Source of the DNA: Escherichia coli | GTDB lineage: Bacteria; Pseudomonadota; Gammaproteobacteria; Enterobacterales; Enterobacteriaceae | Assembly: GCF_041886205.1 (NCBI RefSeq) | Contig: NZ_CP169029.1 | Reading direction: 5' to 3' (one strand) | Length of the DNA stretch: 64,000 nucleotides | In this document: piece after piece, positions 1 to 64,000 of the stretch | How positions within the stretch are numbered: position 1 is the stretch's first letter | Layout: the number at the start of each line of letters is the position of its first letter | Made by a program: the position numbers and the translations under genes | The notes under the pieces: model-generated | What the model was told of the DNA's origin: nothing | The model's input: the letters and a program-made list of their open reading frames with translations, nothing else | Databases searched by the model: none

Positions 1-856
1 GCACCACGCTAACATTGTTCCCTGGCAGATGCTTTGCGCACGCGTTGGCGCAGAGCTGCGTGTGATCCCGCTCAATCCCGATGGTACGTTGCAACTGGAG
101 ACGCTGCCTACGCTGTTTGATGAGAAAACTCGCCTGCTGGCAATTACTCATGTCTCCAACGTGCTTGGCACAGAAAATCCACTGGCGGAAATGATCACGC
201 TTGCGCACCAGCATGGCGCAAAAGTGCTGGTGGATGGCGCTCAGGCGGTGATGCATCATCCGGTGGATGTTCAGGCGCTGGATTGCGACTTTTACGTGTT
301 CTCCGGGCATAAACTGTATGGCCCCACCGGAATTGGCATTCTTTATGTGAAAGAAGCCTTGTTGCAGGAGATGCCGCCGTGGGAAGGGGGCGGTTCTATG
401 ATCGCCACCGTCAGCCTGAGTGAAGGCACTACCTGGACCAAAGCACCATGGCGGTTTGAAGCCGGTACACCCAATACCGGGGGCATCATTGGTCTTGGCG
501 CGGCGCTGGAGTATGTTTCGGCGCTGGGGCTTAATAACATAGCCGAGTATGAACAGAATCTGATGCATTACGCGCTATCACAGCTGGAATCTGTACCGGA
601 TCTCACTCTCTATGGCCCACAAAACAGGCTTGGCGTTATTGCTTTTAATCTCGGTAAACACCACGCCTATGATGTTGGCAGTTTTCTCGATAATTACGGC
701 ATTGCTGTGCGTACCGGACATCACTGCGCTATGCCATTAATGGCCTATTACAACGTCCCTGCGATGTGTCGGGCGTCGCTGGCCATGTATAACACCCATG
801 AAGAAGTGGATCGTCTGGTGACCGGATTGCAACGTATTCACCGTCTGCTGGGATAA
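1..856 (+). CDS. sufS: Cysteine desulfurase SufS, C-terminal part (5' end lies upstream of the window; reading frame begins at position 2)
   Basis: ORF 29..856 translation matches the SufS C-terminus from memory (..[22 protein letters not shown].., ..[10 protein letters not shown]..); the frame is open back to the window edge; followed 12 bp later by sufE. Confidence 0.9.
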
Positions 857-868
857 CAGGGAGGCACT

Positions 869-1285
869 ATGGCTGTATTGCCGGATAAAGAAAAATTGCT
901 GCGTAATTTTTTACGCTGCGCCAACTGGGAAGAGAAATATCTCTACATTATTGAGCTGGGCCAGCGTCTGCCAGAATTACGCGACGAAGACCGAAGCCCA
1001 CAAAATAGCATTCAGGGCTGCCAGAGTCAGGTGTGGATTGTCATGCGCCAGAATGCGCAGGGAATTATTGAATTGCAGGGCGACAGCGATGCGGCGATTG
1101 TGAAAGGGCTTATTGCGGTCGTCTTTATTCTCTACGATCAGATGACGCCGCAGGATATTGTCAATTTCGATGTGCGTCCGTGGTTTGAAAAAATGGCGCT
1201 CACCCAACATCTCACCCCATCTCGTTCACAAGGTCTGGAAGCGATGATTCGCGCAATTCGCGCCAAAGCCGCTGCACTTAGCTAA
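869..1285 (+). CDS. sufE: Sulfur acceptor protein SufE
   Basis: 138-aa ORF matching SufE from memory, immediately downstream of sufS as in the suf operon. Confidence 0.9.
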
Positions 1286-1433
1286 ACTAAAGGGACAGCT
1301 TTCATCCGGTTGGCTCACATTGCCGGATGGTCAATGTTTACACTGACCTGCACAGGAGTGTTTTGGTTTCAGGTGAACATAAGCGCCATCCGACGTTTCA
1401 GCGTGAGTCTCCGGCAAATACAGGAGGTTTACA

Positions 1434-2438
1434 ATGAAACGCGCGTCTTTGCTTACACTCACGCTTATCGGCGCTTTTAGCGCCATCCAGGCTGCCTGGG
1501 CGGTTGATTATCCGCTACCACCAACCGGAAGCCGACTGGTTGGGCAAAATCAAACGTATACGGTGCAAGAAGGGGATAAAAACCTTCAGGCTATTGCCCG
1601 ACGTTTTGATACTGCGGCAATGTTGATCCTTGAAGCCAATAACACTATCGCCCCGGTGCCAAAGCCCGGTACGACGATAACTATTCCTTCGCAACTGTTA
1701 TTACCTGATGCGCCGCGTCAGGGGATTATCGTTAACCTTGCAGAGCTGCGCCTTTATTATTATCCGCCGGGAGAAAATATCGTGCAGGTTTATCCGATAG
1801 GTATTGGCTTGCAGGGGCTGGAAACGCCGGTGATGGAAACGCGTGTGGGGCAGAAAATCCCTAACCCAACCTGGACGCCTACGGCAGGCATTCGTCAACG
1901 TTCGCTGGAGCGTGGCATTAAATTACCGCCAGTCGTTCCTGCCGGACCAAATAACCCGCTAGGACGTTACGCACTGCGCCTCGCGCATGGTAATGGCGAA
2001 TACCTCATTCATGGCACCAGTGCGCCGGACAGCGTTGGTTTGCGCGTCAGTTCAGGGTGTATTCGCATGAATGCACCGGATATTAAAGCCTTGTTCTCCA
2101 GCGTGCGGACGGGAACGCCGGTGAAAGTGATCAACGAACCGGTGAAATATTCCGTGGAACCTAACGGGATGCGTTATGTTGAAGTACATCGACCACTATC
2201 AGCAGAAGAACAGCAAAACGTTCAGACAATGCCATACACACTGCCAGCAGGCTTTACGCAATTTAAAGACAATAAGGCTGTAGATCAGAAGTTAGTCGAT
2301 AAAGCGTTGTATCGTCGGGCAGGGTATCCGGTTTCGGTGAGCAGTGGAGCAACTCCCGCAGCCAGCAATGCGCCTTCAGTAGAGTCAGCGCAGAATGGTG
2401 AACCAGAGCAAGGGAATATGTTACGCGCGACGCAGTAG
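1434..2438 (+). CDS. ldtE: L,D-transpeptidase LdtE (YnhG), periplasmic
   Basis: 334-aa ORF with N-terminal signal peptide ([20 protein letters not shown]), LysM-like region and YkuD-type catalytic motif [20 protein letters not shown]; AGGAGG Shine-Dalgarno upstream. Confidence 0.88.
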
Positions 2439-2453
2439 CGGTAAACGGCAAAC

Positions 2454-2486
2454 AAAAAAAATGGCGCACAATGTGCGCCATTTTTC
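2454..2486. terminator. Bidirectional intrinsic terminator between convergent ldtE and lpp
   Basis: 9-bp perfect stem (atggcgcac / gtgcgccat) with 3-nt loop, flanked by an A7 run on one side and a T5 run on the other, so it reads as hairpin plus U-tract on both strands. Confidence 0.8.
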
Positions 2487-2501
2487 ACTTCACAGGTACT
2501 A

Positions 2502-2750
<249 letters not shown>

Positions 2751-2991
2751 CTAGATTGAGTTAATCTCCATGTAGCGTTACAAGTATTACACAAAGTTTT
2801 TTATGTTGAGAATATTTTTTTGATGGGAAGGCACTTATTTTTGATCGTTCGCTCAAAGAAGCATCGAACGCTGGGTTTTAGATAAAAAAATTGAGAGAAA
2901 ACAGGATGCTTCCATCGGATTCATCTTAGATAAAGTGAGATTATATAGTGAAATCCGATTTGATTTTTTATTGCTTCTGGTTATCGATTAA

Positions 2992-3018
2992 ATAAAAAAA
3001 GCGCCCATCAGGGCGCTT
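2992..3018 (-). terminator. Intrinsic terminator downstream of pykF
   Basis: Stem agcgccc/gggcgct with 4-nt loop, followed on the minus strand by a U7 tract (A7 at 2994..3000 on the plus strand), about 30 bp after the pykF stop. Confidence 0.75.
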
Positions 3019-3048
3019 CGATATACAAATTAATTCACAAAAGCAATA

Positions 3049-4461
3049 TTACAGGACGTGAACAGATGCGGTGTTAGTAGTGCCGCTCGGTACCAGTGCA
3101 CCAGAAACCATAACTACAACGTCACCTTTGTGTGCCAGACCGCTCTGCAGAGCCAGTTCTTTACCCAGACGGTAGAAATCATCAGTAGAAGTGATCTCTT
3201 TAACCAGCTGCGGCACAACGCCTTTGCTCAGTACCAACTGATGAGCCGTTTTTTCGTTGGTGGTCAGTGCCAGGATGGTGGCATCCGGGAAGTATTTACG
3301 TACTGCGCGAGCAGATTTACCGCCCTGAGTAGCAACCACGATCAGCGGAGCATCCAGTTTTTCAGCAGTTTCAACGGCACCACGGCATACCGCTTCGGTA
3401 ATGCGCAGTTTACGGTTGTCATTGTTGAACTCGAGACGGCTGTTCATCACGCGGTCGGTACGTTCGCAGATGGTCGCCATGATAGAAACCGCTTCCAGCG
3501 GGTATTTACCTTTTGCGGATTCACCAGACAGCATCACTGCGTCAGTACCGTCGAGGATGGCGTTTGCAACGTCACCGGCTTCTGCGCGAGTCGGGCGTGG
3601 GTTTTTGATCATGGAATCCAGCATCTGGGTCGCAGTGATAACGACTTTACGTGCACGGATACATTTTTCGATCATCATCTTCTGGGCGAAGATAACTTCT
3701 TCTACCGGGATTTCTACACCCAGGTCGCCACGCGCAACCATGATGCCGTCAGAGGCTTCGAGGATTTCGTCGAAGTTGTTGAGGCCTTCCTGGTTTTCGA
3801 TTTTGGAGATGATGTGGATGTTTTCGCCGCCGTGCGCTTTCAGGTGCTCACGGATTTCGATAACGTCAGAACGCTTACGAATAAAGGAAGCAGCAACAAA
3901 GTCTACGCCTTGTTCGCAACCAAAGATCAGGTCCTGTTTGTCTTTTTCAGCCAGTGCTGGCAGAGCAATGGAAACGCCAGGCAGGTTCACACCTTTGTTT
4001 TCGCCCAGGTCACCGTTGTTCAGCACTTTACAGATAACTTTGTTACCTTCAATGGCGGTAACTTCCATACCGATCAGACCATCGTCAACCAGTACGGTGT
4101 TGCCAACAGACAGGTCAGTAGTGAAACCTTCATACGTTACCGCAACCATTTCGCTGTTGCCGATAACAGATTTATCAGTGGTGAAAGTAAAGGTCTGACC
4201 AGCTTTCAGAGAAACGTCGTTACCGCCTTCCAGTTTCATGGTGCGGATTTCCGGACCTTTGGTATCAAGCAGGATAGCGGCGGTTTTACCAGTTTTGCTC
4301 ATCACGTTGCGCAGATTCTGAATGCGCTGACCGTGTTCTGCATAGTCACCATGAGAGAAGTTCAGACGCATAACGTTCATGCCAGCGTCCAGCATTTTAG
4401 CTAACATCTCTTCAGATTCGGTTTTCGGTCCGATGGTGCAAACAATTTTGGTCTTTTTCAT
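3049..4461 (-). CDS. pykF: Pyruvate kinase I (FBP-activated)
   Basis: ORF 3049..4677 trimmed to the internal start [19 protein letters not shown], giving the expected 470 aa; the 72 in-frame codons upstream are treated as leader. Confidence 0.95.
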
Positions 4462-5017
4462 GACAGTCTTAGTCTTTAAGTTGAGAAGGATGGGAGAAAC
4501 TTGCTTTCTGGGCGCACTGCCGGAAAGCGAATCCGGTATTACGAAAGTGGTGGTGCCTCGCTCTAAGGATAGGTGACATCGAAAAAGCGTGCAGAGGAAT
4601 GTGTGCTTGTGTCTCAGCCCAACGTGAGTGCCTGTTTTTGAGTCGTTGAGTTCTACAGTCCAAAGTGCTGAAACCATTCAAGAGTCAATTGGCGCGCATT
4701 ATACGCTGAAATTAATCCAAAAGGAAAACAAAAACAGCGTTTCAAAAAATATACAACTTGTTAGACAATAAATTGTTATCAAAGATTTAACGTTCCAGGG
4801 AAAAGGTTACGCAAAAACTTCACTGTTTGCGCAACGTCTGGTGCCGAAGTTGTCAGTGTGAGGATAAGTGAAAGTTCATCCGGTGTATAAATATATCATC
4901 GCTCAATTGCTACAGTTAAAATAATTTATCGCGTTATTTGTCTGATTTTGTTTGATTTTTGTTTAATTGGTTAGATTGATATATGCTGATAGTTGGCATG
5001 ATAAATAGGTATAAAGA

Positions 5018-5227
5018 ATGGGAAATCGGACAAAAGAGGATGAACTGTACCGAGAAATGTGCAGAGTTGTCGGTAAAGTTGTGCTGGAAATGCGCGATCT
5101 GGGGCAGGAACCAAAGCATATTGTTATCGCAGGCGTATTACGTACAGCATTAGCCAATAAACGCATTCAGCGCAGTGAGCTGGAAAAGCAGGCGATGGAA
5201 ACCGTCATTAACGCACTGGTAAAATGA
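5018..5227 (+). CDS. fumD: Small protein FumD (YdhZ), putative fumarase D
   Basis: 69-aa ORF MGNRTKEDELYREMCRVVGKVVLEMRDLGQEPKH.. at the position between pykF and ydhY expected from conserved synteny. Confidence 0.75.
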   Translation: MGNRTKEDELYREMCRVVGKVVLEMRDLGQEPKHIVIAGVLRTALANKRIQRSELEKQAMETVINALVK

Positions 5228-5230
5228 CCA

Positions 5231-5265
5231 TTCAGGATGAGGCGGTAAGCTTCATCCTGATATTC
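5231..5265 (+). terminator. Candidate terminator after fumD
   Basis: 9-bp stem tcaggatga/tcatcctga with 11-nt loop immediately after the fumD stop; only a weak T-rich tail. Confidence 0.35.
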
Positions 5266-5467
5266 TTGCTTCAGTTGCGGTCCAGTTAATCATTCTAAAT
5301 AACAACTGCTGAAATTATACGAATTGCGGTATGTATTTTAATTTATAACGATAATATTATTTTTATTTTCTGCAATGAACGTCACAAATAATTGTCGCTT
5401 AAGTTAAATTTATTTTAAATGATAATAAATATCAGTTCACTTATAATTTCTTGCTTTGTAATTTTAA

Positions 5468-5481
5468 TTGATAACGATCAA
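5468..5481 (+). promoter_or_regulatory. FNR-type binding site, perfect consensus TTGAT-N4-ATCAA, upstream of ydhY
   Basis: Sequence ttgataacgatcaa read directly; sits in the AT-rich fumD-ydhY intergenic region about 200 bp upstream of the ydhY start; the ydhY operon is reported to be FNR-activated. Confidence 0.6.
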
Positions 5482-5682
5482 TGTTAAGGGTTCAGAATAA
5501 TTACATTATTTTTTCTCCTAACCATAAAGGATTAGTTTATCGGCGTTAAATCTTTTCTCATACACTATCGGGTTAGGGAAAATATCTGGTGTTGGGGACA
5601 GAGTCAGCAGCGTATTAGTTGAATGCTTAATATCAGGCTGCTGAATTGTCAGCACTGTGTTTGCGAAGAGGATGCGAAATAA

Positions 5683-8432
<2,750 letters not shown>

Positions 8433-8435
8433 GGA

Positions 8436-9083
8436 ATGGGTAAGATGAACCATCAGGATGAATTGCCGTTAGCGAAAGTCAGCGAAGTTGACGAGGCGAA
8501 GCGGCAATGGTTGCAGGGGATGCGTCACCCCGTTGATACGGTAACCGAACCAGAACCTGCTGAAATCCTGGCTGAGTTCATTCGCCAGCATTCTGCGGCT
8601 GGGCAGCTGGTGGCGCGCGCCGTGTTTCTCTCGCCACCCTATTTGGTTGCAGAAGAGGAACTGTCAGTTTTGCTGGAAAGCATTAAGCAGAACGGAGACT
8701 ACGCGGATATCGCTTGTTTGACGGGAAGCAAGGATGATTACTATTACTCAACGCAGGCCATGAGTGAAAACTACGCGGCGATGTCTTTGCAAGTTGTGGA
8801 GCAGGACATTTGTCGCGCCATTGCACACGCCGTTCGTTTTGAGTGCCAGACGTATCCTCGTCCTTACAAAGTCGCCATGCTGATGCAAGCGCCATATTAC
8901 TTCCAGGAAGCGCAGATTGAAGCCGCGATCGCCGCGATGGATGTTGCACCTGAATATGCCGATATACGGCAGGTGGAGTCATCGACGGCGGTGTTGTACT
9001 TGTTTAGCGAGCGATTTATGACCTATGGCAAGGCTTATGGCTTATGCGAATGGTTCGAGGTAGAGCAGTTTCAGAACCCCTGA
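8436..9083 (+). CDS. ydhW: Uncharacterised protein YdhW
   Basis: 215-aa ORF starting 4 bp after the ydhV stop; no recognisable motif; assigned by position in the conserved ydhYVWXUT order. Confidence 0.75.
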   Translation: MGKMNHQDELPLAKVSEVDEAKRQWLQGMRHPVDTVTEPEPAEILAEFIRQHSAAGQLVARAVFLSPPYLVAEEELSVLLESIKQNGDYADIACLTGSKDDYYYSTQAMSENYAAMSLQVVEQDICRAIAHAVRFECQTYPRPYKVAMLMQAPYYFQEAQIEAAIAAMDVAPEYADIRQVESSTAVLYLFSERFMTYGKAYGLCEWFEVEQFQNP

Positions 9084-9146
9084 AATTTCAGGGAGATGTC
9101 ATGGATAGGGTGGACAGTTGCAGCCACTGCATTAGGGGATAATCAG

Positions 9147-9815
9147 ATGTCCTTCACTCGACGCAAATTTGTTCTGGGGATGGGAACAGTAATCTTTTTT
9201 ACTGGTTCTGCGTCTTCTCTGTTAGCGAACACGAGGCAAGAAAAGGAAGTTCGGTATGCCATGATTCATGACGAGTCACGGTGCAATGGCTGTAATATTT
9301 GCGCCCGCGCATGCCGTAAAACTAACCACGTCCCCGCTCAGGGAAGCCGTTTATCGATAGCACACATTCCAGTCACCGATAACGACAACGAAACGCAGTA
9401 TCACTTTTTTCGCCAGTCATGTCAGCACTGCGAAGATGCTCCGTGCATCGACGTTTGCCCGACGGGGGCATCGTGGCGTGATGAGCAGGGGATCGTGCGG
9501 GTAGAAAAATCGCAGTGCATCGGCTGCAGTTATTGCATTGGCGCTTGTCCGTACCAGGTTCGCTACCTTAACCCTGTCACTAAAGTGGCAGATAAATGTG
9601 ATTTCTGCGCTGAGTCCCGGCTGGCAAAAGGCTTTCCGCCCATTTGCGTCAGCGCTTGTCCGGAACACGCATTGATCTTTGGTCGCGAAGATAGCCCAGA
9701 AATTCAGGCGTGGTTGCAGGAAAATAAATACTATCAATATCAGCTACCTGGTGCCGGGAAACCGCATCTGTATCGCCGGTTCGGTCAACATTTGATTAAA
9801 AAGGAAAATGTATGA
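9147..9815 (+). CDS. ydhX: 4Fe-4S ferredoxin-type protein YdhX with twin-arginine (Tat) signal
   Basis: ORF 9096..9815 trimmed to MSFTRRKFVLGMGTV (222 aa); RRKFV Tat motif; several Cys clusters (CNGCNICARAC, CIGCSYCIGACP). Confidence 0.82.
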   Translation: MSFTRRKFVLGMGTVIFFTGSASSLLANTRQEKEVRYAMIHDESRCNGCNICARACRKTNHVPAQGSRLSIAHIPVTDNDNETQYHFFRQSCQHCEDAPCIDVCPTGASWRDEQGIVRVEKSQCIGCSYCIGACPYQVRYLNPVTKVADKCDFCAESRLAKGFPPICVSACPEHALIFGREDSPEIQAWLQENKYYQYQLPGAGKPHLYRRFGQHLIKKENV

Positions 9816-10597
9816 ACCCGTCGCAACATGCTGAACAGTTTCAGAGCCAGTTAGCGAACTATGTGCCACAGTTCACTCCCGAATTTTGGCCGGTGTGGTT
9901 GATCATTGCCGGAGTATTGCTGGTTGGGATGTGGTTGGTGCTGGGGCTGCACGCCTTGCTTCGTGCTCGTGGCGTGAAGAAATCAGCCACCGATCATGGT
10001 GAGAAGATTTATCTTTACAGCAAAGCGGTCAGATTATGGCACTGGTCGAATGCGTTACTCTTTGTATTGTTGCTGGCAAGTGGGCTGATAAATCACTTTG
10101 CGCTGGTGGGCGCAACTGCGGTCAAAAGTCTGGTTGCGTTGCATGAAGTTTGCGGATTTTTGTTACTCGCATGCTGGCTCGGCTTTGTGCTGATCAATGC
10201 TGTTGGGGGTAATGGTCACCACTATCGCATTCGTCGTCAGGGGTGGCTGGAACGAGCGGCAAAACAAACGCGATTTTATTTGTTTGGCATTATGCAGGGG
10301 GAAGAACATCCTTTCCCGGCAACAACCCAGTCTAAATTTAATCCCTTACAGCAGGTCGCCTATGTTGGTGTCATGTATGGATTGCTGCCGTTGTTACTAT
10401 TGACGGGGCTGCTGTGTCTCTATCCGCAAGCCGTGGGAGATGTGTTTCCTGGCGTAAGATACTGGTTATTGCAGGCGCATTTTGCTCTGGCATTTATAAG
10501 CCTCTTTTTTATCTTCGGTCATCTTTATCTTTGCACCACGGGGCGTACGCCACACGAAACCTTTAAAAGCATGGTCGATGGCTATCACCGGCACTAA
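9812..10597 (+). CDS. ydhU: Integral membrane protein YdhU (PhsC/NrfD-like quinol-interacting subunit)
   Basis: 261-aa hydrophobic ORF overlapping the ydhX stop by 4 bp. Confidence 0.8.
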   Translation: MNPSQHAEQFQSQLANYVPQFTPEFWPVWLIIAGVLLVGMWLVLGLHALLRARGVKKSATDHGEKIYLYSKAVRLWHWSNALLFVLLLASGLINHFALVGATAVKSLVALHEVCGFLLLACWLGFVLINAVGGNGHHYRIRRQGWLERAAKQTRFYLFGIMQGEEHPFPATTQSKFNPLQQVAYVGVMYGLLPLLLLTGLLCLYPQAVGDVFPGVRYWLLQAHFALAFISLFFIFGHLYLCTTGRTPHETFKSMVDGYHRH

Positions 10598-10600
10598 CGA

Positions 10601-11413
10601 ATGATCATTACACGAGCAGACCTGCGAGAATGGCGTATCGGAGCGGTGATGTATCGCTGGTTCCTGCGCCATTTCCCACGCGGCGGTAGTTATGCCGATA
10701 TTCATCATGCACTGATTGAGGAAGGATATACGGACTGGGCGGAGAGTCTGGTTGAGTATGCGTGGAAAAAATGGCTGGCGGATGAAAACTTCGCGCATCA
10801 GGAAGTTTCCTCTATGCAAAAACTGGCCACAGACCCCGGAGAGATACCATTTTGCAGTCAGTTTGCCCGCAGCGACGATCATGCTCGCATCGGCTGTTGT
10901 GAGGATAACGCCCGAATCGCAACCGCTGGGTATGCCGCGCAAATTGCCAGTATGGGTTATAGCGTGCGGATTGGAAGTGTCGGCTTTAACAGTCACATTG
11001 GCAGCTCCGGTGAACGCGCACGGGTTGCTGTAACCGGTAATTCTTCGCGGATAAGCAGCGCTGGAGATAGTAGTCGGATTGCGAACACCGGAATGCGAGT
11101 ACGCGTTTGTACATTGGGTGAACGGTGTCATGTCGCCAGTAATGGTGACCTGGCGCAAATCGCCAGCTTTGGCGCAAACGCCAGAATTGCCAACAGCGGC
11201 GACAATGTACACATCATTGCCAGCGGTGAAAATTCAACGGTTGTGAGCACGGGCGTGGTCGACTCAATTATTCTCGGGCCAGGGGGAAGCGCCGCACTGG
11301 CATATCATGACGGCGAAAGAGTTCGCTTCGCCGTCGCCATTGAAGGTGAAAACAATATTCGAGCCGGAGTCCGCTATCGTCTTAATGAACAGCATCAGTT
11401 TGTTGAGTGCTGA
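10601..11413 (+). CDS. ydhT: Uncharacterised protein YdhT, last gene of the ydhYVWXUT cluster
   Basis: 270-aa ORF; central portion is a run of about 14 nine-residue repeats (see repeat feature). Confidence 0.8.
   Translation: MIITRADLREWRIGAVMYRWFLRHFPRGGSYADIHHALIEEGYTDWAESLVEYAWKKWLADENFAHQEVSSMQKLATDPGEIPFCSQFARSDDHARIGCCEDNARIATAGYAAQIASMGYSVRIGSVGFNSHIGSSGERARVAVTGNSSRISSAGDSSRIANTGMRVRVCTLGERCHVASNGDLAQIASFGANARIANSGDNVHIIASGENSTVVSTGVVDSIILGPGGSAALAYHDGERVRFAVAIEGENNIRAGVRYRLNEQHQFVEC
10877..11281 (+). repeat. In-frame 27-bp (9-residue) tandem periodicity within ydhT
   Basis: Translation gives successive 9-mers DHARIGCCE/DNARIATAG/YAAQIASMG/YSVRIGSVG/FNSHIGSSG/ERARVAVTG/NSSRISSAG/DSSRIANTG/MRVRVCTLG/ERCHVASNG/DLAQIASFG/ANARIANSG/DNVHIIASG/ENSTVVSTG with conserved [RHQ]-[IV] at positions 4-5 and Gly at position 9. 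Confidence 0.8.
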
Positions 11414-11424
11414 TAGCTTTACCT

Positions 11425-13029
11425 TTAATCAAACGAAAGACGCCGACGTGCACGGGATGCAGGTTTTACGACCGCCCGAGCCATCGCCTCACCAATTTCT
11501 GCACATGCCGTAAGTCCCTGAACGAAAGGCTGGTCGTGCATCAACCAGGGCAACGCGCCGAACGCTACGCGTCCACGAATATCTTCGGGTTGCTGTAACG
11601 TATAATCTTCGCCAACATCAGGGATTTCATCCCCTGTTTTCTGTAATTGCTCGCGTAGCCCAGGGAAAGGAATATCTTTCACTTTAAGCGGACGCTGTCC
11701 GCGGGCATCAATAAAAACGTCAAACGAGTAGCTGTTGTCTTCCGTTTTCAGGACGGTGCGCGACTCATTAATTTCCATTTCGTAGTCTTCACCGAGGGCG
11801 AGAATATGAATGATCCCCGCTTCACGTAAGGCCAGCAGCCGACGAATAGACTCTGAAGGGATTGCCGCATAATTATCGATAAAAACCCGGGTAAGGCCTT
11901 TACTGAACCGTTTATGGTCGTGTTCATTCAGATGTGGAACAATTTCCTGTACGGCTTCATGCAGGCGCAGAATGACATAACGCCAGGGAACAGTATGTTT
12001 TTCTCGTTTATTGCGTTCGACTTCCTGGAGATTTTTTTCTGCCCAGTCAAATGGGTCGCGTTGTTTGCGCTCGGCAAACCAGGCTTGAGCAAAGGAATCG
12101 ACATTCAGGCTCTCTAAGGCTATGCGTTGGCTCCAGTCTGGATCAGCAAACTTGATTTCCTCTACTATCAATCTAAATACCCGATCCAAAAGGCCCTCTT
12201 CGCCTTTTTGAATCTCAGCATTTAATGCCTGATCGGTGACAATGTGTAAGGACTCGTAGGGAATAGGGCAATAGAAATCGGCTTCGGGTAAAATACCCGT
12301 GCGCGACATCAACGTGATATTTAGCTTTTCACTTGCGTTATCGCGGTGAAAAACGACGTGTTGTTTATCATCTTCAATGAACGAACCATGCTGAATAGCC
12401 ACTGCCATTGCCGCATCCAGTCCGCTCAAGGATGTTCCCATAATACCCACGTTACACGCATCGACCTTTGCTTCCATCAGGCCTGACCACGGGCTGGGAA
12501 AATACGTTCGGGTTGCTTCTTCTTCATCAGGCCAGACGTGACCCGTGGCAATCACCGCTAAATCAAACGTCTCGCTGGGTAAACCCTGATTTGTAGCGAG
12601 CATGACGCCAGCATTTGTAATTTGCAGATCGGTAACCTGGCATGATTCATAAACAGCCACTGCAAATTTTTGCTTTCGTGCCTGGTCTACTAATCGTAAA
12701 AATTGATCGCGGAAATATTCGCCCAGCAGAATTCGCGGTAAAAACTGACGATCGTGCAAGGTTTCTTTTTTAACGCCATAACGCTGGAGATGGCTGGCTT
12801 CTTGCTTTTGTAGCCATTCGAGATACGTACAATTAATCGGCGGTATTTCAATACTGGCAATATTTGCCAGCATCATTTTTGAGTTTTCCTCATCACTGTA
12901 TGGCATCCCGACACCGGCCTCGTCAGCCTGCTCGAAGATAGAAATAGAAAGTGGAGTTTGTTGCTGTAGAAGCGAGAATAAGGTGTAGATCCCCGTAGGC
13001 CCGGCACCCACAATAGCAATTTTTTTCAT
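11425..13029 (-). CDS. ydhS: FAD/NAD(P)-binding protein YdhS
   Basis: 534-aa ORF with N-terminal dinucleotide-binding motif MKKIAIVGAGPTGIYTLFSLL; convergent with ydhT with an 11-bp gap. Confidence 0.85.
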   Translation of the reverse strand: MKKIAIVGAGPTGIYTLFSLLQQQTPLSISIFEQADEAGVGMPYSDEENSKMMLANIASIEIPPINCTYLEWLQKQEASHLQRYGVKKETLHDRQFLPRILLGEYFRDQFLRLVDQARKQKFAVAVYESCQVTDLQITNAGVMLATNQGLPSETFDLAVIATGHVWPDEEEATRTYFPSPWSGLMEAKVDACNVGIMGTSLSGLDAAMAVAIQHGSFIEDDKQHVVFHRDNASEKLNITLMSRTGILPEADFYCPIPYESLHIVTDQALNAEIQKGEEGLLDRVFRLIVEEIKFADPDWSQRIALESLNVDSFAQAWFAERKQRDPFDWAEKNLQEVERNKREKHTVPWRYVILRLHEAVQEIVPHLNEHDHKRFSKGLTRVFIDNYAAIPSESIRRLLALREAGIIHILALGEDYEMEINESRTVLKTEDNSYSFDVFIDARGQRPLKVKDIPFPGLREQLQKTGDEIPDVGEDYTLQQPEDIRGRVAFGALPWLMHDQPFVQGLTACAEIGEAMARAVVKPASRARRRLSFD

Positions 13030-13154
13030 TGTTACTTACCTGTACGCATTCTTTCGAATTTAGTGTTATCAGATAAGTTTGGTTGAGATTTTTAGAATTT
13101 GAGAAATTTCAGACAGGGATGAAAAGGGCGCTAACCGCCCTTGATTAAATTCTG

Positions 13155-13373
13155 TCAGGCGAGTTTTGCCTGATTGATTTGACTCAGTGGCTCATTGACA
13201 TCGAAAACTTTGGCGACAACTTCCTCAACGCCGAGATTTTTAAGTCGGGCAGTATGTTTTTCCAGATAGGCAAGGGCGCTTTTTTCATCAGTAAAAAGAT
13301 AGATCCCACCGGCTTCGTGGTTCTTTTCACTTTCTGTCCATACCTTCCACAGAAAACCAGGTTCCTGATTAAT
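13155..13373 (-). pseudogene. ydhR: ydhR, 3' fragment (codons about 31-101) separated from its 5' end by the IS insertion
   Basis: Reverse-complement translation reads ..[71 protein letters not shown]-stop; the frame is broken at 13373/13374 by the IS terminal repeat. Confidence 0.85.
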
Positions 13374-13415
13374 TGAACCGCCCCGGGTTTCCTGGAGAGT
13401 GTTTTATCTGTGAAC

Positions 13416-14306
13416 TCAGGCTGCCAGATCATCGTTTCCGATGGAAGCATAATAAGCTTTTTCTGCTTCTGCCGGAGGAGTATGGCCCAGCCTTTCCAGC
13501 AATCGTCGATTGTTATACCAGTCCACCCACGTGAGTGTGGCCAGTTCCACTTCTGCACGGTTTTTCCAGCTCTTACGGTGTATTACCTCCGCTTTGTAAA
13601 GACCATTGATGCTCTCCGCCATCGCGTTGTCATACGAGTCGCCTGTACTTCCTGTTGATGCCAGTAATCCGGCTTCCTTAAGCCGCTGTGTGTAGGCCAG
13701 CGATACATACTGAGAACCTTTATCACTGTGATGGACCGTGCCGGACGGTCGACGGGCCCATAACGCCTGCTCCAGTGCATCCAGCACGAATGTCGTTTCC
13801 ATGGACGATGAGACCCGCCACCCCACGATGTATCCGGCAAACACATCAATGATGAACGCCACATAGACGAAGCCCCGCCATGTGCTGACGTAAGTAAAAT
13901 CAGCCACCCACAGCTGGTCAGGTCGTTCTGCCACGAACTGACGGTTTACGCGGTCGCCTGCGGCAACGGCTTTCCGGCTGATGGTCGTACGGACCTTTTT
14001 ACCCCGGAGAACACCGGCAAGTCCCATAACCGCCATGAGACGTGCCACAGTGCATCTGGCCACTCTGATACCTTCCCGTAACAACTGACGCCAGACTTTA
14101 CGCACACCGTATACCTTGTGATTTTCATCGTATACGCGCTGTATCTCTTTCTTCAGCCAGTCATCGCGCTGCGCACGGGCACTGCGTTTATCCGGATGAT
14201 GTCGCTGTTGCTGACAGTGGTAATACGTTGACGGGGCAATATGCAGTTCGCTGCATAGCGGTCCGACCCCGTACTGCTCACGCAGCTTATCCAGCAGTGG
14301 CATCAT
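13416..14306 (-). CDS. IS3-family transposase OrfB (DDE catalytic domain)
   Basis: 296-aa [33 protein letters not shown].. with an integrase/DDE-type core; overlaps orfA in the -1 frame. Confidence 0.9.
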
Positions 14307-14629
14307 TTTTTCCAGAGGCGGTCGAACTCCGCCTTCGCAAAATAAGCGGAAGCCTGGCGAAGGATATCGTTACTGCGGCGCAGTTCACGATTTTCACGTT
14401 CCAGCTCTTTCAGACGCTGACGTTCAGCGGTGGTGAGCCCTCCATCACCGCCCCCGGTATCCCGCTCATGCTGGCGAACCCAGACACGCAGAGTCTCCGG
14501 CGTACAGCCAATCTTTGGAGCAATGGAACAAATTGTCGCCCATTGTGAGTCATATTCGCTCTGACTTTCCAGAACCATACGGACTGCCCGTTGACGGACT
14601 TCGGGGGAAAAACGAGTATTTTTAGTCAT
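14303..14629 (-). CDS. IS3-family transposase OrfA (helix-turn-helix and leucine-zipper part)
   Basis: 108-aa [64 protein letters not shown]..., ending ..RLWKK at an A6 slippery run immediately before the orfB start. Confidence 0.9.
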
Positions 14630-14683
14630 CCTGTTTACCTCTTTCTCAGGAAGTTTAGTCTCCAGGATTCCCGGGGCGGTTCA

Positions 14684-14773
14684 AATCGACTCAGCAAGCG
14701 GTTTAAGCTGCTCAGCCATTGCGTCGCCAAATGGGCCATTAAAAGCAAAATGAAGTTGTAACAAAGTTGCCAT
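14684..14773 (-). pseudogene. ydhR: ydhR, 5' fragment (first 30 codons) upstream of the IS insertion
   Basis: Reverse complement encodes [30 protein letters not shown], then runs into the IS end. Confidence 0.85.
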
Positions 14774-14880
14774 AGCGATTCTCCTTCTGATAACGCATAC
14801 GAAGACAGTGTAAATCTTTTAACGTATTGGATACAGAGAAGAAACAGAGGGAAAAAGGAGAAGACCAGATTAAGAAAATC

Positions 14881-14957
14881 TGGTGCGTCCGAGTGGACTC
14901 GAACCACCGACCCCCACCATGTCAAGGTGGTGCTCTAACCAACTGAGCTACGGACGC
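14881..14957 (-). tRNA. tRNA-Val, first of a tandem pair (valV/valW locus; which copy is which not resolved)
   Basis: 77-nt reverse-complement sequence GCGTCCGTAGCTCAGTTGGTTAGAGCACCACCTTGACATGGTGGGGGTCGGTGGTTCGAGTCCACTCGGACGCACCA with encoded CCA end; anticodon read as GAC. Confidence 0.9.
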
Positions 14958-14961
14958 AGGA

Positions 14962-15038
14962 TGGTGCGTTCAATTGGACTCGAACCAACGACCCCCACCA
15001 TGTCAAGGTGGTGCTCTAACCAACTGAGCTATGAACGC
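14962..15038 (-). tRNA. tRNA-Val, second of the tandem pair
   Basis: 77-nt reverse-complement sequence GCGTTCATAGCTCAGTTGGTTAGAGCACCACCTTGACATGGTGGGGGTCGTTGGTTCGAGTCCAATTGAACGCACCA; differs from its neighbour only in the acceptor and T stems. Confidence 0.9.
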
Positions 15039-15345
15039 AACGTTGTAGGTGACAACGGGGACGAATATTAGCGGCAGAGTGGGAAGGTGGCAAGAGGCAA
15101 AACGTAATTTTCTGCGCTATTTCGACCGTTTGCAGAGCTTTTAAGCAAATTGGCTATATTTTGTTGATTTGCAAGGGCGATTTTTATTCAGGATCGCATT
15201 TACATCTGATACAACCCAATAATTCGTGTATCAGAGTTTAAACAGAGTTGTTTGCCACCATCTCAAATCTGTCGTGGATAAATCCTCCGTAGCCTTTACA
15301 CTTAGGTAGCAATAAAGGCACACAGATGCAGCAAAGGAATAAATC

Positions 15346-16602
15346 ATGGGATCTGATGCGAAAAACTTGATGAGCGACGGGAATGTGCAAATTGTTAAGA
15401 CCGGCGAGGTCATTGGCGCGACGCAACTTACTGAAGGCGAGTTGATTGTTGAAGCTGGCGGAAGAGCCGAAAATACCGTGGTCACGGGGGCTGGCTGGTT
15501 GAAAGTGGCAACCGGTGGGATCGCCAAATGTACACAGTACGGTAACAATGGCACGCTATCGGTCAGCGACGGTGCCATTGCCACAGATATTGTTCAGTCC
15601 GAGGGAGGCGCAATTAGTCTCTCTACGCTCGCTACGGTTAATGGCCGCCATCCCGAAGGTGAATTCAGCGTTGATCAGGGTTATGCCTGCGGTTTGTTGC
15701 TGGAAAATGGCGGTAACCTGCGTGTACTGGAAGGACATCGCGCGGAAAAAATCATTCTCGATCAAGAGGGCGGCCTGTTGGTTAATGGGACAACCTCAGC
15801 GGTCGTGGTAGATGAAGGTGGTGAATTGTTGGTGTATCCAAGTGGGGAAGCCAGCAATTGTGAGATTAATCAGGGCGGCGTTTTTATGCTGGCCGGGAAA
15901 GCCAGTGATACGTTGCTTGCTGGTGGCACCATGAATAATCTCGGTGGTGAAGACTCTGACACTATTGTTGAGAATGGATCCATTTATCGTCTGGGGACGG
16001 ATGGCCTTCAGCTCTACAGTTCCGGTAAGACGCAAAACCTGTCCGTGAATGTGGGTGGTCGGGCTGAAGTGCATGCCGGTACGCTGGAAAATGCGGTAAT
16101 ACAAGGTGGGACAGTGATCCTGTTGTCACCCACCAGCGCGGACGAAAATTTTGTCGTAGAGGAAGATCGCGCACCGGTTGAACTGACCGGGAGTGTTGCA
16201 TTACTGGACGGCGCTTCAATGATTATTGGCTATGGCGCAGATCTGCAACAATCAACGATTACTGTACAGCAGGGCGGTGTATTGATTCTCGACGGCAGTA
16301 CGGTAAAAGGTGACAGTGTCACTTTAAATGTTGGTAACATCAATCTAAATGGCGGAAAACTGTGGCTAATCACTGGTGCGGCAACGCATGTGCAACTGAA
16401 AGTGAAACGCCTGCGCGGAGAGGGAGCGATTTGCCTGCAAACCAGTGCGAAAGAAATTTCACCTGACTTCATCAATGTGAAAGGGGAAGTTACCGGTGAT
16501 ATACACGTTGAGATAACAGATGCCAGTCGGCAAACTCTGTGTAACGCACTGAAACTACAGCCAGACGAAGACGGGATTGGCGCAACGCTCCAGCCTGCGT
16601 AA
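15346..16602 (+). CDS. ydhQ: AIDA-like repeat protein YdhQ (autotransporter-passenger-like, no translocator domain)
   Basis: 418-aa ORF rich in Gly/Thr/Val imperfect repeats typical of a beta-helical adhesin passenger; no obvious signal peptide or C-terminal beta-barrel. Confidence 0.8.
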   Translation: MGSDAKNLMSDGNVQIVKTGEVIGATQLTEGELIVEAGGRAENTVVTGAGWLKVATGGIAKCTQYGNNGTLSVSDGAIATDIVQSEGGAISLSTLATVNGRHPEGEFSVDQGYACGLLLENGGNLRVLEGHRAEKIILDQEGGLLVNGTTSAVVVDEGGELLVYPSGEASNCEINQGGVFMLAGKASDTLLAGGTMNNLGGEDSDTIVENGSIYRLGTDGLQLYSSGKTQNLSVNVGGRAEVHAGTLENAVIQGGTVILLSPTSADENFVVEEDRAPVELTGSVALLDGASMIIGYGADLQQSTITVQQGGVLILDGSTVKGDSVTLNVGNINLNGGKLWLITGAATHVQLKVKRLRGEGAICLQTSAKEISPDFINVKGEVTGDIHVEITDASRQTLCNALKLQPDEDGIGATLQPA

Positions 16603-16640
16603 AAACACAGGCGCAACCCGTGAAGGTTGCGCCTTGTCTT
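16601..16640. terminator. Bidirectional intrinsic terminator between convergent ydhQ and mdtK
   Basis: 10-bp stem aggcgcaacc/ggttgcgcct with 6-nt loop, A5 upstream and a T-rich tail downstream. Confidence 0.7.
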
Positions 16641-16642
16641 TA

Positions 16643-18037
<1,395 letters not shown>

Positions 18038-18230
18038 TTATATGAGAGACTAAAAAGCCGCCTGAATGGGCAGCAAAAAGAAGAAGCAGGGGAAATTCAG
18101 TCTATTGTAGCGAGGATTTATTAATTCTCCAGTGAAAAAATAGTCATTCTTACCCCTTCACTGGTAAGGGCGTTTGCCACCTGCTATTGTGCTGAACAGA
18201 ATGTCTTAACTGATTTCAGGAGTTGTAAGT

Positions 18231-18872
18231 ATGTTTACGGGGATTGTACAGGGCACCGCAAAACTGGTGTCGATTGACGAGAAACCAAATTTTCGCACAC
18301 ATGTGGTGGAGTTACCCGACCACATGCTGGACGGTCTGGAAACCGGTGCTTCCGTGGCGCATAACGGTTGCTGCCTGACCGTGACGGAAATTAACGGCAA
18401 CCATGTCAGTTTTGACCTGATGAAAGAAACGTTGCGCATTACCAATCTTGGCGATTTAAAAGTGGGGGATTGGGTAAACGTTGAGCGTGCGGCGAAATTC
18501 AGTGATGAAATTGGCGGACACTTAATGTCAGGTCATATTATGACTACCGCTGAAGTAGCGAAAATATTAACCTCGGAAAATAATCGCCAGATCTGGTTTA
18601 AAGTCCAGGATAGTCAGTTGATGAAATATATTCTGTACAAAGGATTTATTGGCATCGACGGTATTAGCCTGACCGTCGGCGAAGTCACGCCAACGCGTTT
18701 TTGCGTCCATTTAATTCCGGAAACACTGGAACGCACGACTCTTGGGAAGAAAAAACTTGGCGCACGCGTCAACATTGAAATCGATCCACAAACTCAGGCA
18801 GTGGTAGATACGGTAGAACGTGTGCTGGCGGCACGAGAAAATGCCATGAATCAACCAGGTACAGAAGCCTGA
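18231..18872 (+). CDS. ribC: Riboflavin synthase (alpha subunit)
   Basis: 213-aa [34 protein letters not shown].. with the two-lumazine-binding-repeat architecture. Confidence 0.9.
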
Positions 18873-18911
18873 TCTGAAATCGCCCCCGGAGAGGGGGCGA
18901 TAGAATAGCCT

Positions 18912-20060
18912 TTAGCGAGCCACTCGAAGGCCGTTTTCAACACCGCGTGAGAACACGACCTGCCAGAGCTGAATATCACGGGCGCGGAAAGCACCTGCAC
19001 AGGCATTCAGATAATAGGTAAACATTCGTTTAAAGCGTTCACTGTAGTTATCCGCAATTTCTGGCCATGCGGCGAGGAATCGTTCATACCACGCCATCAA
19101 CGTAGTATCGTAATCAGCACCGAAGTTATGCCAGTCTTCCATCACAAAGTGGGGTTCGCTGGATTGAGCAATCTGGCGTACAGAGGGCAGGCAACCGTTC
19201 GGAAAAATATATTTATTAATCCAGGGATCAACATTCAGATCGGTTTTTTTCGAACCGATAGTATGGAGCAGGAATATACCTTCCGGTTTCAAATTACGAT
19301 CCACCACCGCAAAATAGGTATCGTAATTTTTCGGTCCGACGTGCTCGAACATCCCCACAGAAACAATACGATCAAACTGGTCGTTCAGGTCACGATAATC
19401 TTGCAGCAAAATGGTGACATCCAGGCCTTCACAGCGTTCCTGAGCCATTTTTTGCTGTTCGGCAGAAATGGTGACGCCGACCACGCTTACGTCATAGTTA
19501 GATGCCATGTAGTGCGCCAGTCCGCCCCAGCCGCAGCCAATATCCAGTACGCGCATCCCTGGTTTTAACTGCAATTTTTCACAAATCATTTTGAGCTTCG
19601 CCTGCTGGGCAGATTCCAGATTATCGGCATCTTTCCAGTAAGCGCAGGAATATTGCATGAAGGGATCAAGCATGCGGCTGAACAAGTCATTACCCAAATC
19701 GTAATGCTCCTTGCCGACTATCCAGGCACGTTTTTTACTCTGCAGATTGAAGAGACGAGCGCCGGCAATACGCAGCGTGTCTTTGAAATGATGGGGGAGT
19801 TGGTTCTCGAGACCTGCGCGTAAGACTTTGCTAAAAAACATATCCAGTCGGTCACATTCCCACCAGCCATCCATATAACTTTCGCCTAACCCCAAAGAGC
19901 CTTCTTGCAGAACGCGTTTAAAAAAATCGGGGTTTTTCACACGAATATCCGCCGGGGCAGAACCGTTAATGGCTATACCGGCACGGCTAAGTAATTCGTT
20001 GGCGATACGGTACCAGTTGTCATCCGGTACACTGACTTCTTCTATACACGATGAACTCAT
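18912..20060 (-). CDS. cfa: Cyclopropane-fatty-acyl-phospholipid synthase
   Basis: 382-aa ORF with SAM-methyltransferase motif VLDIGCGWGGLA. Confidence 0.92.
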   Translation of the reverse strand: MSSSCIEEVSVPDDNWYRIANELLSRAGIAINGSAPADIRVKNPDFFKRVLQEGSLGLGESYMDGWWECDRLDMFFSKVLRAGLENQLPHHFKDTLRIAGARLFNLQSKKRAWIVGKEHYDLGNDLFSRMLDPFMQYSCAYWKDADNLESAQQAKLKMICEKLQLKPGMRVLDIGCGWGGLAHYMASNYDVSVVGVTISAEQQKMAQERCEGLDVTILLQDYRDLNDQFDRIVSVGMFEHVGPKNYDTYFAVVDRNLKPEGIFLLHTIGSKKTDLNVDPWINKYIFPNGCLPSVRQIAQSSEPHFVMEDWHNFGADYDTTLMAWYERFLAAWPEIADNYSERFKRMFTYYLNACAGAFRARDIQLWQVVFSRGVENGLRVAR

Positions 20061-20350
20061 AGTTTCTCCATCACTGGTCGGTGATCAGAACCTTAAAACA
20101 GCGTAGACGCTTTTTGGGCTTTGTGAGAAATCTCGCAGAAAAAACCGCGAGTCTATAATCCGACGTAGAACAGAGGGAAAGGAGGAACCCTTGCCGAAAT
20201 GACCATCCATAGTGAGTCGGGAACGATCCTGTCCCCGTAAAAACATAATATTTATCGTAGCTTTAACAACTCGAAATTAGTATAGGCCGCTAATTTCAAT
20301 CATACAACAAAATTTTGTTAGCAGCCTAAGTATAAGTATATCGATATAGA

Positions 20351-21562
20351 TCAGTGTGATTCGCTATGAGCGACTTCGGCATTGCCATGATTCTGGCAGC
20401 CAACTTCTTCACAACGTTGCATCATGTAACCCAGCGCGACCAGCACTACTGTTGATAACATCACGCTGGTGGTGGTGAGCAATGGCGTGCTGATACTGAT
20501 CAGCCAGGAAACTACCAGACTTGCGAGGAAGCACAGACCCAGTTGTAGAGTGTTCTGCAACGCTGCGGCGCGACCAGTTGCGTGTGGGAAGGGACGCAGC
20601 GCCTGGGCGACAACAATAGGGTAGATCGCGCCATTGGCAATCGCCATCACACAGAATGGGATCAGAATTTCGACCAGCGACACATGGCTAATGAAGCCCG
20701 CAGCCCAGGTCGCAATGACGCTGACAGCAAACAGCACCAGCAACCACGGTAATAACTGCTTGCCTTGCCATTTCTGCAGCGCGGCGCGACAGCCATAACC
20801 ACCAATCAGAAACGCGATAGTTTGCGGGACATAACTTAAACCAATAACTGCCGGGCTGTAGCCCATTTCACTAAGGATGAACGGTGAACCGGTCAGCCAT
20901 GCAAAAAAACTGGCTGAACAGGCCGCGTATATCAGCACGTTGCCGCGATAGGTTTTAGAACGTAGCAGGTCGGTAAAGGTCAGACCATCCTGACTATTGT
21001 TACGGGCCTTCGTCGTGGGTTTGAGCCAGAAAATAGGCAGAATCAGCACCACGGTAATGGCAAACAGGGTGGCGAAAATCGCTTGCCAGGAAAAATGGAC
21101 CAGCAGCCAGCTTCCTAACAGAGGAGCCAGGGCCGGAGATAGACCCACCAGCGGCATGATGGTCGCAAAAATTCGGTTAACTTTCTGTGAAGGATAATAA
21201 TCCGTCACTAACGCTTGCCAGATAACCGCCGCGGCGCAGACACCCACAGCCTGTACAAAACGCAATACCAGCAGCGTAGCGGCGTTTTCTACCCACAGCA
21301 TCCCCAGACTACCTAACGCAAAAATTGTCAGGCCGATTAATAATACCGGTTTACGACCATAACGGTCGGAGAGCGGCCCCCACAGAAGCTGGGCTGCGGC
21401 AAAACCGGCAAGGAACAGACTAAGGCTGGCACTGACAGCAGACGCAGGCGTTTGCAGGTCGGCCTGTATGGCGGCGAAAGCAGGCAGATACATATCGGTT
21501 GCCAGAAAACCGAGTACGCTCAAACCCGCCAGCCAGACTAAAAATCTTTTCCCAGGTTGCAT
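20351..21562 (-). CDS. punC: MFS transporter PunC (YdhC), purine nucleoside transporter
   Basis: 403-aa 12-TM MFS ORF, divergent from a LysR-type regulator gene. Confidence 0.85.
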
Positions 21563-21674
21563 GTATATTCTCTAAATCTCTCAATTAAACACCGCCGCAA
21601 AGTGTAGGGAGTGAAATTAGTGTTGTGAAACGGTAATATTTGATGACTGGTTTCAAAAATTTTGCAGGCAGACT

Positions 21675-22607
21675 ATGTGGTCAGAATATTCACTCGAAGT
21701 TGTTGATGCGGTAGCGCGTAATGGTAGTTTTAGCGCTGCGGCACAGGAGCTGCATCGCGTTCCTTCTGCGGTCAGCTATACCGTGCGTCAGCTGGAAGAG
21801 TGGCTGGCGGTGCCGCTCTTTGAAAGACGGCACCGTGATGTGGAACTGACCGCTGCCGGGGCGTGGTTTCTCAAAGAAGGGCGCTCTGTTGTCAAAAAAA
21901 TGCAGATCACCCGCCAGCAATGTCAGCAGATAGCGAACGGCTGGCGCGGTCAGTTAGCTATCGCAGTGGATAATATTGTCAGGCCAGAACGTACACGGCA
22001 GATGATCGTTGATTTTTATCGCCATTTTGACGACGTCGAACTTCTGGTCTTTCAGGAAGTGTTTAACGGTGTCTGGGATGCGCTTTCCGATGGGCGCGTG
22101 GAACTGGCGATTGGCGCAACACGCGCGATTCCGGTAGGCGGTCGTTATGCCTTCCGGGATATGGGGATGCTAAGCTGGAGTTGCGTTGTTGCCAGCCACC
22201 ACCCGCTGGCGTTGATGGATGGCCCGTTCAGCGATGATACGTTGCGCAACTGGCCGTCGTTGGTGCGCGAAGACACCTCGCGAACGCTACCTAAACGTAT
22301 TACCTGGTTGCTGGATAACCAAAAAAGAGTTGTCGTGCCTGACTGGGAATCATCGGCAACCTGTATCTCGGCAGGATTATGCATAGGGATGGTGCCAACA
22401 CATTTCGCCAAACCGTGGCTTAATGAGGGGAAGTGGGTAGCACTTGAATTGGAGAACCCCTTCCCGGATTCGGCATGTTGTCTGACATGGCAGCAAAATG
22501 ATATGTCGCCTGCGTTAACCTGGCTGCTTGAGTATCTCGGCGATAGTGAGACGCTGAATAAGGAGTGGCTGCGGGAGCCGGAAGAGACTCCCGCAACGGG
22601 TGATTAA
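21675..22607 (+). CDS. punR: LysR-family transcriptional regulator PunR (YdhB)
   Basis: 310-aa ORF with N-terminal wHTH ([32 protein letters not shown]); divergent from punC. Confidence 0.85.
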
Positions 22608-23629
22608 CGACGATAGTCGCGGAACGGGCCGTCAGCCACGGAGCGGCGTTCAATCAAACGCGGATGCACTTCAATGGACTGCGGTTCTTCACGTTTGTTG
22701 ACGATACGATCCAACAGCATGTTGAACGCTGTTTCACCCAGCGAATCTTTTGGCTGATGGATCGTGGTCAGCGCCGGCGTAAAATAGCGCGCGTTGCGCA
22801 CGTTATCATAACCGATCAGCGAAACATCCTGCGGGACGCGCAGGCCCATTTCATCAGCAGCACAAAGTGCGCCCATTGCCATGATATCGCCACCACAGAA
22901 GACGGCAGTAGGGCGATGCGGCTGCGACAGGATTTGCTGCATGGCGCGATAACCAGATTCGGGTTCAAAGTCACCCTGCACAATCCAGCTTTCCGGCACC
23001 TTTATCATCGCTTCTTCCATCGCCTTCATAAAACCGGCAAGGCGGCCTGCGCCGGTGTTACGTTCCAGCGGGCCGGGGATGACGCCGATTTCGCGGTGGC
23101 CGCGTTCAATCAGATAACGCCCGGCCATGTAGCCGCCTTCGAACGCGTTATCAATGACCGCATCGGTGAAGTCAGCTTTTGCTTCACCCCAGTCCATGAC
23201 CACCATTGGGATATGGCGATACTCTTCCAGCATCGCCAGCAACGGCTCTGGGTACTCAGAACACATCACCAGCAGACCATCGACGCGTTTTTGCGCCATC
23301 ATCGACAGATAAGCCCGCTGTTTCTCAAGATTGTTCCACGCATTACCCAGAATCAGGGTGTAACCTTTCTGGAAGCAATTTTTTTCAACCGCTTCAATGA
23401 TCTCGGCAAAATAGGCCGCTTCGCTGCTGGTCGCCAGCAAACCGATAGACTTGGTGTGGTTAACCTTCAGGCTACGCGCCACCGCGCTAGGGGAGTAGTG
23501 TAATTCTTTAATCGCTGCCCACACGGCGTTGCGCGTTTCTTCAGCGACGAAACGTGTTTTGTTGATCACGTGTGACACAGTTGTAGTGGAAACGTTTGCT
23601 CGTTTCGCTACATCTTTTATTGTTGCCAT
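22604..23629 (-). CDS. purR: Purine repressor PurR (LacI family)
   Basis: 341-aa [60 protein letters not shown].. matching PurR. Confidence 0.95.
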
Positions 23630-23673
23630 TCCATTTCACTCCAGACCCTAACTTCAGCTCCTGCAAAATCGCA

Positions 23674-23689
23674 AGGTAAACGTTTGCCT
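23674..23689 (-). promoter_or_regulatory. PurR operator-like palindrome (candidate autoregulatory O1) in the purR leader
   Basis: AGGTAAACGTTTGCCT, a near-perfect 16-bp palindrome resembling the PUR box core AAACGTTT, 45 bp upstream of the purR start. Confidence 0.6.
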
Positions 23690-23927
23690 TTACACACCTT
23701 ACGCACAACAAAAGTGTTGCGGTACGCCGGAAAAACGACACGGAGCGTCAGGAAGGGGTCAATGGCCAGTACGCAAATAGTGTAAGCGTGGAATTTTGGC
23801 CGATCTTGACGAAAAGGGGAAGTGGTAAAAACACTTATCATTATAAATGACGGGAGATTTTTTCATCACAGTGTGTAAAAATGCGTAATATCACTTTTTG
23901 TGTGGTAATAAAAAAGGAGAAAACTTG

Positions 23928-24017
23928 ATGAGCACCGACCTTAAATTTTCACTGGTAACAACGATTATCGTCCTCGGTTTGATCGTGGCCGTGGGTTTGA
24001 CTGCCGCGCTGCACTGA
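23928..24017 (+). CDS. ynhF: Small membrane protein YnhF (29 aa)
   Basis: ATG preceded by AAGGAGA Shine-Dalgarno; encodes MSTDLKFSLVTTIIVLGLIVAVGLTAALH, a single predicted transmembrane helix; not in the supplied ORF track because it is under 60 aa. Confidence 0.7.
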   Translation: MSTDLKFSLVTTIIVLGLIVAVGLTAALH

Positions 24018-24182
24018 TTTCCTCTCGAGGGAGCGCGTTCTCCCTCGCATCTCCTTCCTGTTTGTTAGCAAAATGGCAAAAGTGTTTTCTCTTTTTGTTA
24101 TTTTCATTTTTTTGTGATTGCTGTCATGCTTTCGCCACTTTAATGAATATCGCGTAATGACGCGAAGAGGTGGAGATAAGGC

Positions 24183-25352
24183 ATGAAAATTAACTATCCG
24201 TTGCTGGCGCTGGCGATTGGCGCGTTTGGTATCGGGACAACGGAGTTCTCGCCAATGGGCTTATTGCCCGTCATTGCGCGCGGTGTGGATGTCTCGATTC
24301 CCGCTGCCGGAATGTTAATCAGTGCCTATGCAGTTGGCGTAATGGTGGGCGCGCCGCTGATGACGCTTCTACTTTCTCATCGTGCCCGCCGCAGTGCGTT
24401 GATTTTCCTGATGGCGATTTTCACGCTCGGCAACGTACTTTCCGCCATCGCGCCGGATTATATGACTCTCATGCTTTCACGCATTTTGACCAGCCTGAAT
24501 CACGGAGCATTTTTTGGTTTGGGTTCAGTTGTGGCCGCAAGCGTGGTGCCAAAACATAAACAGGCCAGCGCAGTTGCCACTATGTTTATGGGGTTAACCC
24601 TGGCAAATATCGGTGGCGTGCCGGCGGCGACCTGGTTGGGTGAAACCATCGGCTGGCGGATGTCATTTCTGGCAACGGCGGGGCTGGGCGTGATTTCAAT
24701 GGTAAGTCTGTTCTTCTCATTACCTAAAGGTGGTGCAGGGGCACGACCTGAAGTGAAAAAAGAGCTGGCGGTATTAATGCGTCCGCAGGTGCTGTCTGCA
24801 TTGCTGACGACGGTACTGGGAGCTGGTGCAATGTTTACCCTCTACACCTATATCTCTCCGGTACTGCAAAGTATTGCCCACGCAACACCGGTGTTCGTCA
24901 CGGCAATGCTGGTGCTGATTGGTGTCGGATTCTCTATCGGTAACTATCTCGGCGGCAAACTGGCAGATCGTTCAGTTAACGGCACGTTGAAAGGCTTTTT
25001 GTTGTTGTTGATGGTGATTATGCTGGCAATCCCGTTCCTGGCCCGCAATGAGTTCGGCGCAGCTATTAGCATGGTGGTGTGGGGCGCAGCAACCTTTGCG
25101 GTCGTACCGCCGTTACAGATGCGCGTGATGCGTGTCGCCAGTGAAGCGCCAGGTCTGTCTTCATCAGTCAATATTGGTGCCTTTAATCTTGGAAATGCGC
25201 TGGGAGCAGCGGCTGGTGGTGCGGTAATTTCCGCTGGGCTGGGATACAGCTTTGTGCCGGTGATGGGGGCGATTGTCGCGGGACTGGCATTATTGCTGGT
25301 GTTTATGTCAGCCAGAAAACAACCTGAAACAGTTTGCGTTGCTAACAGCTAA
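24183..25352 (+). CDS. ydhP: MFS transporter YdhP
   Basis: 389-aa 12-TM ORF matching YdhP. Confidence 0.85.
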   Translation: MKINYPLLALAIGAFGIGTTEFSPMGLLPVIARGVDVSIPAAGMLISAYAVGVMVGAPLMTLLLSHRARRSALIFLMAIFTLGNVLSAIAPDYMTLMLSRILTSLNHGAFFGLGSVVAASVVPKHKQASAVATMFMGLTLANIGGVPAATWLGETIGWRMSFLATAGLGVISMVSLFFSLPKGGAGARPEVKKELAVLMRPQVLSALLTTVLGAGAMFTLYTYISPVLQSIAHATPVFVTAMLVLIGVGFSIGNYLGGKLADRSVNGTLKGFLLLLMVIMLAIPFLARNEFGAAISMVVWGAATFAVVPPLQMRVMRVASEAPGLSSSVNIGAFNLGNALGAAAGGAVISAGLGYSFVPVMGAIVAGLALLLVFMSARKQPETVCVANS

Positions 25353-25388
25353 TTAAACAAAAACGCAGAAGGATAACCTTCTGCGTTA
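25352..25388 (-). terminator. Candidate intrinsic terminator for sodB (about 110 bp downstream of its stop)
   Basis: 10-bp stem acgcagaagg/ccttctgcgt with 4-nt loop, followed on the minus strand by a UUUUUGUUU tract. Confidence 0.5.
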
Positions 25389-25497
25389 CAGTTGCTGACA
25401 ACGTGCGATTTATCTTGCCGAATGCGCTGTTAACGCCTCATCCGCGTTGGCATGGTAAGCGAAGCGCATTAGGCAATACTGCATTTGCCATCAGTTA

Positions 25498-26079
25498 TTA
25501 TGCAGCGAGATTTTTCGCTACGAATTCCCAGTTCACCAGCGCCCAGAAGTGCTCCAGATAGCCAGGACGTGCATTGCGATAGTCGATGTAATAAGCGTGT
25601 TCCCAGACATCAACGGTCAGCAGCGGAGTCGCATCGGTGGTCAGCGGAGTACCCGCGTTAGAGGTTGAAACGATAGCCAGTTTGCCATCGCTGTTTTTCA
25701 CCAGCCAGGTCCAGCCAGAACCAAAGTTTTTGATCGCTGCATCAGTAAACTGCGCTTTGAAATCGGCAAAGCTGCCAAAAGATACGGCGATAGCTTCAGC
25801 GACTTTTCCAGTCGGTTCGCCACCGGCGTTCGGTGCCAGGCAGTTCCAGTAGAAAGTATGGTTCCAGACCTGAGCTGCGTTGTTGAATACGCCACCTTCA
25901 GAGCTGCGAATAATCTCTTCCAGTGATTTACCTTCAAACGCGGTACCTTTAATCAGGTTGTTCAGGTTAGTGACATAAGTCTGATGGTGCTTGCCGTAGT
26001 GATACTCGATGGTTTCCGCAGAAATGTGCGGTGCCAGAGCATCTTTAGCATATGGTAGTGCAGGTAATTCGAATGACAT
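25498..26079 (-). CDS. sodB: Superoxide dismutase [Fe]
   Basis: 193-aa [39 protein letters not shown].. matching SodB. Confidence 0.95.
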
Positions 26080-26206
26080 TGCTACTCTCCTTTATTATTA
26101 ATTTGCATACGTACAATAGCCTTATTGTGCGTATGGATAGGGTAGCAAATTAAAAGGTGAGACAAAAGATGAACTTACCCTGTTGCCGTAACAACAGGGT
26201 AAAGTT

Positions 26207-27022
26207 TTAGCGAAGTGTTTTTGGGGTCATTACCCGACGAGCGCCAACATAGTGGCGCTGCCAGTAGTCTTCACTGAGAGAAGTGATTTGAATTTCCTGA
26301 CCTGTGCGCGGTGACTGAATAAATTTGCCGTTGCCGACATACACGCCGACATGATCGGCTGTGCCGCGTCCCTGAGTACGGAAAAAGACCAGGTCGCCGT
26401 TTTTCAGTTCACTACGTTCGATTGGCGCTGCATCACGCAGGTGATACATTTCATTCGCCGTACGCGGAATACGAATTTTCACCAAATCTTTATAAGCGTA
26501 ATAAACCAGGCCGCTGCAATCAAAACCGGTACGCGGTGAGCTGCCACCCCAACGATATGGCTTACCAATTTGCTGCATCAGTTTATTCATTGCCACTTTC
26601 GTAGCTTTTTGCACCTTCGCTTTGTGCGCGTCGGCAAGAGTTCCTGACGCGGCATTTTTGACTTTCACACAATGCGATTTATAGCCCTTACGTTTGGTAC
26701 ACTTTTCGGTAAAGCTGGCTGAGGCCGTTTTATTGACGGCGTGTTTGCTGCGAGTTTTGGCGTTTTTAGAAGCGGTAATGGAAGATTTTTTAACGGAAGA
26801 AGCGGTTTTGCTTTTGGTCGTACTTTTACTGGCGGCTTTTTTCGCTGTTTTCTGGGTCTTTTTGGTGGTTGCCGTGCTTTTCTTTTTATCTGCTTTTTTG
26901 GTGATATGAGTGGTAGCAGAACTCTCCCTGGCTTGCTTTGAAGCATGGGCCATAGGCGTTAAAGGCAGGGTGGTAAAAAGTAAAGCACAGAGCGTGATCG
27001 AAATACGGTTTATCCGCGCCAC
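26207..27022 (-). CDS. mepH: Peptidoglycan DD-endopeptidase MepH (YdhO), NlpC/P60 family
   Basis: 271-aa ORF with signal peptide, Lys/Thr/Ser-rich linker and C-terminal NlpC/P60 domain (..GFDCSGLVYYAY..). Confidence 0.85.
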   Translation of the reverse strand: MARINRISITLCALLFTTLPLTPMAHASKQARESSATTHITKKADKKKSTATTKKTQKTAKKAASKSTTKSKTASSVKKSSITASKNAKTRSKHAVNKTASASFTEKCTKRKGYKSHCVKVKNAASGTLADAHKAKVQKATKVAMNKLMQQIGKPYRWGGSSPRTGFDCSGLVYYAYKDLVKIRIPRTANEMYHLRDAAPIERSELKNGDLVFFRTQGRGTADHVGVYVGNGKFIQSPRTGQEIQITSLSEDYWQRHYVGARRVMTPKTLR

Positions 27023-27355
27023 TGAGCGTCCCTCTGTTAAGGCAGGTCTATCATGCCTGCGTCTGATTTACAAAACTTGATGATTCTAATGCATAGAAGA
27101 AGAGAAAGTTAATAGCTTTTATTGTTAAAAAATACGTTTCGTTGGCGAGCGCAAAAAAATGCAGCAGTGAAAGCTAAAAATGGTTATAAATACGCCAGTT
27201 TGCCGGCATCAGAGAAGAAACGAATATTTGAAATGCAACAAATAGAGCAAAGGGATAAAATAGCAAAAGCGTGATGAAAATGTTATTTTCCGATGCCGCA
27301 CTGACCCGCTACAATGTCAGATTACTGCCGTAAAGAAGTTTGAGGAAGCAAGACA

Positions 27356-27703
27356 ATGAGCACCACTATCGAAAAAATCCAACGCCAGATTGCTGAAAAC
27401 CCGATCCTGCTGTACATGAAAGGTTCACCGAAACTGCCGAGCTGCGGTTTCTCTGCCCAGGCAGTCCAGGCGCTTGCCGCATGTGGCGAACGTTTTGCCT
27501 ATGTTGATATTCTGCAGAATCCGGACATTCGTGCGGAACTGCCGAAATATGCTAACTGGCCGACCTTCCCGCAACTGTGGGTTGACGGCGAGCTGGTAGG
27601 CGGTTGTGATATCGTGATCGAAATGTATCAGCGTGGCGAATTGCAGCAGCTGATCAAAGAAACTGCCGCTAAATACAAGTCTGAAGAGCCGGACGCGGAA
27701 TAA
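27356..27703 (+). CDS. grxD: Monothiol glutaredoxin Grx4
   Basis: 115-aa ORF with CGFS active site (..PKLPSCGFSAQ..). Confidence 0.92.
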   Translation: MSTTIEKIQRQIAENPILLYMKGSPKLPSCGFSAQAVQALAACGERFAYVDILQNPDIRAELPKYANWPTFPQLWVDGELVGGCDIVIEMYQRGELQQLIKETAAKYKSEEPDAE

Positions 27704-27717
27704 TCCGTCTCGCAATA

Positions 27718-27750
27718 CTGACGGATGCGAACGGGCATCCGTCAGTCCTT
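27718..27750 (+). terminator. Candidate intrinsic terminator after grxD
   Basis: 11-bp stem ctgacggatgc/gcatccgtcag with 6-nt loop followed by a pyrimidine-rich tail tcctttctct. Confidence 0.55.
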
Positions 27751-27753
27751 TCT

Positions 27754-30700
27754 CTATCCCCAATCTAGCCCTTGTGGCGAACTTGAAAATCCCGCCTCAC
27801 GCAGCAACGTAAACATCGGCGTTTGCCGGACCGGTAGATCATTCACTTCTGTTAGCGTAAAGCGCAGCCGTGGTTCGCGACGCAGTGCGGTAGTCAGCGC
27901 GTGGAAAATCTCTGGGGCGAGTAATTCCTCTTTTTCCTGCCAGACCAGCATTTTTTTGCCGCCTTGCGCCAGATAGAGTAACAATTTGCCGCCAGAAACG
28001 ACCACCAGCGCACCCGCCCGACGCGTTGGAACCAGCGTTGCCGGATGTGCAGGCCAGGGCAGAAGATTTCCCCACACATTAGCCGGATCGTTGGCGGAGA
28101 GCGCCACTGGTGTATAGTGGCGCGTTTGCGCGGTTTGTGTCGCCAGGTCACGCAATCGATCAATAGTCAGACGTTCAGCGAATTGCGCGCCACCCAGACC
28201 TTCTACAAAACGACCTCGCATAATTCGCCCGGAGTCTTCCATACTTCGACAAAGCGTTTGCATCGATGGAAACCCGCCAGGGATATTTTCGGCTATCACC
28301 GCCTGACGACTGATGATGCCGTAGCGGTCGAGCATATTTTCCGCCAGCGCCAGCATCCTTTCGGTATCGTTTAGTGGCTCCACCTGCAATAACGACCAGC
28401 GTCCAGCCAGATTTGGTGTGTTGTAAGATACCCGCGGCGAGACGGGTTGCGCATAGACAGGACGTCCACGACGAGCCCGGTGACTGCGGCGAGTTGAGGT
28501 GCGTGCGTTGGAACTGCTGCGGGTGAGGGCGCGTAACGGTGCCCAAATGTCGCTGGTGATGACGCCTTGCCAGACCAGCGCCCATAACGCCTCTTGCAGG
28601 GCAGAGAGATCAACCGATTCGCCGATTTTGTCGCGTATCCGTTGGCTGATTTGTTGTGCAAACCAGGCTCCTCCGTCAGCCAGAACAGCGACTATCGCTT
28701 GTTGCAGCGCCGAACGATTCGCCTGATCCGCTTCGGCGGGAGTGAACGATTCTGCAGCATATTCCTGTAGATGCAGTGCCACCAGGCCGTCATCTTCACC
28801 CAGTTTTTTTTGCCCCGACCAGATAACCGCACCGGTTGCCAGTAATTCATCGAGCATTTCTGACGAATAGTCGCGTACGCGGGCAGGCAGGATCTGGCTT
28901 TCCCAGAGTGAGGCGGGTAAACCGACTCCGGCAAGCTGTTCGATCACCCGCATCACGCCATCTACGCCCTCATAAACGCCTGGCGATGTTGAGGCAAAGA
29001 GCGCCGGGCTACCATCGGTGGCGGGTAATACGCCCTGACGTTCCAGCAGCAATCGCGCATAGGTCGTGGCTGCAACGGGACGCGTCGCTTCTCTGGCAGC
29101 TTGCAGCGAGCGCAAACGCAGACGACGAAATACTTCATCGCTCACCCAGATGTCTTGTTGCAGATTCATCACCAGACCCTGTTCACGCAGTTGCTGAAGC
29201 TGCTCTTCGACAATGGCAATACCGAGACTAAACTCATGAGCCAGTTGTTCAGCCGTGACCAGAGCATGAGCCCGGAGATAGCGCAGAAAGAGGTCGCGAA
29301 GCGGGTAACTGACTCTATGTAAATAAATCTCTGGCAATGACTCTGGTAGTCGTACGCCGAGGGCATCACGCAGCCTGGCGGCATCATCCATACAGGCAAG
29401 ACGCTCCTGTCCGCTAATCATCGCCGGGAAGATTCGTTTTACTGCAAGAAGATTTTCCAGATACGACGCAACCTCTTCACTGCTGCCTGTATGCCGTTGC
29501 GCCAGGTCTTCAACGGTCATTGGCCCCAGTTCGCGCAGCAGGTCGAACAATCCTTCTTCACCTTTCGCTCTTCTGCCAGGAGCCAGTCGTTGCAACTCTT
29601 CTTCCACCTGGCGAATGACCTGCGGGTCGAGTAATTCCCCCGGATCGACCTGTCCGAGTAGATTGCGCAGTAACTCGCTGTCCAGCGACAGTACGGATGC
29701 CCGGCGCTCTGCCAGCGGGGCGTCGCTCTGGTACATAAATTCCGCGACATAGCCGAACAATAAACTGGTGGCGAAAGGCGAGGGCGTAGTAGTCGTTACA
29801 TCGGATATTTGAATTTCGCCACCGTTCAGGCGAAGCATCAAACGTTCCAGTGCGGGAAGATCATAAACATCTTGCAGACATTCGCGTAGGGTTTCGAGAA
29901 TGACCGGAAAATCCGGATATCCCTGAGCGATTTCCAGCAACTGACTGGCGCGCAGCCGTTGTTGCCAAAGCGGGGTGCGATGGCCCGGCGTGCGGCCCGG
30001 CATTAATAATGCCCGCGCGGCGCATTCGCGAAAACGGGCGGCGAAAAGTGCCGAACTGCCTACCGCCTCGCGGACAATTTGCAGCAACTTTTCTGGTTCA
30101 AACAAAAAAATCGCGGCATCGGGCAATTTACCATCGGTGTCAGGAATACGTGCAACAATGCCGTCATCACTGGCGACCACCGACGCGTCAGCGCCCCATA
30201 GGGCATGTATTCGCCCGGCAATCGCCAGCGCCCAGGGTTCATGCACCCGTCTTCCATAGGGAGAGTGCAAAATAATACGCCAGTCACCAATTTCATCACG
30301 GCACCGTTCGAGGACCAGATGGCGACTCCCCGGAACGATGCCCGTCGCGTTGCGCTGCTCCTCAATCAACCCCTGAATATTGGCGATCGTATTTTCTTCT
30401 GCCAGCCACGGGGGAATAGTCCCGGAAAAGAACGCGCCATCCGCCAGCAAATGAAGAAAATCGCCGATCATCTCGCCTAATTCAGCCGGACGTCCGTTAC
30501 CTTCACCACGCCAGAAGGGGAGCCGGGCAGAACGACCCGGAGCAGGAGTCACAATCACCTGATCGCGGGTGATTTGCTGGATCCGCCATGAGGTAGCGCC
30601 GAGAGTGATAATGTCGTTCACCCGCGACTCATATACCATCTCCTCATCCAGTTCACCCACCCGCCGCGAACCGGCCTTTTCTTCACCTTCGGGTAATAAC

Positions 30701-32370
30701 ACGCTATACATGCCACGATCCGGAATGGTGCCGCCGCTGGTAACCGCCAACAATTGAGCGCCAGGTCGGGCGGTCAATATCCCGGTCTCCCTGTTCCAGA
30801 CCAGTTTGGGGCGAAAAGCAGAAAAATCGCCAGAGGGATAGCGCCCGGAAAGCATATCCAGCGTGGCGTCAAAAACACGTCTTGGCAGATCTTTCCACGG
30901 TGCGGCACGGCGTACGCGGGAGTACCATTCGTCTACCTGTAATGCATCCATCGCCGCGGCGGCAACGGTTTGCTGCGCAAGGACGTCGAGAGGATTATGC
31001 GGTGGTGTCAGGTTTTCCAGCCTGCCTGCGAACATACACTCTACAATGACTGTGGAATCGACTAAATCACGCCGGGTACGGGGGAAAAACAGCCCTTTAG
31101 ATACACCGCCAACCTGATGTCCGGCGCGACCAATGCGTTGTAACCCACTGGCAACAGAAAGCGGCGTTGCCACCTGAATCACCAGATCCACCGCGCCCAT
31201 ATCAATCCCCAGTTCAAGACTGGAGGTTGCGACCACGCAGCGTAATTCACCCGATTTCAGCGCCTGTTCGGTGATTGCTCGTTGTTCTTTAGAGACGGAG
31301 CCGTGGTGTGAGCGGGCAATAAAAACGTCGCTACTTTGTACACGGTTAGAGGTTGCGCCGGAGGTCGACTCGAAATGGGCCGCATCAACGGCGATAGACG
31401 GGGAACGCTGTAAGCGTGCGGCGTAAAGCTCATTTAATCGTGCCGTCAGTTTTTCCGCCAGCCCCCGCGAATTAGTAAAGACAATGGTCGAGCGATGGCG
31501 CAACACTTCATCAAGGATGCCCGTTTCAATATATGGCCAGATGGAGCCTTCCCGGCCGGCATGGCTGTCTTCGCCAGTGCCGCTGGCGACCGATGAGACA
31601 TCATCCATATTGGCGACCGGTACGACAATCCGTATCTGCGGATGACGCATTGCGGGCGGGTTGACTACCGTAACCGGGCGATCGCCACCAAGAAATGCTG
31701 CCACATCGCTGGCTGAGCGCACAGTGGCAGAAAGGCCAATTCGCTGTGCTGAGGTGTGGAGCAGCGCATCGAGCCGCTCCAGACTTAACGCCAGATGCGC
31801 ACCACGTTTACTGCCCGCTACCGCGTGGACTTCATCAATAATTACCGTTTCGACGCCGCGTAGCGTTTCGCGCGCGCGGGAGGTCAGCATCAGATAGAGT
31901 GATTCGGGTGTGGTGATCAGAATATCCGGCGGATTACGGGTGAGTTTGCTGCGTTCCTGTGCAGGCGTATCGCCAGTACGGATCCCTACGCGAAGATTGA
32001 CTTCCGTTTCGCCGCGCCGCCGCCGTTCATCGGCAATACCCTTCAACGGGATCTGCAAGTTGCGCTGAACGTCGGTGCCCAGGGCTTTTATCGGTGAAAT
32101 ATAGAGGATGCGTGAGGTTTTACGCTTATGCGCCTCGCGGGTATCTTCGCCGCCTTCGCGGAAGAGCCGATCGAGGGCGTAGAGAAATGCTGCCAGCGTT
32201 TTCCCGGAGCCAGTCGGTGCAATCACCAGCGCATGTTCGCCTCGCGCCGCCACATGCCAGGTTTGCGACTGGACAGCGGTCGGCTGTTTAAAGGCGCGAA
32301 GAAACCAGTCGCGGGTCGCCGGTGAAAACACGTCCGGCAGGAGCGATGAAGGGTCTGGATTATCTGCCAT
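27754..32370 (-). CDS. lhr: ATP-dependent helicase Lhr (large helicase-related protein)
   Basis: 1538-aa ORF with superfamily-2 helicase motifs (..APTGSGKT.., DEVH box). Confidence 0.92.
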   Translation of the reverse strand: MADNPDPSSLLPDVFSPATRDWFLRAFKQPTAVQSQTWHVAARGEHALVIAPTGSGKTLAAFLYALDRLFREGGEDTREAHKRKTSRILYISPIKALGTDVQRNLQIPLKGIADERRRRGETEVNLRVGIRTGDTPAQERSKLTRNPPDILITTPESLYLMLTSRARETLRGVETVIIDEVHAVAGSKRGAHLALSLERLDALLHTSAQRIGLSATVRSASDVAAFLGGDRPVTVVNPPAMRHPQIRIVVPVANMDDVSSVASGTGEDSHAGREGSIWPYIETGILDEVLRHRSTIVFTNSRGLAEKLTARLNELYAARLQRSPSIAVDAAHFESTSGATSNRVQSSDVFIARSHHGSVSKEQRAITEQALKSGELRCVVATSSLELGIDMGAVDLVIQVATPLSVASGLQRIGRAGHQVGGVSKGLFFPRTRRDLVDSTVIVECMFAGRLENLTPPHNPLDVLAQQTVAAAAMDALQVDEWYSRVRRAAPWKDLPRRVFDATLDMLSGRYPSGDFSAFRPKLVWNRETGILTARPGAQLLAVTSGGTIPDRGMYSVLLPEGEEKAGSRRVGELDEEMVYESRVNDIITLGATSWRIQQITRDQVIVTPAPGRSARLPFWRGEGNGRPAELGEMIGDFLHLLADGAFFSGTIPPWLAEENTIANIQGLIEEQRNATGIVPGSRHLVLERCRDEIGDWRIILHSPYGRRVHEPWALAIAGRIHALWGADASVVASDDGIVARIPDTDGKLPDAAIFLFEPEKLLQIVREAVGSSALFAARFRECAARALLMPGRTPGHRTPLWQQRLRASQLLEIAQGYPDFPVILETLRECLQDVYDLPALERLMLRLNGGEIQISDVTTTTPSPFATSLLFGYVAEFMYQSDAPLAERRASVLSLDSELLRNLLGQVDPGELLDPQVIRQVEEELQRLAPGRRAKGEEGLFDLLRELGPMTVEDLAQRHTGSSEEVASYLENLLAVKRIFPAMISGQERLACMDDAARLRDALGVRLPESLPEIYLHRVSYPLRDLFLRYLRAHALVTAEQLAHEFSLGIAIVEEQLQQLREQGLVMNLQQDIWVSDEVFRRLRLRSLQAAREATRPVAATTYARLLLERQGVLPATDGSPALFASTSPGVYEGVDGVMRVIEQLAGVGLPASLWESQILPARVRDYSSEMLDELLATGAVIWSGQKKLGEDDGLVALHLQEYAAESFTPAEADQANRSALQQAIVAVLADGGAWFAQQISQRIRDKIGESVDLSALQEALWALVWQGVITSDIWAPLRALTRSSSNARTSTRRSHRARRGRPVYAQPVSPRVSYNTPNLAGRWSLLQVEPLNDTERMLALAENMLDRYGIISRQAVIAENIPGGFPSMQTLCRSMEDSGRIMRGRFVEGLGGAQFAERLTIDRLRDLATQTAQTRHYTPVALSANDPANVWGNLLPWPAHPATLVPTRRAGALVVVSGGKLLLYLAQGGKKMLVWQEKEELLAPEIFHALTTALRREPRLRFTLTEVNDLPVRQTPMFTLLREAGFSSSPQGLDWG

Positions 32371-32462
32371 TAACGCTATTCCCCGTGAATATCATGCAGG
32401 ATGCGTGGAATAGCCTCACTATAGATGCCTGAATCATTATATGTCATCAGGCATCGACTCGA

Positions 32463-33110
32463 TTACACCTCTTCGGCGGTGGGTAGCGGCCAGCCTCCCA
32501 GACGTTTCCAGCGGTTGACGATTTCACAAAACAGCACAGCAGTGCGTTCGGTGTCGTACAGCGCGGAGTGCGCCTGGGTGCTGTCGAAGTCCATGCCAGC
32601 GGTCTGGCAAGCCTTTGACAATACGGTTTGTCCGAGTGCCAGCCCGGCCAGTGCAGCAGTGTCAAAAGTGGCGAAAGGGTGGAACGGGTTACGTTTCAGT
32701 GAGGCGCGTTCTGCGGCGGCCATCATAAAGCTGTGATCAAAATTGGCGTTGTGCGCCACCATAATGGCGCGGTTACAGCCGCTCGCTTTAATACCTTTAC
32801 GTACAACTTTAAAAATTTCGTGCAGCGCCTCGTATTCGCTGACCGCGCCGCGATCGGGATCGTTCGGGTCAATGCCGTTGAAGGCGAGGGCCTCTGGCTG
32901 CAAATTTGCGCCGACAAATGGTTCGACGTGGAAATGTAATGTGGTGTCCGGCATCAGCCAGCCTTGTTCATCCATTTTCAGGGTGATGGCGGCAATCTCA
33001 AGCAGCGCATCGGTTTTGGCATTAAATCCGGCTGTTTCAACATCGATCACAACAGGATAAAAACCACGAAAACGGTCGCACAGACCGGTAAGTTGAGCGT
33101 TATCGGACAT
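32463..33110 (-). CDS. rnt: Ribonuclease T
   Basis: 215-aa [32 protein letters not shown].. with DEDD exonuclease motifs. Confidence 0.93.
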
Positions 33111-33212
33111 CTGATTCTCTTAATACGGATAAATTGCAGCGCGCATTATGACAAATATTACTTGTCGATGCAGTAAAGATGCGGGCGCGATGAGTTCACG
33201 CCCGGCAGGAGA

Positions 33213-33620
33213 TTAGTTGCCCAGACCGCGACCGGCGTCTTTCTCTTCGATTAACTCAATTTTGTAACCGTCCGGATCTTCCACAAACGCGATAACCGTA
33301 GTACCGCCTTTTACCGGACCCGCTTCACGGGTCACGTTACCCCCGTTTTGACGGATTTTTTCGCACGCTTCAGCGGCGTTATCTACGCTAAGCGCGATGT
33401 GACCATAAGCAGTGCCGAGTTCGTATTTATCCACGCCCCAGTTGTAGGTCAGTTCAATCACCGCTTCTTCGGTTTCCGGGCCGTAGCCAACAAACGCCAG
33501 TGAGTATTTGTATTCCGGGTTTTCGCTGGTACGCAGCAGTTTCATGCCCAGTACTTTGGTATAAAAATCGATGGAGCGTTGCAGATCGCCAACGCGCAGC
33601 ATGGTATGAAGAAGACGCAT
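33213..33620 (-). CDS. gloA: Glyoxalase I (lactoylglutathione lyase)
   Basis: 135-aa [33 protein letters not shown].. matching GloA. Confidence 0.93.
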
Positions 33621-33700
33621 CTTTTTATCCTCAAAATGGCTAACAGATTCAAAATGTTGTTTTAGTATAGCGGCGGCTTTGCGCCGCTCGCAATGTTGGA

Positions 33701-34798
33701 TTACAGCGTCGGGTAATCCGTGTAGCCTTCCGCACCGCCGCCATAGAAACTTTCAGCACGCTGTGGGTTAAGCTCAGCTTTGCGCTGCAAGCGGGCGACC
33801 AGATCCGGGTTCGCAATCCAGTCACGACCAAATGCCACCGCATCAATTAAGCCTTTGCCGATCAGCGTTTCGGCTTTTTCTACCGTGTATGCACCTGCGC
33901 CGATAATCGGACCGTGGAAACGGGCGCGTACTTTTTCGCGGAACGCATCAGTATACGGTTCACCCCCCGCCCAATCTGGTTCTGACATATGCAGATAAGC
34001 AATGCCGCGTTTACCCAGTTGTTCAATCAGATACAGTGCATCGGCTTCTTCATTCGGGCCGTTATCTGTGTTCTGGAAAGTACCGATTGGCGAAACGCGA
34101 ATGCCAATGCGATCGGCACCCCATTCTTCAATCCCGGCATCGACCACTTCCAGTACCAAACGTGCGCGATTTTCCACGCTGCCGCCGTACTGATCGGTAC
34201 GATGGTTTGAAGAAGGGGAAAGGAACTGATGCAGCAAATAACCGTGAGCAGAGTGGAGCTCTACCAGATCAAAACCGGCTTCACGCGCGTTAGCAATGGC
34301 CTGACGGAAATCATTGACGATACCTGGAATCTCTTCCAGTTCAAGCGCACGCGGCATGGATGTTTCAACACGGATCGCCTGACCATTTTCATCGCGCAGA
34401 GAAGTACGTGTTCCCGCGCTAAGTGCTGAAGGCGCTACCGGTGCCTGACCGCCAGGTTGCAGGCTGGCGTGAGAAATGCGTCCAGTGTGCCACAGCTGTA
34501 CGGCCATATGACCATTTTCAGCATGAACGCCAGCGGTAATTTTTTTCCATGCGGCAATTTGTTCCGGACTATGGATGCCAGGTGCACCAGCATACCCTTT
34601 TGCCTGGGCAGAAATTTGCGTGGCTTCGCTAATAATCAAACCGGCACTGGCACGTTGGCGATAGTATTCCGCCATCAACGGGGTAGGAATGTCACCCGGT
34701 TCAATACTGCGCAGACGCGTCAGCGGTGCCATAAAAATACGGTTTGCCGCAGTTATTGCGCCCACTTTCAGTGGGGAATACAGTTTTTCAGATGACAT
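33701..34798 (-). CDS. nemA: N-ethylmaleimide reductase (Old Yellow Enzyme family, FMN-dependent)
   Basis: 365-aa ORF with OYE-family motifs. Confidence 0.92.
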
Positions 34799-34834
34799 AA
34801 AGGCTCCCGGTCGTCTGGTGATAAAAAATGCCTG

Positions 34835-35434
34835 CTAAACGGCAGGCGTCGCAATAATGGTTTTTACATGTGCCAGCGCGTTTTCCAGTGGCTCGGAATT
34901 GCGCGAAATTTTGGCCTGCAGATTCGCACCCAGCCATAGTGCGTAAAGCACTTGTGCCTGTTGCAGCGGTTCGCCACAAAAGGTTAAACAGTGGTTCTCA
35001 TGGCCATTTTCCAGCGCCTGAGAGAGCAGGGCAATCACGCCGCGAGCGCCTTTATCCATCGCGCTACGCATATCTTCTGACAGATCGCACACTTCGGCAG
35101 AGAGTTTTACTGTCAGGCAACCACTGATGGTTCCATGTTGGCAAAACTGGTTCAGTGTTTGCTGGTAATAAGCCAGTATGCGGTCGCGGTAGTTACCTTC
35201 GCCGGATTGCAGCAACTCAGTCAGTCGCTGGTGATATGTGGCGTAATGGTGCTCAAGCATAGCAACGCCAAACGCTTCTTTAGAGCGAAAGTAGTGATAG
35301 AAGGACCCTTTCGGCACTTCAGCGATTTTTAGTAATTCGCTTAACCCCATCCCGGTGAATCCACGTTGCAGGCAAAGTTGCTCGCCCGTCGCCAGGAGAT
35401 GTTCGCGAGTATCATGTTCGGTGTGTTTGTTCAT
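34835..35434 (-). CDS. nemR: TetR-family repressor NemR
   Basis: 199-aa ORF with N-terminal TetR HTH; first gene of nemR-nemA-gloA on the minus strand. Confidence 0.9.
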   Translation of the reverse strand: MNKHTEHDTREHLLATGEQLCLQRGFTGMGLSELLKIAEVPKGSFYHYFRSKEAFGVAMLEHHYATYHQRLTELLQSGEGNYRDRILAYYQQTLNQFCQHGTISGCLTVKLSAEVCDLSEDMRSAMDKGARGVIALLSQALENGHENHCLTFCGEPLQQAQVLYALWLGANLQAKISRNSEPLENALAHVKTIIATPAV

Positions 35435-35448
35435 GCGTTGGAGTGTAG

Positions 35449-35464
35449 TAGACCAGTCGGTCTA
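35449..35464. promoter_or_regulatory. NemR-box-like palindrome in the nemR promoter region
   Basis: TAGACCAGTCGGTCTA with inverted arms TAGACC/GGTCTA, 15 bp upstream of the nemR start codon. Confidence 0.55.
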
Positions 35465-35536
35465 GTGCAAGCAAAGTTGCTACTTTGGACATTAACAGCT
35501 TCAATAATGGTAATAATCTTATCTGAGGAGGGCGAA

Positions 35537-35776
35537 GTGGCGGAGCAATTAGAGTTCTTTCCCGTCCAGAGCCCGTGCCGGGGAATTTGCCAGTCTGACG
35601 AACGCGGGTTTTGTCGCGGCTGTTTTCGTAGTCGTGATGAGCGTTTTAACTGGAATAAAATGAGCGATGGCGAAAAACAAGAGGTGCTGCGCCTTTGTCG
35701 GCAGCGATTAATGCGCAAATTACGCGCAAATAAGCCAGCGTCATCAGACGAACCGGAGCAACCATCACTCTTTTGA
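35537..35776 (+). CDS. ydhL: DUF1289-family small protein YdhL (Cys-rich)
   Basis: GTG start after a GAGGAG Shine-Dalgarno; 79 aa VAEQLEFFPVQSPCRGICQSDERGFCRGCFRSRDE..; the longer upstream ORF 35366..35776 overlaps nemR and was trimmed. Confidence 0.7.
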   Translation: MAEQLEFFPVQSPCRGICQSDERGFCRGCFRSRDERFNWNKMSDGEKQEVLRLCRQRLMRKLRANKPASSDEPEQPSLF

Positions 35777-35824
35777 ACCTAATCTTGCGTATACTCCTCT
35801 CATATCTGATAAGAGGAAGTGATT

Positions 35825-36721
35825 ATGGTTCAGCGTATTACTATTGCGCCGCAAGGCCCGGAGTTTTCCCGTTTTGTGATGGGCTACTGGCGATTGATGG
35901 ACTGGAATATGTCCGCCCGCCAGCTGGTCAGTTTTATTGAAGAGCATCTGGATCTCGGCGTGACCACCGTGGACCATGCTGATATTTATGGTGGCTATCA
36001 GTGCGAAGCGGCGTTTGGCGAGGCACTGAAACTGGCACCTCACCTGCGTGAACGGATGGAAATCGTCAGTAAATGCGGTATCGCGACGACCGCGCGTGAA
36101 GAAAACGTCATTGGTCATTACATCACTGACCGCGATCACATCATTAAGAGCGCCGAACAGTCGCTAATTAATCTCGCGACCGATCATCTGGATCTGCTGT
36201 TAATCCACCGACCAGACCCGTTAATGGATGCCGATGAAGTGGCGGACGCGTTCAAACATCTGCATCAGAGCGGCAAAGTGCGTCATTTTGGCGTATCGAA
36301 CTTTACGCCTGCGCAATTTGCCCTGTTGCAATCACGTCTGCCGTTTACCCTTGCCACTAATCAGGTGGAAATATCCCCGGTGCATCAGCCGTTACTGCTG
36401 GATGGCACGCTCGACCAACTACAACAACTGCGTGTTCGTCCGATGGCGTGGTCCTGCCTTGGTGGTGGTCGTCTGTTTAATGATGATTATTTCCAGCCGC
36501 TGCGTGATGAACTGGCTGTGGTGGCAGAGGAGTTAAACGCGGGCTCGATTGAACAGGTGGTTTACGCCTGGGTATTACGTTTACCATCGCAGCCGCTGCC
36601 AATTATCGGTTCAGGTAAAATTGAGCGCGTACGGGCAGCTGTCGAAGCAGAAACACTGAAAATGACCCGTCAACAATGGTTTCGTATCCGTAAAGCGGCA
36701 CTGGGGTACGACGTACCGTAA
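35825..36721 (+). CDS. ydhF: Aldo/keto reductase-family oxidoreductase YdhF
   Basis: 298-aa ORF from the ATG after an AAGAGGAAG Shine-Dalgarno; MVQRITIAPQGPEFSRFVMGYWRL.. Confidence 0.85.
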   Translation: MVQRITIAPQGPEFSRFVMGYWRLMDWNMSARQLVSFIEEHLDLGVTTVDHADIYGGYQCEAAFGEALKLAPHLRERMEIVSKCGIATTAREENVIGHYITDRDHIIKSAEQSLINLATDHLDLLLIHRPDPLMDADEVADAFKHLHQSGKVRHFGVSNFTPAQFALLQSRLPFTLATNQVEISPVHQPLLLDGTLDQLQQLRVRPMAWSCLGGGRLFNDDYFQPLRDELAVVAEELNAGSIEQVVYAWVLRLPSQPLPIIGSGKIERVRAAVEAETLKMTRQQWFRIRKAALGYDVP

Positions 36722-36801
36722 GCACTTTTAGGAATAGCCGCCGTTCAAAAATGTGTCACTGGTTTACACTTATTCAGGAATGCACAATGAACGGAGGTCC
36801 T

Positions 36802-37323
36802 ATGAAACGTTTTAGTCTGGCTATTCTGGCGCTGGTTGTTGCAACCGGCGCACAAGCTGCCAGTGAAAAAGTCGAGATGAACCTCGTCACGTCGCAAGGG
36901 GTAGGGCAGTCAATTGGTAGCGTCACCATTACTGAAACCGATAAAGGTCTGGAGTTTTCGCCCGATCTGAAAGCATTACCCCCCGGTGAACATGGCTTCC
37001 ATATTCATGCCAAAGGAAGCTGCCAGCCAGCCACCAAAGATGGCAAAGCCAGCGCCGCGGAATCCGCAGGCGGGCATCTTGATCCACAAAATACCGGTAA
37101 ACATGAAGGGCCAGAAGGTGCCGGGCATTTAGGCGATCTGCCTGCACTGGTCGTCAATAATGACGGCAAAGCTACCGATGCCGTCATCGCGCCTCGTCTG
37201 AAATCACTGGATGAAATCAAAGACAAAGCGCTGATGGTCCACGTTGGCGGCGATAATATGTCCGATCAACCTAAACCGCTGGGCGGTGGCGGTGAACGCT
37301 ATGCCTGTGGTGTAATTAAGTAA
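36802..37323 (+). CDS. sodC: Periplasmic superoxide dismutase [Cu-Zn]
   Basis: ORF trimmed to MKRFSLAILALVVATGAQA (signal peptide) after a GGAGG Shine-Dalgarno; 173 aa with Cu/Zn-SOD His ligands (HGFHIH). Confidence 0.92.
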   Translation: MKRFSLAILALVVATGAQAASEKVEMNLVTSQGVGQSIGSVTITETDKGLEFSPDLKALPPGEHGFHIHAKGSCQPATKDGKASAAESAGGHLDPQNTGKHEGPEGAGHLGDLPALVVNNDGKATDAVIAPRLKSLDEIKDKALMVHVGGDNMSDQPKPLGGGGERYACGVIK

Positions 37324-39336
37324 TTAAGAGGCCAGCGTACCTTGCGGTGGTGCTTGCTCAAGTTGCGAAAGCGAGCAGTACAGCCGCCAGACAATTGCCG
37401 CCAGCTCACGGGCGGCAGGTTGATGATGACGGGCAAGGCTGTCGCAAATCCGCTGTAATTCTTCAAGTGTGGCCGCCAGTGATTTTTGCTGAACGCCACG
37501 CTCACTCATCACTCCCCGCAACAGTGAAATACAGTTATCCCGTACTCGCGATAACGGATCGGAACGCGATTCCCAGTCGCGCAATTGCCAGACAACATGA
37601 GAACAGTTCAGCAGCACTACACCCCAGCGTAATAACCAACGGCGAGCCAGCGCATCCTGGCTGTTACTCAACTGACTGACGTGATGATAAGTGAGCGATT
37701 CAAATTCGCTTTCACTCAGTGTTGGATGGCGGCTTAGCTGATCGACAAAATCCCGGCGCAGCGCGCGAATATGGCGGCGGCTTTTACGAGCATCCGATCC
37801 TGGACGCAGAATGGCGAACGCTAACCACGCCAACGCGACGCCAACGATTTTTGCCAGATTATCGTTAAGAAAATCAGCAAAATCATACATCGGGGGATTA
37901 GTGACAGCGATAAAAGAACCCATAAAAACAATCAGTTGCCCCCACAATGCGGCAAATTTTGGCATCTGCAATTTAAGAAGCTGCATTGTCGCCAGCAGTG
38001 GAAAGAGAAACAGTAAAAATTGCCACAGATCGCTAATCTGGACCATCAGACCAAATTTGACCACAAAGCTGAATAGCGAAAGTAACACCAGCGTGCGCAT
38101 CAGAAGTGACAACGACTTAAACGGTGCTGCGACGGCGGAGTAGAGTACGCAGCTAATTGCTGCCAGCGTTAATGCATTGGCACCGGCATCCCATTGCGAA
38201 GCAATACTCCATGCGCCAATCATCATCAACGTACAAAATGTACGCAGCCCGCTCCACATAGCTTCGGCGTTATCGGTATGACGAGCCAGGCCGGATGTCC
38301 GTGGGAGTCTGGTATGATCATCTACACCGCTTTGCAGACGATGTAATTCCTGACTACTTTGCAGATAAAGGCGGCAAAAATAACGTAGTCGCTGCCAGAA
38401 GGCGACGTGCCGATAGTCGGCGACGTTGGTCGGGCGTAGCGGGGCGATAATACGTGCGACGGTGTAAACATCTGTTTGCGAACTGGCGAGCGCCGTCAGC
38501 AACTGTTCGAGAATTTCTCGTGTGGCACCTGGCGGTGAGGGCCAGTTGAGCAACATACGTCGCAGGCTGGAGATGACACTGGTCATACGTAATTGCTGGT
38601 GGAGCAGCGCATTAAGGCGCGCGTTTTGCTGGCGAAAACGATAGTGGCTCCAGAAAGCCTGGATACGCAGCAAATTCATGGTCAGTATCTGCCCAATCAC
38701 CCCTTCATGTGCTGCACGAATGGCATCGGTTGTTTCAGGCTGCCAGAGTAAACTGGCATGTTCAAGTAGTCGGGCGTGCATGTTTTTCAATGCGGTTAAA
38801 AGGGCTGTAGCATCGGAACTGCTAGGCAGGATCATCATCATCATGCCGCCGCACAAAATGCCGACAATCACCTCGCAAACGCGCGCCTGAGCGATATCCC
38901 ACAGCTGGCTGGCCTCAGTAATATTAACCATCGGAAAGGCGATGATGGCAGCCGTGTAGCCCGCCAGTTGAAATGCATACGCGACGTTATTCGTGAAGTG
39001 CGCACAGGCCCAGGTACAAAAGCCAAGCCACGCCGACATGCTCAATAGAAAAAACCACGGCTCATTGAGCGTATGCCCGGCAAGAAGCAGTGCCGCAATG
39101 GCTCCGAGCAAACTGCCAGCGATGCGTCCGAGGCTTTTGCTGATAACACCGCCAACGGTGGGAAAGCTAACCACTGCAGCCGAGGTCATCGCCCAATAGG
39201 GTTCATCCAGATTTAAATAATAGGCAACCGTCAGCGCCAGACACATGGCAATGGTATTGCGTAACGCATAACGCCATTGCGCCAGCGTGGCCCTGAACCA
39301 GGGCAAATTGCGCAAGGACCATGACGATGCGTTCAT
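37324..39336 (-). CDS. ydhK: FUSC/AaeB-family inner-membrane efflux protein YdhK
   Basis: 670-aa ORF with two hydrophobic bundles; start overlaps the ydhJ stop. Confidence 0.85.
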
Positions 39337-40193
39337 TATTGACCTACGGCAATGCTACAGGTGGTGCCCGACACCAACGTGACATCGCCTGGGACTTTAT
39401 CCAGCGCAAAGCGGACGGGAACGCGTTGGGCGAGTCGAACCCAGGGGACATTAGGTTTAACATCCGGAATAAGGCTTGAGTCACTTTCAACGCTCTGATC
39501 ATAAATCGCCCGACCGATACTGGAAACGTGACCCTGTAACGTTTTGTTATCACTATAGAGGGTAATTTGTGCTGGTGCACCTTCGCGGATATGGCGCAAC
39601 TTGGTTTCTTCAAAATAACCAATGACGTAAAACGAGTGGCTGTCGACAAGGGCAAACAGCGGTTTCCCGGTATCAGCGTAATCGCCGATGCGGGTAGTAA
39701 GGTTAGTCACCCATCCACTCACCGGGGCGCGAATTTCCGTTTGCGCCAGTTGCCATTGTGCCTGTTTCAGCGTCGCCTGTGCGGCATCAACACTGGCCTG
39801 CATCGCTTTAACATTGAGGTTAGCGGTATCGAGTTCTTCGGCAGAAATAAAATTTTGTGAGAGATGACGACGACGATTCGCTTCGTTATTGGCTTTTGCG
39901 AGGTCAGATTGCGCTTTCGCCAGCTGAGCCTGTGCGTTCAGCTCGGCGATCTGAAAGGGCGTTTTATCGATCGTGAGCAGAAGATCCCCCGCGTTAACCA
40001 GCTGGTTGTCTTTTATATTCAGCTCAACAATACGTCCCGACACCTGTGGGGTGATAGAAACCTGTTCTGCGCGTATTTTCCCGTCGCGTGTCCACGGAGA
40101 TTGCATGTAATAATTCCACAGCCACCATCCGGCAAGAACCGCAACTACCGCTACAATGATTGTTGAGAAATACTTAATTGTTTTAATTGACAT
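39336..40193 (-). CDS. ydhJ: HlyD-family membrane fusion protein YdhJ
   Basis: ORF trimmed to [26 protein letters not shown].. (285 aa); coiled-coil-rich periplasmic adaptor. Confidence 0.85.
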
Positions 40194-40195
40194 AG

Positions 40196-40432
40196 TTACC
40201 ACGCAATCAGTATTGCCAGAGCAAGGCAAACGCAAATCGCAAACAGCGATAAATCCATTAACAAGGGATGCCAGATGTCACCGGCGTAGATCCAGCCACG
40301 AAGCAGGCGGTGTACGACAAGCCAGATGACGAATCCAAACGCGAAGGCTTTGAAAAACGGAGGAAAGTAGACGGACGCACCGAACACCAGATCTTGTAAG
40401 GGCAATCCTGTTGCATTGAGCATAAACTTCAC
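40196..40432 (-). CDS. ydhI: DUF1656 small inner-membrane protein YdhI
   Basis: 78-aa hydrophobic ORF immediately upstream of ydhJ. Confidence 0.8.
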
Positions 40433-40604
40433 AAAGTAGATTCCTTTACGACCGAATATATTGCGTTAGATTAATAAATATTCTTTAAGTGCGAAAAATT
40501 TACGCGCAATTTCTGAAAAATATGTCTGACGGTAACCAAATGCAGCAATACATTTGTTTTAGCAATACAATTGCTGCACACTATTCTAAAAGCCGCATAA
40601 TATC

Positions 40605-40616
40605 TTAGCAAGCTAA
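40605..40616. promoter_or_regulatory. SlyA consensus binding site TTAGCAAGCTAA in the slyA/ydhI divergent promoter region
   Basis: Exact 12-bp palindrome TTAGCAAGCTAA 11 bp upstream of the slyA start; this palindrome is the reported SlyA recognition sequence. Confidence 0.65.
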
Positions 40617-40626
40617 TTATAAGGAG

Positions 40627-41067
40627 ATGAAATTGGAATCGCCACTAGGTTCTGATCTGGCACGGTTGGTGCGCATATGGCGTGCTCTGATAGACCATCG
40701 CCTGAAACCGCTGGAGTTAACACAAACCCATTGGGTTACGTTACACAATATCCATCAGTTACCTCCAGACCAGTCGCAAATTCAACTGGCAAAAGCGATT
40801 GGCATCGAGCAGCCATCACTGGTCCGTACTCTGGACCAACTGGAAGAAAAAGGGTTAATTTCGCGTCAAACTTGTGCCAGCGATCGTCGGGCTAAACGTA
40901 TTAAACTGACGGAAAAGGCAGAGCCGCTGATCAGCGAAATGGAAGCTGTTATTAACAAAACCCGCGCGGAAATATTACATGGCATCTCCGCAGAGGAACT
41001 GGAGCAACTGATTACGCTCATCGCAAAACTTGAGCGTAATATCATTGAGTTACAGGCCAAAGGGTGA
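40627..41067 (+). CDS. slyA: MarR-family transcriptional regulator SlyA
   Basis: 146-aa [45 protein letters not shown].. matching SlyA (some annotations use a start 2 codons downstream). Confidence 0.93.
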
Positions 41068-41113
41068 AATGAAGGGGGCGTGTGGTCAGTAACCTGACCA
41101 CACGCAAACTTAT

Positions 41114-41581
41114 TTAGCGCGGAGAAACGGTCACCTGACTGCCATTGCTGGCCAGTACGACACGTTGGCCCGGAGAGAAACGAGTGTTGCCTTGTTTCTG
41201 TACCACCATGATGGTATTACCATCGTCTTTACGAATTTCCAGCTCGACACCCTGCGTTTTGTTCATTGCACTCTGTACGCCCTGACCAGCTACGCCACCT
41301 GCAACAGCGCCTGCTGCAGTAGCCAGAGAACGCCCGGTTCCGCCACCAACAGTATTCCCCAGGAAACCACCAAGAACAGCACCGCCAATTGCACCGATAA
41401 CGTTGGAATCATCACCGCCCTGAATCTGTACCGGACGTACGTTAACGATGGTGCCATAGCTGACATTCTGTACTTGTTTCGCTTCAGAAGCGGTATAAAC
41501 ATCCCCTGACAGGGTGTCGTTATTAACACAACCGACAAGAGACAGACCTACCATTGAAACAACCAATACGCGTTTAATCAT
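41114..41581 (-). CDS. slyB: Outer-membrane lipoprotein SlyB
   Basis: 155-aa ORF with lipobox (LVGC) and Gly-rich glycine-zipper region. Confidence 0.92.
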   Translation of the reverse strand: MIKRVLVVSMVGLSLVGCVNNDTLSGDVYTASEAKQVQNVSYGTIVNVRPVQIQGGDDSNVIGAIGGAVLGGFLGNTVGGGTGRSLATAAGAVAGGVAGQGVQSAMNKTQGVELEIRKDDGNTIMVVQKQGNTRFSPGQRVVLASNGSQVTVSPR

Positions 41582-41854
41582 TGAAAAATCTCCTGTTCAC
41601 CATGAAACGCCACGCAAGCATCCCTCATGGTCAAAGTATATGGCATATGTGAATCCATGGTTACATGTTCTACCAAATATGAGCAAATCATAATGAAAGT
41701 AGGATCAACCAATTATAAACAAAACATTCATGATGATTATTGATTTGAAGATAATGTTTTACTACCAACGGTAAAAATCGGTCATTCCGCATGGTATTCA
41801 CGAAAAGTTTATGTTTGAGTGGTGCGCAAACGTCAGATTGAAAAAGGATGAACT

Positions 41855-42964
41855 ATGAAATCGGGCCGCTTTATTGGCGTTATGTCAGGCACCAGCCTTG
41901 ATGGTGTTGATGTTGTGTTGGCGACAATTGATGAACACCGGGTCGCACAGCTGGCAAGTTTGAGTTGGCCGATCCCGGTATCTCTGAAACAGGCTGTACT
42001 GGATATTTGCCAGGGCCAGCAGCTTACACTTTCGCAGTTTGGACAGCTTGATACTCAACTCGGGCGACTTTTTGCTGATGCGGTCAATGCCTTGCTTAAG
42101 GAACAAAATCTGCAGGCAAGAGATATAGTTGCGATCGGTTGTCACGGTCAAACCGTCTGGCATGAACCGACGGGCGTGGCACCACACACTTTACAGATTG
42201 GCGATAACAATCAAATTGTGGCACGCACCGGAATTACGGTTGTCGGTGATTTTCGCCGTCGCGATATTGCCTTGGGAGGACAAGGCGCACCGCTGGTACC
42301 TGCGTTCCATCATGCGCTGCTGGCTCACCCAACCGAGCGACGAATGGTGCTCAATATTGGCGGCATCGCCAATCTGTCACTGCTCATTCCTGGGCAGCCG
42401 GTTGGGGGCTACGATACCGGTCCTGGTAACATGCTGATGGATGCCTGGATCTGGCGTCAGGCCGGTAAACCTTACGATAAAGATGCCGAGTGGGCACGGG
42501 CGGGTAAAGTTATTCTCCCACTGCTGCAAAATATGCTCAGCGACCCGTATTTCTCGCAACCTGCACCGAAAAGCACCGGACGCGAATACTTTAACTATGG
42601 TTGGCTGGAGCGCCATTTGCGCCATTTTCCGGGTGTTGATCCCCGAGATGTGCAGGCGACACTGGCAGAACTCACCGCCGTGACCATTTCTGAACAAGTT
42701 TTGTTGAGCGGTGGCTGCGAACGATTGATGGTATGTGGTGGAGGTAGTCGTAATCCGCTACTCATGGCGCGTCTGGCGGCATTACTGCCAGGCACAGAAG
42801 TCACCACCACCGATGCCGTTGGCATTAGTGGCGATGACATGGAAGCATTGGCTTTCGCCTGGCTTGCCTGGCGGACGCTGGCGGGATTACCAGGAAATCT
42901 GCCTTCCGTCACTGGCGCAAGCCAGGAGACGGTACTGGGGGCTATTTTCCCCGCTAACCCGTGA
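41855..42964 (+). CDS. anmK: Anhydro-N-acetylmuramic acid kinase
   Basis: 369-aa [31 protein letters not shown].. matching AnmK. Confidence 0.92.
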
Positions 42965-43061
42965 TATCAGAGTTAACTGAATTTTTCTTACCGCGTCTGC
43001 CGTTACACTTGGAACGTTAGGGAGGGCGTATTGCCCTCCAGACCAGGAAAGTCTTCGGGAT

Positions 43062-43391
43062 ATGACTATGAAAAAACTGTTAATTATCATTTTGCCGGTC
43101 CTTCTCTCCGGCTGTAGCGCCTTTAATCAGCTGGTTGAGCGCATGCAAACCGCTACGCTGGAATACCAGTGTGATGAAAAACCGTTGACGGTCAAACTGA
43201 ATAATCCGCGCCAGGAGGTCAGTTTTGTTTACGATAATCAACTACTGCATCTCAAACAGGGCATTTCAGCCTCTGGCGCGCGTTACACTGACGGAATCTA
43301 TGTTTTCTGGTCGAAAGGCGATGAAGCGACTGTCTATAAACGCGACCGCATCGTCTTGAATAACTGTCAGTTACAAAATCCACAGCGTTGA
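43062..43391 (+). CDS. mliC: Membrane-bound lysozyme inhibitor of C-type lysozyme (lipoprotein)
   Basis: 109-aa ORF with lipoprotein signal (LLSGC). Confidence 0.88.
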
Positions 43392-43449
43392 GATTTTTCC
43401 AGGGGCGGCGCACAATAGCGTCACCCACTGACAATCCGTAAAGAAAACC

Positions 43450-44106
43450 ATGTCTGATAACGACGAATTGCAGCAAATCGCGCATCTGCGCCGTGAATAC
43501 ACCAAAGGCGGGTTACGCCGCCGCGATCTTCCCGCCGATCCATTAACCCTTTTTGAACGTTGGCTCTCTCAGGCTTGTGAAGCCAAACTGGCGGACCCTA
43601 CCGCGATGGTGGTCGCTACCGTGGATGAACATGGTCAGCCTTATCAGCGCATCGTTTTACTCAAACATTACGACGAAAAAGGCATGGTGTTTTACACCAA
43701 CCTCGGCAGCCGTAAAGCACATCAAATCGAAAATAATCCGCGCGTTAGCCTGCTGTTCCCGTGGCATACCCTTGAGCGCCAGGTGATGGTGATCGGTAAA
43801 GCAGAACGACTTTCGACTCTCGAAGTGATGAAATATTTTCATAGCCGCCCGCGTGATAGCCAGATTGGTGCATGGGTTTCGAAGCAGTCCAGTCGCATTT
43901 CTGCCCGCGGTATCCTTGAAAGTAAATTCCTGGAGCTGAAGCAGAAGTTTCAACAGGGCGAAGTGCCATTGCCGAGCTTTTGGGGCGGTTTTCGCGTCAG
44001 CCTTGAACAGATTGAGTTCTGGCAGGGCGGTGAGCATCGCCTGCATGACCGCTTTTTGTACCAGCGAGAAAATGATGCGTGGAAGATTGATCGTCTTGCA
44101 CCCTGA
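43450..44106 (+). CDS. pdxH: Pyridoxine/pyridoxamine 5'-phosphate oxidase
   Basis: 218-aa [42 protein letters not shown].. matching PdxH. Confidence 0.93.
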
Positions 44107-44234
44107 AAAGATGCAAAAATCTTGCTTTAATCGCTGGTACTCCTGATTCTGGCACTTTATTCTATGTCTCTTTCGCATCTGGCGAAAAGTCGTGTACCGG
44201 CAAAGGTGCAGTCGTTATATACATGGAGATTTTG

Positions 44235-45509
44235 ATGGCAAGCAGTAACTTGATTAAACAATTGCAAGAGCGGGGGCTGGTAGCCCAGGTGACGGACGAG
44301 GAAGCGTTAGCAGAGCGACTGGCGCAAGGCCCGATCGCGCTCTATTGCGGCTTCGATCCTACCGCTGACAGCTTGCATTTGGGGCATCTTGTTCCATTGT
44401 TATGCCTGAAACGCTTCCAGCAGGCGGGCCACAAGCCGGTTGCGCTGGTAGGCGGCGCGACGGGTCTGATTGGCGACCCGAGCTTCAAAGCTGCCGAGCG
44501 TAAGCTGAACACCGAAGAAACTGTTCAGGAGTGGGTGGACAAAATCCGTAAGCAGGTTGCCCCGTTCCTCGATTTCGACTGTGGAGAAAACTCTGCTATC
44601 GCGGCGAACAACTATGACTGGTTCGGCAATATGAATGTGCTGACCTTCCTGCGCGATATTGGCAAACACTTCTCCGTTAACCAGATGATCAACAAAGAAG
44701 CGGTTAAGCAGCGTCTCAACCGTGAAGATCAGGGGATTTCGTTCACTGAGTTTTCCTACAACCTGTTGCAGGGTTATGACTTCGCCTGTCTGAACAAACA
44801 GTACGGTGTGGTGCTGCAAATTGGTGGTTCTGACCAGTGGGGTAACATCACTTCTGGTATCGACCTGACCCGTCGTCTGCATCAGAATCAGGTGTTTGGC
44901 CTGACCGTTCCGCTGATCACTAAAGCAGATGGCACCAAATTTGGTAAAACTGAAGGCGGCGCAGTCTGGTTGGATCCGAAGAAAACCAGCCCGTACAAAT
45001 TCTACCAGTTCTGGATCAACACTGCGGATGCCGACGTTTACCGCTTCCTGAAGTTCTTCACCTTTATGAGCATTGAAGAGATCAACGCCCTGGAAGAAGA
45101 AGATAAAAACAGCGGTAAAGCACCGCGCGCCCAGTATGTACTGGCGGAGCAGGTGACTCGTCTGGTTCACGGTGAAGAAGGTTTACAGGCGGCAAAACGT
45201 ATTACCGAATGCCTGTTCAGCGGTTCTTTGAGTGCGCTGAGTGAAGCGGACTTCGAACAGCTGGCGCAGGACGGCGTACCGATGGTTGAGATGGAAAAGG
45301 GCGCAGACCTGATGCAGGCGCTGGTCGATTCTGAACTGCAACCTTCCCGTGGTCAGGCGCGTAAAACTATCGCCTCCAATGCCATCACCATTAACGGTGA
45401 AAAACAGTCCGATCCTGAATACTTCTTTAAAGAAGAAGATCGTCTGTTTGGTCGTTTTACCTTACTGCGTCGCGGCAAAAAGAATTACTGTCTGATTTGC
45501 TGGAAATAA
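44235..45509 (+). CDS. tyrS: Tyrosine--tRNA ligase
   Basis: ORF trimmed to [18 protein letters not shown].. (424 aa); class I HIGH motif (SLHLGHL) and KMSKS-type motif (KFGKT). Confidence 0.95.
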
Positions 45510-45524
45510 TGCATTAAGTGGAAA

Positions 45525-45557
45525 GGGGGAGTGAGAAATCACTCCCCCTGGTTTTTA
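45525..45557 (+). terminator. Intrinsic terminator after tyrS
   Basis: 10-bp stem gggggagtga/tcactccccc with GAAA loop, followed by tggttttta. Confidence 0.8.
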
Positions 45558-45567
45558 TACAGGGAAC

Positions 45568-46431
45568 ATGATGAAAAATATTCTCGCTATCCAGTCTCAC
45601 GTTGTTTATGGTCATGCGGGTAACAGTGCGGCAGAGTTTCCTATGCGCCGCCTGGGCGCGAACGTCTGGCCGCTGAACACCGTTCAATTTTCTAATCACA
45701 CCCAATACGGCAAATGGACTGGCTGCGTGATGCCGCCCAGCCATTTAACCGAAATTGTGCAAGGCATTGCCGCCATTGATAAATTACACACCTGTGATGC
45801 CGTGTTAAGTGGCTATCTGGGATCGGCGGAGCAGGGTGAACATATCCTCGGTATCGTCCGTCAGGTGAAAGCCGCGAATCCGCAGGCGAAATATTTTTGC
45901 GATCCGGTAATGGGTCATCCGGAAAAAGGCTGTATCGTTGCACCGGGTGTCGCAGAGTTTCATGTGCGGCACGGTTTGCCTGCCAGCGATATCATTGCGC
46001 CGAATCTGGTTGAGCTGGAAATACTCTGTGAGCATGCGGTAAATAACGTCGAAGAAGCGGTTCTGGCAGCGCGCGAACTCATTGCGCAAGGGCCACAAAT
46101 TGTGTTGGTTAAACACCTGGCGCGAGCTGGCTACAGCCGTGACCGTTTTGAAATGCTGCTGGTCACCGCCGATGAAGCCTGGCATATCAGCCGTCCGCTG
46201 GTGGATTTTGGGATGCGCCAGCCGGTAGGTGTTGGTGATGTGACGAGCGGTTTACTGCTGGTGAAACTGCTTCAGGGGGCAACGCTGCAGGAGGCGCTGG
46301 AACATGTGACCGCTGCAGTCTACGAAATCATGGTGACCACCAAAGCAATGCAGGAATATGAGCTGCAAGTGGTGGCTGCTCAGGATCGTATTGCCAAACC
46401 AGAACATTACTTCAGCGCAACAAAGCTCTGA
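45568..46431 (+). CDS. pdxY: Pyridoxal kinase PdxY
   Basis: 287-aa [37 protein letters not shown].. matching PdxY. Confidence 0.93.
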
Positions 46432-46474
46432 AATATCTCATTTCGGCCCACAACGACCTGTGGGCCGATGGATA

Positions 46475-47080
46475 TTACTTTAAGCCTTCCGCTGACAGCG
46501 CGTCTTGTACTTCCGGACGTTCAGCCATACGTTGCATAAATGCTGCAATGTGCTCTAACCCTTCCAGATTCAGTTTCACCGCGTATGCCCAGCGCAGAAC
46601 CGTAAACAGATAGGCATCAGCAATTGTAAATCTTTGCCCGCAGATCCAGTGCTCATCCTTCAGTGCCTCGTTCACATATTGCAGCTTCTTCTCCAGCCGC
46701 GCGCGAACTGTCGGTTTGTACTCTTCCGGTGTATCAGGGCGAAACAGAGGTGTGAAACCTTTATGCAGCTCGGTGGCGATGTAATTCAGCCATTCGATGG
46801 TTTTATAGCGGGAAATACTGTTTACCGGTGCCAGCAACTGGCGGTCGGGGACGCTGTCGGCAAGATACTGCATAATCGCTACGCCTTCCGTCAGCAAAGT
46901 ACCGTCATCCAGCAGCAATGCAGGCACCTGCCCCTTAGGGTTAACGGCAAAGTAATCGTCACCGTTTTCGAGACGTTTTTTCATTAAATCCACACTGACG
47001 AGGGTAAAATCCTTTCCGCTCTCACGCAGGGTGATATGGGAAGCGAGAGAGCAGGCACCCGGTTTGTAGAACAATTTCAT
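46475..47080 (-). CDS. gstA: Glutathione S-transferase GstA
   Basis: 201-aa [35 protein letters not shown].. matching GstA. Confidence 0.93.
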
Positions 47081-47130
47081 CGGTAACTCCTTTTGTCTGT
47101 GGTTTAAAGTATGGTAGTGCGTTGCTGAAC

Positions 47131-47162
47131 AAAAAAAAGCCGCTAACGAAAAGTTAGCGGCT
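47131..47162 (-). terminator. Intrinsic terminator downstream of dtpA
   Basis: 9-bp stem gccgctaac/gttagcggc with GAAAA loop, followed on the minus strand by a U8 tract (A8 at 47131..47138 on the plus strand). Confidence 0.8.
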
Positions 47163-47184
47163 TGTAAAAGAGTTTCCCTGAATT

Positions 47185-48687
47185 TTACGCTACAGCAGCT
47201 TTCGCCGCTTTGTCTGCAGCGTCATCCTGCGTCATACGGTGCAGTTTAGGCGCGGTCAGCAGCATCAGTACTGCAATAATGGCAGTAGCGACACCAATCT
47301 GCAAGAATACGCGACCATAAACTTCCAGTGACATCAGCGGGTCGGTAACGTTATCCGGCACAGCCATCATACCCGCAACATAACCACCAATCAGGTTTGC
47401 ACCGGCAGTGGTCAGGAACCAGCTACCCATAATGAAGCCCATCAGACGCTGCGGAACGAGTTGTGCAACCATTGCCAGACCCAGACCAGAGATCATCAGT
47501 TCCCCGATGCTCTGCAGGCCATAGCTTGCGACCAGCCAGCTTACAGACACGATACCAGCGTCAGACGCGAATTTCGCACCCAGCGGCAGAATCAGGAACG
47601 CACCAGAACACATCACCATGCCGATTGCAAACTTGGTTGGCATCGGCAGGGTATCGCCCATCTTGTTATAGATAGCGGCCAGAATCGGACTACCGATGAT
47701 GATCCAGAACGGGTTCAGTGCCTGATACTGCTCAGGTTCTACGGCCAGACCCAGAATGGAGTGCTCAACGTTACGAATCGCAAAGAAGTTCAGTGACGTT
47801 GGCATCTGGCTGTACAGCACGAAGAAGATAATGGCTTCGAGCATCAGGATGAAGGCAACGATCATTTTACGACGCGCAGCACCTTTCATCGCGAAGGCTT
47901 CTTTACCGAAGATAACCACGATACCGAAGGCAACAACGCCCAGCGCCATACGCGCAACTTCCTGATTGTGCAGCAGCCAGGTGGCGATAGCGATCAGTGC
48001 CACAACACCAATAATGGTCAGCAGCAGGTTACGGTAGTTGATAGGCTCGAAGTCTGGTTTTGAACCGTACTGTTTAACCCAGCGTTGGCAGAAGGCGAAG
48101 TTAACGATAGTGATCAGCAGGCCTACAACGCTCAACGCAAACGCAACACTCCAGCCGTATTTCGCGGCCAGCCACGGCGTAGCAATCATAGAGAAGAAAG
48201 AGCCGATGTTGACGGACATGTAGTACATGGTGAATGCACCGTCCAGACGCGGGTCGTTTTTCTCATAGCATGTAGAAAGCAGAGAAGACGGGTTAGCTTT
48301 AAACAGGCCGTTACCGACCGCAATAGCCGCCATACCCATATAAACGATACCGGCGTCGTGACCAGACCAGGCAACCAGAGCATAACCAATCGCCAGCACA
48401 ATAGCGCCGAGCATAATTACGCGTTTAGTACCCAGTACCTTGTCACCTAACCAGCCGCCGATAGCGACCAGACCATAAACCAGGGCACTAAAGGAAGAGA
48501 AAAGGGTGATTGAATCCGCTTCAGACATACCCAGTTGTTTAACCAGGTAAACAGCCATAATTCCTTGTAGGCCGTAATAACCAAAACGTTCCCATAACTC
48601 AATCGAGAAGATGAGATAGAACGCCTTCGGTTGTTTGAAAGCGTTCAAACTGACGCTTTCAGTTGGTTTTTGGTTTGCAGTGGACAC
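47185..48687 (-). CDS. dtpA: Proton-dependent di/tripeptide permease DtpA (TppB/YdgR), POT family
   Basis: 500-aa polytopic [42 protein letters not shown].. matching DtpA. Confidence 0.92.
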
Positions 48688-49297
48688 TTTTACCTCTTTT
48701 TTTACATCCCATATTAACGGGGGTGCTTTCTCGCGTTATGTCTAAAAAACATACGCGCAATTGTTATAGTGGGAGGGGAAACGGCAGGTAATGTTCACTA
48801 TCTTGCACTTTCAGACAAGTCCTTTGTAATAATCTGTTACATATAACTGAGGCGGGGAATTCAACCATTCCGGGAAATGTTATCCAGCGTTAAATTTTTC
48901 AAAAAACGTAACGGCAGATTTTTTCACTGCACTGAGAGGGGGGTGATGGCTTAACGGCGATATGTTCTGCTATTTAGCGTTTTTACTAGTGAGATAGTCC
49001 AGTTTCTGAAAAATAGCCAGTGTAATGTTTTGTAGGTCAATATTTGTTGCGTGTGTAAATTTAAATGATTTTAACCTTATTCTTGCAATGTTTTTACATT
49101 GCGACAGCATCGTGATCTTGATCACGAATGAATAGAAAATTTCGCTATTAAAAAAACAATTAACCTGCATTTTTGGTTATCCGCAAACGGATTACCTGAT
49201 GATAACGCTAAGCAATGGCATCATTCACGTTAAAAAGATGTTTTAAAAGAGGATAAAGAAAGGTTATCAATGGGGTAATCGGTGTTACCCCTTTTCT

Positions 49298-49933
49298 TCA
49301 GATGTCAACTTTCTCTTTGTATTCACAAAGATCTTCAATAATACAAGAGCCACAGCGGGGCTTGCGGGCAATGCAGGTATAACGCCCGTGCAGGATCAAC
49401 CAATGGTGGCAGTCGACTTTAAACTCTGCCGGAACCACTTTCAGTAGCTTTTCTTCTACCTGTTCGACGTTTTTCCCCGGCGCAAATTGAGTACGATTAC
49501 AAACGCGGAAAATGTGCGTGTCGACAGCAATAGTCGGCCAGCCGAATGCAGTGTTTAATACGACGTTGGCTGTTTTACGACCTACGCCGGGCAGGGCTTC
49601 AAGCGCAGCACGATCTTCCGGAACCTCGCCATTATGCTGCTCCAGTAAGATACGGCAGGTTTTGATGATATTTTCTGCTTTGCTGTTATAAAGCCCAATC
49701 GTTTTGATATAGGTTTTAACCCCTTCAACGCCCAGTTCAAGCATCGCTGCAGGCGTATTCGCCACCGGGTAGAGTTTCGCCGTCGCCTTATTAACACTGA
49801 CATCGGTCGCCTGAGCGGAAAGCAGTACGGCAATCAGCAATTCAAAAGGCGAACTGAAATTAAGCTCGGTGGTGGGATGAGGATTGTTCTCACGCAGGCG
49901 AGTGAGGATCTCCAGGCGTTTTGCTTTGTTCAT
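49298..49933 (-). CDS. nth: Endonuclease III (DNA glycosylase/AP lyase, 4Fe-4S)
   Basis: 211-aa ORF with helix-hairpin-helix region and C-terminal Cys cluster (CIARKPRCGSCIIEDLC). Confidence 0.93.
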   Translation of the reverse strand: MNKAKRLEILTRLRENNPHPTTELNFSSPFELLIAVLLSAQATDVSVNKATAKLYPVANTPAAMLELGVEGVKTYIKTIGLYNSKAENIIKTCRILLEQHNGEVPEDRAALEALPGVGRKTANVVLNTAFGWPTIAVDTHIFRVCNRTQFAPGKNVEQVEEKLLKVVPAEFKVDCHHWLILHGRYTCIARKPRCGSCIIEDLCEYKEKVDI

Positions 49934-50628
49934 CAGACATTCCCTGTTTCACCGTTTGGCAATGCACGTTCGGCAGCTGCTTCAGCACGGCGCTTTTTCA
50001 TTCTTTCATCAATCAGGTATTTTCCTGCCAGCATCAGTCCCAGGCCAATAAATGCACCTGGAGGCAGCATCGCCAGCAGGAAAGGGGAGTCGGTGTGGAA
50101 AATTTCCACGCGTAATACTTTTGCCCAGCTACCTAACAGCGCATCTGCACCGTCAAACAATGTGCCATTGCCGATAATTTCGCGTAGTGAACCCAGCACG
50201 AACATGGCGCAGGTTGCGCCCATACCAATTGAAAAGCCGTCCAGTGCCGAAAGCGCCGGACCTTTTTTGGCGGCGAAGGCTTCAGCGCGGCCCACAACGA
50301 TACAGTTAGTGACAATCAGCGGAATAAAAATCCCTAATGATTGATACAGGCCAAAGGCGTAGGCGTTGATCAGCATCTGTACAGCGCTGACCACCGAGGC
50401 GATGATCATCACGTAAATGGGAATGCGGATCTCGGCTGGCGTCCAGTGACGCAGCGTCGAAATGGTCAGGTTGGTCAGCGTCAGTACCAGCGTAGTCGCA
50501 AGTCCTAAACCCAGAGCGTTAGTGGCAGTGGACGTGACCGCCAACAGAGGACAAAGGCCGAGCAACTGGACCAGCGCAGAGTTGTTTTTCCACAACCCCT
50601 GAACAATAACGTCTTTAATTTCGCTCAC
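49933..50628 (-). CDS. rsxE: Rsx/Rnf electron-transport complex subunit E
   Basis: 231-aa membrane ORF; stop overlaps the nth start; position in rsxABCDGE-nth. Confidence 0.9.
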
Positions 50629-50631
50629 GCT

Positions 50632-51252
50632 TTATTCTCCACAGGCAGGAAGTTGAGAAAGTTGTGCCGGTAACGTCTGAGCGTACAATCCGGCGCGTTT
50701 TACCGCATTAACCACCGCGCGGGGAGTAATCGTCGCGCCGGTGAACTGGTCGAAATCACCACCATCTTTCTTCACCGCCCAGTGCGCATCATCTGCACCA
50801 CTGATTTTTTTACCCGCAAAATGGGTGATCCAGTCAGAAAGGCGCAGTTCGATTTTATCGCCAAGCCCTGGCGTTTCGTGGTGCTCTGTCACGCGCGTGC
50901 CAAGTACCGTGCCGTTAAAATCGGCTCCTACCAGCAGCTGAATCGCACCGGAATAGCCATCTGGCGCGGTTGCTTCCAGAACGGCGGCTACCGGTTTGTC
51001 ATCCTGTTTGGCGATGTAAACCCGATGCTCACCTTTACCTAACTCTGGCGCAGTTACCAGATAGCAACTCTGTGCCAGCGCATTGTTATAGCGTTCGGCT
51101 GGCAGCACCTGATCAAATAACGCCTTTTGTTGCAGACTGGCCTGTTCAGCAATCGTCGTTTTGGTCATCTGGTTGATGGCCGCAGTTAACCCTGTTGAAC
51201 CCGCTGCAAATAGCGCCAACGTAATGCCGTGTTTTCGGATAGTTTTCAGCAT
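50632..51252 (-). CDS. rsxG: Rsx/Rnf electron-transport complex subunit G
   Basis: 206-aa ORF with N-terminal membrane anchor; operon position. Confidence 0.9.
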
Positions 51253-51255
51253 GGT

Positions 51256-52314
51256 TTACCCTTTGCGATGGCCGTAGACGCGCGGACGCGTGTAGTAATC
51301 GATCAGAGGAACCGTGATGTTCGCCAGCAGGACGGCAAAAGCCACGCCGTCAGGATAGCCGCCGAAACTGCGGATCAACCAGACTAATAAGCCCGCAAGC
51401 GCGCCGAAAATAAGACGACCACGATTGGTCGTAGAAGCGGTAACCGGGTCAGTCAAAATAAAGAATGCGCCGAGCATGGTCGCTCCAGACAGCAGATGAA
51501 TTTGCGGTGCTGCCAGTGTTTCTGGTGAGAACAACCAGCCCAACATTGCGCATAACGCCAGCGTTACTAAGAAGCTGAGGGGAATATGCCAGCGAATCGC
51601 TTTCTGCCATAGCAACCATACGCCGCCAGCCAGCCAGGCGAGATTTACCCATTGCCAACCAGCGCCCGCCAGAATACCGCTGTAGATCGGATATTGCATA
51701 ATCTGTTCAACCGAATGACCGGCACGGACAGAGGTTTTAAATGTATCCAGCGGTGTCGCCTGACTAATGCCATCAATACCTAAGCGTAGTGTGTTCATAT
51801 CACCACCACTGGCGGTATGACCGCTAAAAATAACCTGGATGGCGTCGATAAAACCAGGGATGTTGACCGCAATTTCATGTGGCGGTAACCAGCTGGTCAT
51901 CTGCACGGGGAAGGAGATCAGTAAGACCACATAACCAATCATTGCCGGATTAAACGGGTTTTGTCCCAGACCGCCATACAACTGTTTAGCGATGATCACC
52001 GCAAACACCGTACCGAGCACGACCATCCACCATGGCGCGAGGGGGGGAATACTTACCGCCAGCAATAAGCCTGTCAGCAATGCTGAGTTATCTTTCAACG
52101 TGGCGGCTACCGACTGTTTGCGTAGTTTGAGTACGAGAGCTTCGGCTAACAGAGCACTGACCGACGCCAACAGGATCTGAACGAGAGTACCCCAACCAAA
52201 AAACCACAGTTGCGCTGCGATTCCTGGCACGGCTGCGAGCAACACCAACAGCATAATGCGCGATGTCTGGCGCTGGTTATGGGTATAAGGGGAGCTAGCT
52301 ATTCTGAATACCAT
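51256..52314 (-). CDS. rsxD: Rsx/Rnf electron-transport complex subunit D
   Basis: 352-aa polytopic ORF; operon position. Confidence 0.9.
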
Positions 52315-55107
<2,793 letters not shown>

Positions 55108-55108
<1 letters not shown>

Positions 55109-55689
55109 TACAACTTCACCAAACCACTAAAGCCCATAAAGGCCAGAGACATAAGACCTGCGGTAATTAACGCAATGGCATTACCGCGAAAAGGTGCCGG
55201 GACATCAGCCACAGCAAGGCGTTCGCGGATGGCGGCGAAGAGCACCATCACCAGCGAGAAACCGACAGCGGCGGAAAAACCGTACAGCGCCGACTGCAAG
55301 AAATTGTGCCCGAGATTGATATTCAGCAACGCCACGCCGAGCACTGCACAGTTGGTGGTGATAAGCGGCAAAAAAATCCCCAGCAGACGGTAAAGCACCG
55401 GGCTGGTTTTGCGCACCACCATCTCGGTGAACTGCACGACCACAGCAATCACCAGAATAAATGCCAGGGTGCGCAGGTAAATCAGATTAAGTGGGATCAA
55501 AATCCACGTATCGATAAGCCAGGCGCAAATAGACGCCAGCGTCATCACAAACGTTGTTGCCAGCCCCATGCCCATCGCGGTTTCCAGTTTTTTGGAAACC
55601 CCCATAAACGGACAGAGACCGAGAAACTTGACCAGTACAAAGTTATTGACCAGTACAGTTCCGACAAACAGTAACAGGTAGTCAGTCAT
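55108..55689 (-). CDS. rsxA: Rsx/Rnf electron-transport complex subunit A
   Basis: 193-aa polytopic ORF; first gene of the operon on the minus strand. Confidence 0.9.
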
Positions 55690-55765
55690 TTTTCGGCCTG
55701 AAATAAAAAAGCCGCCTATTATCCGTTAATCCAGAGCAGGCGACAACAGGTTAACTGTAAGGTTA

Positions 55766-56206
55766 TTACGGATTCACAAACGTCGCTTTTACCCGCGACG
55801 AGCGTTTGAAATAGGGGACGATCAATGCGGTTGCCAACAAAGTAAACAGCAACTGGCGAACGGCTATGCCATCTTCCACGGGTGAAAAAGCGAATGCTTT
55901 TACTGCCAGCAATACGGAAATAAGCAGCCAGATAATATAGTGTTTAGGAACACAACGCCGACGTTTAAAGAAAGCGATGGTCAACCACAGTGTGTAATAC
56001 CACATGGCGATAGCGGTAATAAAAGAAACGCCCCATAAGATTTGTGTCGTCAGTGCTTGTCCGCCGAGCGTTTGAAATGTTTGCGGAGAAGATAACGCAG
56101 CGGTATACAGCAACAACGCCAGCGTCGTACTCAACAGAGCGACTAAAAGCCAGGCCAACGGGCCAAGCAACCAGCCTCCAATACGTTGTGGCGTTGTGGT
56201 GGTCAT
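55766..56206 (-). CDS. ydgK: DUF2569 inner-membrane protein YdgK
   Basis: ORF trimmed to MTTTTPQRIGGWLLGPLAWLLVALL.. (146 aa). Confidence 0.8.
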   Translation of the reverse strand: MTTTTPQRIGGWLLGPLAWLLVALLSTTLALLLYTAALSSPQTFQTLGGQALTTQILWGVSFITAIAMWYYTLWLTIAFFKRRRCVPKHYIIWLLISVLLAVKAFAFSPVEDGIAVRQLLFTLLATALIVPYFKRSSRVKATFVNP

Positions 56207-56291
56207 AGGTTCTCCAGAATAGCGACGCAAACAGGCAAATCTAATTTTAGGGGCGTTATTATAAGGCTTTTATAACCGATCGCTACTTTCT

Positions 56292-56507
56292 TTATTGGAC
56301 ATAGTGCCAGACGGACTTCGGTACCTGGCCGAGGTCAAACAAACGCCCGCCAGAAACCAGCTCTGCGCGACGGTGATCGGCAGCACGATACATATTGATC
56401 AGTTCCTGATCGTCCGTCAGGGTGTAATTAAGATGGTCGTAGAGTTTTTCCAGACTTTCGAGTGAACTGATTTTGCGAAATTTTAATAAGTAGTCCTGAA
56501 CAGTCAT
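56292..56507 (-). CDS. cnu: OriC-binding nucleoid-associated protein Cnu (YdgT), Hha family
   Basis: 71-aa [61 protein letters not shown].. matching Cnu. Confidence 0.92.
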
Positions 56508-56779
56508 AAAAGGTCCATAAAATAATTAATACCAAAGGGGTAGGTATTATTAGTGATGATAAAATTTCACCAAAAGTGAACGCTTGTGTTATTACAATAA
56601 TAAGAATGCGCTGATGGCAAATATTCAGGGATGAAAAACTGCTCTGAAAAGAGTAACGCGCTTTACTATCCCTGACAATCACCAACAACATCGAACAAGA
56701 TAATAAATTCCTGGTTTAATATCCGACAAGTGAAAACATGCACCCGGACGGGCAGCATGTCGCTCCACAAGTGCAGAGC

Positions 56780-56905
56780 TTACTTGTGTTGTACCGAAGC
56801 ACTCTGTTCAGGTGGCTGATAGTTGTCAATGTGACTCGCCACGCCAAGAAGAATGACTGAAACGACAAGAACGATCCAACCTGTTAATTCAATAAGACGA
56901 TTCAT
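56780..56905 (-). CDS. blr: Small membrane protein Blr (41 aa)
   Basis: Internal Met of ORF 56780..56980 gives MNRLIELTGWIVLVVSVILLGVASHIDNYQPPEQSASVQHK, matching Blr from memory. Confidence 0.7.
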   Translation of the reverse strand: MNRLIELTGWIVLVVSVILLGVASHIDNYQPPEQSASVQHK

Positions 56906-57147
56906 TACAGCCCACATCTCTCTTGATTGATCCATTAACTTCAGGGGGTAAATGTTACTTAGCAATAATAGCTCCAGCAAGATTTTTACTGAGGTTTTTG
57001 CGATATTTAGCTTTTGTCGTTGGAAAATTCGCTATTTTTTTGACTTAAGTTAAACAACATCCCTTATTGCTGGCAGGTTATTAAACTGTTGAGCGTGGGT
57101 AAAGGATAGTGTCAAATAGCCATCATACTTCAATGAGAGGCAATGAC

Positions 57148-58188
57148 ATGAGCGACAACATCCGTGTTGGGTTGATTGGGTATGGTTATGCGAGCAAAAC
57201 CTTCCATGCGCCCCTGATTGCGGGCACGCCCGGGCTGGAACTGGCGGTAATCTCCAGCAGTGATGAAACAAAAGTAAAAGCCGACTGGCCAACGGTTACG
57301 GTTGTCTCTGAGCCGAAGCATCTGTTTAACGATCCCAACATAGACCTGATTGTCATTCCTACACCCAACGATACCCATTTCCCGTTAGCCAAAGCGGCGC
57401 TTGAGGCGGGTAAACATGTGGTCGTTGATAAACCCTTTACCGTGACACTGTCACAAGCGCGAGAGCTGGATGCGCTGGCAAAAAGCCTGGGGCGTGTGCT
57501 GTCTGTATTCCATAACCGTCGCTGGGATAGCGATTTCTTGACGCTAAAAGGTTTACTCGCGGAAGGCGTGCTGGGTGAAGTTGCTTACTTTGAGTCTCAT
57601 TTTGACCGCTTCCGTCCGCAGGTGCGCGATCGTTGGCGTGAACAGGGCGGCCCAGGCAGCGGTATCTGGTACGATTTAGCACCACATCTTCTTGATCAGG
57701 CCATTACGCTTTTTGGTTTACCGGTCAGCATGACGGTAGATTTGGCACAGTTACGGCCCGGAGCGCAGTCGACCGATTATTTCCACGCCATCTTGTCCTA
57801 TCCACAGCGGCGAGTCATTTTACACGGTACCATGCTGGCAGCCGCTGAGTCAGCACGGTATATCGTGCATGGATCCCGAGGCAGTTATGTGAAATATGGC
57901 CTCGATCCACAGGAAGAACGTCTGAAAAATGGCGAGCGTCTACCGCAGGAAGACTGGGGCTACGATATGCGTGATGGCGTACTTACCCGCGTGGAAGGTG
58001 AGGAACGTGTCGAAGAAACGCTGTTGACGGTGCCTGGGAATTATCCGGCTTACTATGCGGCTATTCGTGATGCGTTAAATGGCGATGGTGAAAATCCGGT
58101 TCCGGCAAGCCAGGCAATCCAGGTAATGGAGTTGATTGAGCTGGGTATCGAATCCGCCAAACATCGCGCGACTTTGTGCCTTGCATGA
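57148..58188 (+). CDS. ydgJ: Gfo/Idh/MocA-family NAD(P)-dependent oxidoreductase YdgJ
   Basis: ORF trimmed to MSDNIRVGLIGYGYASKTFHAPLIAG.. (346 aa) after a GAGAGG Shine-Dalgarno; Rossmann motif GLIGYG. Confidence 0.88.
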   Translation: MSDNIRVGLIGYGYASKTFHAPLIAGTPGLELAVISSSDETKVKADWPTVTVVSEPKHLFNDPNIDLIVIPTPNDTHFPLAKAALEAGKHVVVDKPFTVTLSQARELDALAKSLGRVLSVFHNRRWDSDFLTLKGLLAEGVLGEVAYFESHFDRFRPQVRDRWREQGGPGSGIWYDLAPHLLDQAITLFGLPVSMTVDLAQLRPGAQSTDYFHAILSYPQRRVILHGTMLAAAESARYIVHGSRGSYVKYGLDPQEERLKNGERLPQEDWGYDMRDGVLTRVEGEERVEETLLTVPGNYPAYYAAIRDALNGDGENPVPASQAIQVMELIELGIESAKHRATLCLA

Positions 58189-58221
58189 AAAATGGATGGT
58201 GCATTTGCACCATCCATTTTG

Positions 58222-59223
58222 TTACTTCGCGGCGACTTTTTCTCGCAGTGCGCGTTTTTCCTCAGCGCTGAGGAAAGCCATTTCCAGACCATTAATCTGT
58301 GCCTGGCGGATTTGCTCGCGGGATAACCCAGCAGCTGGCGCGGCAACGGTATATTCGTGAATGATATCCACTCCCTGTACGCCGGGATCGTCAGTGTTAA
58401 TGCTGGCACGAATGCCATGCTCAAGGAACGTTTTCAGCGGATGTGCAGCCAGCTCTGCTACGGTGCTGGTCTGAATATTGGAGGTCAGACAGGATTCAAT
58501 ACCAATTTGTTGCTCGGCGAGAAAATCCATCAGCGCCCGATCTTCAATGGCTTTTACGCCATGTCCAATACGCTCCGCACCCAGTTCACGAATCGCCTGC
58601 CAGATGCTTTCCGGCCCGGCAGCTTCGCCTGCATGGACGGTAATATGCCAGCCCGCATCACGCGCGCGGTTGAAGTGAGAAAGGAACAGACTTCCCGGGA
58701 AACCAAGTTCATCACCGGCTAAATCAAGTGCGGTAATCTGGTCACGGTGGGCTAAAAAGGCCTCCAGCTCTTGCTGACAGGCGGCTTCGCCGAAGGTCCG
58801 GCTCATAATGCCGATAAGCTTCGCCTGCACACCAAAGGTGCGGCAACCTTCACGTACGCCATCGATCACCGCTTCGACAACACCCGCTACAGGCAGCTGA
58901 TGTGCCATTGCCATGTAGCCTGGTGAAAAACGCAGCTCGACATAGTGCAGGCCGTGACGGGCTGCATCTTCAATGTTTTCAAATGCCACGCGGCGACAGG
59001 CATCAAGAGAGGCGAGAACTTTAACGCCCCAGTCAAGTTTGGTCAGAAAGCTCACCAGATCGGGTTCGTTGGCAATGACCTGAACGTGGGGAATCAGTGT
59101 TTCCAGGGATTGTGCAGGAAGCGAGATATTATACTGGCGGCCAAGTTCAAGAATGGTCTGGGGACGAATGTTGCCATCAAGGTGGCGATGGATATCAGTT
59201 AATGGCAGGGTGGTATCAATCAT
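58222..59223 (-). CDS. add: Adenosine deaminase
   Basis: 333-aa [31 protein letters not shown].. with the metal-binding HxH motif. Confidence 0.93.
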
Positions 59224-59280
59224 GGTCGCACTCTTTTTCTGGATATAAAAGTGCGCACCATTATAAAAACAAAGCAGGGT

Positions 59281-59320
59281 AAAAATCCACGATTGCGCAA
59301 CGATTTTTTACGTTGCGCAA
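59281..59320 (-). terminator. Candidate intrinsic terminator downstream of malY (end of malXY)
   Basis: 10-bp stem ttgcgcaacg/cgttgcgcaa with 8-nt AT-rich loop, a U-run a few nt downstream on the minus strand. Confidence 0.5.
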
Positions 59321-59326
59321 TTGGGG

Positions 59327-60499
59327 TTAACGAACAGCGCGGATGGCGTTAATTAATCCAGCCACACCTTTTTCCAGTTTCGAACGTGGGCAGCCGGCAT
59401 TGAGACGGACAAAACCACGACCTTCTTCACCGTAGGTATACCCCGGCATGATCGCGACTTTTTCTTGTTCGATAAGTGCTTTTTGCAACGCGTTGTCGTC
59501 AATATTCAACGGACGTAAATCAAGCCATGCCAGATAAGTGGATTGTGGGATCTGCCAGTTGAGTTCAGGAAACGCGGCGTTCATTTTATCTGCGATATAC
59601 GTCAGGTTATCTTTCAGATAGACGCGTAAGGCATCCAGCCACGGTGCACCTTGCTGATAGGCGGCGATATGGGCAGTTAACGCCAGTACCGAAGGGGAAG
59701 AAAGCCCATCACGTCCTTTCAGTGCCGATAAATAGGCATCACGGCTGCTGCTATTTTCTATAATCCCGTAAGCACCGGTCAGCGCGGGCATATTGAAACT
59801 TTTCGAGCCCGACGTCAGCAACGCCCAGTCTCCCCGCGCCACATTACTCCAGGGAATATGCGGCTGCTCGCCCCAGACCATATCCATATGGATTTCATCG
59901 GAAATAACCCGCACACCATGACGCTCGCACAGGTCAGCCATGATCTCCAGCTCATCGCACGTCCACACTTTCCCGGTAGGATTCTGTGGGCTACACAGGA
60001 GCATAATTTTACATTCTGGTTTCGCCAACACGGCTTCCAACTTGCCCATATCGCAAAACCAACCATCAGCCTGCTTCTCTAAAGCAACGGGCATTACTGT
60101 GCGCTGGTTACCTTCAATGGCCTTGTAAAATGCGTCATAGGCGGGTGTGTGGATCACCACGCCTTCACCTGTTTCAGACCACTGACGAATCAGTTCTGAA
60201 ACCATATAGATGACAGAAGGGCCATACACCACCGTCTGAGAATCGATGGCGGTGTAATGCTGGGTGGAAAACCAGTGGGCAATAGCCGCGAGAAACTCAT
60301 CGTTTTTCCAGCGGCTGTAGCCAAATACGCCGTGCATCAGGCGCTGATTCAGCGCCTCGATAATGCAGGGGGCAGTGGCAAAATCCATGTCTGAAATCGT
60401 GAACGGTAACAGGTCAGCAGTGCCGAAACGGTCAGCGACATAATCCCACTGTGTACACCATGTGCCATGACGATCCACGACCTTTGAAAAATCGAACAT
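59327..60499 (-). CDS. malY: PLP-dependent cystathionine beta-lyase / MalT-interacting protein MalY
   Basis: 390-aa ORF MFDFSKVVDRHGTWCTQWDYVADRFGTADLLPFTISDMDF.. matching MalY. Confidence 0.92.
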   Translation of the reverse strand: MFDFSKVVDRHGTWCTQWDYVADRFGTADLLPFTISDMDFATAPCIIEALNQRLMHGVFGYSRWKNDEFLAAIAHWFSTQHYTAIDSQTVVYGPSVIYMVSELIRQWSETGEGVVIHTPAYDAFYKAIEGNQRTVMPVALEKQADGWFCDMGKLEAVLAKPECKIMLLCSPQNPTGKVWTCDELEIMADLCERHGVRVISDEIHMDMVWGEQPHIPWSNVARGDWALLTSGSKSFNMPALTGAYGIIENSSSRDAYLSALKGRDGLSSPSVLALTAHIAAYQQGAPWLDALRVYLKDNLTYIADKMNAAFPELNWQIPQSTYLAWLDLRPLNIDDNALQKALIEQEKVAIMPGYTYGEEGRGFVRLNAGCPRSKLEKGVAGLINAIRAVR

Positions 60500-60508
60500 A
60501 TCTTATCC

Positions 60509-63304
<2,796 letters not shown>

Positions 63305-63415
63305 TCCTCTCTTTATCTGCTATACCTGGTAGTGTCCTTTCCTCAAGGTTAATGATAAAAAATGTGGCACACAGGCGGTGCCTTTTATTTTTACTGAAGT
63401 TCACAGGAGGTTTAT

Positions 63416-64000
63416 GTGTTTAATTCTGACAACCTGAGACTCGACGGAAAATGCGCCATCATCACAGGTGCGGGTGCAGGTATTGGTAAAGAAATCGCCA
63501 TTACATTCGCGACAGCTGGCGCATCTGTGGTGGTCAGTGATATTAACGCCGACGCAGCTAACCATGTTGTAGACGAAATTCAACAACTGGGTGGTCAGGC
63601 ATTTGCCTGGCGTTGTGATATTACTTCCGAACAGGAACTCTCTGCACTGGCAGACTTTGCTATCAGTAAGCTGGGTAAAGTTGATATTCTGGTTAACAAC
63701 GCCGGTGGCGGTGGTCCTAAACCGTTTGATATGCCAATGGCAGATTTTCGCCGTGCTTATGAACTGAATGTGTTTTCTTTTTTCCATCTGTCACAACTTG
63801 TTGCGCCAGAAATGGAAAAAAATGGCGGTGGCGTTATTCTGACCATCACTTCTATGGCGGCAGAAAATAAAAATATAAACATGACTTCCTATGCATCATC
63901 TAAAGCTGCGGCCAGTCATCTGGTCAGAAATATGGCGTTTGACCTGGGTGAAAAAAATATTCGGGTGAATGGCATTGCGCCGGGGGCAATATTAACCGAT
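63416..64000 (+). CDS. hdhA: 7-alpha-hydroxysteroid dehydrogenase (SDR family), N-terminal part; 3' end beyond the window
   Basis: GTG start after an AGGAGG Shine-Dalgarno; encodes (M)FNSDNLRLDGKCAIITGAGAGIGKEIA.. with the SDR glycine motif; missed by the ORF track because of the GTG start; the minus-strand ORF 63401..63787 is antisense to it. Confidence 0.85.
   Translation, partial: MFNSDNLRLDGKCAIITGAGAGIGKEIAITFATAGASVVVSDINADAANHVVDEIQQLGGQAFAWRCDITSEQELSALADFAISKLGKVDILVNNAGGGGPKPFDMPMADFRRAYELNVFSFFHLSQLVAPEMEKNGGGVILTITSMAAENKNINMTSYASSKAAASHLVRNMAFDLGEKNIRVNGIAPGAILTD

Follow-up and report, generated by a model that had tools for sequence, protein, structure and literature searches.

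Organization of the pykF-fumD intergenic region

The window analysed here is a single stretch of 64,000 nucleotides (64 kb) whose source is the chromosome of Escherichia coli: a 681-bp query around the interval examined here matches 5425 of 5426 complete E. coli genomes with at least 98.5% identity, and the genes that RefSeq annotates under this query are pykF, ynhH and fumD. The coding sequences of pykF and fumD diverge from an interval of 556 bp (4462..5017), in good agreement with the separation of about 550 bp given in the preliminary description; already known and annotated, it serves as the control region of this divergent gene pair in E. coli. Its features, together with the flanking ones, are the following (window positions, strand, description).

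3049..4461, minus: pykF coding sequence, 470 amino acids (list of open reading frames and RefSeq annotation)
4462..4677, minus: in-frame upstream extension of pykF, 72 codons, with an ATG at 4677 inside the Cra box (list of open reading frames; coincidental)
4469..4663, minus: ynhH, a putative leader ORF, 64 codons long, whose TTG start codon lies at +30 from the distal transcription start (RefSeq 'protein YnhH')
4503..4528, minus: conserved candidate RNA hairpin GCUUUCCGGCAGUGCGCCCAGAAAGC (inverted repeat I10; present in the centroid fold)
4563..4577, minus: motif GTCACCTATCCTTAG, a sigma-S/sigma-70-like -10 element (TATCCT, 4571..4566) of the proximal pykF promoter (conservation and a start site from the literature)
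4563..4618, minus: leader block of about 56 nt with strong conservation of the nucleotide sequence itself, which extends to the third codon positions of ynhH
4667..4682, no strand assigned: predicted Cra (FruR) operator GCTGAAACCATTCAAG, which matches the FruR consensus exactly and occupies +11..+26 relative to the distal start
4692, minus: distal pykF transcription start, predicted in the literature (PMC2759082, Table 1)
4698..4703, minus: perfect -10 hexamer TATAAT, followed by the GC-rich discriminator GCGCGCC (sequence)
4719..4744, minus: putative upstream promoter element TGAAACGCTGTTTTTGTTTTCCTTTT, at -52..-28, containing the previously flagged TGAAACGCTG (4735..4744) (conservation)
4806..4835, no strand assigned: inverted repeat GTTACGCAAA / TTTGCGCAAC with a 10-nt spacer (inverted repeat I9)
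4937..4968, plus: T-rich tandem decamers TTTGTCTGAT TTTGTTTGAT TTTTGTTTAAT, 50-81 nt upstream of the fumD ATG (TRF)
5018..5227, plus: fumD (ydhZ) coding sequence, 69 amino acids (RefSeq; NCBIfam NF007630, fumarate hydratase FumD, E = 1.4e-45; Pfam DUF2767)
5232..5260, plus: intrinsic terminator of fumD (terminator scan and a mapped RNA 3' end)

With 39.2% GC against 50.7% for the window, the interval is AT-rich as originally described, but the AT-richness is confined to its distal part: the fumD side (4701..5017) has a GC content of 32.2% and the pykF-proximal part (4462..4700) one of 48.5%. All five sequence observations of the preliminary description, namely the gap, its AT-richness, the repeats, TGAAACGCTG and the in-frame extension of pykF, are indeed present. 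Its interpretation was right with regard to Cra control and to the coincidental nature of the extension; the Cra motif, however, had been misplaced, and ynhH, a second promoter-like motif and a hairpin had been overlooked. Taken as a whole, the region is probably best explained as a divergent control region composed of a Cra operator, a distal pykF promoter, the ynhH leader, a second pykF promoter and a fumD side. The comparisons reported below draw on the pykF loci of 80 species of Enterobacterales.

The Cra operator and the predicted distal pykF promoter

A scan of the 64 kb with the FruR consensus RSTGAAWCSNTHHW returned two exact matches, against 0.54 expected, one of them being the 14-mer GCTGAAACCATTCA at 4667..4680. 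The 16-mer GCTGAAACCATTCAAG agrees at 13 of 16 positions with the palindromic Cra consensus gcTGAAtCGaTTCAgc, the motif as published (PMC5888115), and only three sites in the 64 kb score that high. The motif scan proposed in the preliminary description has thus found a site above threshold, and the Cra control of pykF supposed there is borne out; the operator, though, is at 4667..4682, about 60 bp away from the motif that had been flagged. Judged from its sequence, the functional Cra operator would be the near-palindrome GCTGAAACCATTCAAG at these positions.

The element is maintained throughout the order. The motif TGAA(T/A)GG(T/A)TTCAGC is kept in 78 of 80 Enterobacterales pykF loci, from Escherichia through Proteus, Yersinia and Xenorhabdus, and lies 213-281 nt upstream of the ATG. 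Compared with the Cra consensus, the central CG is replaced by CC/GG in pykF (TGAAACCATTCA), a variant that is itself conserved in 78 species; otherwise nothing about the site is unusual.

In regard to the promoter on which this operator would act, Table 1 of PMC2759082 lists a FruR-controlled pykFP with the sequence TTTCAGCGTATAATGCGCGC, ending in TATAATGCGCGC, whose start is 231 nt from the ATG. This distal promoter is termed 'predicted' by the authors and was undetected by 5'RACE in glucose-grown JM101 (PMC2759082). The same paper, which on Cra action cites Bledig 1996 and RegulonDB, gives a Cra site 197 nt upstream of the ATG, compared with 206-221 nt for the palindrome described here.

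In E. coli, the operator lies 17 nt downstream of the perfect TATAAT (4703..4698). Practically all 78 species have a TATAAT or TATACT ahead of the Cra TGAA, and the spacing between the two is fixed at 16-18 nt. Relative to the literature-predicted start at -231, the operator occupies +11..+26, a position compatible with repression. The arrangement has much in common with other glycolytic-gene Cra/FruR operators, namely a near-palindromic TGAAWC/GWTTCA that matches the published consensus and is placed at +11..+26 of a predicted sigma-70 promoter, the gene being a glycolytic one for which repression by Cra is known, and it is also the placement from which LacI/GalR-family repressors act just downstream of the start, as at lac O1.

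The distal promoter combines a perfect, invariant -10 with a poor -35. A generic promoter consensus scan left it unreported because of this weak -35, and the two hits that the scan did give, against 2.0 expected, are at chance level. We propose that the pykF-proximal ~231 nt would be the leader of a transcript initiated near 4692 at a distal sigma-70 promoter made up of the perfect -10, the GC-rich discriminator, the weak -35 and a conserved T-rich upstream element. A LacI-family repressor bound at 4667..4682 would then block initiation or promoter escape. It is well established that sugar-derived fructose phosphates release Cra and that pykF expression increases as a result.

The upstream element previously assigned to Cra

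The element that had been noted as resembling half of a Cra operator, TGAAACGCTG, is present on the minus strand at 4735..4744 as reported. Its assignment to Cra is not supported, since its best register agrees with the consensus at 8 of 16 positions, which is the level of chance: approximately 7,000 of the 128,000 16-mers of the window (~5%) score at least 8/16. The left Cra half (TGAAAC-G) is perfect, while the right one matches at 1 of 6 positions, and the count of the heptamer TGAAACG is unremarkable (17 in the window against 12.6 expected).

Nevertheless, part of the element is conserved, and it might be thought to mediate or assist pykF control as a Cra half-site, for example as an auxiliary operator that cooperates with the main one. 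In addition to the perfect left half, 34 of the 36 Enterobacteriaceae sequences that were aligned keep TGAAAC at -52..-47, as part of TTTGAAAC-N3-GTTTyyATTTTCCTTTT, and in many genera a second TGAAWC is found about 21 bp further upstream. The pattern of conservation is, however, unlike that of a Cra palindrome, because in relatives the base that follows TGAAAC is G or A, the next three nucleotides are variable and the right half reads GTTTyy instead of WTTCA. Moreover, whereas TGAAAC-N3-GTTTyyATTTTCC is conserved in Enterobacteriaceae and its T-rich part across the order, the TGAAAC part is absent beyond this family, as in Serratia, Yersinia, Erwinia and Pantoea, genera that keep both the T-rich part and the true operator; position -52, finally, is not a repressing one. 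We consider a role as a Cra half-site, an auxiliary one included, improbable.

These alignments indicate that TGAAACGCTG at -52..-43 is not a canonical Cra site. We read it instead as the upstream part, next to the -35, of a promoter with a weak -35, and alternatively it could be the site of another factor.

ynhH as a position-conserved leader ORF

Nearly the whole of the predicted distal leader is occupied in E. coli by ynhH, which lies in a different frame from the pykF extension and whose TAA stop (4471..4469) precedes the pykF ATG by 7 nt. The protein matches Pfam PF23642 from end to end (E = 6.5e-50; 167.6 bits, with a cut-off of 27). Annotated YnhH homologues were found in Escherichia, Citrobacter and Salmonella, and the annotated members of this YnhH-like family encountered here do not go beyond these three genera. 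An ORF at the same position extends further than the family does, to Serratia, Yersinia, Erwinia, Pantoea, Dickeya and Hafnia, where the encoded peptides are unrelated. A literature search of partial coverage returned neither experimental evidence for ynhH translation nor a primary source for the name.

When the leader is read in each species from the first TTG, ATG or GTG at +27..+40, an ORF of 60-85 codons spans it entirely in 71 of 79 sequences and ends between -18 and +11 of the pykF ATG. In 52 of these the stop lies 5-20 nt before the pykF ATG, in 15 species a TGA overlaps it (ATGA), and in the remaining 4 the ORF stops 11 nt inside pykF; these stops are near enough to the pykF start for coupling. 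When each genus is represented by a single sequence, the ORF is found in 32 of 35 genera against 1.85 expected from dinucleotide-preserving shuffles, a contrast that is overstated by some margin as the species are related. A stop-free sense frame crosses the leader in 69 of 79 sequences and an antisense one in 3 of 79; the remaining two sense frames usually contain 1-7 stops. Leader length varies from 223 to 291 nt, and where it changes by other than a multiple of three the ORF ends at another stop. The alternative stops are built into the invariant sequence AACTTAAAGACTAAGACTGTCATGA, and three stop positions are used.

In the comparison of E. coli, Salmonella and Citrobacter, dN/dS amounts to 0.28-0.47 in the ynhH frame and to 0.74-1.68 in the other frames, with pykF at 0.01-0.05; this frame specificity suggests that selection 'sees' the ynhH frame. 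As far as these sequences allow us to judge, the positional conservation of the leader ORF across Enterobacterales would be a modest new lead.

A proximal promoter, a conserved block and a hairpin within the leader

The leader contains a second promoter-like motif, GTCACCTATCCTTAG, in 65 of 78 species, situated 113-168 nt (mostly 113-134) from the pykF ATG. In Dickeya and Pectobacterium its counterpart is CTATACTTA, the -10 consensus of sigma-S. Elements of the sigma-S type have the -10 consensus KCTATACTTAA, and the likeness of the pykF motif to them comprises CCTATCCTTAG in E. coli, the Dickeya and Pectobacterium form and a mapped sigma-38-dependent start 7 nt downstream.

That start, 97 nt from the ATG, was established by 5'RACE and in vitro transcription (PMC2759082), and its distance of 7 nt is counted from TATCCT. 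The mapped pykF 5' ends are at -97, -80 and -34 (PMC2759082). In Salmonella, dRNA-seq has revealed alternative ppGpp-dependent and ppGpp-independent pykF starts (PMC3293720), which agrees with the existence of two promoters, the distal one having a GC-rich discriminator and the proximal one being of the sigma-S type. A second promoter with a sigma-S-like -10 (TATCCT) would give rise to a shorter leader that bypasses both Cra and ynhH.

Unlike in a plain sigma-S-type -10, the flanking GTCAC and about 40 nt upstream show a stronger conservation than a promoter by itself would need. Across the conserved block of about 56 nt (4563..4618), identity to the consensus is 0.82-0.95 per 10-nt bin in an alignment of 36 Enterobacteriaceae. 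The third codon positions within the ynhH core block are invariant, and the sequence ATCCATCACAACTT is read as IHHNL in some genera and as HPSQL in others. The use of different reading frames for the same leader motifs, together with the invariant third positions of the core, points toward a constraint that acts largely on the DNA or RNA and not on the peptide.

Closer to pykF, the hairpin at 4503..4528 shows compensatory changes of the types CG/UA and GC/CG, and with a value of 0.412 its covariation score exceeds the 0.213 obtained in shuffles (0 of 500 reach the observed value), and shifted-register controls give at most 0.18. The reported 5' end at -34, a possible processing product according to the authors (PMC2759082), lies just downstream of this hairpin. 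As a whole, the leader does not have the properties of a structured cis-regulatory RNA: an Rfam scan of 4000..5600 at E <= 1 gave nothing, folding of the whole leader showed no excess stability over shuffles (z = +0.47 and +1.43), and there is one local covarying hairpin. A larger hairpin around GTCACCTATCC was considered and, on visual inspection, rejected, because the variation of its 3' arm finds no compensation in the 5' arm, which is invariant.

A model for the role of the leader ORF in pykF expression

The pykF start itself is devoid of a Shine-Dalgarno (SD) sequence. The anti-SD duplex upstream of the ATG at 4461 reaches -1.3 kcal/mol, compared with a mean of -2.4 for random 20-mers, and the start is SD-less in all 78 species tested (mean -0.56 kcal/mol). 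The ynhH TTG likewise has no SD sequence, a point that counts against the scheme set out here. We propose that the leader would be translated as ynhH across its full length, up to 7 nt before the SD-less pykF ATG, and that ynhH may act mainly in cis: ribosomes on the leader would prevent it from closing and would bring ribosomes to the pykF start or reposition them there, by translational coupling. A cis-acting translated leader coupled to pykF initiation appears to be the most economical reading of these data.

Stated in full, ynhH would be a chiefly cis-acting, position-conserved ORF whose translation from the long, Cra-controlled transcript sets either the translation of the SD-less pykF mRNA or its protection from Rho and RNase, so that the synthesis of pyruvate kinase I is tied to ribosome traffic on the leader, while the sigma-S-type promoter bypasses the upstream ORF. 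We advance this scheme tentatively, as a possible and not yet a probable one. Coupling, if it occurs, is not obligatory, because the eight species that have no leader ORF (Proteus, Photorhabdus, Budvicia and one Xenorhabdus) are still SD-less at pykF, with no SD compensation detected there, and because transcripts from the proximal promoter do not include the ynhH start. Rho-dependent attenuation of the C-rich leader is only a variant of this idea, and it stays so since one Term-seq supplement (PMC7815308) lists no premature 3' ends in the pykF leader.

We presume a likeness to the leader ORFs of tnaC-tnaA, mgtL-mgtA, speFL-speF and toiL-topAI and to ATGA-type translational coupling. As in those translated leader ORFs or in coupled cistrons, the ynhH stop is within coupling distance of the main start; 15 species show the ATGA overlap of coupled cistrons, the pykF start is SD-less and the leader is C-rich and unstructured. 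Several differences from tnaC-type leaders must nonetheless be pointed out. With its 60-85 codons, the ORF at the ynhH position greatly exceeds them in length and runs through the whole of the leader, it has no conserved sensory peptide motif or obvious stalling sequence, and no attenuator or terminator follows it, nor are there premature 3' ends in the one Term-seq data set.

The conservation of the ORF could also be explained by a function of the protein itself, YnhH being a small protein that acts in trans and has no bearing on pykF. In favour of this explanation, YnhH is annotated as a protein with its own Pfam family, comparisons of Escherichia, Salmonella and Citrobacter give a dN/dS of about 0.3 for its frame, and a core of 21 residues is conserved. 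This core, however, coincides with the block conserved at the nucleotide level, third codon positions included, and the nucleotide motifs are read in differing frames across genera (IHHNL against HPSQL). In slightly more distant genera dN/dS of the ynhH frame rises to 0.65-0.84; AlphaFold2 predicts a YnhH structure with little confidence (pLDDT 54, pTM 0.20); and the end of the leader ORF follows the pykF ATG through frame changes by means of the three stop positions. The peptide appears to be weakly constrained, and we regard a function in trans as unlikely.

An untranslated origin of the open frame, as a mere by-product of a C-rich, G-poor leader that carries conserved DNA or RNA motifs, is in our view less likely still. 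The composition of the leader (~31% C, ~19% G) does lower the frequency of stop codons, with an open frame arising in about 20% of composition-matched shuffles; in E. coli two of the three sense frames are open, and the ynhH TTG is not preceded by an SD. On the other hand, the excess across genera (32 of 35 against 1.85) was obtained with shuffles that preserve dinucleotides and require a start codon, the other two sense frames usually hold stops, the antisense is open in only 3 of 79 species, and it is in the ynhH frame alone that synonymous changes are in excess.

Upstream of its start, the pykF frame contains no stop over 72 codons, counted from the ATG at 4677, and the preliminary description had rightly thought this probably coincidental: E. 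coli and E. albertii are alone in having an extension of 72 codons. The open stretch measures 1-67 codons, mostly 22 or 2, in 77 other species and 137 codons in a single Pantoea. The notion that this ATG, at +16 of the distal transcript, is used in E. coli to make a PykF isoform with a 72-residue N-terminal extension is hardly credible, given that the ATG lacks an SD sequence (+0.7 kcal/mol), that Pfam and NCBIfam searches of the extension gave no match and that dN/dS in its frame is at least 1 in 10 of 14 comparisons (range 0.64-2.11).

Glycolytic flux is controlled to a major extent at pykF, a gene that metabolic engineering has often targeted and that has been repeatedly mutated in experimental evolution. 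Descriptions of its regulation usually confine themselves to the action of Cra at a single promoter. The present analysis fixes the position of the operator and indicates that the long pykF leader is under strong selection across a whole bacterial order; besides a further conserved motif of promoter type and a hairpin with covariation, this leader holds an ORF that looks translated and reaches as far as an SD-less start codon. Should this ORF control the translation of pykF, reporters and engineered promoters from which the leader has been trimmed would misreport the regulation or lose it. Most of the content of the region is already known or annotated, and what is added here is the exact placement of the operator and, as a moderately interesting lead, the behaviour of the annotated ynhH as a position-conserved leader ORF that ends at the SD-less pykF start throughout Enterobacterales.

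The fumD side

The AT-rich distal part of the region, of about 300 bp, would hold the putative fumD promoter, and it contains a short T-rich repeat that is confined to Escherichia. The tandem repeats noted at the outset are real but small, with three copies of TTTGTTTGAT(T) at a period of 10-11 and a TRF score of 41-43. Their spacing of about one helical turn and their location 50-81 nt upstream of the fumD ATG are those that could be expected if the decamers at 4937..4968 were binding sites of a regulator or nucleoid protein controlling fumD, and when the AT-rich part was shuffled 2000 times with its composition preserved, no more than 8 of the shuffles were as self-similar. The TRF score is nonetheless low, and conservation argues against such sites: the decamers are present in E. 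albertii and in none of the 8 other loci (six genera) in which fumD adjoins pykF, where a different palindromic arrangement takes their place. A regulatory role of the repeat is possible, if not likely in the form of such binding sites; most likely, it is a product of replication slippage in DNA upstream of a promoter.

Further toward pykF, the inverted repeat at 4806..4835 is kept in E. albertii in a more symmetric form. A Fur-box search of the window gave 0 matches with up to 3 mismatches. The direct repeats D1/D5 (4861..4884 against 4523..4576) were examined as a duplication of leader motifs and discarded, given their reversed order and the chance-level occurrence of short two-copy families. 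Downstream of fumD, an RNA 3' end has been mapped at K-12 coordinate 1754895 (PMC7815308, supplement), which corresponds approximately to position 5264 of the window, in the vicinity of the clean intrinsic terminator (5232..5260) at which fumD ends.

Distal pykF promoter

The distal pykF promoter carries a GC-rich stretch between its -10 hexamer and the start site:
4692..4697, minus strand, GC-rich discriminator GCGCGC, directly after the perfect TATAAT

GC-rich discriminators are typical for promoters inhibited by ppGpp, and a discriminator of the GCGCGC type is kept at the distal pykF promoter in many genera. This element is in line with the ppGpp-dependent alternative pykF starts reported for Salmonella.

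On the upstream side of this promoter, in many Enterobacteriaceae, E. coli not among them, the conserved TGAAAC is preceded by TGTGAAACTGCACAGA (pykF loci L011, L014, L015, L019, L024 and L030, among others). TGTGAAACTGCACAGA lies at about -62..-77 relative to the distal pykF start, represents a second TGAAWC at a distance of ~21 bp from the conserved TGAAAC and, additionally, looks like a putative CRP site (TGTGA-N6-ACAGA).

Farther upstream, an inverted repeat was found:
4806..4835, GTTACGCAAA / TTTGCGCAAC with a 10-nt spacer

Its E. albertii counterpart is closer to perfect (TGCGCAAA-N10-TTTGCGCA), and the segment around it is without counterpart in other genera.

Repeated motif in the pykF leader

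The leader holds two copies of the motif YCNCCNATCCTT, 79 nt apart and each kept across genera:
4486..4497, minus strand, TCTCCCATCCTT
4565..4576, minus strand, TCACCTATCCTT

We read the upstream copy as a -10 element. This copy is also similar to the 3' end of the 16S rRNA (CACCUCCUUA), plus two extra bases, and it could alternatively act at the RNA level.

A second pyruvate kinase gene is present in NZ_CP142917.1, a plasmid-sized record of 73.8 kb from E. coli B19374 (database matches H12 and H17). Its leader shares 86-88% identity with the window, and the annotation places a 'hypothetical protein' under this leader; presumably, this copy is a pykF-ynhH unit gained from another enterobacterium.

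Second FruR-consensus match

The FruR consensus RSTGAAWCSNTHHW is matched exactly for a second time within the pykF coding sequence:
4120..4133, plus strand, AGTGAAACCTTCAT

It spans codons Y110-T114, with the distal start ~566 nt upstream. Since at least two matches were reached in 12 of 100 shuffles, this match may be a chance occurrence.

Surroundings of fumD

The window is highly AT-rich (19-26% GC) at 5300..5500, between the fumD terminator and ydhY. A search for the Fur consensus in the E. coli window, allowing up to 3 mismatches, gave 0 matches. Ahead of fumD in Klebsiella, Kluyvera, Pseudocitrobacter and Enterobacter sp. 10-1 (L007, L010, L003, L013, L020), ATCAATAATGAnTTGATTnnTAATG is found ~20-70 nt before the ATG and, judged by eye, resembles a Fur box.

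Follow-up and report, generated by a model that had tools for sequence, protein, structure and literature searches.

Among the described control regions, the one closest to the DNA considered here is the ydhY promoter (PydhY) of Escherichia coli K-12, which heads the ydhYVWXUT operon, encoding a predicted Fe-S/molybdenum oxidoreductase system. Activation by FNR from a site at -42.5 is described for it by Myers 2013 (PLoS Genet 9:e1003565, citing Partridge 2008), and regulation by NarL and NarP by Partridge et al. 2008 (Microbiology 154:608). In E. coli the frdA promoter is likewise activated by FNR, from a site at -45.5 (Myers 2013) just upstream of the -10 region, and repressed by NarL; several NarL sites lie near its start, including a high-affinity 7-2-7 site that straddles the start at -4/+6 and serves nitrate repression. 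The ydhY/ydhZ spacer itself is listed (1752593_318) among 78 AT-rich, H-NS-associated promoter islands, most of which are described as transcriptionally silent, (Panyukov and Ozoline 2013), and it is flagged as horizontally acquired.

Precedents also exist for control by Fur and for control through the leader. The ftnA promoter of E. coli is reportedly activated by Fur and silenced by H-NS, its Fur sites lying upstream in AT-rich DNA. A stem-loop at the 5' terminus is said to stabilise mRNA, the ompA leader being an example.

The stretch examined here (the window, 64 kb of E. coli chromosome) matches E. coli chromosomes at 100% around the locus, with fumD, ydhY and ydhV as annotated neighbours. 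The FNR box upstream of ydhY is ordinary, and the oxygen-sensing promoter to which it belongs has been published already. The new detail is that candidate sites for the nitrate and iron regulators, recognised by their sequence, stand at fixed distances from the FNR box in every related species. As far as could be found, this spacing of elements across genera and the conservation of blocks in the leader are absent from published accounts.

The spacer and its FNR-dependent promoter

The fumD-ydhY intergenic spacer coincides exactly with positions 5228-5682 (455 bp, 32% GC). The GC content is 24% over 5262-5516, upstream of and around the FNR box, and 41% in the transcribed leader (5517-5682). 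The initial annotation had described the whole spacer as a 450-bp AT-rich leader; only its last 166 nt are leader, and the very AT-rich part, with the run ataatattatttttattttc that had been quoted (5351-5370), lies upstream of and around the box. The elements that define the promoter and its flanking genes are the following.

5018-5227, plus strand: fumD (ydhZ) coding sequence, the upstream neighbour (open reading frame list; RefSeq annotation of an identical E. coli record)
5232-5270, plus strand: probable intrinsic terminator for fumD, with TATTCTTGCT after a 12-bp stem (terminator scan; inverted repeat I2)
5468-5481, no strand assigned: FNR box TTGATAACGATCAA, class II activator site at -42.5 (14 of 14 match to TTGAT-N4-ATCAA; conservation; published data)
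5504-5509, plus strand: presumed -10 hexamer CATTAT (CA(C/T)TAT conserved in Escherichia and Citrobacter; assigned from sequence geometry; fits a start at 5516-5517)
5517 (5516-5517), plus strand: inferred transcription start (FNR centre 5474.5 plus the published 42.5)
5683-6309, plus strand: ydhY coding sequence, first gene of ydhYVWXUT

The annotated N-terminus of YdhY has been seen by N-terminomics. Synteny of fumD upstream of ydhY is kept in Escherichia and Citrobacter; a second Citrobacter copy and the Budviciaceae loci have no fumD at this position. As the module of Fur, FNR and NarL sites persists where another gene lies upstream, it belongs to ydhY.

The FNR box is as exact as had been claimed, and it lies about 200 bp before ydhY, its centre (5474.5) being 208.5 bp upstream of the ATG at 5683. 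TTGATN4ATCAA occurs once in the 64-kb window, against 0.07 occurrences expected from shuffles; when the AT-rich spacer itself was shuffled 20,000 times with dinucleotides preserved, 63 of the shuffles (0.3%) contained it. Orthologous loci of four genera, 29 in all, have kept the box, exact in all 25 Escherichia and Citrobacter loci and with one mismatch in the Budviciaceae; it is identical in MG1655, at 1,754,678-1,754,691. A decayed copy of its left half is present 126 bp upstream.

In vivo, ydhYVWXUT was placed in category 1, directly activated by FNR, with an FNR ChIP-seq peak at 1,752,688, a motif at 1,752,702 (PatSer score 14.78), a peak call from three ChIP-seq callers as well as from ChIP-chip, and an fnr-mutant to wild-type expression ratio of 0.25 for both ydhY and ydhV, a 4-fold loss (Myers 2013). 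The earlier claim of a functional site on which ydhY depends is thus borne out by published data. A chance match would be favoured by the base composition, A/T-rich palindromes being likelier in AT-rich DNA, and by the decayed half-copy; against the numbers expected from shuffling, the persistence of the box in 29 loci, exact or one mismatch off, while its flanks evolve neutrally, and its occupancy in vivo, this explanation is extremely improbable.

The published position of the FNR site at -42.5 puts the start at about 5517 and gives a 5' untranslated region of about 166 nt, in agreement with the earlier expectation of a start some 40 bp downstream of the box and hence a long untranslated region; genome-wide start-site data independent of this published position were not found. 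A sigma70 ChIP peak at 1,752,642 with a signal of 46.9 under aerobic and 177.4 under anaerobic conditions (Myers 2013) maps to about 5541 of the window, some 25 bp downstream of the inferred start. In vitro and without FNR, sigmaS transcribes the promoter region more efficiently than sigma70 does, so that another start may exist within the region.

This preference for sigmaS, the unusual 208-bp distance from box to ATG, and the many promoter-like sites of the island, including a perfect TATAAT at 5442-5447, could be taken to mean that the FNR box belongs to a different RNA, be it small, antisense or divergent, and that ydhY is transcribed from a separate promoter near its start codon. Such an arrangement is very unlikely and already contradicted by published data: expression of the operon depends on FNR and the sigma70 peak at about 5541 on anaerobiosis. 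No promoter-like match was found between the FNR box and the ATG, the distance between them is long in every orthologue (139-242 bp), and the TATAAT is not conserved outside E. coli. The small transcript from the AT-rich region that the initial annotation had envisaged is not supported either, as a scan of 4600-6000 on both strands against Rfam 15 gave no match at an E-value of at most 1 and the region has no convincing terminator. In all likelihood 5228-5682 controls the ydhYVWXUT operon of E. coli, through a class II promoter that depends on FNR and has the FNR box as its activator site.

Nitrate, iron and H-NS inputs around the FNR site

The comparison of 30 loci revealed conserved blocks, namely the Fur-like box, the FNR box, the -10 hexamer, the NarL/NarP 7-2-7 site, a GGTTAGG motif and the last 40 nt before the ATG, in otherwise neutral DNA. 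That regulatory elements other than the FNR box would be found had been anticipated, and inputs from NarL/NarP and from Fur are indeed published. Four elements concern these inputs and the DNA around them.

5273-5591, no strand assigned: AT-rich promoter island, H-NS-associated in the literature (Panyukov and Ozoline 2013; mapped with a 1976-bp U00096.2-to-.3 offset)
5371-5394, no strand assigned: block TG..A-N6-TCACAAATAATTG, conserved in part, whose right half-site is CRP-like (alignment of 20 Escherichia and Citrobacter loci; TCACA nearly invariant)
5420-5434, no strand assigned: Fur-like box TGATAATAAATATCA of 7-1-7 form, its centre at about -90 relative to the start (consensus match, fixed spacing, ChIP summit)
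5519-5534 (+3 to +18), no strand assigned: NarL/NarP 7-2-7 operator TAACCAT-AA-AGGATTA, its two heptamer centres near +6 and +15 (consensus match, conservation)

The 7-2-7 site, within the interval 5482-5682 for which a scan for NarL/NarP heptamers had been proposed earlier, matches TACYYMTnnAKRRGTA at 12 of 14 positions, one of three such matches in 64 kb; TACCCCTAAAGGGGTA is the idealised site for comparison. It is kept at the same position in all loci and is nearer to consensus in Limnobaculum, where the counterpart in the same place reads TACCCCC-TT-AGAGGTA, and in Leminorella. By its sequence and conservation, it is highly likely to be the site through which NarL and NarP regulate ydhY.

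The Fur-like box, a single 7-1-7 unit, matches TGATAATnATTATCA at 13 of 14 positions and is the only match of at least 12 of 14 in 64 kb; its score was reached in 1 of 2000 shuffles of the AT-rich core. Its match to the 19-bp Fur consensus is 14 of 19, but that consensus is uninformative in this AT-rich DNA, where 433 of 2000 shuffles reach 13 of 19, and only the 7-1-7 form is specific. The box stands at -47.5 bp from the FNR centre in all Escherichia and Citrobacter loci and at -49.5 bp in the Budviciaceae. A Fur ChIP-seq peak at ydhY was reported in both CFT073 and MG1655 (Banerjee 2020), and the CFT073 summit, at 1,910,890, falls 18 bp from the centre of the box at 1,910,872. The peak is small, 54.65 against hundreds to thousands at most Fur-repressed operons, preTA and adhP being similar in this respect (Banerjee 2020).

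The same study described Fur-dependent, RyhB-independent activation of the operon, the ratios for ydhY being 0.07 for fur-/wt, 1.0 for ryhB-/wt and 0.11 for fur-ryhB-/wt (Banerjee 2020, Table S1). Under its conditions the operon was expressed in CFT073 and below RNA detection in MG1655, the spacer of which differs from that of the window strain at 8 of 455 positions, none of them within the Fur, FNR, -10 or NarL elements; for CFT073 the number of differences is 25. In addition, ydhY and ydhV fall in a Fur iModulon. The published activation by Fur can probably be assigned to the box at 5420-5434. That Fur activates ydhY by countering H-NS is conceivable, although we would place it somewhat below an even chance.

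H-NS binding has been reported in the data sets of Grainger, Kahramanoglou and Oshima, and ydhY is induced 2.5-fold by SlyA (Curran 2017, by whom these sets are cited). The FNR ChIP-chip signal at ydhY rises from 0.29 in the wild type to 1.82 in an hns stpA double mutant (Myers 2013); the lack of H-NS, Fis or IHF enrichment overlapping the ydhY FNR motif in Table S6 of the same work fits awkwardly with this effect. The H-NS nucleation motif TCGATAAATT was not enriched, and the IHF core consensus WATCAANNNNTTR had no match in 5228-5682, its sole match in the window being at 4777. Of the earlier proposal that the region binds H-NS or IHF, the first half is consequently upheld by the three ChIP data sets and the hns stpA effect, and the second finds no core consensus in the spacer.

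The transcribed leader

Downstream of the start, the leader is made up of conserved and variable segments as follows.

5517-5682, plus strand: 166-nt untranslated leader at the 5' end of ydhYVWXUT (from the inferred start up to the annotated ATG)
5571-5577 (+55 to +61), plus strand: conserved GGTTAGG, an inverted copy of CCTAACC at 5517-5523 (conservation; inverted repeat I5)
5588-5656, plus strand: hairpin-prone segment with an inner stem 5604-5611/5637-5644 (folding of each orthologue)
5643-5685, plus strand: near-invariant translation-initiation block including the Shine-Dalgarno sequence AAGAGGA at 5666-5672 (mean pairwise identity 0.75-0.96)

Conservation of GGTTAGG is 0.79, against 0.59 at third codon positions. 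The motif is complementary to the 5' end of the mRNA, and the resulting helix is predicted, in 23 of 26 orthologues, to close the 5' domain in its minimum-energy fold. The translation-initiation block is still recognisable in Leminorella and Limnobaculum, and a weak, G-U-rich hairpin (5657-5662/5670-5675) is predicted within it. In the segment 5588-5656 the hairpin differs from one orthologue to the next (z-scores between -3.1 and +0.3); the interior evolves neutrally (0.48), C. koseri has lost the segment by deletion, and the Budviciaceae lack it.

Two candidate elements of the leader were rejected. A leader peptide of 19 codons (5623-5682), whose TAA abuts the ydhY ATG, is not conserved: C. 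braakii and Citrobacter sp. NCU1 (second copy) have stop codons in the frame, and the start codon is confined to Escherichia. An attenuator formed by alternative hairpins of UCAGCAGC, GCUGCUGA and UCAGCA was set aside because the arrangement is Escherichia-specific and the U-tract poor. The terminator scan of the leader gave only a weak 6-bp, Escherichia-specific terminator-like match at 5639-5654.

The conserved GGTTAGG admits a reading at the level of DNA, in which it and the TACCC...GGGTA repeats of some Citrobacter leaders are extra NarL/NarP heptamers of an extended operator reaching from +3 to about +65, as at other repressed promoters. The complementary strand of the motif, CCCTAACC, shares a TAACC core with the left heptamer of the 7-2-7 site; several Citrobacter leaders carry, directly after that site, a 20-nt insertion which is itself a TACCC/GGGTA inverted repeat; and the cluster of NarL sites near the frdA start provides a parallel. 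As a heptamer, however, GGTTAGG agrees with TACYYMT at no more than 4-5 of 7 positions and is absent from the scan at a threshold of at least 6 of 7, and its conserved bases extend on the wrong side of such a heptamer (GGTTAGGGC), mirroring GCCTAACC and not the heptamer alone. We regard the extended operator as rather unlikely.

It is also tempting to speculate that the leader carries control at the RNA level besides the promoter, either through a 5'-terminal helix acting against 5'-end-dependent decay or through binding of a trans factor to the Shine-Dalgarno block (a small RNA, for example, or CsrA at AGGAUG). All orthologues have a long leader, the conservation of GGTTAGG and of the last 40 nt (0.79-0.96) is well above that of third codon positions, and the 5' helix is predicted in most orthologues although its interior varies in sequence and in length (53 to 84 nt), the few changes in the helix being wobble-compatible or compensatory (two CG-to-UG, one CG-to-UA). 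On the other hand, the Rfam scan was negative, the fold of the whole leader is not exceptional (z = -1.3), and RNAalifold on 26 leaders yielded a weak consensus of 13 pairs with a covariation term of -0.54. In the named leader structure 97.7% of cells are paired, and double changes occur in only 2 pairs (4 cells); the CCUAACC/GGUUAGG pairs hardly vary among orthologues and hence give no proof. Strain CFT073 (phylogroup B2) has an uncompensated A5575T within GGTTAGG, the central hairpin is the segment lost from C. koseri and the Budviciaceae, and CCTAACC is accounted for by the overlapping NarL site. Control at the RNA level is judged unlikely. Still more doubtful is a combined picture in which the helix and the Shine-Dalgarno block would exert post-transcriptional control (stability, CsrA or a small RNA), Fur at -90 would be a direct co-activator or anti-silencer of the class II FNR promoter, and variation such as A5575T in B2 would explain the difference in expression between CFT073 and MG1655.

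Proposed regulation and comparison with described systems

According to published work, an FNR dimer bound at -42.5 under anaerobiosis recruits RNA polymerase to the weak presumed -10 hexamer, and transcription from about 5517 places the 166-nt leader ahead of the ydhY ATG. Three further inputs, from NarL/NarP, Fur and H-NS/StpA, converge on the same 130 bp. The 7-2-7 operator most likely blocks the promoter under nitrate or nitrite, and the box at about -90 most likely mediates the RyhB-independent action of Fur, which would confine an iron-expensive enzyme complex to iron-replete cells. The 24%-GC DNA of about 5270-5516 is a target of H-NS and StpA, whose limiting effect on FNR occupancy is published.

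By itself the FNR box rediscovers a characterised promoter and changes nothing; the modest value added here comes from the comparative analysis. Inputs responding to oxygen (FNR), to nitrate (NarL/NarP) and to iron (Fur) have travelled with the operon across Escherichia, Citrobacter and the Budviciaceae at base-pair-fixed spacing, also where the gene upstream is a different one, and nucleotide-level candidates are supplied for a Fur activation that was published and mechanistically unexplained. The two conserved leader blocks beyond the known regulators pose a minor question, which could clarify how an iron- and molybdenum-expensive enzyme is rationed.

In comparison with the described systems, PydhY of K-12 is the same locus, with an identical FNR box. 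The likeness to the ompA leader consists in a helix predicted from the first transcribed nucleotide; the ydhY helix differs in that its predicted pairs are invariant, without proof from covariation, and its 5' arm doubles as a NarL site. Unlike most promoter islands, the ydhY island contains a defined, regulated and conserved promoter. With ftnA it shares Fur-dependent, RyhB-independent positive control and an upstream location of the Fur element in AT-rich DNA, ftn falling in the same 'activated' class (Banerjee 2020, Table S1); it differs in that its Fur element consists of one 7-1-7 unit and that a class II FNR site intervenes between this box and the promoter, and displacement of H-NS by Fur is here putative. 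The logic of the frdA promoter, activation by FNR and repression by NarL over the start, is the same at ydhY, but at ydhY the 7-2-7 site is placed slightly further downstream, the leader is much longer, and a Fur box at -90 and AT-rich upstream DNA bound by H-NS are present in addition.

The ydhY promoter and its setting

The DNA under study (5228-5682) coincides exactly with the 455-bp spacer between fumD and ydhY, the first gene of ydhYVWXUT, on the E. coli chromosome in the orientation opposite to that of MG1655, whose spacer (NC_000913.3, 1,754,478-1,754,931) differs at eight positions. The surrounding genes are as follows.

pykF, minus strand
4469-4663, minus strand: ynhH (b4817, 64 aa), a small protein in RefSeq, directly upstream of pykF in the pykF-fumD spacer
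5018-5227, plus strand: fumD
5683-6309, plus strand: ydhY, followed by ydhV and ydhW

A 901-bp query around the spacer matched 5,425 of 5,426 complete E. coli genomes, with fumD and ydhY annotated, and the promoter core (5415-5540) was found in 5,381 of the 5,426. The exact allele of the window is rare (identity of at least 99% in only 20 genomes); it has T at 5416, 5491 and 5502, where most strains, MG1655 and CFT073 included, have C. The spacer of CFT073 (phylogroup B2, NC_004431.1, locus L033) differs from the window at 25 of 455 positions, none of them within the Fur, FNR, -10 or NarL elements.

The exact FNR consensus TTGATN4ATCAA noticed in the initial annotation (TTGATAACGATCAA, 5468-5481) is the only one in 64 kb, where 0.07 would be expected; when the AT-rich spacer was shuffled with its dinucleotides preserved, only 63 of 20,000 shuffles contained one. 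Its centre lies 208.5 bp from the ydhY ATG, in keeping with the distance of about 200 bp first estimated. The operon is among those directly activated by FNR, from a site at -42.5 (Myers et al. 2013, PMC3688515, who credit the start site to Partridge et al. 2008); this position puts the start at 5517 and yields the long 5' UTR that had been anticipated, 166 nt. The same study reports an FNR ChIP-seq peak at 1,752,688. Its supplement lists the motif TTGATCGTTATCAA at 1,752,702 (score 14.78) and an FNR peak that was detected by ChIP-chip as well as by three ChIP-seq callers; it also shows a sigma70 ChIP-seq peak at 1,752,642 with a signal of 46.9 under aerobic and 177.4 under anaerobic conditions, and an expression level in the fnr mutant 0.25 times that of the wild type. 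Placed on the window by the 1,976-bp offset between U00096.2 and U00096.3 at the ydhY locus, the FNR peaks fall at about 5477-5495 and the sigma70 peak at about 5541. The box is thus almost certainly that of the FNR-activated ydhYVWXUT promoter, PydhY; as this promoter is published, the finding is already known, and its original interpretation was essentially correct. The description of an AT-rich leader holds for 5262-5516, upstream of and around the FNR box (24% GC), and not for the transcribed 5517-5682 (41% GC).

An 18-nt direct repeat (94% identity) places ATTTTAATTTATAACGAT (5335-5352) 126 bp upstream of ATTTTAATTGATAACGAT (5461-5478). The upstream copy, in which TTTATAACGATAAT matches the FNR box at 11 of 14 positions, has the appearance of a degenerate second copy of the FNR site's left half and the T-rich flank beside it; conservation of 5335-5352 is limited to E. 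coli.

A scan of one genome per species gave 30 orthologous loci, from the Escherichia clades, about 20 Citrobacter species, Leminorella and Limnobaculum (the last two in the Budviciaceae). Against the third codon positions of ydhY, taken as the neutral yardstick (mean pairwise identity 0.59), the spacer consists of conserved blocks with neutral sequence between them; values of 0.22-0.62 were found upstream of 5420 and within 5603-5642.

Conserved blocks of the fumD-ydhY spacer (mean pairwise identity)
5420-5434: Fur-like box, 0.87
5468-5481: FNR box, 0.92
5504-5517: -10 element CATTAT and start, 0.83
5517-5534: CCTAACCATAAAGGATTA, 0.78
5571-5577: GGTTAGG, 0.79
5643-5682: last 40 nt before the ATG, 0.75-0.96

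The FNR box has no mismatch in any Escherichia or Citrobacter locus and a single one in the Budviciaceae; its distance from the ATG is 139-242 bp throughout, which makes the long leader an ancestral trait. Since the Fur/FNR/NarL module is kept in the Budviciaceae and in a second Citrobacter copy, all without fumD upstream, it belongs to ydhY. This second, diverged copy of the operon (Citrobacter sp. NCU1, contig 92, locus L025; 88% protein identity, no fumD upstream) has kept its FNR box and, with unchanged spacing, a weaker Fur-like box; its leader is shortened.

Fur and H-NS at the upstream region

At 5420-5434, TGATAATAAATATCA agrees with the 7-1-7 motif of Fur in 13 of 14 positions; no other match in the window reaches 12/14, and one of 2,000 shuffles of the AT-rich core scores as high. 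Its distance from the FNR centre is exactly 47.5 bp in all Escherichia and Citrobacter loci and 49.5 bp in the Budviciaceae, a spacing that puts it at about -90. The operon is expressed in CFT073 and its mRNA is below detection in MG1655 under the same conditions, with a Fur ChIP peak in both strains; the expression ratios to wild type are 0.07 for fur-, 1.0 for ryhB- and 0.11 for fur-ryhB- (Banerjee et al. 2020). The CFT073 summit (1,910,890) is 18 bp off the centre of the Fur box and 65 bp off that of the FNR box, and ydhY and ydhV are members of a Fur iModulon. It is probable that 5420-5434 is the Fur box of the ydhY promoter.

From -90, Fur might activate through contact with RNA polymerase or by relief of H-NS silencing. 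Fur relieves H-NS silencing at ftnA, and by analogy a route through H-NS is conceivable here, if somewhat doubtful. The list of 78 'promoter islands' linked to H-NS (PMC3661553) includes the spacer, the published island mapping to 5273-5591; ydhY-T is bound by H-NS in three data sets and induced 2.5-fold by SlyA (Curran et al. 2017), and in an hns stpA mutant FNR gives a ChIP-chip signal of 1.82 at ydhY, up from 0.29 (Myers Table S7, PMC3688515). Against a simple H-NS picture, Myers Table S6 (PMC3688515) lists no overlap of nucleoid-protein enrichment with the ydhY FNR motif, and the H-NS nucleation motif was not enriched. Of the H-NS or IHF binding initially suggested, the H-NS part is supported and the IHF part is not, the IHF core consensus having no match in 5228-5682; the one match anywhere in the window, TATCAAAGATTTA at 4777-4789, belongs to the pykF-fumD spacer.

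The Fur box also contains the -35-like hexamer of a strong promoter-like site, ATGATA-17-TATAAT (5419-5447, 10/12, perfect -10). Transcription from this site would start upstream of the FNR box; its TATAAT is specific to E. coli. It might be the source of the FNR-independent, sigmaS-preferring transcription observed in vitro (Maciag 2011). Further upstream, at 5371-5394, the block TG..A-N6-TCACAAATAATTG is conserved in part and lies at about -128 to -140 relative to the start. It is similar to a CRP site of which one half is good, and is a candidate as such; its TCACA hardly varies among the Escherichia and Citrobacter loci, and ACAAATATTTGT forms a perfect palindrome in several species of Citrobacter.

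The leader RNA and the probable NarL/NarP site

The leader is non-coding, as follows from detection of the annotated YdhY N-terminus by N-terminomics (PMC13245402) and from a stop codon directly before the ATG. A 19-codon ORF (5623-5682; MLNIRLLNCQHCVCEEDAK), cysteine-rich and intact in Escherichia, has a stop that abuts the ydhY ATG (TAAATG) and lacks a Shine-Dalgarno sequence; it was rejected as not conserved, its frame being broken in C. braakii and the second NCU1 copy. A terminator-like hairpin at 5639-5654, weak and Escherichia-specific, was likewise set aside.

A functional RNA element in the leader appears unlikely. No Rfam family matched, and the fold of the whole leader is unremarkable (z = -1.3). 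RNAalifold returned three elements and nothing else: a short 5'-end helix (three pairs, inside the NarL box), the base of a central hairpin, and a weak hairpin rich in G-U pairs that covers the Shine-Dalgarno sequence. The central hairpin folds separately in each orthologue (z from -3.1 to +0.3), and its interior evolves neutrally; a deletion has removed it in C. koseri, and the Budviciaceae lack it. Within the near-invariant block before the ATG, AAGAGGAUG is a candidate CsrA site by its likeness to the SELEX motif.

The most interesting feature of the leader is the inverted repeat of CCTAACC (+1 to +7) and GGTTAGG (+55 to +61), which forms the closing helix when the 5' domain is folded to minimum energy; this holds for 23 of 26 orthologues, although their interiors range from 53 to 84 nt. 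Its pairs barely vary (97.7% paired; double changes in only two pairs, four cells), and in CFT073 the GGTTAGG, conserved elsewhere, carries an uncompensated A-to-T change at 5575. The NarL site already accounts for the 5' arm, and GGTTAGG may be a further NarL/NarP heptamer instead of the arm of an RNA helix.

The NarL site itself emerged from the heptamer scan proposed in the initial annotation. TAACCAT-AA-AGGATTA (5519-5534) fits 12 of the 14 positions of the 7-2-7 consensus, a level found three times in 64 kb, and its position is conserved in all loci, the same place being occupied by TACCCCC-TT-AGAGGTA in Limnobaculum and TACCTCT-TT-GTTGGTA in Leminorella. Regulation of the operon by NarL/NarP is published (Partridge et al. 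2008), and with this the sequence fits: 5519-5534 is very probably the NarL/NarP box. Directly after this site, at the leader position equivalent to window 5535, five Citrobacter loci (L012, L013, L030, L018 and L019) carry a 20-nt insertion, an inverted repeat (TACCCGTGTTTAGGGTA or TTCCTGTCTTGAGGGTA) that resembles an additional NarL-type heptamer pair and forms its own sub-hairpin in predicted folds.

The ydhY site is close in sequence to the idealised NarL site TACCCCTAAAGGGGTA (PMC4549865), and its arrangement parallels that of frdA, which NarL represses by way of a 7-2-7 site at -4/+6 (PMC4549865).

Follow-up and report, generated by a model that had tools for sequence, protein, structure and literature searches.

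Convergent ydhT and ydhS of Escherichia coli meet at a tightly packed and probably ordinary junction with weak, asymmetric insulation

The genes ydhT and ydhS of Escherichia coli converge on a very short spacer. They belong to unrelated transcription units, and their tail-to-tail junction is probably an ordinary, tightly packed one whose insulation is weak and differs between the two strands. Overlap of the ydhS and ydhT transcripts is possible, and published RNA-seq shows it. The overlap is already known, since it appears in the ExcludonFinder catalogue (PMC12288877). Expression of both units is weak, and a terminator together with Rho shields ydhS from ydhR. So, it is most likely that genome compaction has left the overlap as a tolerated by-product and that it is not a regulatory device, although this absence of regulation is what we infer.

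Gene order and spacing at the junction

We analysed a stretch of 64,000 nucleotides from E. coli (assembly GCF_041886205.1, contig NZ_CP169029.1), called here the window. Table 1 lists the features of interest. The sequence and the list of open reading frames place the TGA stop of ydhT (270 aa) at 11411-11413, followed by an in-frame TAG. The TAA stop of ydhS (534 aa) is the complement of 11425-11427. Between both stop codons lie 11 bp. The gene names are those used by RefSeq in a strain with 100% identity over the junction stretch. MG1655 presents the same 11-bp gap (1748736-1748746) with an identical spacer; therefore, data from MG1655 are applicable to the window. The initial annotation had described two convergent genes, ydhT and ydhS, with stop codons 11 bp apart. 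Sequence, reading frames, RefSeq and MG1655 all confirm the gap and the gene identities.

Table 1. Coordinates of the features at and around the ydhT/ydhS junction (positions in the window).
Feature	Position	Strand	Evidence or remarks
ydhY-ydhV-ydhW-ydhX-ydhU(phsC)-ydhT operon	5683..11413	+	Annotated in RefSeq for strain 6EVA (offset +1600); MG1655 annotation agrees
FNR box TTGATCGTTATCAA upstream of ydhY, marks the operon promoter	5468..5481		Occurs once, as an exact match, in the window (0.01 expected)
ydhT CDS	10601..11413	+	ORF and RefSeq annotation; tblastn aligned residues 1-270 in 12 Escherichia/Citrobacter loci
ydhS-downstream RNA, antisense to ydhT	10970..11360	-	Untranslated; C>G stretches; plausible Rho loading/termination zone
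Inverted repeat inside ydhT, GACGGCGAA...TTCGCCGTC	11309..11335		Hairpin of 9-10 bp, G+C-rich, on either strand; not followed by a U tract
A/U- and G·U-rich hairpin, candidate leaky intrinsic terminator of the ydh operon	11373..11417	+	Weak; -15.4 kcal/mol, z = -3.0
Spacer TAGCTTTACCT	11414..11424		Extended by 11425-11429, gives the 11373..11417 hairpin its U-rich tail UUUACCUUUAAU
ydhT-downstream RNA, antisense to the 3' end of ydhS	11414..11620	+	Untranslated; C/G 1.3-1.6; plausible Rho loading region
ydhS CDS, FAD/NAD(P)-binding protein	11425..13029	-	ORF and annotation
ydhR intrinsic terminator, GGGCGGTTAGCGCCC-TTTTCA, upstream of ydhS	13120..13141	-	-12.0 kcal/mol, z = -4.0

Such a gap is not beyond chance expectation, and the layout is ordinary in E. 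coli. We took 24 convergent E. coli pairs from the annotation. Their median gap is 38.5 bp, and nine of them are separated by 11 bp or less. The window itself contains tighter pairs: punR and purR overlap by 4 bp, and sodC and ydhK abut (0 bp). In this species, convergent genes that nearly touch and lack good terminators are well known. With about one third of the sampled pairs at least as tight, a small convergent gap alone is no reason to flag a junction.

Of 5426 complete E. coli genomes, 5417 carry the junction free of indels. The pairing of ydhS with ydhT and their spacing are kept in E. coli and in the cryptic Escherichia clades, and the length of the spacer is constant across Escherichia lineages. 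This constant length could hint at a constraint, though 11 bp is a small target for indels. The bases are less stable. Compared with the window, 2 of the 11 differ in one lineage (L003) and 4-5 in the more distant ones (L004-L006), which rules out a sharp conserved element in the spacer. Outside these clades the partner of ydhT changes. It is ydhR at 63 bp in E. albertii, an ABC permease at 4 bp in Citrobacter amalonaticus, and an MBL hydrolase at 59 bp in another Citrobacter. As these genomes carry ydhT without ydhS, the pairing is dispensable and the partner gene replaceable.

Transcription that reaches the junction

On the plus strand, transcription reaching the junction starts at the ydhYVWXUT operon, which is on in anaerobic growth without nitrate, with FNR active and NarL/NarP repression off. 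The sequence TTGATCGTTATCAA is the ydhY FNR site of Table S6 in Myers 2013, where the operon is FNR-activated. The genes of the ydhY operon are found in the tables of wild type versus fnr mutant and of aerobic versus anaerobic growth, and levels of ydhY, ydhV and ydhW rise in the absence of oxygen. For the distal genes ydhU and ydhT, an oxygen dependence is listed solely in the table of the hns/stpA mutant and not for the wild type. It suggests that little transcription reaches the junction. The ydhS gene is absent from both the fnr and the oxygen tables, which is weak negative evidence.

On the minus strand, the ydhR terminator and Rho keep the strong ydhR transcription out of ydhS and limit the ydhS-strand RNA at the junction. 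Adams 2021 (PMC7815308) maps a Term-seq 3' end for ydhR at MG1655 1747040. The same work reports a Rho region at 1747130, at the start of ydhS, with 7492/18 reads untreated, 6215/1305 reads with bicyclomycin, and a score of 87.

Overlap in published transcript data

For MG1655, ExcludonFinder (Sanmartin et al., NAR 2025, PMC12288877) gives 165 convergent excludons, and its Table 1 includes the pair ydhS-ydhT. A pair enters this table when it is called as a convergent excludon in 50% or more of 58 RNA-seq samples of MG1655; purR-punR and ydhK-sodC, the other tight pairs of the window, are there as well (PMC12288877). Of the nine pairs in our sample that are separated by 11 bp or less, 8 appear on that list. 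Thus, the label is nearly automatic at such gaps and is no proof of regulation.

The density of antisense RNA is 5.0 RPM/kb over ydhS and 3.2 RPM/kb over ydhT, equal to the background of unrelated genes (Huang 2020). On the ydhS strand, it falls from 3.2 in ydhT to 1.3 in ydhU and 0.5 RPM/kb in ydhW (Huang 2020, Table S1c), as expected for diffuse termination. We had considered the sense and antisense RPM values of Huang 2020 as decisive proof of read-through. This use was rejected, given that they match the antisense background of unrelated genes. Double-stranded RNA captured by p19 is fairly abundant over ydhS, with 25-376 RPM, but not over ydhT, with 2.7-6.4 RPM; these are values per gene. 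The capture over ydhS indicates that some antisense RNA does pair with ydhS mRNA.

Together with the kept pairing and spacing and the lack of a strong terminator on either strand, the catalogue entry and the captured duplex could be read as signs of a functional convergent excludon. Under anaerobic conditions, FNR-driven read-through from ydhYVWXUT would suppress ydhS, by polymerase collision and by RNase III acting on the duplex, and vice versa. An anaerobic oxidoreductase system and a flavoprotein would then be expressed in a mutually exclusive way. We consider this unlikely. The ydhS gene is missing from the fnr-mutant and oxygen changes, whereas ydhY, ydhV and ydhW are among them. The antisense reads are at background, and the catalogue label carries little information for pairs this tight. 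The oxygen response of ydhU and ydhT, limited to the hns/stpA table, suggests that little transcription arrives at the junction, and E. albertii and Citrobacter dispense with the pairing.

An oxygen-linked version is very improbable. It would have FNR-driven read-through past a leaky hairpin silence ydhS in cis, and ydhS transcription damp the distal ydh genes in air, with the 11-bp spacing kept to guarantee the overlap. The initial annotation had expected antisense interference between the oxidoreductase operon and ydhS. Aerobic Term-seq without 3' ends, antisense RNA at background and the absence of ydhS from the FNR and oxygen tables give this expectation no support so far.

Terminator-like structures at the end of ydhT

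A consensus terminator scan found no match in or across the spacer. However, it also missed the ydhR terminator, which Term-seq verifies. For this reason, we built our own scan for hairpins followed by U. It detected a weak hairpin that takes the last 38 nt of ydhT before the stop codon, the stop codon itself and 4 bases of the spacer, followed by the U-rich tail UUUACCUUUAAU. Its stem has 18 pairs (6 G-C, 8 A-U and 4 G·U) with two bulges, and its U tract UUUACCUUU is broken. The score of the tail is 3.87, compared with 4.30 for the Term-seq-mapped ydhR terminator. Among the 1202 hairpin+U sites of the window it ranks 83rd, a strength that occurs about once per 1.5 kb per strand. The complement on the minus strand folds with only -9.8 kcal/mol. 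At the junction, neither strand presents the G+C-rich stem-loop with a U tract directly after it that is typical of an intrinsic terminator.

Two parts of the initial annotation should be qualified here. It had stated that no hairpin fits between the stop codons, which is right for the 11 nt alone; the hairpin described above reaches in from the end of ydhT. It had also stated that there is no terminator. The scan finds no canonical intrinsic terminator, but a weak hairpin with a U-rich tail is present on the plus strand.

We compared 13 orthologous sequences of Escherichia and Citrobacter. The outer five pairs of this hairpin are broken outside E. coli proper. A covariation test found no compensatory changes in this hairpin or in the inverted repeat within ydhT. 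With the hairpin neither conserved nor compensated, we ruled it out as a conserved terminator. A permissive Rfam search of positions 10000-14500 gave no RNA family at the junction, and its sole match was an IS3 frameshift pseudoknot. Likewise, the folding of 300 nt per strand revealed no unusual global structure (z of +0.9 and -1.2).

The boundary stem-loop brings to mind collision-type bidirectional terminators (Ju et al. 2019; Wang et al. 2022), in which the structure would position head-on collisions of RNA polymerases. In that model, neither Rho nor a U tract is needed for the two transcripts to end at defined sites that overlap (Wang et al. 2022, bioRxiv 10.1101/2022.10.23.513370). These terminators are said to be unlike intrinsic ones and to govern hundreds of E. 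coli genes. The genes are convergent, and the stem-loop folds on both strands (-15.4 and -9.8 kcal/mol). However, the mechanism depends on polymerases that arrive often from either direction, with others trailing co-directionally, while transcription of the two units is weak. Under the three aerobic conditions of the Term-seq data, where expression of the ydh operon is poor, there are no 3' ends between MG1655 1747040 and 1754895 (Adams 2021, PMC7815308). Hence, these data place no defined 3' end at the site, and the precise mapped end typical of an intrinsic terminator is also missing from them. As the stem-loop is not conserved either, we regard this explanation as quite unlikely.

There is very little probability that the junction is effectively insulated, that is, that the hairpin and U tail stop most ydh-operon transcripts at the spacer while ydhS RNA is too rare and too quickly ended for any meaningful overlap. 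The excludon call would then be a coverage-threshold artefact of the 11-bp gap. The tail score close to that of ydhR, the approximately 18 ydhS reads past the Rho/terminator block in LB, the antisense RNA at background and the calling of tight pairs as excludons almost by construction agree with such insulation, but equally strong sites arise by chance every 1.5 kb, a complete ydhS mRNA must overlap somewhat for lack of any hairpin, and the A/U- and G·U-rich, two-bulge hairpin is translated up to its 3' arm, where ribosomes should hinder its folding.

The minus strand beyond ydhS

Our scan of the minus strand downstream of ydhS, from 11470 to 10850, found no hairpin+U site better than -9 kcal/mol. 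With no terminator-like site for about 570 nt, ydhS transcripts must run antisense into ydhT. The initial annotation had claimed that each transcript must enter the other gene. The claim stands for ydhS on account of this terminator-free stretch. It is too strong for ydhT, whose weak hairpin and U tail could release the transcript at the ydhS stop codon.

On this strand, the inverted repeat is located 90-116 nt past the ydhS stop. It folds with -15.7 kcal/mol on the minus strand and -15.1 on the plus strand (z of about -3.5 and -3.2). In the 13 Escherichia and Citrobacter sequences, 90.6% of the cells are paired, with one-sided changes only. The conserved DGE...FAV codons can explain this pairing. 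Once Rho has ended the ydhS transcripts and they have been trimmed, this stem could serve as a putative guard of their 3' ends.

Beyond ydhS, the C/G ratio of the minus strand is 1.3-1.56 at 11360-11290 and up to 2.0 at 11177-10970. Ratios of at least 1.3 occur in 22% of all 78-nt windows, which makes those at the junction unexceptional. Judged by composition, the untranslated RNA with C>G beyond both stops is suggestive of a Rho loading region. The Adams 2021 table (PMC7815308) includes no Rho region at the junction, where about 18 reads over ydhS make the depth too low to detect one.

An ordinary junction with leaky boundaries

The preferred explanation, an ordinary junction with weak and asymmetric insulation, would work as follows. 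On the plus strand, FNR-activated transcription of ydhYVWXUT would meet the weak, non-conserved hairpin and then the U-rich spacer. Part of these polymerases would probably terminate around the stop codon of ydhS. The remaining ones would produce untranslated RNA antisense to ydhS, presumably ended by Rho in a diffuse manner. On the minus strand, every ydhS transcript would extend antisense into ydhT with no terminator-like structure on the way. This RNA may be ended by Rho on the C>G untranslated stretches, and possibly trimmed back to the stem of the inverted repeat.

The junction matters little in itself, as transcript overlap at such places has been catalogued genome-wide, ydhS-ydhT included. 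If interference in cis were true, the pair would be one more example of an excludon. It would also be a small clue to the biology of the YdhYVWXUT oxidoreductase system and of the flavoprotein YdhS, both of them uncharacterised. In practice, a terminator need not fit inside the spacer, so the search for it should cover the flanking coding sequence.

Comparison with known systems

The ydhR terminator offers a canonical intrinsic terminator for comparison. The end of ydhT resembles it in having a hairpin and then a U-rich tail, with scores of 3.87 and 4.30. However, the stem at the junction is long and bulged, it overlaps translated sequence, and it is absent from both the consensus scan and Term-seq.

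The suppression of antisense and read-through transcription by Rho (Dar & Sorek 2018, PMC6061677; Adams 2021, PMC7815308) finds a parallel in the untranslated, mildly C>G RNA past each stop. As in the Rho-dependent transcripts of these works, the stem at 11309-11335 could mark a trimmed 3' end. A strong Rho region also exists at the start of ydhS, 1.6 kb from the junction. However, none is reported at the junction, and the C/G ratios there are unexceptional.

With the collision-type bidirectional terminators (Wang et al. 2022, bioRxiv 10.1101/2022.10.23.513370), the junction shares a convergent pair and a boundary stem-loop that can fold on both strands. It differs from them in its lack of mapped 3' ends, the weak expression of ydhS and ydhT, and a stem-loop that is not conserved.

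Finally, ydhS-ydhT belongs itself to the catalogue of convergent excludons (PMC12288877). As opposite-strand, tail-to-tail neighbours, ydhT (+) and ydhS (-) have the convergent arrangement, the short gap and the overlapping transcript boundaries of that class. However, the catalogue is built on coverage thresholds (PMC12288877), and ydhS does not appear in the FNR and oxygen tables.

Structure and conservation of the ydhT-ydhS junction

The stop codons of the convergent ydhT and ydhS genes are 11 bp apart, as the initial annotation stated. The sequence, the open reading frames and the annotations of strains 6EVA and MG1655 bear this out. Strain 6EVA is 100% identical over bases 10601-13029, where RefSeq names the genes ydhT and ydhS; these bases were matched in 5421 of 5426 complete E. 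coli genomes. The layout in MG1655, numbered in the opposite orientation, is the same (ydhS 1747131-1748735, +; ydhT 1748747-1749559, -). Its spacer and final 60 nt of ydhT are identical to those of the window, and the 140 bp around the junction contain two substitutions, both within ydhS. Therefore, published MG1655 data are valid for the window. A 140-bp probe spanning the junction matched 5417 of the 5426 genomes. Of 14 listed matches spanning the ranking, 13 were full-length and ungapped; the weakest covered 122 of 140 bases. Both genes have back-up in-frame stops in the spacer: TGA-TAG for ydhT (11411..11416) and, on the - strand, TAA-AGG-TAA for ydhS (11419..11427).

Features of the junction and its surroundings (window positions, except for L011 and L012, which are further ydhT loci)
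Feature	Position	Strand	Details
ydhT ORF	10601..11413	+	270 aa; stop TGA at 11411-11413
ydhS ORF	11425..13029	-	534 aa; stop TAA, complement of 11425-11427
Spacer between stops	11414..11424		TAGCTTTACCT; 11 bp
Best + strand hairpin with U-rich tail (ydhT transcript)	11373..11417	+	GCUAUCGUCUUAAUGAACAGCAUCAGUUUGUUGAGUGCUGAUAGC; -15.4 kcal/mol
G+C-rich inverted repeat in ydhT	11309..11335		GACGGCGAA/TTCGCCGTC; 9-10 bp, without U tract
ydhR intrinsic terminator	13120..13141	-	GGGCGGTTAGCGCCC-TTTTCA; -12 kcal/mol; Term-seq 3' end, MG1655 1747040
IS3-family element (IS629/IS1203-like) in ydhR	13374..14683	-	1310 bp; 3-bp target duplication
ALIL pseudoknot RF01497	14232..14348	-	Rfam, 120 bits, E = 7e-32
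punR/purR	21675..22607/22604..23629	+/-	4-bp overlap at 22604-22607; tighter than ydhT/ydhS
sodC/ydhK	ends 37323/37324..39336	+/-	0-bp gap; tighter than ydhT/ydhS
Interval in a ydhT locus where ydhS is missing, L011	4170..4256
Interval in a ydhT locus where ydhS is missing, L012	3958..4016

The 11-bp gap is not unusual. We sampled 24 convergent pairs from RefSeq annotation, 11 syntenic with the window and 13 from two arbitrary 50-kb stretches of MG1655. The median gap was 38.5 bp and the extremes were -4 and 281 bp; nine gaps were of 11 bp or less.

Scanning one genome per species yielded 12 ydhT loci. In four Escherichia lineages (L003-L006, YdhS 86-95% identical), ydhS lies opposite ydhT with a gap of exactly 11 bp; the spacer differs from that of the window at two of 11 bases in L003 and at four or five in L004-L006. 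E. albertii, without ydhS, presents ydhR opposite ydhT at 63 bp (L007 3814..3876). In Citrobacter amalonaticus, the partner of ydhT is an ABC-transporter permease with a gap of 4 bp (L008 3811..3814), and in another Citrobacter group it is an MBL-fold hydrolase with a gap of 59 bp. All that is left of YdhS in C. sedlakii is a remnant (residues 505-533). This distribution suggests an ancestral ydhS that was repeatedly lost. A convergent gene closes the ydh operon in every locus and the partner is interchangeable, which argues against a specific regulatory coupling between ydhT and ydhS.

Termination signals on both strands

A consensus terminator scan returned no site in or across the spacer. 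Because the same scan also overlooked the genuine ydhR terminator, we ran our own, which accepted hairpins no longer than 50 nt if 8 nt with at least 4-5 U came after them. The best + strand site, at 11373..11417, is a weak terminator candidate. Its 18 pairs (8 A-U, 4 G·U) are interrupted by two bulges, and its U tract is broken; UUUACCUUUAAU, which follows, consists of the spacer and the complement of the ydhS stop. The window contains 1202 distinct sites of this type, and 83 of them match or exceed the stability of this one; they occur about every 1.5 kb on each strand and are mostly intragenic. Across 13 orthologous sequences, the outer five pairs are broken in all outside E. coli proper, and 68% of cells are paired. 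Moreover, ribosomes should hinder its folding, since the 5' arm and loop are translated. The claim that no hairpin fits between the stops is right for the 11 nt. It does not hold as an argument, because a terminator can use the end of the coding sequence. Likewise, nothing canonical was found, in keeping with the reported lack of a terminator, but this weak hairpin with a U tail qualifies that statement. The junction fails as a canonical intrinsic terminator.

For the ydhS transcript, no hairpin with a U-rich tail better than -9 kcal/mol was found in about 570 nt downstream. The inverted repeat within ydhT folds at -15.7 kcal/mol on the - strand, and at about -15.5 on either strand. From Escherichia to Citrobacter, 90.6% of its cells are paired; the changes are one-sided only, none of them compensatory. 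Conserved DGE...FAV codons may simply explain this conservation. The Rfam search of the junction gave no RNA family.

Past each stop the RNA is untranslated and mildly richer in C than in G. On the + strand its C/G ratio lies at 1.3-1.6; on the - strand it lies at 1.3-2.0, rising to as much as 3.3 in a stretch farther along. These values are compatible with Rho loading, yet unexceptional, since 22% of all 78-nt stretches scanned attain 1.3.

Transcription at the junction

The ydhYVWXUT operon is activated by FNR (Myers et al. 2013, PLoS Genet, PMC3688515), and its FNR box was found at 5468-5481. In that study, ydhY, ydhV and ydhW increase 2-4 fold anaerobically. The distal ydhU and ydhT (9812..11413) are oxygen-dependent only in the hns/stpA-mutant table, which suggests that little operon transcription arrives at the junction in the wild type. 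The pattern points tentatively to polarity inside the operon, ahead of the junction, linked to H-NS or to Rho. Two tables of that study, one comparing wild type with the fnr mutant and one aerobic with anaerobic growth, both lack ydhS (PMC3688515). A true oxygen-linked excludon is an unlikely alternative.

In Term-seq under three aerobic conditions (Adams et al. 2021, eLife, PMC7815308), the ydhR terminator (1747040) and fumD/ydhZ (1754895) bound a stretch with no 3' end; therefore, none was mapped at the ydhT/ydhS junction. The Rho table of that study lists no region there, at a read depth that gave no power. A bidirectional terminator of the collision type (Ju/Wang) would end both transcripts at this junction; we consider it slightly less probable still than the oxygen-linked excludon.

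In wild-type cells, sense/antisense values were 49.2/8.0 RPM for ydhS and 3.9/2.6 RPM for ydhT (Huang et al. 2020, mBio, PMC7373196, Table S1c). Antisense per kb is 5.0 and 3.2, respectively, the same as for thrA, talB and yaaA, so that read-through and background are not separable. On the ydhS strand, antisense falls from 3.2 in ydhT to 1.3 in ydhU and 0.5 in ydhW, which fits diffuse termination.

The same study captured double-stranded RNA with p19, at 25-376 RPM for ydhS and 3-6 RPM for ydhT (PMC7373196). It is comparatively abundant over ydhS (11425..13029; up to 376 RPM) and ydhX (9147..9815; up to 218 RPM). Total-RNA antisense is low over both genes despite this.

The pair ydhS-ydhT is one of the 165 convergent excludons that ExcludonFinder (NAR 2025, PMC12288877) reports for MG1655, a set seen in 50% or more of 58 RNA-seq samples; purR-punR and ydhK-sodC are likewise listed. 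Eight of the nine pairs with gaps of 11 bp or less in our sample of 24 are on this list, and a coverage-based call is nearly automatic at such gaps. Effective insulation, with the call as a threshold artefact, is the least probable reading. In the most likely one, the transcript overlap exists at a low level.

The region upstream of ydhS

Adams et al. 2021 report a very strong Rho region (score 87) at 1747130, one base ahead of the ydhS start codon (window 13030..13031) and among the strongest in their table. Upstream/downstream reads were 7492/18 untreated and 6215/1305 with bicyclomycin (PMC7815308). Thus, the high expression of ydhR is kept out of ydhS, which is barely transcribed in LB. 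It is curious that bicyclomycin-sensitive read-through occurs where an intrinsic terminator is also present.

The IS element (orfA 14303..14629; orfB 13416..14306) is co-oriented with ydhS, 345 bp upstream of its start. Its junction with ydhR has no exact match among the 5426 complete E. coli genomes. Outward IS transcription could alter ydhS expression; the intact ydhR terminator intervenes. The ALIL pseudoknot is the programmed -1 frameshift signal of the orfA/orfB overlap.

Interpretation and comparison with known systems

The ydhT-ydhS pair is probably an ordinary, compact tail-to-tail junction whose insulation is weak and asymmetric. On the + strand, the leaky hairpin with its U tail would halt part of the operon transcripts near the ydhS stop codon. 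The remainder would continue antisense into ydhS until Rho acts. On the - strand, ydhS transcripts would necessarily run antisense into ydhT, again until Rho acts, and trimming might then shorten their 3' ends as far as the stem at 11309-11335. The initial annotation had proposed reciprocal read-through with potential antisense interference; we infer that the overlap probably has no regulatory consequence.

None of this is new. Annotations of thousands of genomes already contain the layout, the overlap has been published, and textbooks cover the general phenomenon. The junction resembles a convergent excludon, and is already catalogued as such in the loose, coverage-based sense. A strict excludon would also show reciprocal expression of the two genes and, at their overlap, dependence on RNase III; the call for ydhS-ydhT is one of coverage.

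Follow-up and report, generated by a model that had tools for sequence, protein, structure and literature searches.

IS629, a member of the IS3 group within the IS3 family, was described in Escherichia coli O157 and in Shigella. For E. coli and Shigella it is one of the best-catalogued insertion sequences, and an element is given this name when it is at least 95 % identical in nucleotide sequence to the ISfinder reference, which comes from S. sonnei. IS1203 and IS1203v are the IS629 isoform of O111 and O157 STEC. The subtypes of IS629 diverge from each other by 4-5 %, the element was reported to show no sequence-based target preference, and its presence or absence is used for typing, for example in a scheme of 47 sites (Rump et al. 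2011, PMC3271280).

We analyzed a 64-kb stretch of E. coli DNA (64,000 nucleotides, referred to below as the window) in which an insertion sequence (IS) lies within ydhR. The insertion is almost certainly a complete, apparently functional IS629 that recently integrated into codon 30 of the chromosomal ydhR gene, and we found no evidence that contradicts the identification as IS629. The window element shares with the IS3-family members IS911, IS3 and IS2 the TG...CA termini, the duplication of 3 bp, the DDE transposase and an orfA and orfB that are linked by a -1 frameshift; the copy-out-paste-in pathway via a circle is presumably shared as well. At the sequence level these are different elements. 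The results described below concern the structure and age of the insertion, and the repeated use of the same target nucleotide, and of the surrounding 800 bp or so, by other copies of the IS629 family.

Structure of the insertion in ydhR

The element, its ends, the duplicated target and the two parts of the interrupted gene are positioned in the window as follows.

13374..14683, minus strand: complete copy of IS629 (IS3 family), 1310 bp, with its orfA-to-orfB sense on the minus strand, as for ydhR and ydhS
14659..14683, minus strand: left inverted repeat (IRL, orfA side), TGAACCGCCCCGGGAATCCTGGAGA
13374..13398, plus strand: right inverted repeat (IRR, orfB side), TGAACCGCCCCGGGTTTCCTGGAGA, tip inward
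13371..13373, no strand: left copy of the target-site duplication (TSD), AAT, which is ATT in the ydhR sense (codon 30)
14684..14686, no strand: right copy of the target-site duplication, AAT
14684..14773, minus strand: ydhR codons 1-30, a fragment that stops at the TGA in the IS tip (14681-14683)
13155..13370, minus strand: ydhR codons 31-101 and stop codon, with no upstream in-frame start

The terminal inverted repeats are imperfect, with 23 of their 25 nucleotides paired and the tips TGAACC...GGTTCA, and the 64-kb window contains two copies, and no more, of the 14-nt tip TGAACCGCCCCGGG, one at 13374 on the plus strand and one at 14683 on the minus strand. The AAT/AAT duplication is a perfect one of 3 bp, a length that agrees with the 3-4 bp reported for IS629 (Rump et al. 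2011, PMC3271280), and both copies map to K-12 1746787-1746789, which is the ATT of ydhR codon 30. Deletion of the element and one AAT in silico yielded a 306-nt open reading frame encoding a 101-codon YdhR, the gene differing from that of K-12 by five synonymous changes and the protein being identical to its K-12 counterpart; the reconstructed protein also matches NCBIfam NF008333 and the PDB entries 2ASY, 1WD6 and 2HIQ. A preliminary description of this DNA, made from the sequence alone, had given the same coordinates, the 1310-bp length, the termini, the intact orfA and orfB, the 3-bp AAT duplication and the uninterrupted ydhR that is rebuilt when the element is removed, and in all of these points our reading agrees with it.

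The 3' part of ydhR is preceded by no in-frame ATG, GTG or TTG, and its frame encounters two stop codons within the 36 nt of IS sequence that adjoin the junction; this part is presumably untranslated. Judged from these reading frames, the insertion is a null allele of ydhR, consisting of a 30-aa stub and a 3' part that lacks a start codon. The gene is non-essential. The 5' end of ydhR is also covered by a full-length match to the Rfam family 'Bacterial antisense RNA HPnc0260' (RF02194) at 14757-14919 on the plus strand (112 bits versus a gathering score of 59). It is antisense to this end of the gene and likewise to the spacer between ydhR and valW and to the tRNA-Val in its 3' half, and the complement of the tRNA gives part of the score.

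Transposase genes and frameshift signals

The coding part of the element contains the following features.

14303..14629, minus strand: orfA, 327 nt with the stop codon counted in, 108 aa, HTH_Tnp_1
13416..14306, minus strand: orfB, 891 nt, 296 aa, in the -1 frame relative to orfA; HTH_21, rve and rve_3
14306..14311, minus strand: A6 run (AAAAAA-TGA) where orfA and orfB overlap, presumed to be the -1 slippery site for a 404-aa OrfAB
14232..14348, minus strand: ALIL frameshift-stimulating pseudoknot (Rfam RF01497), matched over its full length with 120.2 bits versus a gathering score of 50 (E 6.6e-32)

Both orfA and orfB are intact and overlap by ATGA immediately after the A6 run, which is presumed to be the position of the slip that generates OrfAB. 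RefSeq labels identical copies as a joined coding sequence of 1214 nt with the term 'programmed frameshift'. The 404-aa fusion is recorded as a called gene on one contig only, and further IS copies and sites were collected with OrfB, instead of OrfAB, as the query. OrfB scored 314.6 bits against the NCBIfam model of the IS3 family transposase (NF033516, cut-off 160), OrfA matched the N-terminal section of the same model, and the fused 404-aa protein contains the Pfam domains HTH_Tnp_1, HTH_21, rve, rve_3 and rve_2. The DDE triad of OrfB is intact, with D136, D195 and E231 at spacings of 59 and 36 residues, and K238 is located at E+7.

These features are compatible with a mechanism in which a -1 ribosomal frameshift on the A6 run, stimulated by the ALIL pseudoknot, would fuse OrfA and OrfB to give the DDE transposase OrfAB. 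The element would then be copied out into a circle in which its two ends abut, and the circle would be pasted into the target through a 3-bp staggered cut, the repair of which would leave the AAT/AAT duplication. We infer this pathway from the established biology of the IS3 family and from work on frameshifting and circle-mediated copy-out-paste-in transposition in IS3-family members and in IS1203v/IS629 (bioRxiv 10.1101/2023.06.07.543989).

Family and subtype of the element

The window element has a size within the range of about 1.2-1.55 kb, imperfect inverted repeats of the TG...CA type, overlapping orfA and orfB with an A-rich slippery site, a frameshift-stimulating RNA, a transposase with a helix-turn-helix (HTH) and a DDE (rve) domain, and a duplication within the range of 3-4 bp; as far as a sequence can tell, every defining feature of the IS3 family is present. 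It is 99.5 % identical over its full length, with identical 1310-bp boundaries, to the element annotated by its depositors as 'IS3 family IS629' in the Stx2a phage Stx2_499 (LC567824.1). The two differ at approximately 6-7 nucleotides and match in length, in termini and in the layout of a 327-nt OrfA and an 891-nt OrfB. The name IS629 used here is based on this depositor annotation, with its 99.5 % identity and equal boundaries, and on the literature.

IS1203 and IS1203v have the length, architecture, inverted-repeat tips and frameshift pseudoknot of the window element. Near-identity to the O111/O157 isoform was nevertheless not found, as the copies that are labeled IS1203 family or reside in STEC are 95-97 % (95.0-97.2 %) identical to it, a value that fits the divergence of 4-5 % reported between IS629 subtypes (PMC3271280). 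By these alignments the window element is an isoform-level relative of IS1203 that belongs to a different subtype, and it is not the O157-type variant. Its subtype is that designated plainly 'IS3 family transposase' in RefSeq (WP_151327001.1), unlike the copies designated 'IS3-like element IS1203 family', which sit at other positions in ydhR.

Copies that are 100 % identical to the window element over 1310 bp were found in many E. coli chromosomes and plasmids, in plasmids of Salmonella enterica and, at 701-2010 of AF017626.1 (L037), in the integrase gene of phage 21, beside icd. The copies in the phage 21 integrase gene and in Salmonella plasmids indicate that this exact variant moves between replicons and genera. 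Of 5426 complete E. coli genomes, 4263 gave a match to the IS629 family, and the presence of IS629 therefore does not point to O157 or Shigella. The preliminary reading of the element as IS629/IS1203-like and of the IS3 family is therefore supported by the NF033516, Pfam and ALIL matches and by the 99.5 % identity to IS629, but the O157:H7 and Shigella lineages, which it mentioned as rich in IS629, are not singled out by the element, given the frequency of IS629 in the species and the 95-97 % identity to the IS1203 copies.

Recent insertion into a conserved site

The window aligned to the K-12 MG1655 chromosome (1760158..1697456, reverse complement) with 99.3 % identity in two blocks, and the break between the blocks occurs only at the 1310-bp element. 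Further indels relative to K-12 are a gap of about 16 bp at 25427-25440 and two indels of 1 bp each. The statement in the preliminary description that the element is the only accessory DNA in the window thus holds relative to K-12, and the alignment confirmed the empty site and the duplication (K-12 1746787-1746789). The gap at 25427-25440, the only other indel in the window that is longer than 1 bp, is a cluster of small gaps totaling about 16 bp versus K-12 1736021-1736046, in the sodB-ydhP intergenic region. The window also carries internal repeats at 52362-52882, with a periodicity of about 96 bp and 87-92 % self-similarity, which correspond to K-12 1708575-1709095 inside rsxC and appear to be equal in copy number to those of K-12.

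A synthetic query representing the empty site was contiguously covered in 5404 of the 5426 complete E. coli genomes. An origin from Shigella was considered; the flanks nearest to those of the window proved to be from E. coli, strain VE-T9 (L007) being one example. Five genomes with an intact ydhR (L005, L006, L007, L009 and L010) differ from the window by 0-1 SNP in 5659 ungapped aligned columns upstream of the insertion site. Since ydhR is intact in these relatives, the insertion is, on this comparison, younger than the split from very close relatives of the window strain and is therefore recent, as had been proposed earlier and as the perfect duplication also indicates. The junction was absent, in the orientation of the window, from the 5426 complete RefSeq E. 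coli genomes, and the junction 26-mer GCTGAGTCGATTTGAACCGCCCCGGG gave 0 matches in species-representative genomes and JGI metagenome contigs.

One could envisage that the 1.3-kb block is an original part of the locus that K-12 and the other strains have lost; this would explain the bare presence/absence polymorphism and nothing beyond it. We consider this explanation extremely improbable, because the block has inverted-repeat termini and is bordered by a perfect 3-bp codon duplication inside a conserved open reading frame, the site is uninterrupted in 5404 of 5426 genomes, and identical copies reside in hundreds of unrelated contexts; the reconstruction of the empty site, which gives an intact YdhR identical to that of K-12, refutes it. 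It is also very unlikely that the copy is a dead relic, that is, an old insertion or one bearing an inactivating change, in view of its 100 % identity, along all 1310 bp, to numerous copies located on different replicons, the intactness of its open reading frames, DDE triad, slippery run, pseudoknot and both inverted repeats, and the existence of genomes that lack the element and are 0-1 SNP away in the flanks. We favor a recent insertion of a functional element, and the intactness of the copy, together with its identity to many dispersed copies, suggests that it is probably active.

Repeated insertion at the same nucleotide

The stop codon contributed by the IS tip explains why the 30-aa YdhR stub is at times annotated as a gene, and this exact peptide was recorded in 62 blocks of the assembly collection. 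Ten of the stub loci were retrieved, and all ten have an IS629-type end after codon 30, at the nucleotide used in the window, which we designate site A. The element is opposite to the window orientation in nine of the ten; only L017 has the orientation of the window, and its IS end is 94.7 % identical to the window element, the variants at the stub loci covering a range from 94.7 to 100 %. The flanks of the stub loci form three haplotype groups, which are separated from each other and from the window by 23-67 SNPs, with one flank SNP located only 18 bp from the site A junction. K-12, in which the site is empty, nests 1 SNP from one occupied genome, and the flanks of L011, L012, L013 and L015 are identical. 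The complete genome of strain 2013C-4974 carries an insertion at site A in the opposite orientation, with the AAT duplication seen in the window.

From these haplotypes, orientations and variants, we count at least three, and probably five, independent insertions at the site A nucleotide in unrelated lineages. As the same nucleotide has been hit independently in other lineages, the junction is homoplasic and by itself a poor lineage marker. This weakens the preliminary suggestion that the junction could serve as such a marker, as does the empty site in the closest relatives (0-1 SNP).

A candidate IS629 hot spot around ydhR

IS629-family copies were located at approximately 17 distinct positions or end-points between K-12 1746207 and 1747027, at least 16 of these insertion points or IS end-points lying within about 820 bp besides site A. 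Two strains have a copy at the intergenic position K-12 1746207-09, with variants that are 100 % and 95 % identical to the window element, and the position overlapping the ydhR ATG (K-12 1746698-700) is also occupied in two strains, by variants of 100 % and 97.9 %. A position referred to here as site E (K-12 1746981-83/84) is occupied in O157:H7 F8798, with the duplication ATT, and in O55:H7 DEC5E, with the duplication GATT and a different IS subtype. Site E is empty in the window.

13169..13187, plus strand: site E, the empty second hot-spot motif CCTGATTGATTTGACTCAG, near the ydhR 3' end

An IS copy near site A was detected in 11 genomes in the same orientation and in 12 genomes in the opposite orientation, compared with 0 and 1 genomes when identically built queries were used for two control loci, the non-essential ydhJ and malY. 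These counts indicate that the target is non-random, site A and its ydhQ-valVW-ydhR surroundings of about 800 bp being repeatedly hit by the IS629 family. No paper linking IS629 to ydhR was found in the literature, and the locus appears to be a hot spot of IS629 that has gone unreported.

Three IS629-family copies in this region have adjacent deletions and a fourth is truncated, and none of these has a target duplication. The copy at L012 6091-7400 is accompanied by the absence of 237 bp of ydhR 3' sequence, that at L039 1834-3143 by the absence of 47 bp, and that at L051 2079-3388 by the loss of the tRNA-Val gene valV; the truncated IS (L046 1561-2355) lies beside a group II intron. L012 and L046 have in common the end-point K-12 1747027, which is inside the terminator-like hairpin of ydhR. 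A copy inside ydhS (L011 8245-9554, TSD GGCC, K-12 1747627-30) was found in a genome that also bears the ydhR codon-30 insertion, and another copy, with the TSD TATC, is located at L010 10841-12150, between a ydhW-like gene called at L010 9947-10585 and what lies beyond it.

Target choice

On the plus strand of the window, site A reads CCTGATT[AAT]CGACTCAG and site E reads CCTGATTG[ATT]TGACTCAG. Both sites are in ydhR, and they have in common the motif CCTGATT-N3-4-YGACTCAG, with 7 + 7 identical bases. The pattern CCTGATTN{3,4}YGACTCAG matched 0 of 100 shuffled versions of the window, and in the window itself it is found intact only once, at 13169-13187, which is site E. The resemblance between the two sites suggests that target choice may be directed by sequence or by shape. 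Among 12 further IS copies with duplications of 3-4 bp, no obvious shared target motif was seen, and several of these copies have RTCR directly 5' of the duplication. In the case of IS911, targeting of sequences resembling the inverted repeats has been described. We rejected a target of this kind at site A, since alignment of IRL and IRR to the surrounding 80 bp gave a score of 8, which is equaled or exceeded by 28 % of the background 80-mers of the window.

The recurrence of IS629 at this locus could be attributed to selection for the loss of ydhR, or to common descent combined with recombination, rather than to a preference of the transposase. Insertions in ydhR should be tolerated, as the gene is non-essential and of unknown function, and strains that are related can have inherited the same insertion, as may be the case for L011, L012, L013 and L015 with their identical flanks. 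Selection for a null allele, however, needs no identical nucleotide, and the recurrent sites include an intergenic position (1746207-09) and one at the start codon, as well as two that have the motif of 7 + 7 identical bases. Also against this reading is the presence at site A of both orientations, of IS subtypes that are 94.7-100 % identical to the window element, and of haplotypes 23-67 SNPs apart, one SNP being only 18 bp from the junction. Furthermore, the two non-essential control loci gave 0 and 1 genomes versus 11 and 12. We therefore regard selection or descent as an unlikely cause of the recurrence. As for the positive proposal, that the ydhQ-valVW-ydhR region is a hot spot for the IS629 family specifically and has recurrent targets that are precise to the nucleotide, two of them in ydhR with a common motif, we consider the arguments for and against it to be evenly balanced.

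Possible effect on ydhS

The reading direction of the transposase genes is toward ydhS and away from the tRNA-Val side, as the preliminary description had stated in proposing that neighboring transcription may be affected. A hairpin is located between the element and ydhS.

13124..13142, minus strand: terminator-like hairpin 3' of ydhR, between the IS and ydhS, MFE -17.1 kcal/mol, z -2.58

The hairpin is GC-rich and is followed by UUUC, and it failed the T-tract rule of the terminator scan. A consensus scan detected no outward, hybrid or sigma-70-like promoter at or across the IRR junction, and the native transposase promoters of the IS3 family are weak. The shared strand and direction are what speaks for an insertion that drives or alters ydhS expression, either by read-through or from an outward promoter; against these stand the result of the promoter scan, the GC-rich hairpin with its UUUC, and the general weakness of the native promoters, and we judge an effect of this kind improbable. 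Thus, the reading direction proposed earlier was found, whereas the effect on ydhS is unsupported in view of the negative scan for an outward promoter and of the terminator-like hairpin that precedes the gene; read-through into ydhS is possible but equally unsupported.

Discussion

IS629 is an already known element, and its insertion described here is a routine gene disruption. As an element it carries little weight, since IS629 is well catalogued and ydhR is non-essential. What the analysis adds is the homoplasic junction and an apparently undescribed IS629 hot spot, which together provide a modest lead on the target choice of IS629.

Typing by IS629 assumes that an occupied site reflects common descent, and at least three, and probably five, unrelated backgrounds have an insertion at site A. 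If the ydhQ-valVW-ydhR region is indeed a hot spot, typing by the presence or absence of IS629 can be homoplasic, and the target choice of IS629 would be partly directed by sequence or structure, contrary to what was reported (PMC3271280). If, moreover, genuine recognition of the target underlies the hot spot, the latter would offer a natural substrate of approximately 20 bp for the study of target choice by an IS3-family transposase.

Follow-up and report, generated by a model that had tools for sequence, protein, structure and literature searches.

The recoding region of an intact IS629-type copy inserted in ydhR very probably directs its main −1 slip to an upstream U_UUU_G motif by way of an apical loop-internal loop (ALIL) pseudoknot, and the A6 run at the orfA/orfB junction would at best be a secondary site. 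Both the slippage itself and how efficiently each site would work are inferred from the anatomy of the junction, its conservation among relatives, covariation in its RNA structures, and the practice of database annotation. IS629, its −1 frameshift, and its ALIL pseudoknot are already characterised biology, and the significance of this analysis beyond correct annotation is small. It does illustrate that an orfA/orfB overlap together with a homopolymer run is insufficient to place a frameshift site; what decides its location is where the −1 frame is open upstream and where the stimulatory RNA structure sits. All coordinates given below refer to a 64,000-nt stretch of DNA, hereafter the window, and all features of the element lie on its minus strand.

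An intact IS629-type copy in ydhR

The element spans 13374..14683 on the minus strand, as delimited by its inverted repeats and boundaries; it measures 1310 bp and has the ends 5'-TGAACC...GGTTCA-3'. The left (IRL, 14659..14683) and right (IRR, 13374..13398) terminal inverted repeats were returned by the inverted-repeat search as 26-nt arms with 92% complementarity, the outermost base of each arm being flanking DNA. On either side lies a target-site duplication of ATT (upstream copy 14684..14686, downstream copy 13371..13373), with the flanks reading GTCGATT-IS-ATTAATC. The insertion splits ydhR, a 101-aa monooxygenase-like ORF (13155..14773, minus strand), after codon 30; in an in-silico reconstruction, excision of the IS together with one ATT brought back the unbroken 101-aa YdhR ORF, and RefSeq labels the insertion flanks as ydhR/YdhR family protein. 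Two tRNA-Val(GAC) genes adjoin ydhR. The window holds a single IS629-type copy.

Two genes were identified within the element. The first, orfA (14303..14629), was found by ORF calling in frame 0 and encodes a 108-aa DNA-binding protein with an HTH_Tnp_1 domain (Pfam PF01527, residues 1-87), while orfB (13416..14306) lies in the −1 frame and encodes 296 aa from its first ATG, with HTH_21 (PF13276) and the rve DDE integrase core (PF00665). The element thereby shows the traits by which the IS3 family is recognised, namely two overlapping ORFs in 0/−1 register, an HTH domain with a DDE (rve) domain, TG...CA inverted repeats, and a 3-bp duplication. The fusion protein carries the Pfam domains HTH_Tnp_1, HTH_21, rve, and rve_3, and the NCBIfam IS3-transposase equivalog NF033516 scored 370.2 bits for the fusion produced by a shift at UUUUG and 365.3 bits for that produced at A6, against a cut-off of 160 and with both fusions covering profile positions 1-369 of 369. 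The earlier note had recognised an IS3-family OrfA/OrfB arrangement that uses a programmed −1 frameshift, and the domains, NF033516, the reading frames, and the ALIL pseudoknot all agree with that reading. Going by the length of 1310 bp and by identical database proteins that bear the name IS629, the element is in all likelihood IS629 of the IS3 family.

Copies of this element are widespread. In 3042 of 5426 complete E. coli genomes we found copies with 99.5-99.8% identity over 98-99% of the query, labelled ‘IS3 family transposase’, and on identical copies RefSeq annotates a ‘programmed frameshift’ and an ‘AL1L pseudoknot’. The exact OrfA sequence belongs to a cluster of 5002 members, the exact OrfB sequence was found on 370 contigs, and ‘IS629 transposase OrfB’ is among the names in its cluster. 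Plasmid copies at ~97% identity bear the name IS1203, which, like IS3411, is an isoform of IS629 (PMC3271280). A search for the exact ydhR::IS junction as a contiguous match returned 0 of the 5426 complete E. coli genomes, and because no identical junction was found in these genomes the insertion appears to be strain-specific and is presumably recent. As the copy is intact and its insertion appears strain-specific, the element is probably still mobile; mobility of an intact IS629 bears on the genome plasticity of E. coli and Shigella and is unsurprising. The suggestion that this copy is functional rather than decayed, also made in the earlier note, is supported at the level of sequence by the 1310-bp length, the inverted repeats, the ATT duplication, the full-length database matches, and the widespread identical ORFs.

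The upstream U_UUU_G motif and the ALIL pseudoknot

Inspection of the reading frames revealed a frameshift window (14303..14369, minus strand) over which frames 0 and −1 are open together. The open stretch of the −1 frame starts at 14369, 21 codons 5' of the orfB ATG and 66 nt before the orfA stop, so a slip anywhere in 14369..14303 would yield a fusion protein. The earlier note had overlooked these 21 open codons upstream, which hold a second and better-supported slippery site.

This upstream site is a U_UUU_G motif (14338..14342, minus strand; frame 0 UAU UUU GCG), the probable primary, conserved −1 site of the junction, and a shift at this position would give a product of 404 aa. It sits 27-31 nt 5' of the A6 run, within the region of an ALIL frameshift-stimulating pseudoknot (14232..14348, minus strand; Rfam RF01497). 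The match to RF01497 covers the full model (1-117, no truncation) and scored 120.2 bits against a gathering score of 50 (E=3e-32). The consensus of this model opens with cGCuUAUUUUGCccAGGCGG and consists here of a conserved UAUUUUGC, a 5-nt spacer, and a stem-loop 1 of GGCGG-AGYUCGA-CCGCC; at the position of the A6 run it reads AAgaaaUGA and is poorly conserved. In the window copy, stem-loop 1 (14317..14333, minus strand) is GGCGG-AGUUCGA-CCGCC, a 17-nt hairpin with a predicted folding energy of −7.5 kcal/mol (−9.1 kcal/mol with the flanking A-U pair), and stem-loop 2 (14232..14271, minus strand) is a 40-nt hairpin at −16.4 kcal/mol. Six pairs are possible between the loop 1 sequence GUUCGA (14327..14322) and the internal loop of stem-loop 2, UCGGAC (14266..14261). 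The minimum free energy of the whole region (126 nt) could not be told apart from that of shuffled sequences (z = −0.59), so support for the ALIL structure comes from covariation and not from energy.

To evaluate conservation at the junction we compared the window copy with relatives picked by a profile of OrfB only, a choice that leaves the sample unbiased at the junction itself. This approach yielded 80 loci from the genomes of ~100,000 species, in addition to plasmid relatives; the relatives belong mostly to the alpha-, beta-, and gammaproteobacteria, share 60-98% OrfB identity, and provide 75 non-redundant junctions with 70 distinct sequences. A U_UUY motif was present at the upstream site in all 75 non-redundant relatives, and in 72 of them it lies in the orfA frame exactly 5 nt 5' of stem-loop 1. 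Among these 72 the codon pairs are TAT TTT (44), TAT TTC (14), TTT TTC (12), TTT TTT (1), and TGT TTT (1). The remaining three (loci L017, L020, and L071) keep TATTTTGC and have an insertion of 14-41 nt in the spacer. Considered across the 70 distinct sequences, U_UUY is the sole Z_ZZN motif common to all.

The synonymous third base ahead of the slip codon is particularly informative. It is U in 72 of 72 junctions (TAT 58, TAC 0; TTT 13, TTC 0), giving a column entropy of 0, compared to a background in the same elements in which TAT makes up 37% of Tyr codons and TTT 24% of Phe codons. Nominal P-values for this invariant U are very small, with the qualification that they overstate independence given the kinship of the sequences. 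The conservation of UAUUUUG coincides with a conserved protein motif, A-Y-F, and it is this overlap that the synonymous-site argument addresses.

The relatives also support the RNA structure. With the native partners, 94.3% of cells in the ALIL structure were paired, compared to 30-44% with slid partners, and 0 of 500 shuffles reached the observed values. Across the 70 distinct relatives, stem-loop 1 was 99.7% paired and its stem included synonymous positions that never vary; the loop-loop helix was 99.8% paired in the same 70 relatives, with compensatory changes at two pairs (C-G to U-A and G-C to A-U). The window copy itself carries a variant of this helix, U23-A87, in place of the family majority C23-G87, and the change is compensated.

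The spacing of these elements matches what has been described for related systems. In IS3411-type ALIL structures, stem 1 lies close 3' of the shift site and stem-loop 2 follows 44-104 nt further (PMC5009743). According to Sharma et al. 2014, a stimulatory hairpin must start 4-10 nt after the slippery motif, and the smallest such hairpin in their set is that of IS3411, at 17 nt (PMC4066793). The window's stem-loop 1 has this size of 17 nt and the spacer between U_UUU_G and ALIL stem 1 is 5 nt, within the 4-10 nt range; taken together, the 17-nt hairpin of IS3411 and the 4-10 nt rule are satisfied by U_UUU alone. In the same study U_UU.C and U_UU.U belong to the most shift-prone tetramers, ranking just below A_AA.G (PMC4066793). 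The ALIL element has been described as a −1 frameshift stimulator for IS3411 that raises efficiency in vivo, as papers citing Mazauric et al. 2008 relate.

Database annotation also points to the upstream site. Exact-sequence look-up recovered both 404-aa fusions, the UUUUG-shifted product on 379 contigs under the name ‘IS3 family transposase’ and the A6-shifted product on 1, as WP_085959878.1 (‘IS3-like element IS629 family transposase’), although such counts of annotated products reflect pipeline choices and not biology. The RefSeq protein on the identical CFT073 and 23AR0151 copies is WP_151327001.1; as this accession differs from that of the A6 fusion, it would be the upstream-site product by elimination. 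The IS3 profile fits the upstream-site fusion slightly better than the A6 fusion. Databases therefore hold two fusion proteins for the same DNA (379 vs 1 contigs), one for each candidate site.

The A6 run at the orfA stop codon

The 3' end of orfA reads CUGGAAAAAAUGA, with the codons CTC TGG AAA AAA TGA on the minus strand. The A6 run (14311..14306; T6 on the plus strand) comprises the frame 0 codons AAA AAA with an A_AA.A tetramer and is followed directly by the orfA stop UGA (14305..14303), the two together occupying 14303..14311. The last A of the run is the first A of the orfB ATG ATG, and the start codons AUGAUG (14301..14306, minus strand) are placed such that the first AUG overlaps the orfA stop as AUGA, with an ORF overlap of ATGA and orfB in the −1 frame. 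The end of orfA, the A6 run at the junction, and an orfB that begins at the overlapping ATGATG in the −1 frame are all present as the earlier note had described them, though on the minus strand. Runs of this kind are scarce: the 64,000-nt window has 80 A/T runs of at least 6 nt, so that ~0.04 would be expected per 66 nt per strand. The base that precedes the A6 run is G (frame 0 UGG AAA AAA UGA), and the run consequently does not form a canonical X_XXY_YYZ heptamer; with this G the P-site tRNA-Lys would face GAA, so A6 fits the A_AA.A tetramer rule only.

Conservation of the run is confined to few relatives. An A-run of at least 5 nt at the orfA stop was found in 5 of the 75 non-redundant relatives and is absent in 70, and, judged by this distribution, the A6 run is not ancestral. 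Within an enterobacterial subclade (n=10, consisting of the window copy, a MAG copy, and copies from Klebsiella, Serratia, Salmonella, Enterobacter, and Mixta, with nucleotide identity down to ~75%), A6 is kept in 10 of 10 with a stop codon directly after it, and the string CUGGAAAAAAU[G/A]AUGCC is invariant, while the stop itself is UGA in some members and UAA in others. In the 13-nt linker from stem 1 to the orfA stop, pN/pS is nearly the same in the two frames (frame 0, 0.61; frame −1, 0.60); the control segments showed the expected selection on frame 0 upstream and on frame −1 downstream.

Folding predicts a hairpin in this subclade, UGCCAC...GUG(A)GCA (14275..14302, minus strand), which starts 3-4 nt after A6 and is a possible A6 stimulator or modulator of orfB initiation. 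Its helix is 86.7% paired across the 10 sequences and has 8 perfect pairs in Serratia oryzae. Pair 51-69 is A-U in six sequences, G-C in four, and unpaired in 0, with both states present in both sub-lineages; in the orfB frame, columns 51 and 69 both fall on synonymous third positions. With its one covarying pair in ten sequences, this helix hints at a selected structure 3' of A6.

The A6 run is plausibly a secondary, minor, lineage-specific −1 site. A stronger version of this proposal, in which enterobacterial IS629 has gained, 30 nt 3' of the ancestral U_UUY/ALIL site, a further programmed −1 site that combines A6, the adjacent stop, and the covarying hairpin, is one we put forward tentatively and hold to be somewhat doubtful. 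Were it true, IS629 would make two transposase isoforms that are an 11-residue linker apart, with their ratio tuning transposition, and the covarying hairpin, as a stimulator dedicated to the second IS629 site, may be new to the literature.

It is also possible, though we do not consider it the likelier case, that A6 is no recoding site at all, its conservation being due to double coding while the AUGA overlap and the hairpin control OrfB by termination-reinitiation. The run encodes W-K-K-stop in frame 0 and L-E-K-M in frame −1, such that each A of A6 is non-synonymous in at least one of the two frames. OrfB is known as a separate IS629 product that reduces transposition (PMC5771124). Among 70 relatives, 60 have an ATG, GTG, or TTG that overlaps the orfA stop, in most cases with no A-run present, and the other 10 have no start codon there; the hairpin takes in the G of the second orfB AUG. 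An explanation by double coding only has to be weighed against AAAAT, as TTTTG and AAAAT are reportedly the two −1 signals, giving OrfAB' and OrfAB, that Chen and Hu named for IS629 in 2006. It is further weakened by the stop codon that A6 would place in the A site, a textbook enhancer of P-site slippage. AAA is moreover shift-prone with the E. coli tRNA-Lys (PMC4066793), and the title of a study of IS629, "Two frameshift products...", names two such products.

The remaining role for A6, as the main programmed −1 site for OrfAB, is improbable. It was the site that the earlier note had favoured, and several observations recommend it: the run lies exactly at the orfA/orfB overlap, it is kept throughout the enterobacterial subclade, the hairpin with its one covarying pair begins 4 nt 3' of it, A_AA.A tetramers are found in IS elements, and WP_085959878.1 is built on the A6 junction. 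However, the 70 of 75 relatives without an A-run still keep the 0/−1 arrangement and the ALIL structure. The position of A6 is also unfavourable, as the run follows stem-loop 1 by 5 nt and precedes stem-loop 2 by 34 nt, outside the 4-10 nt spacing; a ribosome at A6 has already melted stem 1, so the ALIL, the dedicated stimulator, cannot stimulate a slip there. Of the six active tetramers A_AA.A ranks last (PMC4066793), the preceding G leaves no true heptamer, and annotation favours the upstream site by 379:1. The earlier note had further named a reference IS629 with its frameshift at another heptamer as what would tell against its proposal, and by that standard the conserved U_UUU_G with the ALIL counts against A6 as the main site. 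It had also suggested looking for a downstream RNA structure; the ALIL pseudoknot is present and would serve U_UUU_G and not A6, for which there is a candidate hairpin. Thus A6 does not stand as the main site and is retained as a plausible secondary one.

For bacterial RNA polymerase to slip efficiently, a run has to reach ~8-9 nt or more. Transcriptional slippage, in which RNA polymerase would add an A on A6/T6 and thereby put orfB in frame, draws on the homopolymer run at the junction and on the transcriptional realignment known in some IS families (PMC5009743), but we reject it as highly unlikely because a run of six is too short and most relatives lack it, and because a conserved translational stimulator, the ALIL, is present.

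Under the preferred reading, with U_UUU_G as the main site, most ribosomes that translate orfA would end at UGA (14305..14303) and release OrfA, and some would step back 1 nt into orfB to make the 404-aa OrfAB transposase, in which the HTH is joined to the DDE core. The principal slip would occur on U_UUU_G (14342..14338), where tRNA-Phe would re-pair from UUU to the overlapping UUU while the ALIL pseudoknot, held together by pairing between the apical loop of stem-loop 1 and the internal loop of stem-loop 2, stalls the ribosome at the motif. A smaller fraction may slip at A6, with tRNA-Lys on A_AAA and a slowly decoded UGA in the A site, possibly aided by the small hairpin 4 nt 3' of the run; the product would be a second fusion that differs from the first in 11 linker residues. 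OrfB alone could be made by termination-reinitiation coupling at the AUGA overlap. With a start codon placed across the orfA stop in 60 of 70 relatives, the ATGA overlap is better read as a translational-coupling motif for OrfB. Sekine and colleagues are said to have described in 1994 an AUGA overlap for OrfB coupling in IS3.

Comparison with known frameshifting systems

The window element appears to be the same element as IS629/IS3411/IS1203 with the IS3411 ALIL. It has a length of 1310 bp, shares 99.5-99.8% identity with E. coli and Shigella copies, and its OrfA, OrfB, and both fusions are identical to database proteins named IS629 or IS3 family transposase. There is no material difference between them, the window copy being one with the compensated U23-A87 variant.

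The A6 run bears a likeness to ‘shifty stop’ slippage in that it would place AAA in the P site and UGA (UAA in relatives) in the A site. At A6 this would be a minor candidate route, beside the pseudoknot-driven site upstream.

A broader comparison can be made with IS3 and IS911, which share with the window copy the same overall logic: orfA and orfB in 0/−1 register, a slippery motif late in orfA with an RNA structure 3' of it, and an OrfAB transposase as the product. The signals in these elements are A_AAG with a pseudoknot (IS3) and A_AAA_AAG with an SD-like element and a stem-loop (IS911). The window copy has a U_UUU tetramer, in contrast to the lysine-codon motif of IS3 and IS911, and its stimulator is an ALIL whose second hairpin lies ~45 nt downstream, whereas theirs is an H-type pseudoknot or a three-way stem-loop.

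The ydhR insertion site and its flank

The IS629 copy in the window interrupts ydhR (13155-14773, minus strand), a monooxygenase-like gene of 101 aa, with the insertion point after codon 30. This exact ydhR::IS junction was found in none of 5426 complete E. coli genomes; six genomes carry an IS3-family element within or beside ydhR at other positions, and in one of the six, strain 23AR0151, the same IS lies in the same orientation 12 bp deeper into the gene. ydhR looks like a recurrent target of insertion.

Two tandem tRNA-Val(GAC) genes (14881-14957 and 14962-15038, both minus strand) are located approximately 200 bp upstream of the IS, in the interval separating ydhR from a ydhQ-like AIDA-repeat gene (plus strand, start at 15346). 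An Rfam match to "Bacterial antisense RNA HPnc0260" (112 bits) spans 14757-14919 on the plus strand, and its 3' third is antisense to a tRNA-Val gene. Most likely, this match stems from tRNA-derived sequence that the family model contains, and does not mark a genuine sRNA in the window.

Atypical copies among the relatives

Two assemblies labelled Firmicutes contain IS629 copies whose OrfB shares 96-98% identity with that of the E. coli element: a Clostridia MAG contig (CAMBHV010000085.1; locus L006) and a 1.1-kb contig of Terrisporobacter mayombei (L007). As both contigs are short and the coverage of the Terrisporobacter contig is low, these copies probably represent contamination or binning error rather than transfer.

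Three other relatives harbor short insertions placed exactly between the U_UUU_G slippery motif and stem 1 of the ALIL pseudoknot (L017, ~855-900; L020, ~855-900; L071, ~870-890). The inserts of L017 (Rhizobiaceae, +41 nt) and L020 (a Rhodospirillales MAG, +40 nt) have the flanks CCTCC..CTC and TGCCGGGC in common; their central hairpins show compensatory differences (GGTGATTGC/GCAATCACC versus GGCGAATG/CATTCGCC), and the insert looks like a small mobile or repeat element with a hairpin that reached the same landing spot in two taxa. The insert-bearing copies are probably dead, given that their reading frames are broken.

Variation in frameshift-associated RNA elements

Apical pairing within ALIL stem-loop 2 (columns 95-106 and 97-104 of the enterobacterial subclade alignment A3, equivalent to window 14254/14243 and 14252/14245) is present in the window and in L006 and is absent, in the same register, from the other eight subclade members; in those eight the upper stem may adopt a different register or be dispensable.

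Many alpha- and betaproteobacterial relatives that do not have the A-run can form a UGAUCG...CGAUCA hairpin starting at the orfA stop (columns 44-49 with 58-63 of A2, the alignment of 70 relatives). This hairpin may be a coincidental by-product of the M-I-A-F-I-D-D-H coding sequence; alternatively, it may be the counterpart of the hairpin that members of the enterobacterial subclade carry 3' of their A6 run.

A further motif, a C_CCN tetramer (C_CCG, C_CCA or C_CCC) in the orfA frame, occurs at the 3' end of stem 1 in 31 of the 70 relatives (A2 column 32, window 14317) and is missing from the window copy; such tetramers are weakly shift-prone (PMC4066793).

Follow-up and report, generated by a model that had tools for sequence, protein, structure and literature searches.

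The ydhQ gene of Escherichia encodes an apparent autotransporter passenger fragment that is probably maintained as a cytoplasmic beta-helical protein

Gene content and features of the ydhQ locus

We analyzed a stretch of 64,000 nucleotides of E. coli DNA (contig NZ_CP169029.1), hereafter the window (64 kb), around the gene ydhQ. The open reading frame given in the original prediction was exact (15346..16602 on the plus strand, 418 amino acids, starting with MGSDAKNLMSDGN). Its product matches NF007409 (PRK09945, the YdhQ equivalog) over residues 1-418 of 418 with 939.1 bits, against a cut-off of 830, and is rich in glycine (15.1%), leucine (10.8%), valine (9.1%), alanine (8.1%) and threonine (7.9%). 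We take the gene to be b1664 of K-12, which has long been known. The surrounding 2.4 kb, annotated in RefSeq as ydhR, two tRNA-Val genes, ydhQ (“AIDA repeat-containing protein”) and mdtK, match 5424 of the 5426 complete E. coli genomes at 95-100% identity. PADLOC defence-system models gave no match. The PHROG matches were simply prophage-borne Ag43-like proteins. The coordinates of all features are collected in Table 1.

The last ~75 nt upstream of the ydhQ start, Shine-Dalgarno sequence included, are kept in all six lineages compared and presumably contain the promoter and 5' UTR of the gene. The ydhQ mRNA has been predicted as a CsrA target (PMC5389547). We also placed the FlhDC gSELEX peak described as lying at ydhQ: its published sequence maps to positions ~15090-15131 of the window, in the promoter region of valV, and since this region is common to other genera the peak need not concern ydhQ. 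Downstream, the hairpin between the convergent ydhQ and mdtK genes does not share the sequence of the terminator hairpin that follows mdtK in Citrobacter, Salmonella, Enterobacter and Leclercia.

Table 1. Features of the ydhQ locus, in window coordinates
Feature	Coordinates	Strand	Remarks
valV-valW tRNA-Val(GAC) pair	14881..15038	-	5' end toward ydhQ; conserved promoter region to about 15113-15137
Escherichia-specific segment	15138..16640	.	~1.5 kb; relative to other Enterobacteriaceae
Conserved upstream block	15270..15345	+	presumed promoter and 5' UTR; TACACT at 15297-15302; two GGA motifs around the Shine-Dalgarno sequence and start
Shine-Dalgarno sequence AAGGA	15334..15338	+	7 nt before the ATG; invariant in six lineages; followed by an in-frame TAA at 15340-15342
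ydhQ CDS	15346..16602	+	418 aa plus stop; 42.8 kDa, pI 4.4, net charge -27; NF007409 match
AIDA / strand-loop-strand repeat part, aa 1-213	15346..15984	+	Ag43 model match; residues 2-60 correspond to internal repeats of long autotransporters
C-proximal passenger “stalk”, aa 214-328	15985..16329	+	colinear with YcgV/YpjA-like and other AIDA-type autotransporters
ADENFVVEE acidic loop insertion, aa 264-272	16135..16161	+	9 residues; not in five aligned autotransporter relatives
Partial Pertactin/autochaperone domain, aa 329-403	16330..16554	+	profile positions 1-78 of 121
G+C-rich hairpin between convergent ydhQ and mdtK	16609..16634	.	terminator-like score on both strands
mdtK (MATE efflux pump)	16643..18016	-	convergent with ydhQ; dN/dS control and synteny anchor

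Passenger domain and predicted structure

The original prediction had described YdhQ as an AIDA-like beta-helical passenger, and profile searches bear this out. The Pfam AIDA profile matched three stretches of the protein (E=5.6e-28), the NCBIfam model auto_Ag43 (E=1.6e-26) aligned residues 25-213 to its positions 249-443 of 948, and the strand-loop-strand repeat TIGR04415 scored 39.2 bits against a cut-off of 30. All sequence matches in the PDB were passengers of Ag43, of the AIDA family or of TibA (4e-25 to 1e-12), the best structural match being the TibC-glycosylated TibA fragment. An AF2 model, for which the input alignment held only 7 close sequences, is all-beta (pLDDT 83.8, pTM 0.76), and neither Pfam nor structural comparison revealed an RNA-binding fold. 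The acidic loop absent from the aligned autotransporter relatives is predicted to be disordered (pLDDT<50), and the block of residues 261-280 that includes it is near-invariant in all YdhQ orthologues. This loop is the best candidate for a functional site specific to YdhQ.

Export modules missing from YdhQ

We looked for each of the parts that an autotransporter requires for export. The claim that YdhQ starts without a hydrophobic signal proved correct: the Kyte-Doolittle maximum (11-residue) over its first 60 amino acids is 1.25, whereas three full-length relatives reach 2.3-2.4 in their signal peptides, and the published SignalP 6.0 result is “no signal peptide” (PMC13101318). The first 39 residues contain no arginine, and neither a Tat motif nor a lipobox was found at the N-terminus. 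A different start or frame that would add a signal peptide was rejected, as all three frames upstream of the gene carry stops, with an in-frame TAA 3 nt before the start and the nearest tRNA-Val gene 307 nt away. The predicted lack of a translocator was likewise upheld, with no match to PF03797 even at E<=1 in the Pfam profile search. On this side the stop codon of mdtK, on the opposite strand, begins 41 nt after that of ydhQ, so that the upstream in-frame stop, the tRNA-Val gene and mdtK together leave the flanks no space for a signal peptide or a barrel.

Remnants of these parts, in the flanks or elsewhere in the window, were searched for in two ways. A tblastn search of the whole 64 kb, in which two N-termini and five barrel domains from relatives served as queries, gave chance matches only (E>=0.45). 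With blastx included, the only further matches were trivial self-matches to metagenomic ydhQ fragments. Of the four sequence-level features of type Va autotransporters, YdhQ thus has the AIDA-repeat beta-helical passenger and lacks the signal peptide, the complete autochaperone domain and the linker with the barrel; it should not be filed as an autotransporter.

Comparison with complete autotransporters

YdhQ is homologous to the passengers of Ag43 (Flu), AIDA-I and TibA, which are self-associating type Va autotransporters. It differs from them by the absence of the signal peptide/ESPR, the N-terminal part of the passenger, the linker and PF03797, by an autochaperone domain of 78 of 121 positions, and by scores of 93 and 56 bits where the equivalog cut-offs are 1200. 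Residues 2-60 of YdhQ align to repeats deep inside long autotransporters, and the reading frame therefore begins inside a repeat array. To locate the other limit, we compared the protein with full-length homologues, as the original prediction had suggested in expectation of a lost C-terminal barrel. Residues ~170-400 are colinear, at 27-32% identity, with a set of AIDA-type autotransporters (P0081/P0096 and P0104/P0142, presumably YcgV/YcgH/YpjA-like, as well as P0129, P0158 and P0157), and the common part includes the start of the Pertactin domain (“L.G.G.f...T...D.l.V.G”). These relatives are ~380-400 residues longer at the C-terminus than YdhQ and do not have the ADENFVVEE loop.

With the C-terminal 120 residues of YdhQ, the alignment to four complete relatives ends with 382-404 residues still to follow in the latter. 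The colinear part stops at “...LKLQPDEDGIG” in YdhQ (“...LQIIQTGGG” in the relatives), whereas in P0129, P0158, P0157, P0138 and P0081 the Pertactin match reaches position 120 of 121 and the PF03797 barrel comes after it. The relatives have thus kept the end of the autochaperone domain (the “GGxVDxGTYEYxL...WxL” hairpin), the linker and the barrel, all three of which YdhQ lacks, and the expected loss was found. Judged by these alignments, ydhQ is a fragment by origin, which starts in an AIDA repeat array and stops within the autochaperone domain.

The closest full-length relative of YdhQ is P0026/P0175 (1534-1538 aa, 38% identity, E=1e-74), an autotransporter with 11 AIDA repeats, an ESPR and an autochaperone domain, retrieved from metagenome assemblies that partly belong to the same run series as a deep ydhQ lineage described below. 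Its distance rules it out as the parent of ydhQ, and it lies at another locus, adjoining a second autotransporter and a NEL-domain protein. Several candidate distant orthologues were also discarded: P0078 (54% identity) is a frameshift-ridden read assembly, and P0057 and the short proteins P0096, P0104, P0107 and P0142, the latter four starting with a signal peptide, are pieces of ordinary autotransporters. P0172, in which a signal peptide is not evident, may be another such piece. An exhaustive search of representatives for orthologues outside Escherichia gave no other cluster above 50% identity, the next being the 1534-aa autotransporter at 38%. No parent gene of ydhQ was found in these searches, nor in the 64 kb window or among the mdtK loci of 80 species.

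The genome of E. coli K-12 has disrupted autotransporter genes, the pseudogenes ydbA, ycgH, yaiT and yejO. Like ydhQ, these are AIDA-like autotransporter remnants in the same genome. They are recognisably interrupted and have export parts left, whereas ydhQ is a clean reading frame with its own start, a fixed length, conservation throughout the genus and an omega of ~0.1.

An insertion between mdtK and valVW

To place the gene in its wider context, we retrieved the mdtK loci of 80 Enterobacteriaceae species and determined how far the first tRNA-Val gene lies from the mdtK stop. This gap is 139-210 bp in 45 of the 80 loci, including those of Salmonella arizonae, several Citrobacter, Enterobacter, Lelliottia, Leclercia, Kosakonia, Atlantibacter and Buttiauxella, and 373-411 bp in 2 others. 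In the 4 Escherichia loci, ydhQ lies inside a gap of about 1600 bp. Other inserts, of 0.7-4.8 kb and with no similarity to YdhQ, occupy the site in 15 loci, and in the remaining 14 no tRNA lay within the DNA examined. We opened three of the inserts and found unrelated open reading frames. By reading of the translations, Pseudescherichia vulneris has a TetR-like regulator and a short-chain dehydrogenase at the site, Klebsiella pneumoniae a LOG-like protein, and the third locus an acyltransferase with an integrase-like fragment. A full-length autotransporter in synteny, from which ydhQ could have been derived in situ, was found at none of the 80 loci. One weak match (28-30% identity) lies beyond the tRNAs in a Kosakonia locus (L078).

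Toward the tRNAs, homology across genera ends at window positions ~15113-15137, and toward mdtK it ends at the stop of that gene, which delimits an Escherichia-specific segment of about 15138-16640. Its G+C content is 51.3%, compared with 50.7% for the window, and it carries neither an integrase nor flanking repeats. Relative to valVW it is placed on the 5' (promoter) side, not at the 3' attachment site of a tRNA. The original prediction had read the neighboring tRNA-Val pair as a sign of acquired DNA. This is right in that other Enterobacteriaceae lack the inserted segment, at a spot that varies among them, but the insertion is ancient, genus-wide, on the 5' side and without island hallmarks. 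The site between mdtK and valVW is variable, but the ydhQ segment is not a classical tRNA-borne island, and its acquisition is ancient.

Conservation and selection

ydhQ is single-copy in 5424 of the 5426 complete E. coli genomes (95-100% identity). Orthologues were collected from E. ruysiae, E. marmotae, E. albertii, Escherichia sp. E4742, E. whittamii and Escherichia sp. E1V33. Their length is 418 amino acids, or 419 in one deep lineage, their first and last residues are identical, and an alignment of 7 orthologues has no indel except for 1 codon. The deep lineage, which is metagenomic, carries the same gene of 419 amino acids at the same site. By the dN of mdtK relative to E. coli, this lineage (0.026) is more distant than E. 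albertii (0.012) and closer than Citrobacter and Salmonella (0.045-0.048). The named Escherichia species are therefore younger than the truncated form.

We then estimated selection with the method of Nei and Gojobori, which is crude and for which dS is saturated in the more distant pairs: dN/dS of ydhQ is 0.068-0.136 in all 15 pairs, low and similar in both halves of the gene. In the closest pair, which is unsaturated (dS 0.43), omega is 0.115 (95% CI 0.079-0.161). With mdtK as a control, dN/dS is 0.011-0.023. YdhQ evolves several times faster than MdtK, yet is clearly under purifying selection. A pseudogene would be expected to have an omega near 1, frameshifts or stops, variable length and a patchy presence, and ydhQ shows none of these.

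The original prediction had left a choice between an orphan or decayed autotransporter fragment and a cytoplasmic beta-helix protein. Origin as a fragment is borne out by the comparisons above; decay is rejected, given a dN/dS of ~0.1 in both halves, the fixed length of 418-419 amino acids across six lineages and the presence in all but two of the complete E. coli genomes. The evidence joins the two alternatives, with a protein that is a fragment by origin and is maintained now.

Discussion

We consider it likely that ydhQ is an exapted gene for a stand-alone, soluble, cytoplasmic right-handed beta-helix, which would serve as a binding or scaffold rod and is kept by selection, rather than a pseudogene. 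Its ancestor would be the C-proximal ~420 residues of the passenger of a self-associating type Va autotransporter of the AIDA-I/Ag43/TibA type. The fragment starts within the repeat array and ends two-thirds of the way through the autochaperone domain; limits of this kind leave no Sec signal, no complete autochaperone domain, no linker and no beta-barrel, and make self-transport impossible. It came with the ~1.5 kb segment that separates mdtK from the valVW promoter, at a time when the known Escherichia species and their deeper sister lineage had not yet diverged. It has a ribosome-binding site and an upstream block of its own, both conserved, and has since stayed at a fixed length under purifying selection. 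The missing signal peptide points to the cytoplasm, as do the published YdhQ fusions, which are cytosolic, with a fluorescent reporter, when no signal peptide is added (PMC13101318). As selection has kept ydhQ intact across the genus, the protein probably has a job inside the cell, where it may act through a rod-like binding or scaffold surface. Counted against this reading are the use of the deletion as a neutral control, and the early-adhesion claim and vesicle listing discussed below, which would fit a role in the envelope.

A relic without function, that is, a dead autotransporter fragment whose frame has stayed open by chance and which is expressed as noise, would account for the absence of every export module, for the lack of a parent gene or partner nearby in the 64 kb window and for the lack of a deletion phenotype in laboratory use, where ydhQ deletion is a routine neutral control or integration site (PMC6962156; bioRxiv 10.1101/2023.03.28.534373). 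The dN/dS result largely refutes this reading: values are ~0.1, and for the whole gene the upper confidence limit never exceeds 0.18 (dS 0.43-1.1). The length of the protein has moreover been fixed over about half of the E. coli-Salmonella divergence (by mdtK dN), the start and Shine-Dalgarno sequence are conserved, and ydhQ occurs in 5424 of the 5426 genomes. Native YdhQ has also been quantified by label-free whole-cell proteomics, with a 5.5-fold drop under vanillin stress that accompanied changes in Fnr-regulated proteins (PMC6561319), and we hold an inert relic to be very improbable. An adhesin of the envelope, released by a non-classical exit or with a barrel or the Bam/Tam machinery acting in trans, and with a role in early adhesion, is unlikely. 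It would agree with a second-hand statement, in a passage of PMC9110714 that cites Roux 2005, that ydhQ is needed in early adhesion, with the appearance of YDHQ in the COG3468 list of extracellular-vesicle proteomes (PMC10458587) and with the higher reporter activity obtained when a signal peptide is fused to the YdhQ “anchor” (PMC13101318). The homologues of YdhQ are, in addition, self-associating adhesins. Cytoplasmic proteins, however, are common in vesicle preparations, and YdhQ has no signal peptide, Tat motif, lipobox or barrel, and only a truncated autochaperone domain. Its fusions without an added signal were cytosolic, in the same study that treats it as an anchor (PMC13101318).

Two further proposals keep YdhQ in the cytoplasm and give it a particular partner. 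In one, the adhesin fragment, together with its invariant YdhQ-specific loop, has been recruited to a role linked to RNA or translation, either as an acidic beta-helical binding platform or as a mimic of nucleic acid, its acidic rod (net charge -27) binding nucleic-acid-binding proteins or ribonucleoprotein complexes. OOPS UV crosslinking recovered YdhQ as one of 17 unannotated RNA-binding candidates (bioRxiv 10.1101/2023.07.03.547468), and the protein was copurified with EF-Tu (PMC2672614). The pI of 4.4 would also suit such a role, but the RNA and EF-Tu leads are weak, both coming from high-throughput work, and the searches revealed no RNA-binding fold. EF-Tu often turns up as a contaminant, and autotransporter passengers are generally acidic. 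The acidity of YdhQ is probably inherited from this passenger ancestry, and we give the proposal a low probability; if true, it would be the first case in which exaptation made the passenger of an autotransporter into a cytoplasmic factor, with fixation when the genus Escherichia arose. In the other, YdhQ is a cytoplasmic substrate or decoy for autotransporter heptosyltransferases of the Aah/TibC type, enzymes whose modification of such repeats takes place in the cytoplasm. The repeat that scores above its cut-off, TIGR04415, is named “O_hepto_targRPT”, and the best structural match is a passenger fragment glycosylated by TibC. Glycosyltransferases of this type are, however, confined to some pathotypes, while ydhQ is core in E. 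coli and has no such gene near it in the 64 kb window. This makes the proposal extremely improbable.

The gene itself, its published lack of a signal peptide and its domain content in public annotation were already known. Compared with the searchable literature that mentions ydhQ, three findings appear to be new: where exactly the protein is truncated, the insertion that separates mdtK from valVW at the base of Escherichia, and the evidence of purifying selection. A surface-display toolkit of 2026 treats YdhQ as an “autotransporter” anchor (PMC13101318). The terms “proteinase K”, “trypsin” and “protease accessibility” are all absent from the text of this paper, which is also silent on the lack of a barrel (PMC13101318). 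Display by way of YdhQ is hard to reconcile with its architecture, leakage of a periplasmic fusion being a possible alternative, and the claim of display through a barrel-less protein merits scrutiny.

ydhQ is an uncharacterised gene of the best-studied bacterium and is widely taken as dispensable. A gene that is present genus-wide and under purifying selection calls for caution where ydhQ is used as a neutral locus. Selection must act on something, which points to an intracellular and probably niche-dependent role. On our favored reading, as a soluble cytoplasmic beta-helix kept by selection, ydhQ would be a clean and tidy example of how a fragment of a secreted protein becomes a new conserved cytoplasmic gene.

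Relatives of YdhQ in metagenomes and in Kosakonia

We identified an Escherichia-like lineage in metagenome assemblies of runs SRR26188682/87/88, SRR31578456 and SRR31920192; the contigs considered were L003, L087 and L088, which carry ydhQ-mdtK, together with L089 and L090. The MdtK of this lineage is 95.4% identical to that of E. coli (mdtK dN 0.026), and its YdhQ, of 419 aa, is 72% identical. The closest full-length autotransporter relative of YdhQ (P0026/P0175, 38%) is found on contigs of the same run series, possibly from a different organism, where its neighbors are a NEL-domain (IpaH-like) protein and another autotransporter.

Separately, the Kosakonia oryzendophytica locus (L078) carries on its minus strand, at about 11205-14186, a large AIDA-like autotransporter gene with 28-30% identity to YdhQ. 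This gene lies past the tRNA-Val pair, on the 3' side of the tRNAs, and is probably an independent acquisition.

YdhQ as a display anchor

A 2026 surface-display toolkit takes YdhQ for a complete "leaderless autotransporter" that can serve as an anchor, and reports display with an added signal peptide (PMC13101318). The article is silent on the absence of a beta-barrel from the 418-aa protein, and the terms "proteinase K", "trypsin" and "protease accessibility" have zero occurrences in its text.

Features flanking ydhQ

Features of the ydhQ region (window coordinates)
Feature	Position	Strand	Description
Hairpin terminator	16609-16634		AGGCGCAACC...GGTTGCGCCT; common to convergent ydhQ and mdtK
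IS3-family insertion sequence	13374-14683		about 1.31 kb; ORFs on minus strand
orfA of IS3-family element	14303-14629	minus	108 aa
orfB of IS3-family element	13416-14306	minus	296 aa; overlaps orfA

In Citrobacter, Salmonella, Enterobacter and Leclercia the mdtK terminator is a conserved hairpin, TAGCCGCC...GGCGGCTA, from which the one shared by ydhQ and mdtK differs; the insertion bearing ydhQ thus replaced the mdtK terminator too. On the other side of ydhQ, the FlhDC peak that published genomic-SELEX work placed in the "ydhQ/valV" spacer falls at window 15090-15131, in the valV promoter region, which is conserved also in genera without ydhQ; judging from its position, the peak need not reflect regulation of ydhQ.

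Comparison with the intact E. ruysiae locus showed that ydhR is split by the IS3-family element, which we take to be IS629-like: the match is lost at 13376 and resumes at 14684, within the ydhR reading frame, and no intact ydhR is present among the ORFs listed for the window.

The mdtK to tRNA-Val spacer across Enterobacteriaceae

To compare spacers, we used the stretch directly past mdtK (locus position about 9375 onward) in the mdtK loci of 80 Enterobacteriaceae species (L007-L086). The spacer measures 139-210 bp in 45 loci, and in 15 others it holds unrelated inserts of 0.7-4.8 kb. Examples, judged from translations, come from three loci: the insert of Pseudescherichia vulneris (L077) encodes a TetR-like regulator and a short-chain dehydrogenase, that of Klebsiella pneumoniae (L074) has a Lys/Ala-rich repeat ORF and encodes a LOG-like protein, and L052 carries an acyltransferase and an integrase-like fragment. 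All these spacer inserts lie 5' of the tRNA genes. The spacer between mdtK and tRNA-Val is an insertion hot spot in Enterobacteriaceae.

Follow-up and report, generated by a model that had tools for sequence, protein, structure and literature searches.

It can be regarded as almost certain that the window, meaning the whole stretch of 64,000 nucleotides analysed here, is part of the Escherichia coli chromosome, and that two very short open reading frames (ORFs) within it, cydH (ynhF) and blr, are genuine small-protein genes that have already been characterised. cydH occupies 23928..24017 on the + strand (29 codons and a TGA stop) and encodes a single-pass membrane subunit of cytochrome bd-I, and blr, as annotated, occupies 56780..56905 on the - strand (41 codons and a TAA stop) and encodes a single-pass membrane protein that has been associated with the division septum. 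Nothing in the data contradicts either identification. Both genes are known and annotated, and the analysis brings nothing new on the function of either protein.

The names YnhF and Blr, together with their coordinates, had been proposed in a preliminary description based on the letters of the DNA, and they prove correct when compared with PDB 6RKO, NF033411, PF24673, NF033231, and RefSeq. The label "unannotated" given there to both genes does not hold, as RefSeq/PGAP annotates cydH as well as blr and curated HMMs exist for each. A reading of raw sequence thus picked out two real genes of fewer than 60 amino acids that are hidden by generic ORF cut-offs, which provides a calibration point for readings of this kind. 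Each of the two is a textbook case of a functional microprotein. CydH is of interest because it shapes how oxygen gains access to bd-I, cytochrome bd being a target for antibacterial drugs, and Blr bears on cell division and on intrinsic beta-lactam susceptibility.

Identity and role of CydH

Translation of 23928..24017 (+) gives MSTDLKFSLVTTIIVLGLIVAVGLTAALH, a product of 29 amino acids (ATG, then 28 codons and TGA), all 29 residues of which are identical to chain H of PDB 6RKO, described as "Cytochrome bd-I ubiquinol oxidase CydH (YnhF)". The same 29-residue sequence is found in eight PDB entries. The NCBIfam equivalog NF033411 ("cytochrome bd-I oxidase subunit CydH") matches over profile positions 1-29 of 29 with 50.2 bits against a cut-off of 30, and the ORF carries the RefSeq/PGAP label cydH, "cytochrome bd-I accessory subunit CydH". 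No model matched CydH in the copy of Pfam used for the scan; the newer PF28012 is listed on CydH relatives in the protein collection. When the query was padded to 42 amino acids and searched against that collection, the matches were confined to close relatives in the Enterobacteriaceae. The surrounding 801-bp region occurs in 5425 of 5426 complete E. coli genomes.

The protein contains one transmembrane-grade segment, with a best 19-residue Kyte-Doolittle mean of 2.53 at residues 10-28, and Blr likewise has one, with a mean of 2.46, in agreement with the single hydrophobic helix ascribed to each of them beforehand. The position of ynhF between purR (22604..23629, -), which is divergent from it, and ydhP (24183..25352, +), a gene for a 389-amino-acid MFS protein lying downstream, was also read correctly and is described in the same way in PMC6853902. 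The cydABX genes lie outside the window, so that the location of cydH between purR and ydhP is an orphan one.

The role of the protein is known from published work. YnhF/CydH was found by mass spectrometry in purified bd-I, as a fourth subunit occluding a route of O2 entry (PMC6853902; PMC8951039), and its detection by mass spectrometry in purified bd-I and the channel-blocking model are also presented in PMC12648545. In top-down mass spectrometry, CydH was observed in intact form with its formyl-Met retained, at a sequence coverage of 100% (PMC12529367). Tagged-protein detection had been suggested as a check on this small ORF, and the mass spectrometry of the purified enzyme (PMC6853902) and of the intact subunit (PMC12529367) answers the question of whether the protein is made. 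In cryo-EM structures, CydH sits in the cleft between TM1 and TM9 of CydA, on the face opposite CydX (PMC6853902; PMC8951039). In the Geobacillus enzyme, O2 enters by a spacious access to heme b595; CydH blocks the equivalent of this access in bd-I, where a narrow channel from CydB leads O2 to heme d instead (PMC6853902; PMC8951039).

Taken in order, the mechanism would begin with translation of cydH from its own strong ribosome-binding site, after which the 29-residue, single-helix product would enter the inner membrane. As the published cryo-EM structures suggest, it would then bind CydA in the TM1/TM9 cleft of the cytochrome bd-I quinol oxidase and cover the lateral opening towards heme b595, leaving O2 to reach heme d by the narrower channel that starts in CydB. 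The physiological consequence, in terms of substrate selectivity and production at low oxygen, would be as deduced in the literature. Sequence identity to the solved subunit and conservation of the gene are results of the present analysis, whereas the binding site and the blocking of the channel are taken from the papers cited.

Production of CydH has been reported at low oxygen (PMC6853902; PMC8951039; PMC12648545). A search upstream of cydH for FNR sites (TTGAT-N4-ATCAA, at most 3 mismatches) returned nothing convincing, the best nearby candidates having 2-3 mismatches and one of them overlapping the start codon. According to PMC8951039, CydH co-occurs with cydAB of the long-Q-loop type (L-subfamily).

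Start signal and conservation of cydH

A mechanical ORF list opens the cydH frame at an upstream TTG (23898) rather than at the ATG at 23928. The latter is the start codon in use, as fixed by the formyl-Met product seen in top-down mass spectrometry (PMC12529367). Eight nucleotides 5' of this ATG lies AAGGAG (23914..23919, +), read from the sequence as the Shine-Dalgarno (SD) element of cydH; its duplex with the anti-SD is worth -8.7 kcal/mol, within the top 1.3% of ATGs in the window, and it is near-invariant in an alignment of 81 sequences. The preliminary description had credited both genes with good start contexts. For ynhF, with AAGGAG and -8.7 kcal/mol, this is borne out; for blr it is not, as the annotated ATG there forms an anti-SD duplex of -4.7 kcal/mol, which is weak and ranks in the top 17% of window ATGs.

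Conservation was assessed at PurR-anchored loci from 80 species of Enterobacteriaceae, including members of Escherichia, Citrobacter, Salmonella, Enterobacter, Klebsiella, Raoultella, Kosakonia, Kluyvera, Trabulsiella, and Franconibacter. A 29-codon cydH orthologue divergent from purR is present in all 80, so the conservation of the reading frame, which had been named as a test of the gene, is complete in this set. These orthologues represent 78 different DNA sequences and 53 different proteins, all of the same length and free of indels. Across the 80 species, codon positions 1, 2, and 3 have per-site entropies of 0.49, 0.29, and 1.30, respectively, the mean pairwise pN/pS is 0.22, and residues L5, T11, T12, L16, I19, V20, and A26 are invariant. 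The cydH frame shows a clear coding signature and is under purifying selection.

Small open reading frames as a background

Small ORFs are abundant in this DNA. Within 1 kb there are 21 ORFs of at least 20 amino acids, and 610 ORFs of 20-59 amino acids that begin with ATG occur in the window; it is therefore homology and conservation that make the case for cydH and blr, rather than the presence of an ORF as such. Among these 610, a transmembrane-grade hydrophobic 19-mer occurs in 10 and an SD of -8 kcal/mol or stronger in 6, and ynhF is the only one that combines the hydrophobic segment with a strong SD. One further candidate was considered and rejected, a hydrophobic ORF of 40 amino acids, MIPTLSVQLAVLFLVVSWGILLVAEPGVLWLLQQALLQVA (41290..41412, -), preceded by a moderate SD. 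Its frame differs from that of slyB (41114..41581, -), the gene within which it falls, and it is most likely a product of chance.

Family and function of Blr

Translation of 56780..56905 (-) gives MNRLIELTGWIVLVVSVILLGVASHIDNYQPPEQSASVQHK, a product of 41 amino acids (ATG, then 40 codons and TAA). It is matched over its full length by Pfam PF24673 (Blr_divisome) with 89.4 bits against a gathering threshold of 27, and by the NCBIfam equivalog NF033231 with 91.8 bits against a cut-off of 40; the RefSeq label at this position is blr, "division septum protein Blr". Its transmembrane-grade helix is N-terminal (residues 4-22). Behind the helix follows a conserved tail, HIDNYQPP(E); 178 homologous cluster representatives share invariant residues that include H-I-D-N-Y-Q-P, and residues H25, I26, D27, N28, Y29, Q30, and P32 are invariant in one alignment (A1), with the same motif invariant in another (A3). 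A search of the PDB with Blr returned no meaningful match, the best being CcmE at E = 1.3.

Homologues of Blr are found in Escherichia, Shigella, Salmonella, Citrobacter, Enterobacter, Lelliottia, Leclercia, Kosakonia, Phytobacter, Yokenella, and others. In the window, blr is flanked by ydgT/cnu (56292..56507, -) and ydgJ (57148..58188, +), and loci from Salmonella, Enterobacter, and Lelliottia share the gene order ydgJ-blr-HHA(cnu)-ydgK-rsxA; Enterobacter sp. ENT03 has a different downstream neighbour of blr. Two side observations concern this neighbourhood. The mechanical ORF list opens ydgJ at a GTG at 57109 (359 amino acids), compared with the RefSeq start at an ATG at 57148 (346 amino acids). 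In the E. coli sequence NZ_CP035874.1 (hit H11), an IS1B splits the ydgT-blr-ydgJ region into two aligned pieces.

Blr is described as divisome-associated by Karimova 2012 and Wong 2000, as these are cited in PMC7648144 and PMC10470546. It is also a substrate of the intramembrane protease RseP (PMC10470546), and doubts have been raised about its many divisome partners in two-hybrid assays, some of which might be false positives (PMC7648144). The product of blr would thus be a single-pass protein of 41 residues, or of 45 if a conserved upstream ATG is used, with the HIDNYQPPE segment in the periplasm. From the literature, it would localise to the division septum, contact several divisome proteins as registered in two-hybrid assays, affect susceptibility to inhibitors of peptidoglycan synthesis, and be cleaved by RseP. 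Membership of the family and conservation come from the present analysis, and the function comes from the literature.

The start codon of Blr

The alternative that survives best concerns the boundaries of blr. Immediately 5' of the annotated start lie four in-frame codons, ATG TGG GCT GTA (56906..56917, -), and the gene as annotated may be four codons short, with translation proceeding wholly or partly from the ATG at 56917..56915 to give a 45-residue Blr that begins MWAVMNRL. Judged from the comparison of sequences, this longer form is a serious contender, rated only a little below an even chance.

Several features of the family favour the upstream start. The ATG at 56917..56915 is invariant in a DNA alignment of five genera, and at the position of E. 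coli Met1 three of the five sequences carry another codon, namely ATT (Enterobacter), ATC (Lelliottia), and TTC (Enterobacter sp. ENT03). Among 92 Blr homologues, defined as cluster representatives whose annotated sequence extends five or more residues ahead of the NR motif, a Met stands exactly four codons upstream in 91, and the residue aligned with E. coli Met1 is I in 43, M in 29, F in 14, V in 5, and T in 1. These longer-annotated homologues carry 36 different five-residue prefixes. From the upstream ATG to the conserved NR motif there are no indels, and indels appear just upstream of that ATG. Many RefSeq entries for Blr, from Kosakonia, Phytobacter, Yokenella, Lelliottia, and Enterobacter, already stand at 45 amino acids.

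Against this, E. coli, Salmonella, and Citrobacter carry both ATGs, either of which is usable, and the published description, to go by the title of Wong 2000, is of a 41-residue protein. Pairing with the anti-SD is slightly better at the downstream ATG (-4.7 vs -3.1 kcal/mol), and neither candidate start has a convincing Shine-Dalgarno sequence. The literature searched yielded no initiation-site profiling or N-terminal mass spectrometry data for Blr. On the sequence evidence, the E. coli protein could be 45 amino acids long, 41 amino acids long, or both.

The choice of start also bears on annotation. In the Enterobacter assembly GCA_037199315.1 (L084:1201-1326), a 41-amino-acid Blr is annotated from an ATT, with an in-frame ATG 12 nt upstream, and the ATT was probably chosen to fit a family model built on the E. 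coli protein. If the reference start of Blr lies four codons too far downstream, HMM-guided annotation propagates it, to the point of ATT starts in Enterobacter.

The region downstream of cydH and the neighbouring transporter gene

Nine nucleotides past the cydH stop codon stands a G+C-rich hairpin, CGAGGGAG-cgcgtt-CTCCCTCG (24026..24047, +). Its stem is conserved and its loop variable across genera, with alternative stems such as GGGGGAG/CTCCCCC, and RNAalifold gives a structure conservation index of 0.89 for the 12 sequences that pass the gap filter. The hairpin mostly occurs without a canonical U-tract, and a consensus terminator scan of 23500..24300 did not call it because the U-run is missing. 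A consensus promoter scan of the same interval called no promoter on the + strand. The hairpin is a probable 3'-end or terminator-like element, and it may act as a 3'-end stabiliser or as an atypical terminator.

The preliminary description had hinted that YnhF might, as is often the case for small membrane proteins, modulate a transporter or sensor, and had pointed to its place next to the gene for the MFS transporter YdhP. The arrangement of the genes is compatible with such a role, as ydhP begins 165 nt downstream of ynhF on the same strand and is the next gene after cydH in 77 of the 80 species, and papers including PMC12648545 state in general terms that other small membrane proteins regulate transporters or sensors. 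However, the sole partner demonstrated for YnhF is CydA of cytochrome bd-I (6RKO; PMC6853902; PMC8951039), the conserved hairpin stands between the two genes, and two members of the set, Salmonella enterica subsp. arizonae (L015) and a Pluralibacter MAG (L053), retain cydH with no ydhP homologue found in the 2.6 kb downstream. No link between YnhF and YdhP was found in the literature searched. A modulatory role of YnhF on YdhP or on a sensor is accordingly very improbable, and the functional framing of YnhF in the preliminary description is outdated, the identical sequence being that of an oxidase subunit, chain H of bd-I, encoded away from cydABX.

The DNA 5' of ydhP has features of its own. 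Conserved blocks are present at 24074..24135 (+). Within them, TGTGATTGCTGTCATG (24113..24128) resembles a pair of CRP half-consensus sequences, and GGCAAAAGTGTTTTC (24076..24090) corresponds to a fuller palindrome, GCAAAA-N-TTTTGC, in other genera.

The purR-cydH intergenic region and STnc550

Rfam RF02081, "Enterobacterial sRNA STnc550", matches 23630..24020 (+) over model positions 1-388 of 388, with 396.1 bits against a gathering threshold of 48. This span takes in the entire divergent intergenic region between purR and cydH (23630..23927, +), which forms the 5' part of the match, together with the cydH ORF, the coding sequence of which corresponds to model positions ~296-385, the 3' quarter of the family. 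The name STnc550 was not found in the literature searched.

The intergenic DNA is unusually conserved. Across 81 sequences it contains long blocks that are 90-100% identical, for example at 23720..23830; these surpass cydH third codon positions in conservation and are free of three-base periodicity, and they presumably represent dense promoter, operator, or leader sequence. Also located here, in the purR leader region, is an operator palindrome of the PurR/GalR type, AGGTAAACGTTTGCCT (23674..23689), which coincides with one of the "helices" of the Rfam STnc550 consensus. Its reverse complement matches the GalR ChIP-chip site AGGCAAACGTTTACC reported for ynhF/purR (PMC5110547), and by its sequence it looks like an autoregulatory operator for PurR. 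In addition, a ChIP peak of MarA/RamA in purR<>ynhF has been reported for Salmonella, and trimming of a 5' extension of the ynhF mRNA by RNase G has been reported in the literature.

A conserved RNA structure in the 298-nt leader was considered and rejected. RNAalifold detected none, the structure conservation index being 0.07-0.13 whichever strand was folded, and the variable pairs of the Rfam consensus are not maintained. When the 53 consensus pairs of Rfam were mapped onto the alignment of 81 sequences, 72% of the cells were canonical, compared with 67% when the pairs were read as the opposite strand, and the variable pairs mostly break.

That 23630..24020 is a non-coding sRNA in which the 29-codon ORF is incidental is hardly credible, since the end-to-end match to RF02081 and the high conservation 5' of the ORF are set against a protein-coding substitution pattern at fixed length in 80 species, a CydH protein present in a solved structure and in top-down mass spectrometry, a consensus structure that leaves the cydH ORF unpaired and includes the operator palindrome as a helix, pairs scarcely more canonical than on the opposite strand, and a leader of low structure conservation on either strand. 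As an exclusively non-coding RNA, STnc550 is refuted by the evidence for the CydH protein. The simplest reading is that the family combines the cydH mRNA with a divergent regulatory region that is densely packed, and is not a structured sRNA. That an Rfam sRNA family is largely a protein-coding mRNA and a divergent promoter region is of practical value.

The 5' region of the cydH transcript, which runs antisense to the promoter and leader of purR, might still serve as a regulatory RNA, one that makes the translation of cydH responsive to oxygen or that has purR or something else as its target. Such a function is considered unlikely, and nothing in this analysis supports it; if true, it would make the transcript a dual-function RNA tying purine regulation to respiration.

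Comparison with known systems

The Rfam family RF02081, STnc550, is typed as an sRNA gene, yet its 3' quarter is the cydH coding sequence and its 5' part the purR-cydH regulatory region. For Blr, the family described by PF24673 and NF033231 is the same E. coli gene, with the same annotation and the same neighbours, ydgJ and ydgT/cnu, and no difference from it was found. The family models themselves begin at E. coli Met1, whereas the ATG conserved family-wide lies four codons upstream.

The gene known as CydH, CydY, or YnhF (NF033411; 6RKO chain H) is the same as that at 23928..24017, with no difference in sequence, place, length, or single helix. CydX, AppX, and CydS resemble CydH in being small single-pass subunits that are held on CydA by hydrophobic contacts. 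The bd-II and mycobacterial enzymes are without a CydH (PMC8951039). The gene for CydX, unlike that for CydH, belongs to the cydABX operon; the CydX protein docks on the opposite face of CydA (TM1, 5, and 6) and is required for assembly and activity. CydH is encoded elsewhere, binds at TM1/TM9, and is the proposed gate of O2 access.
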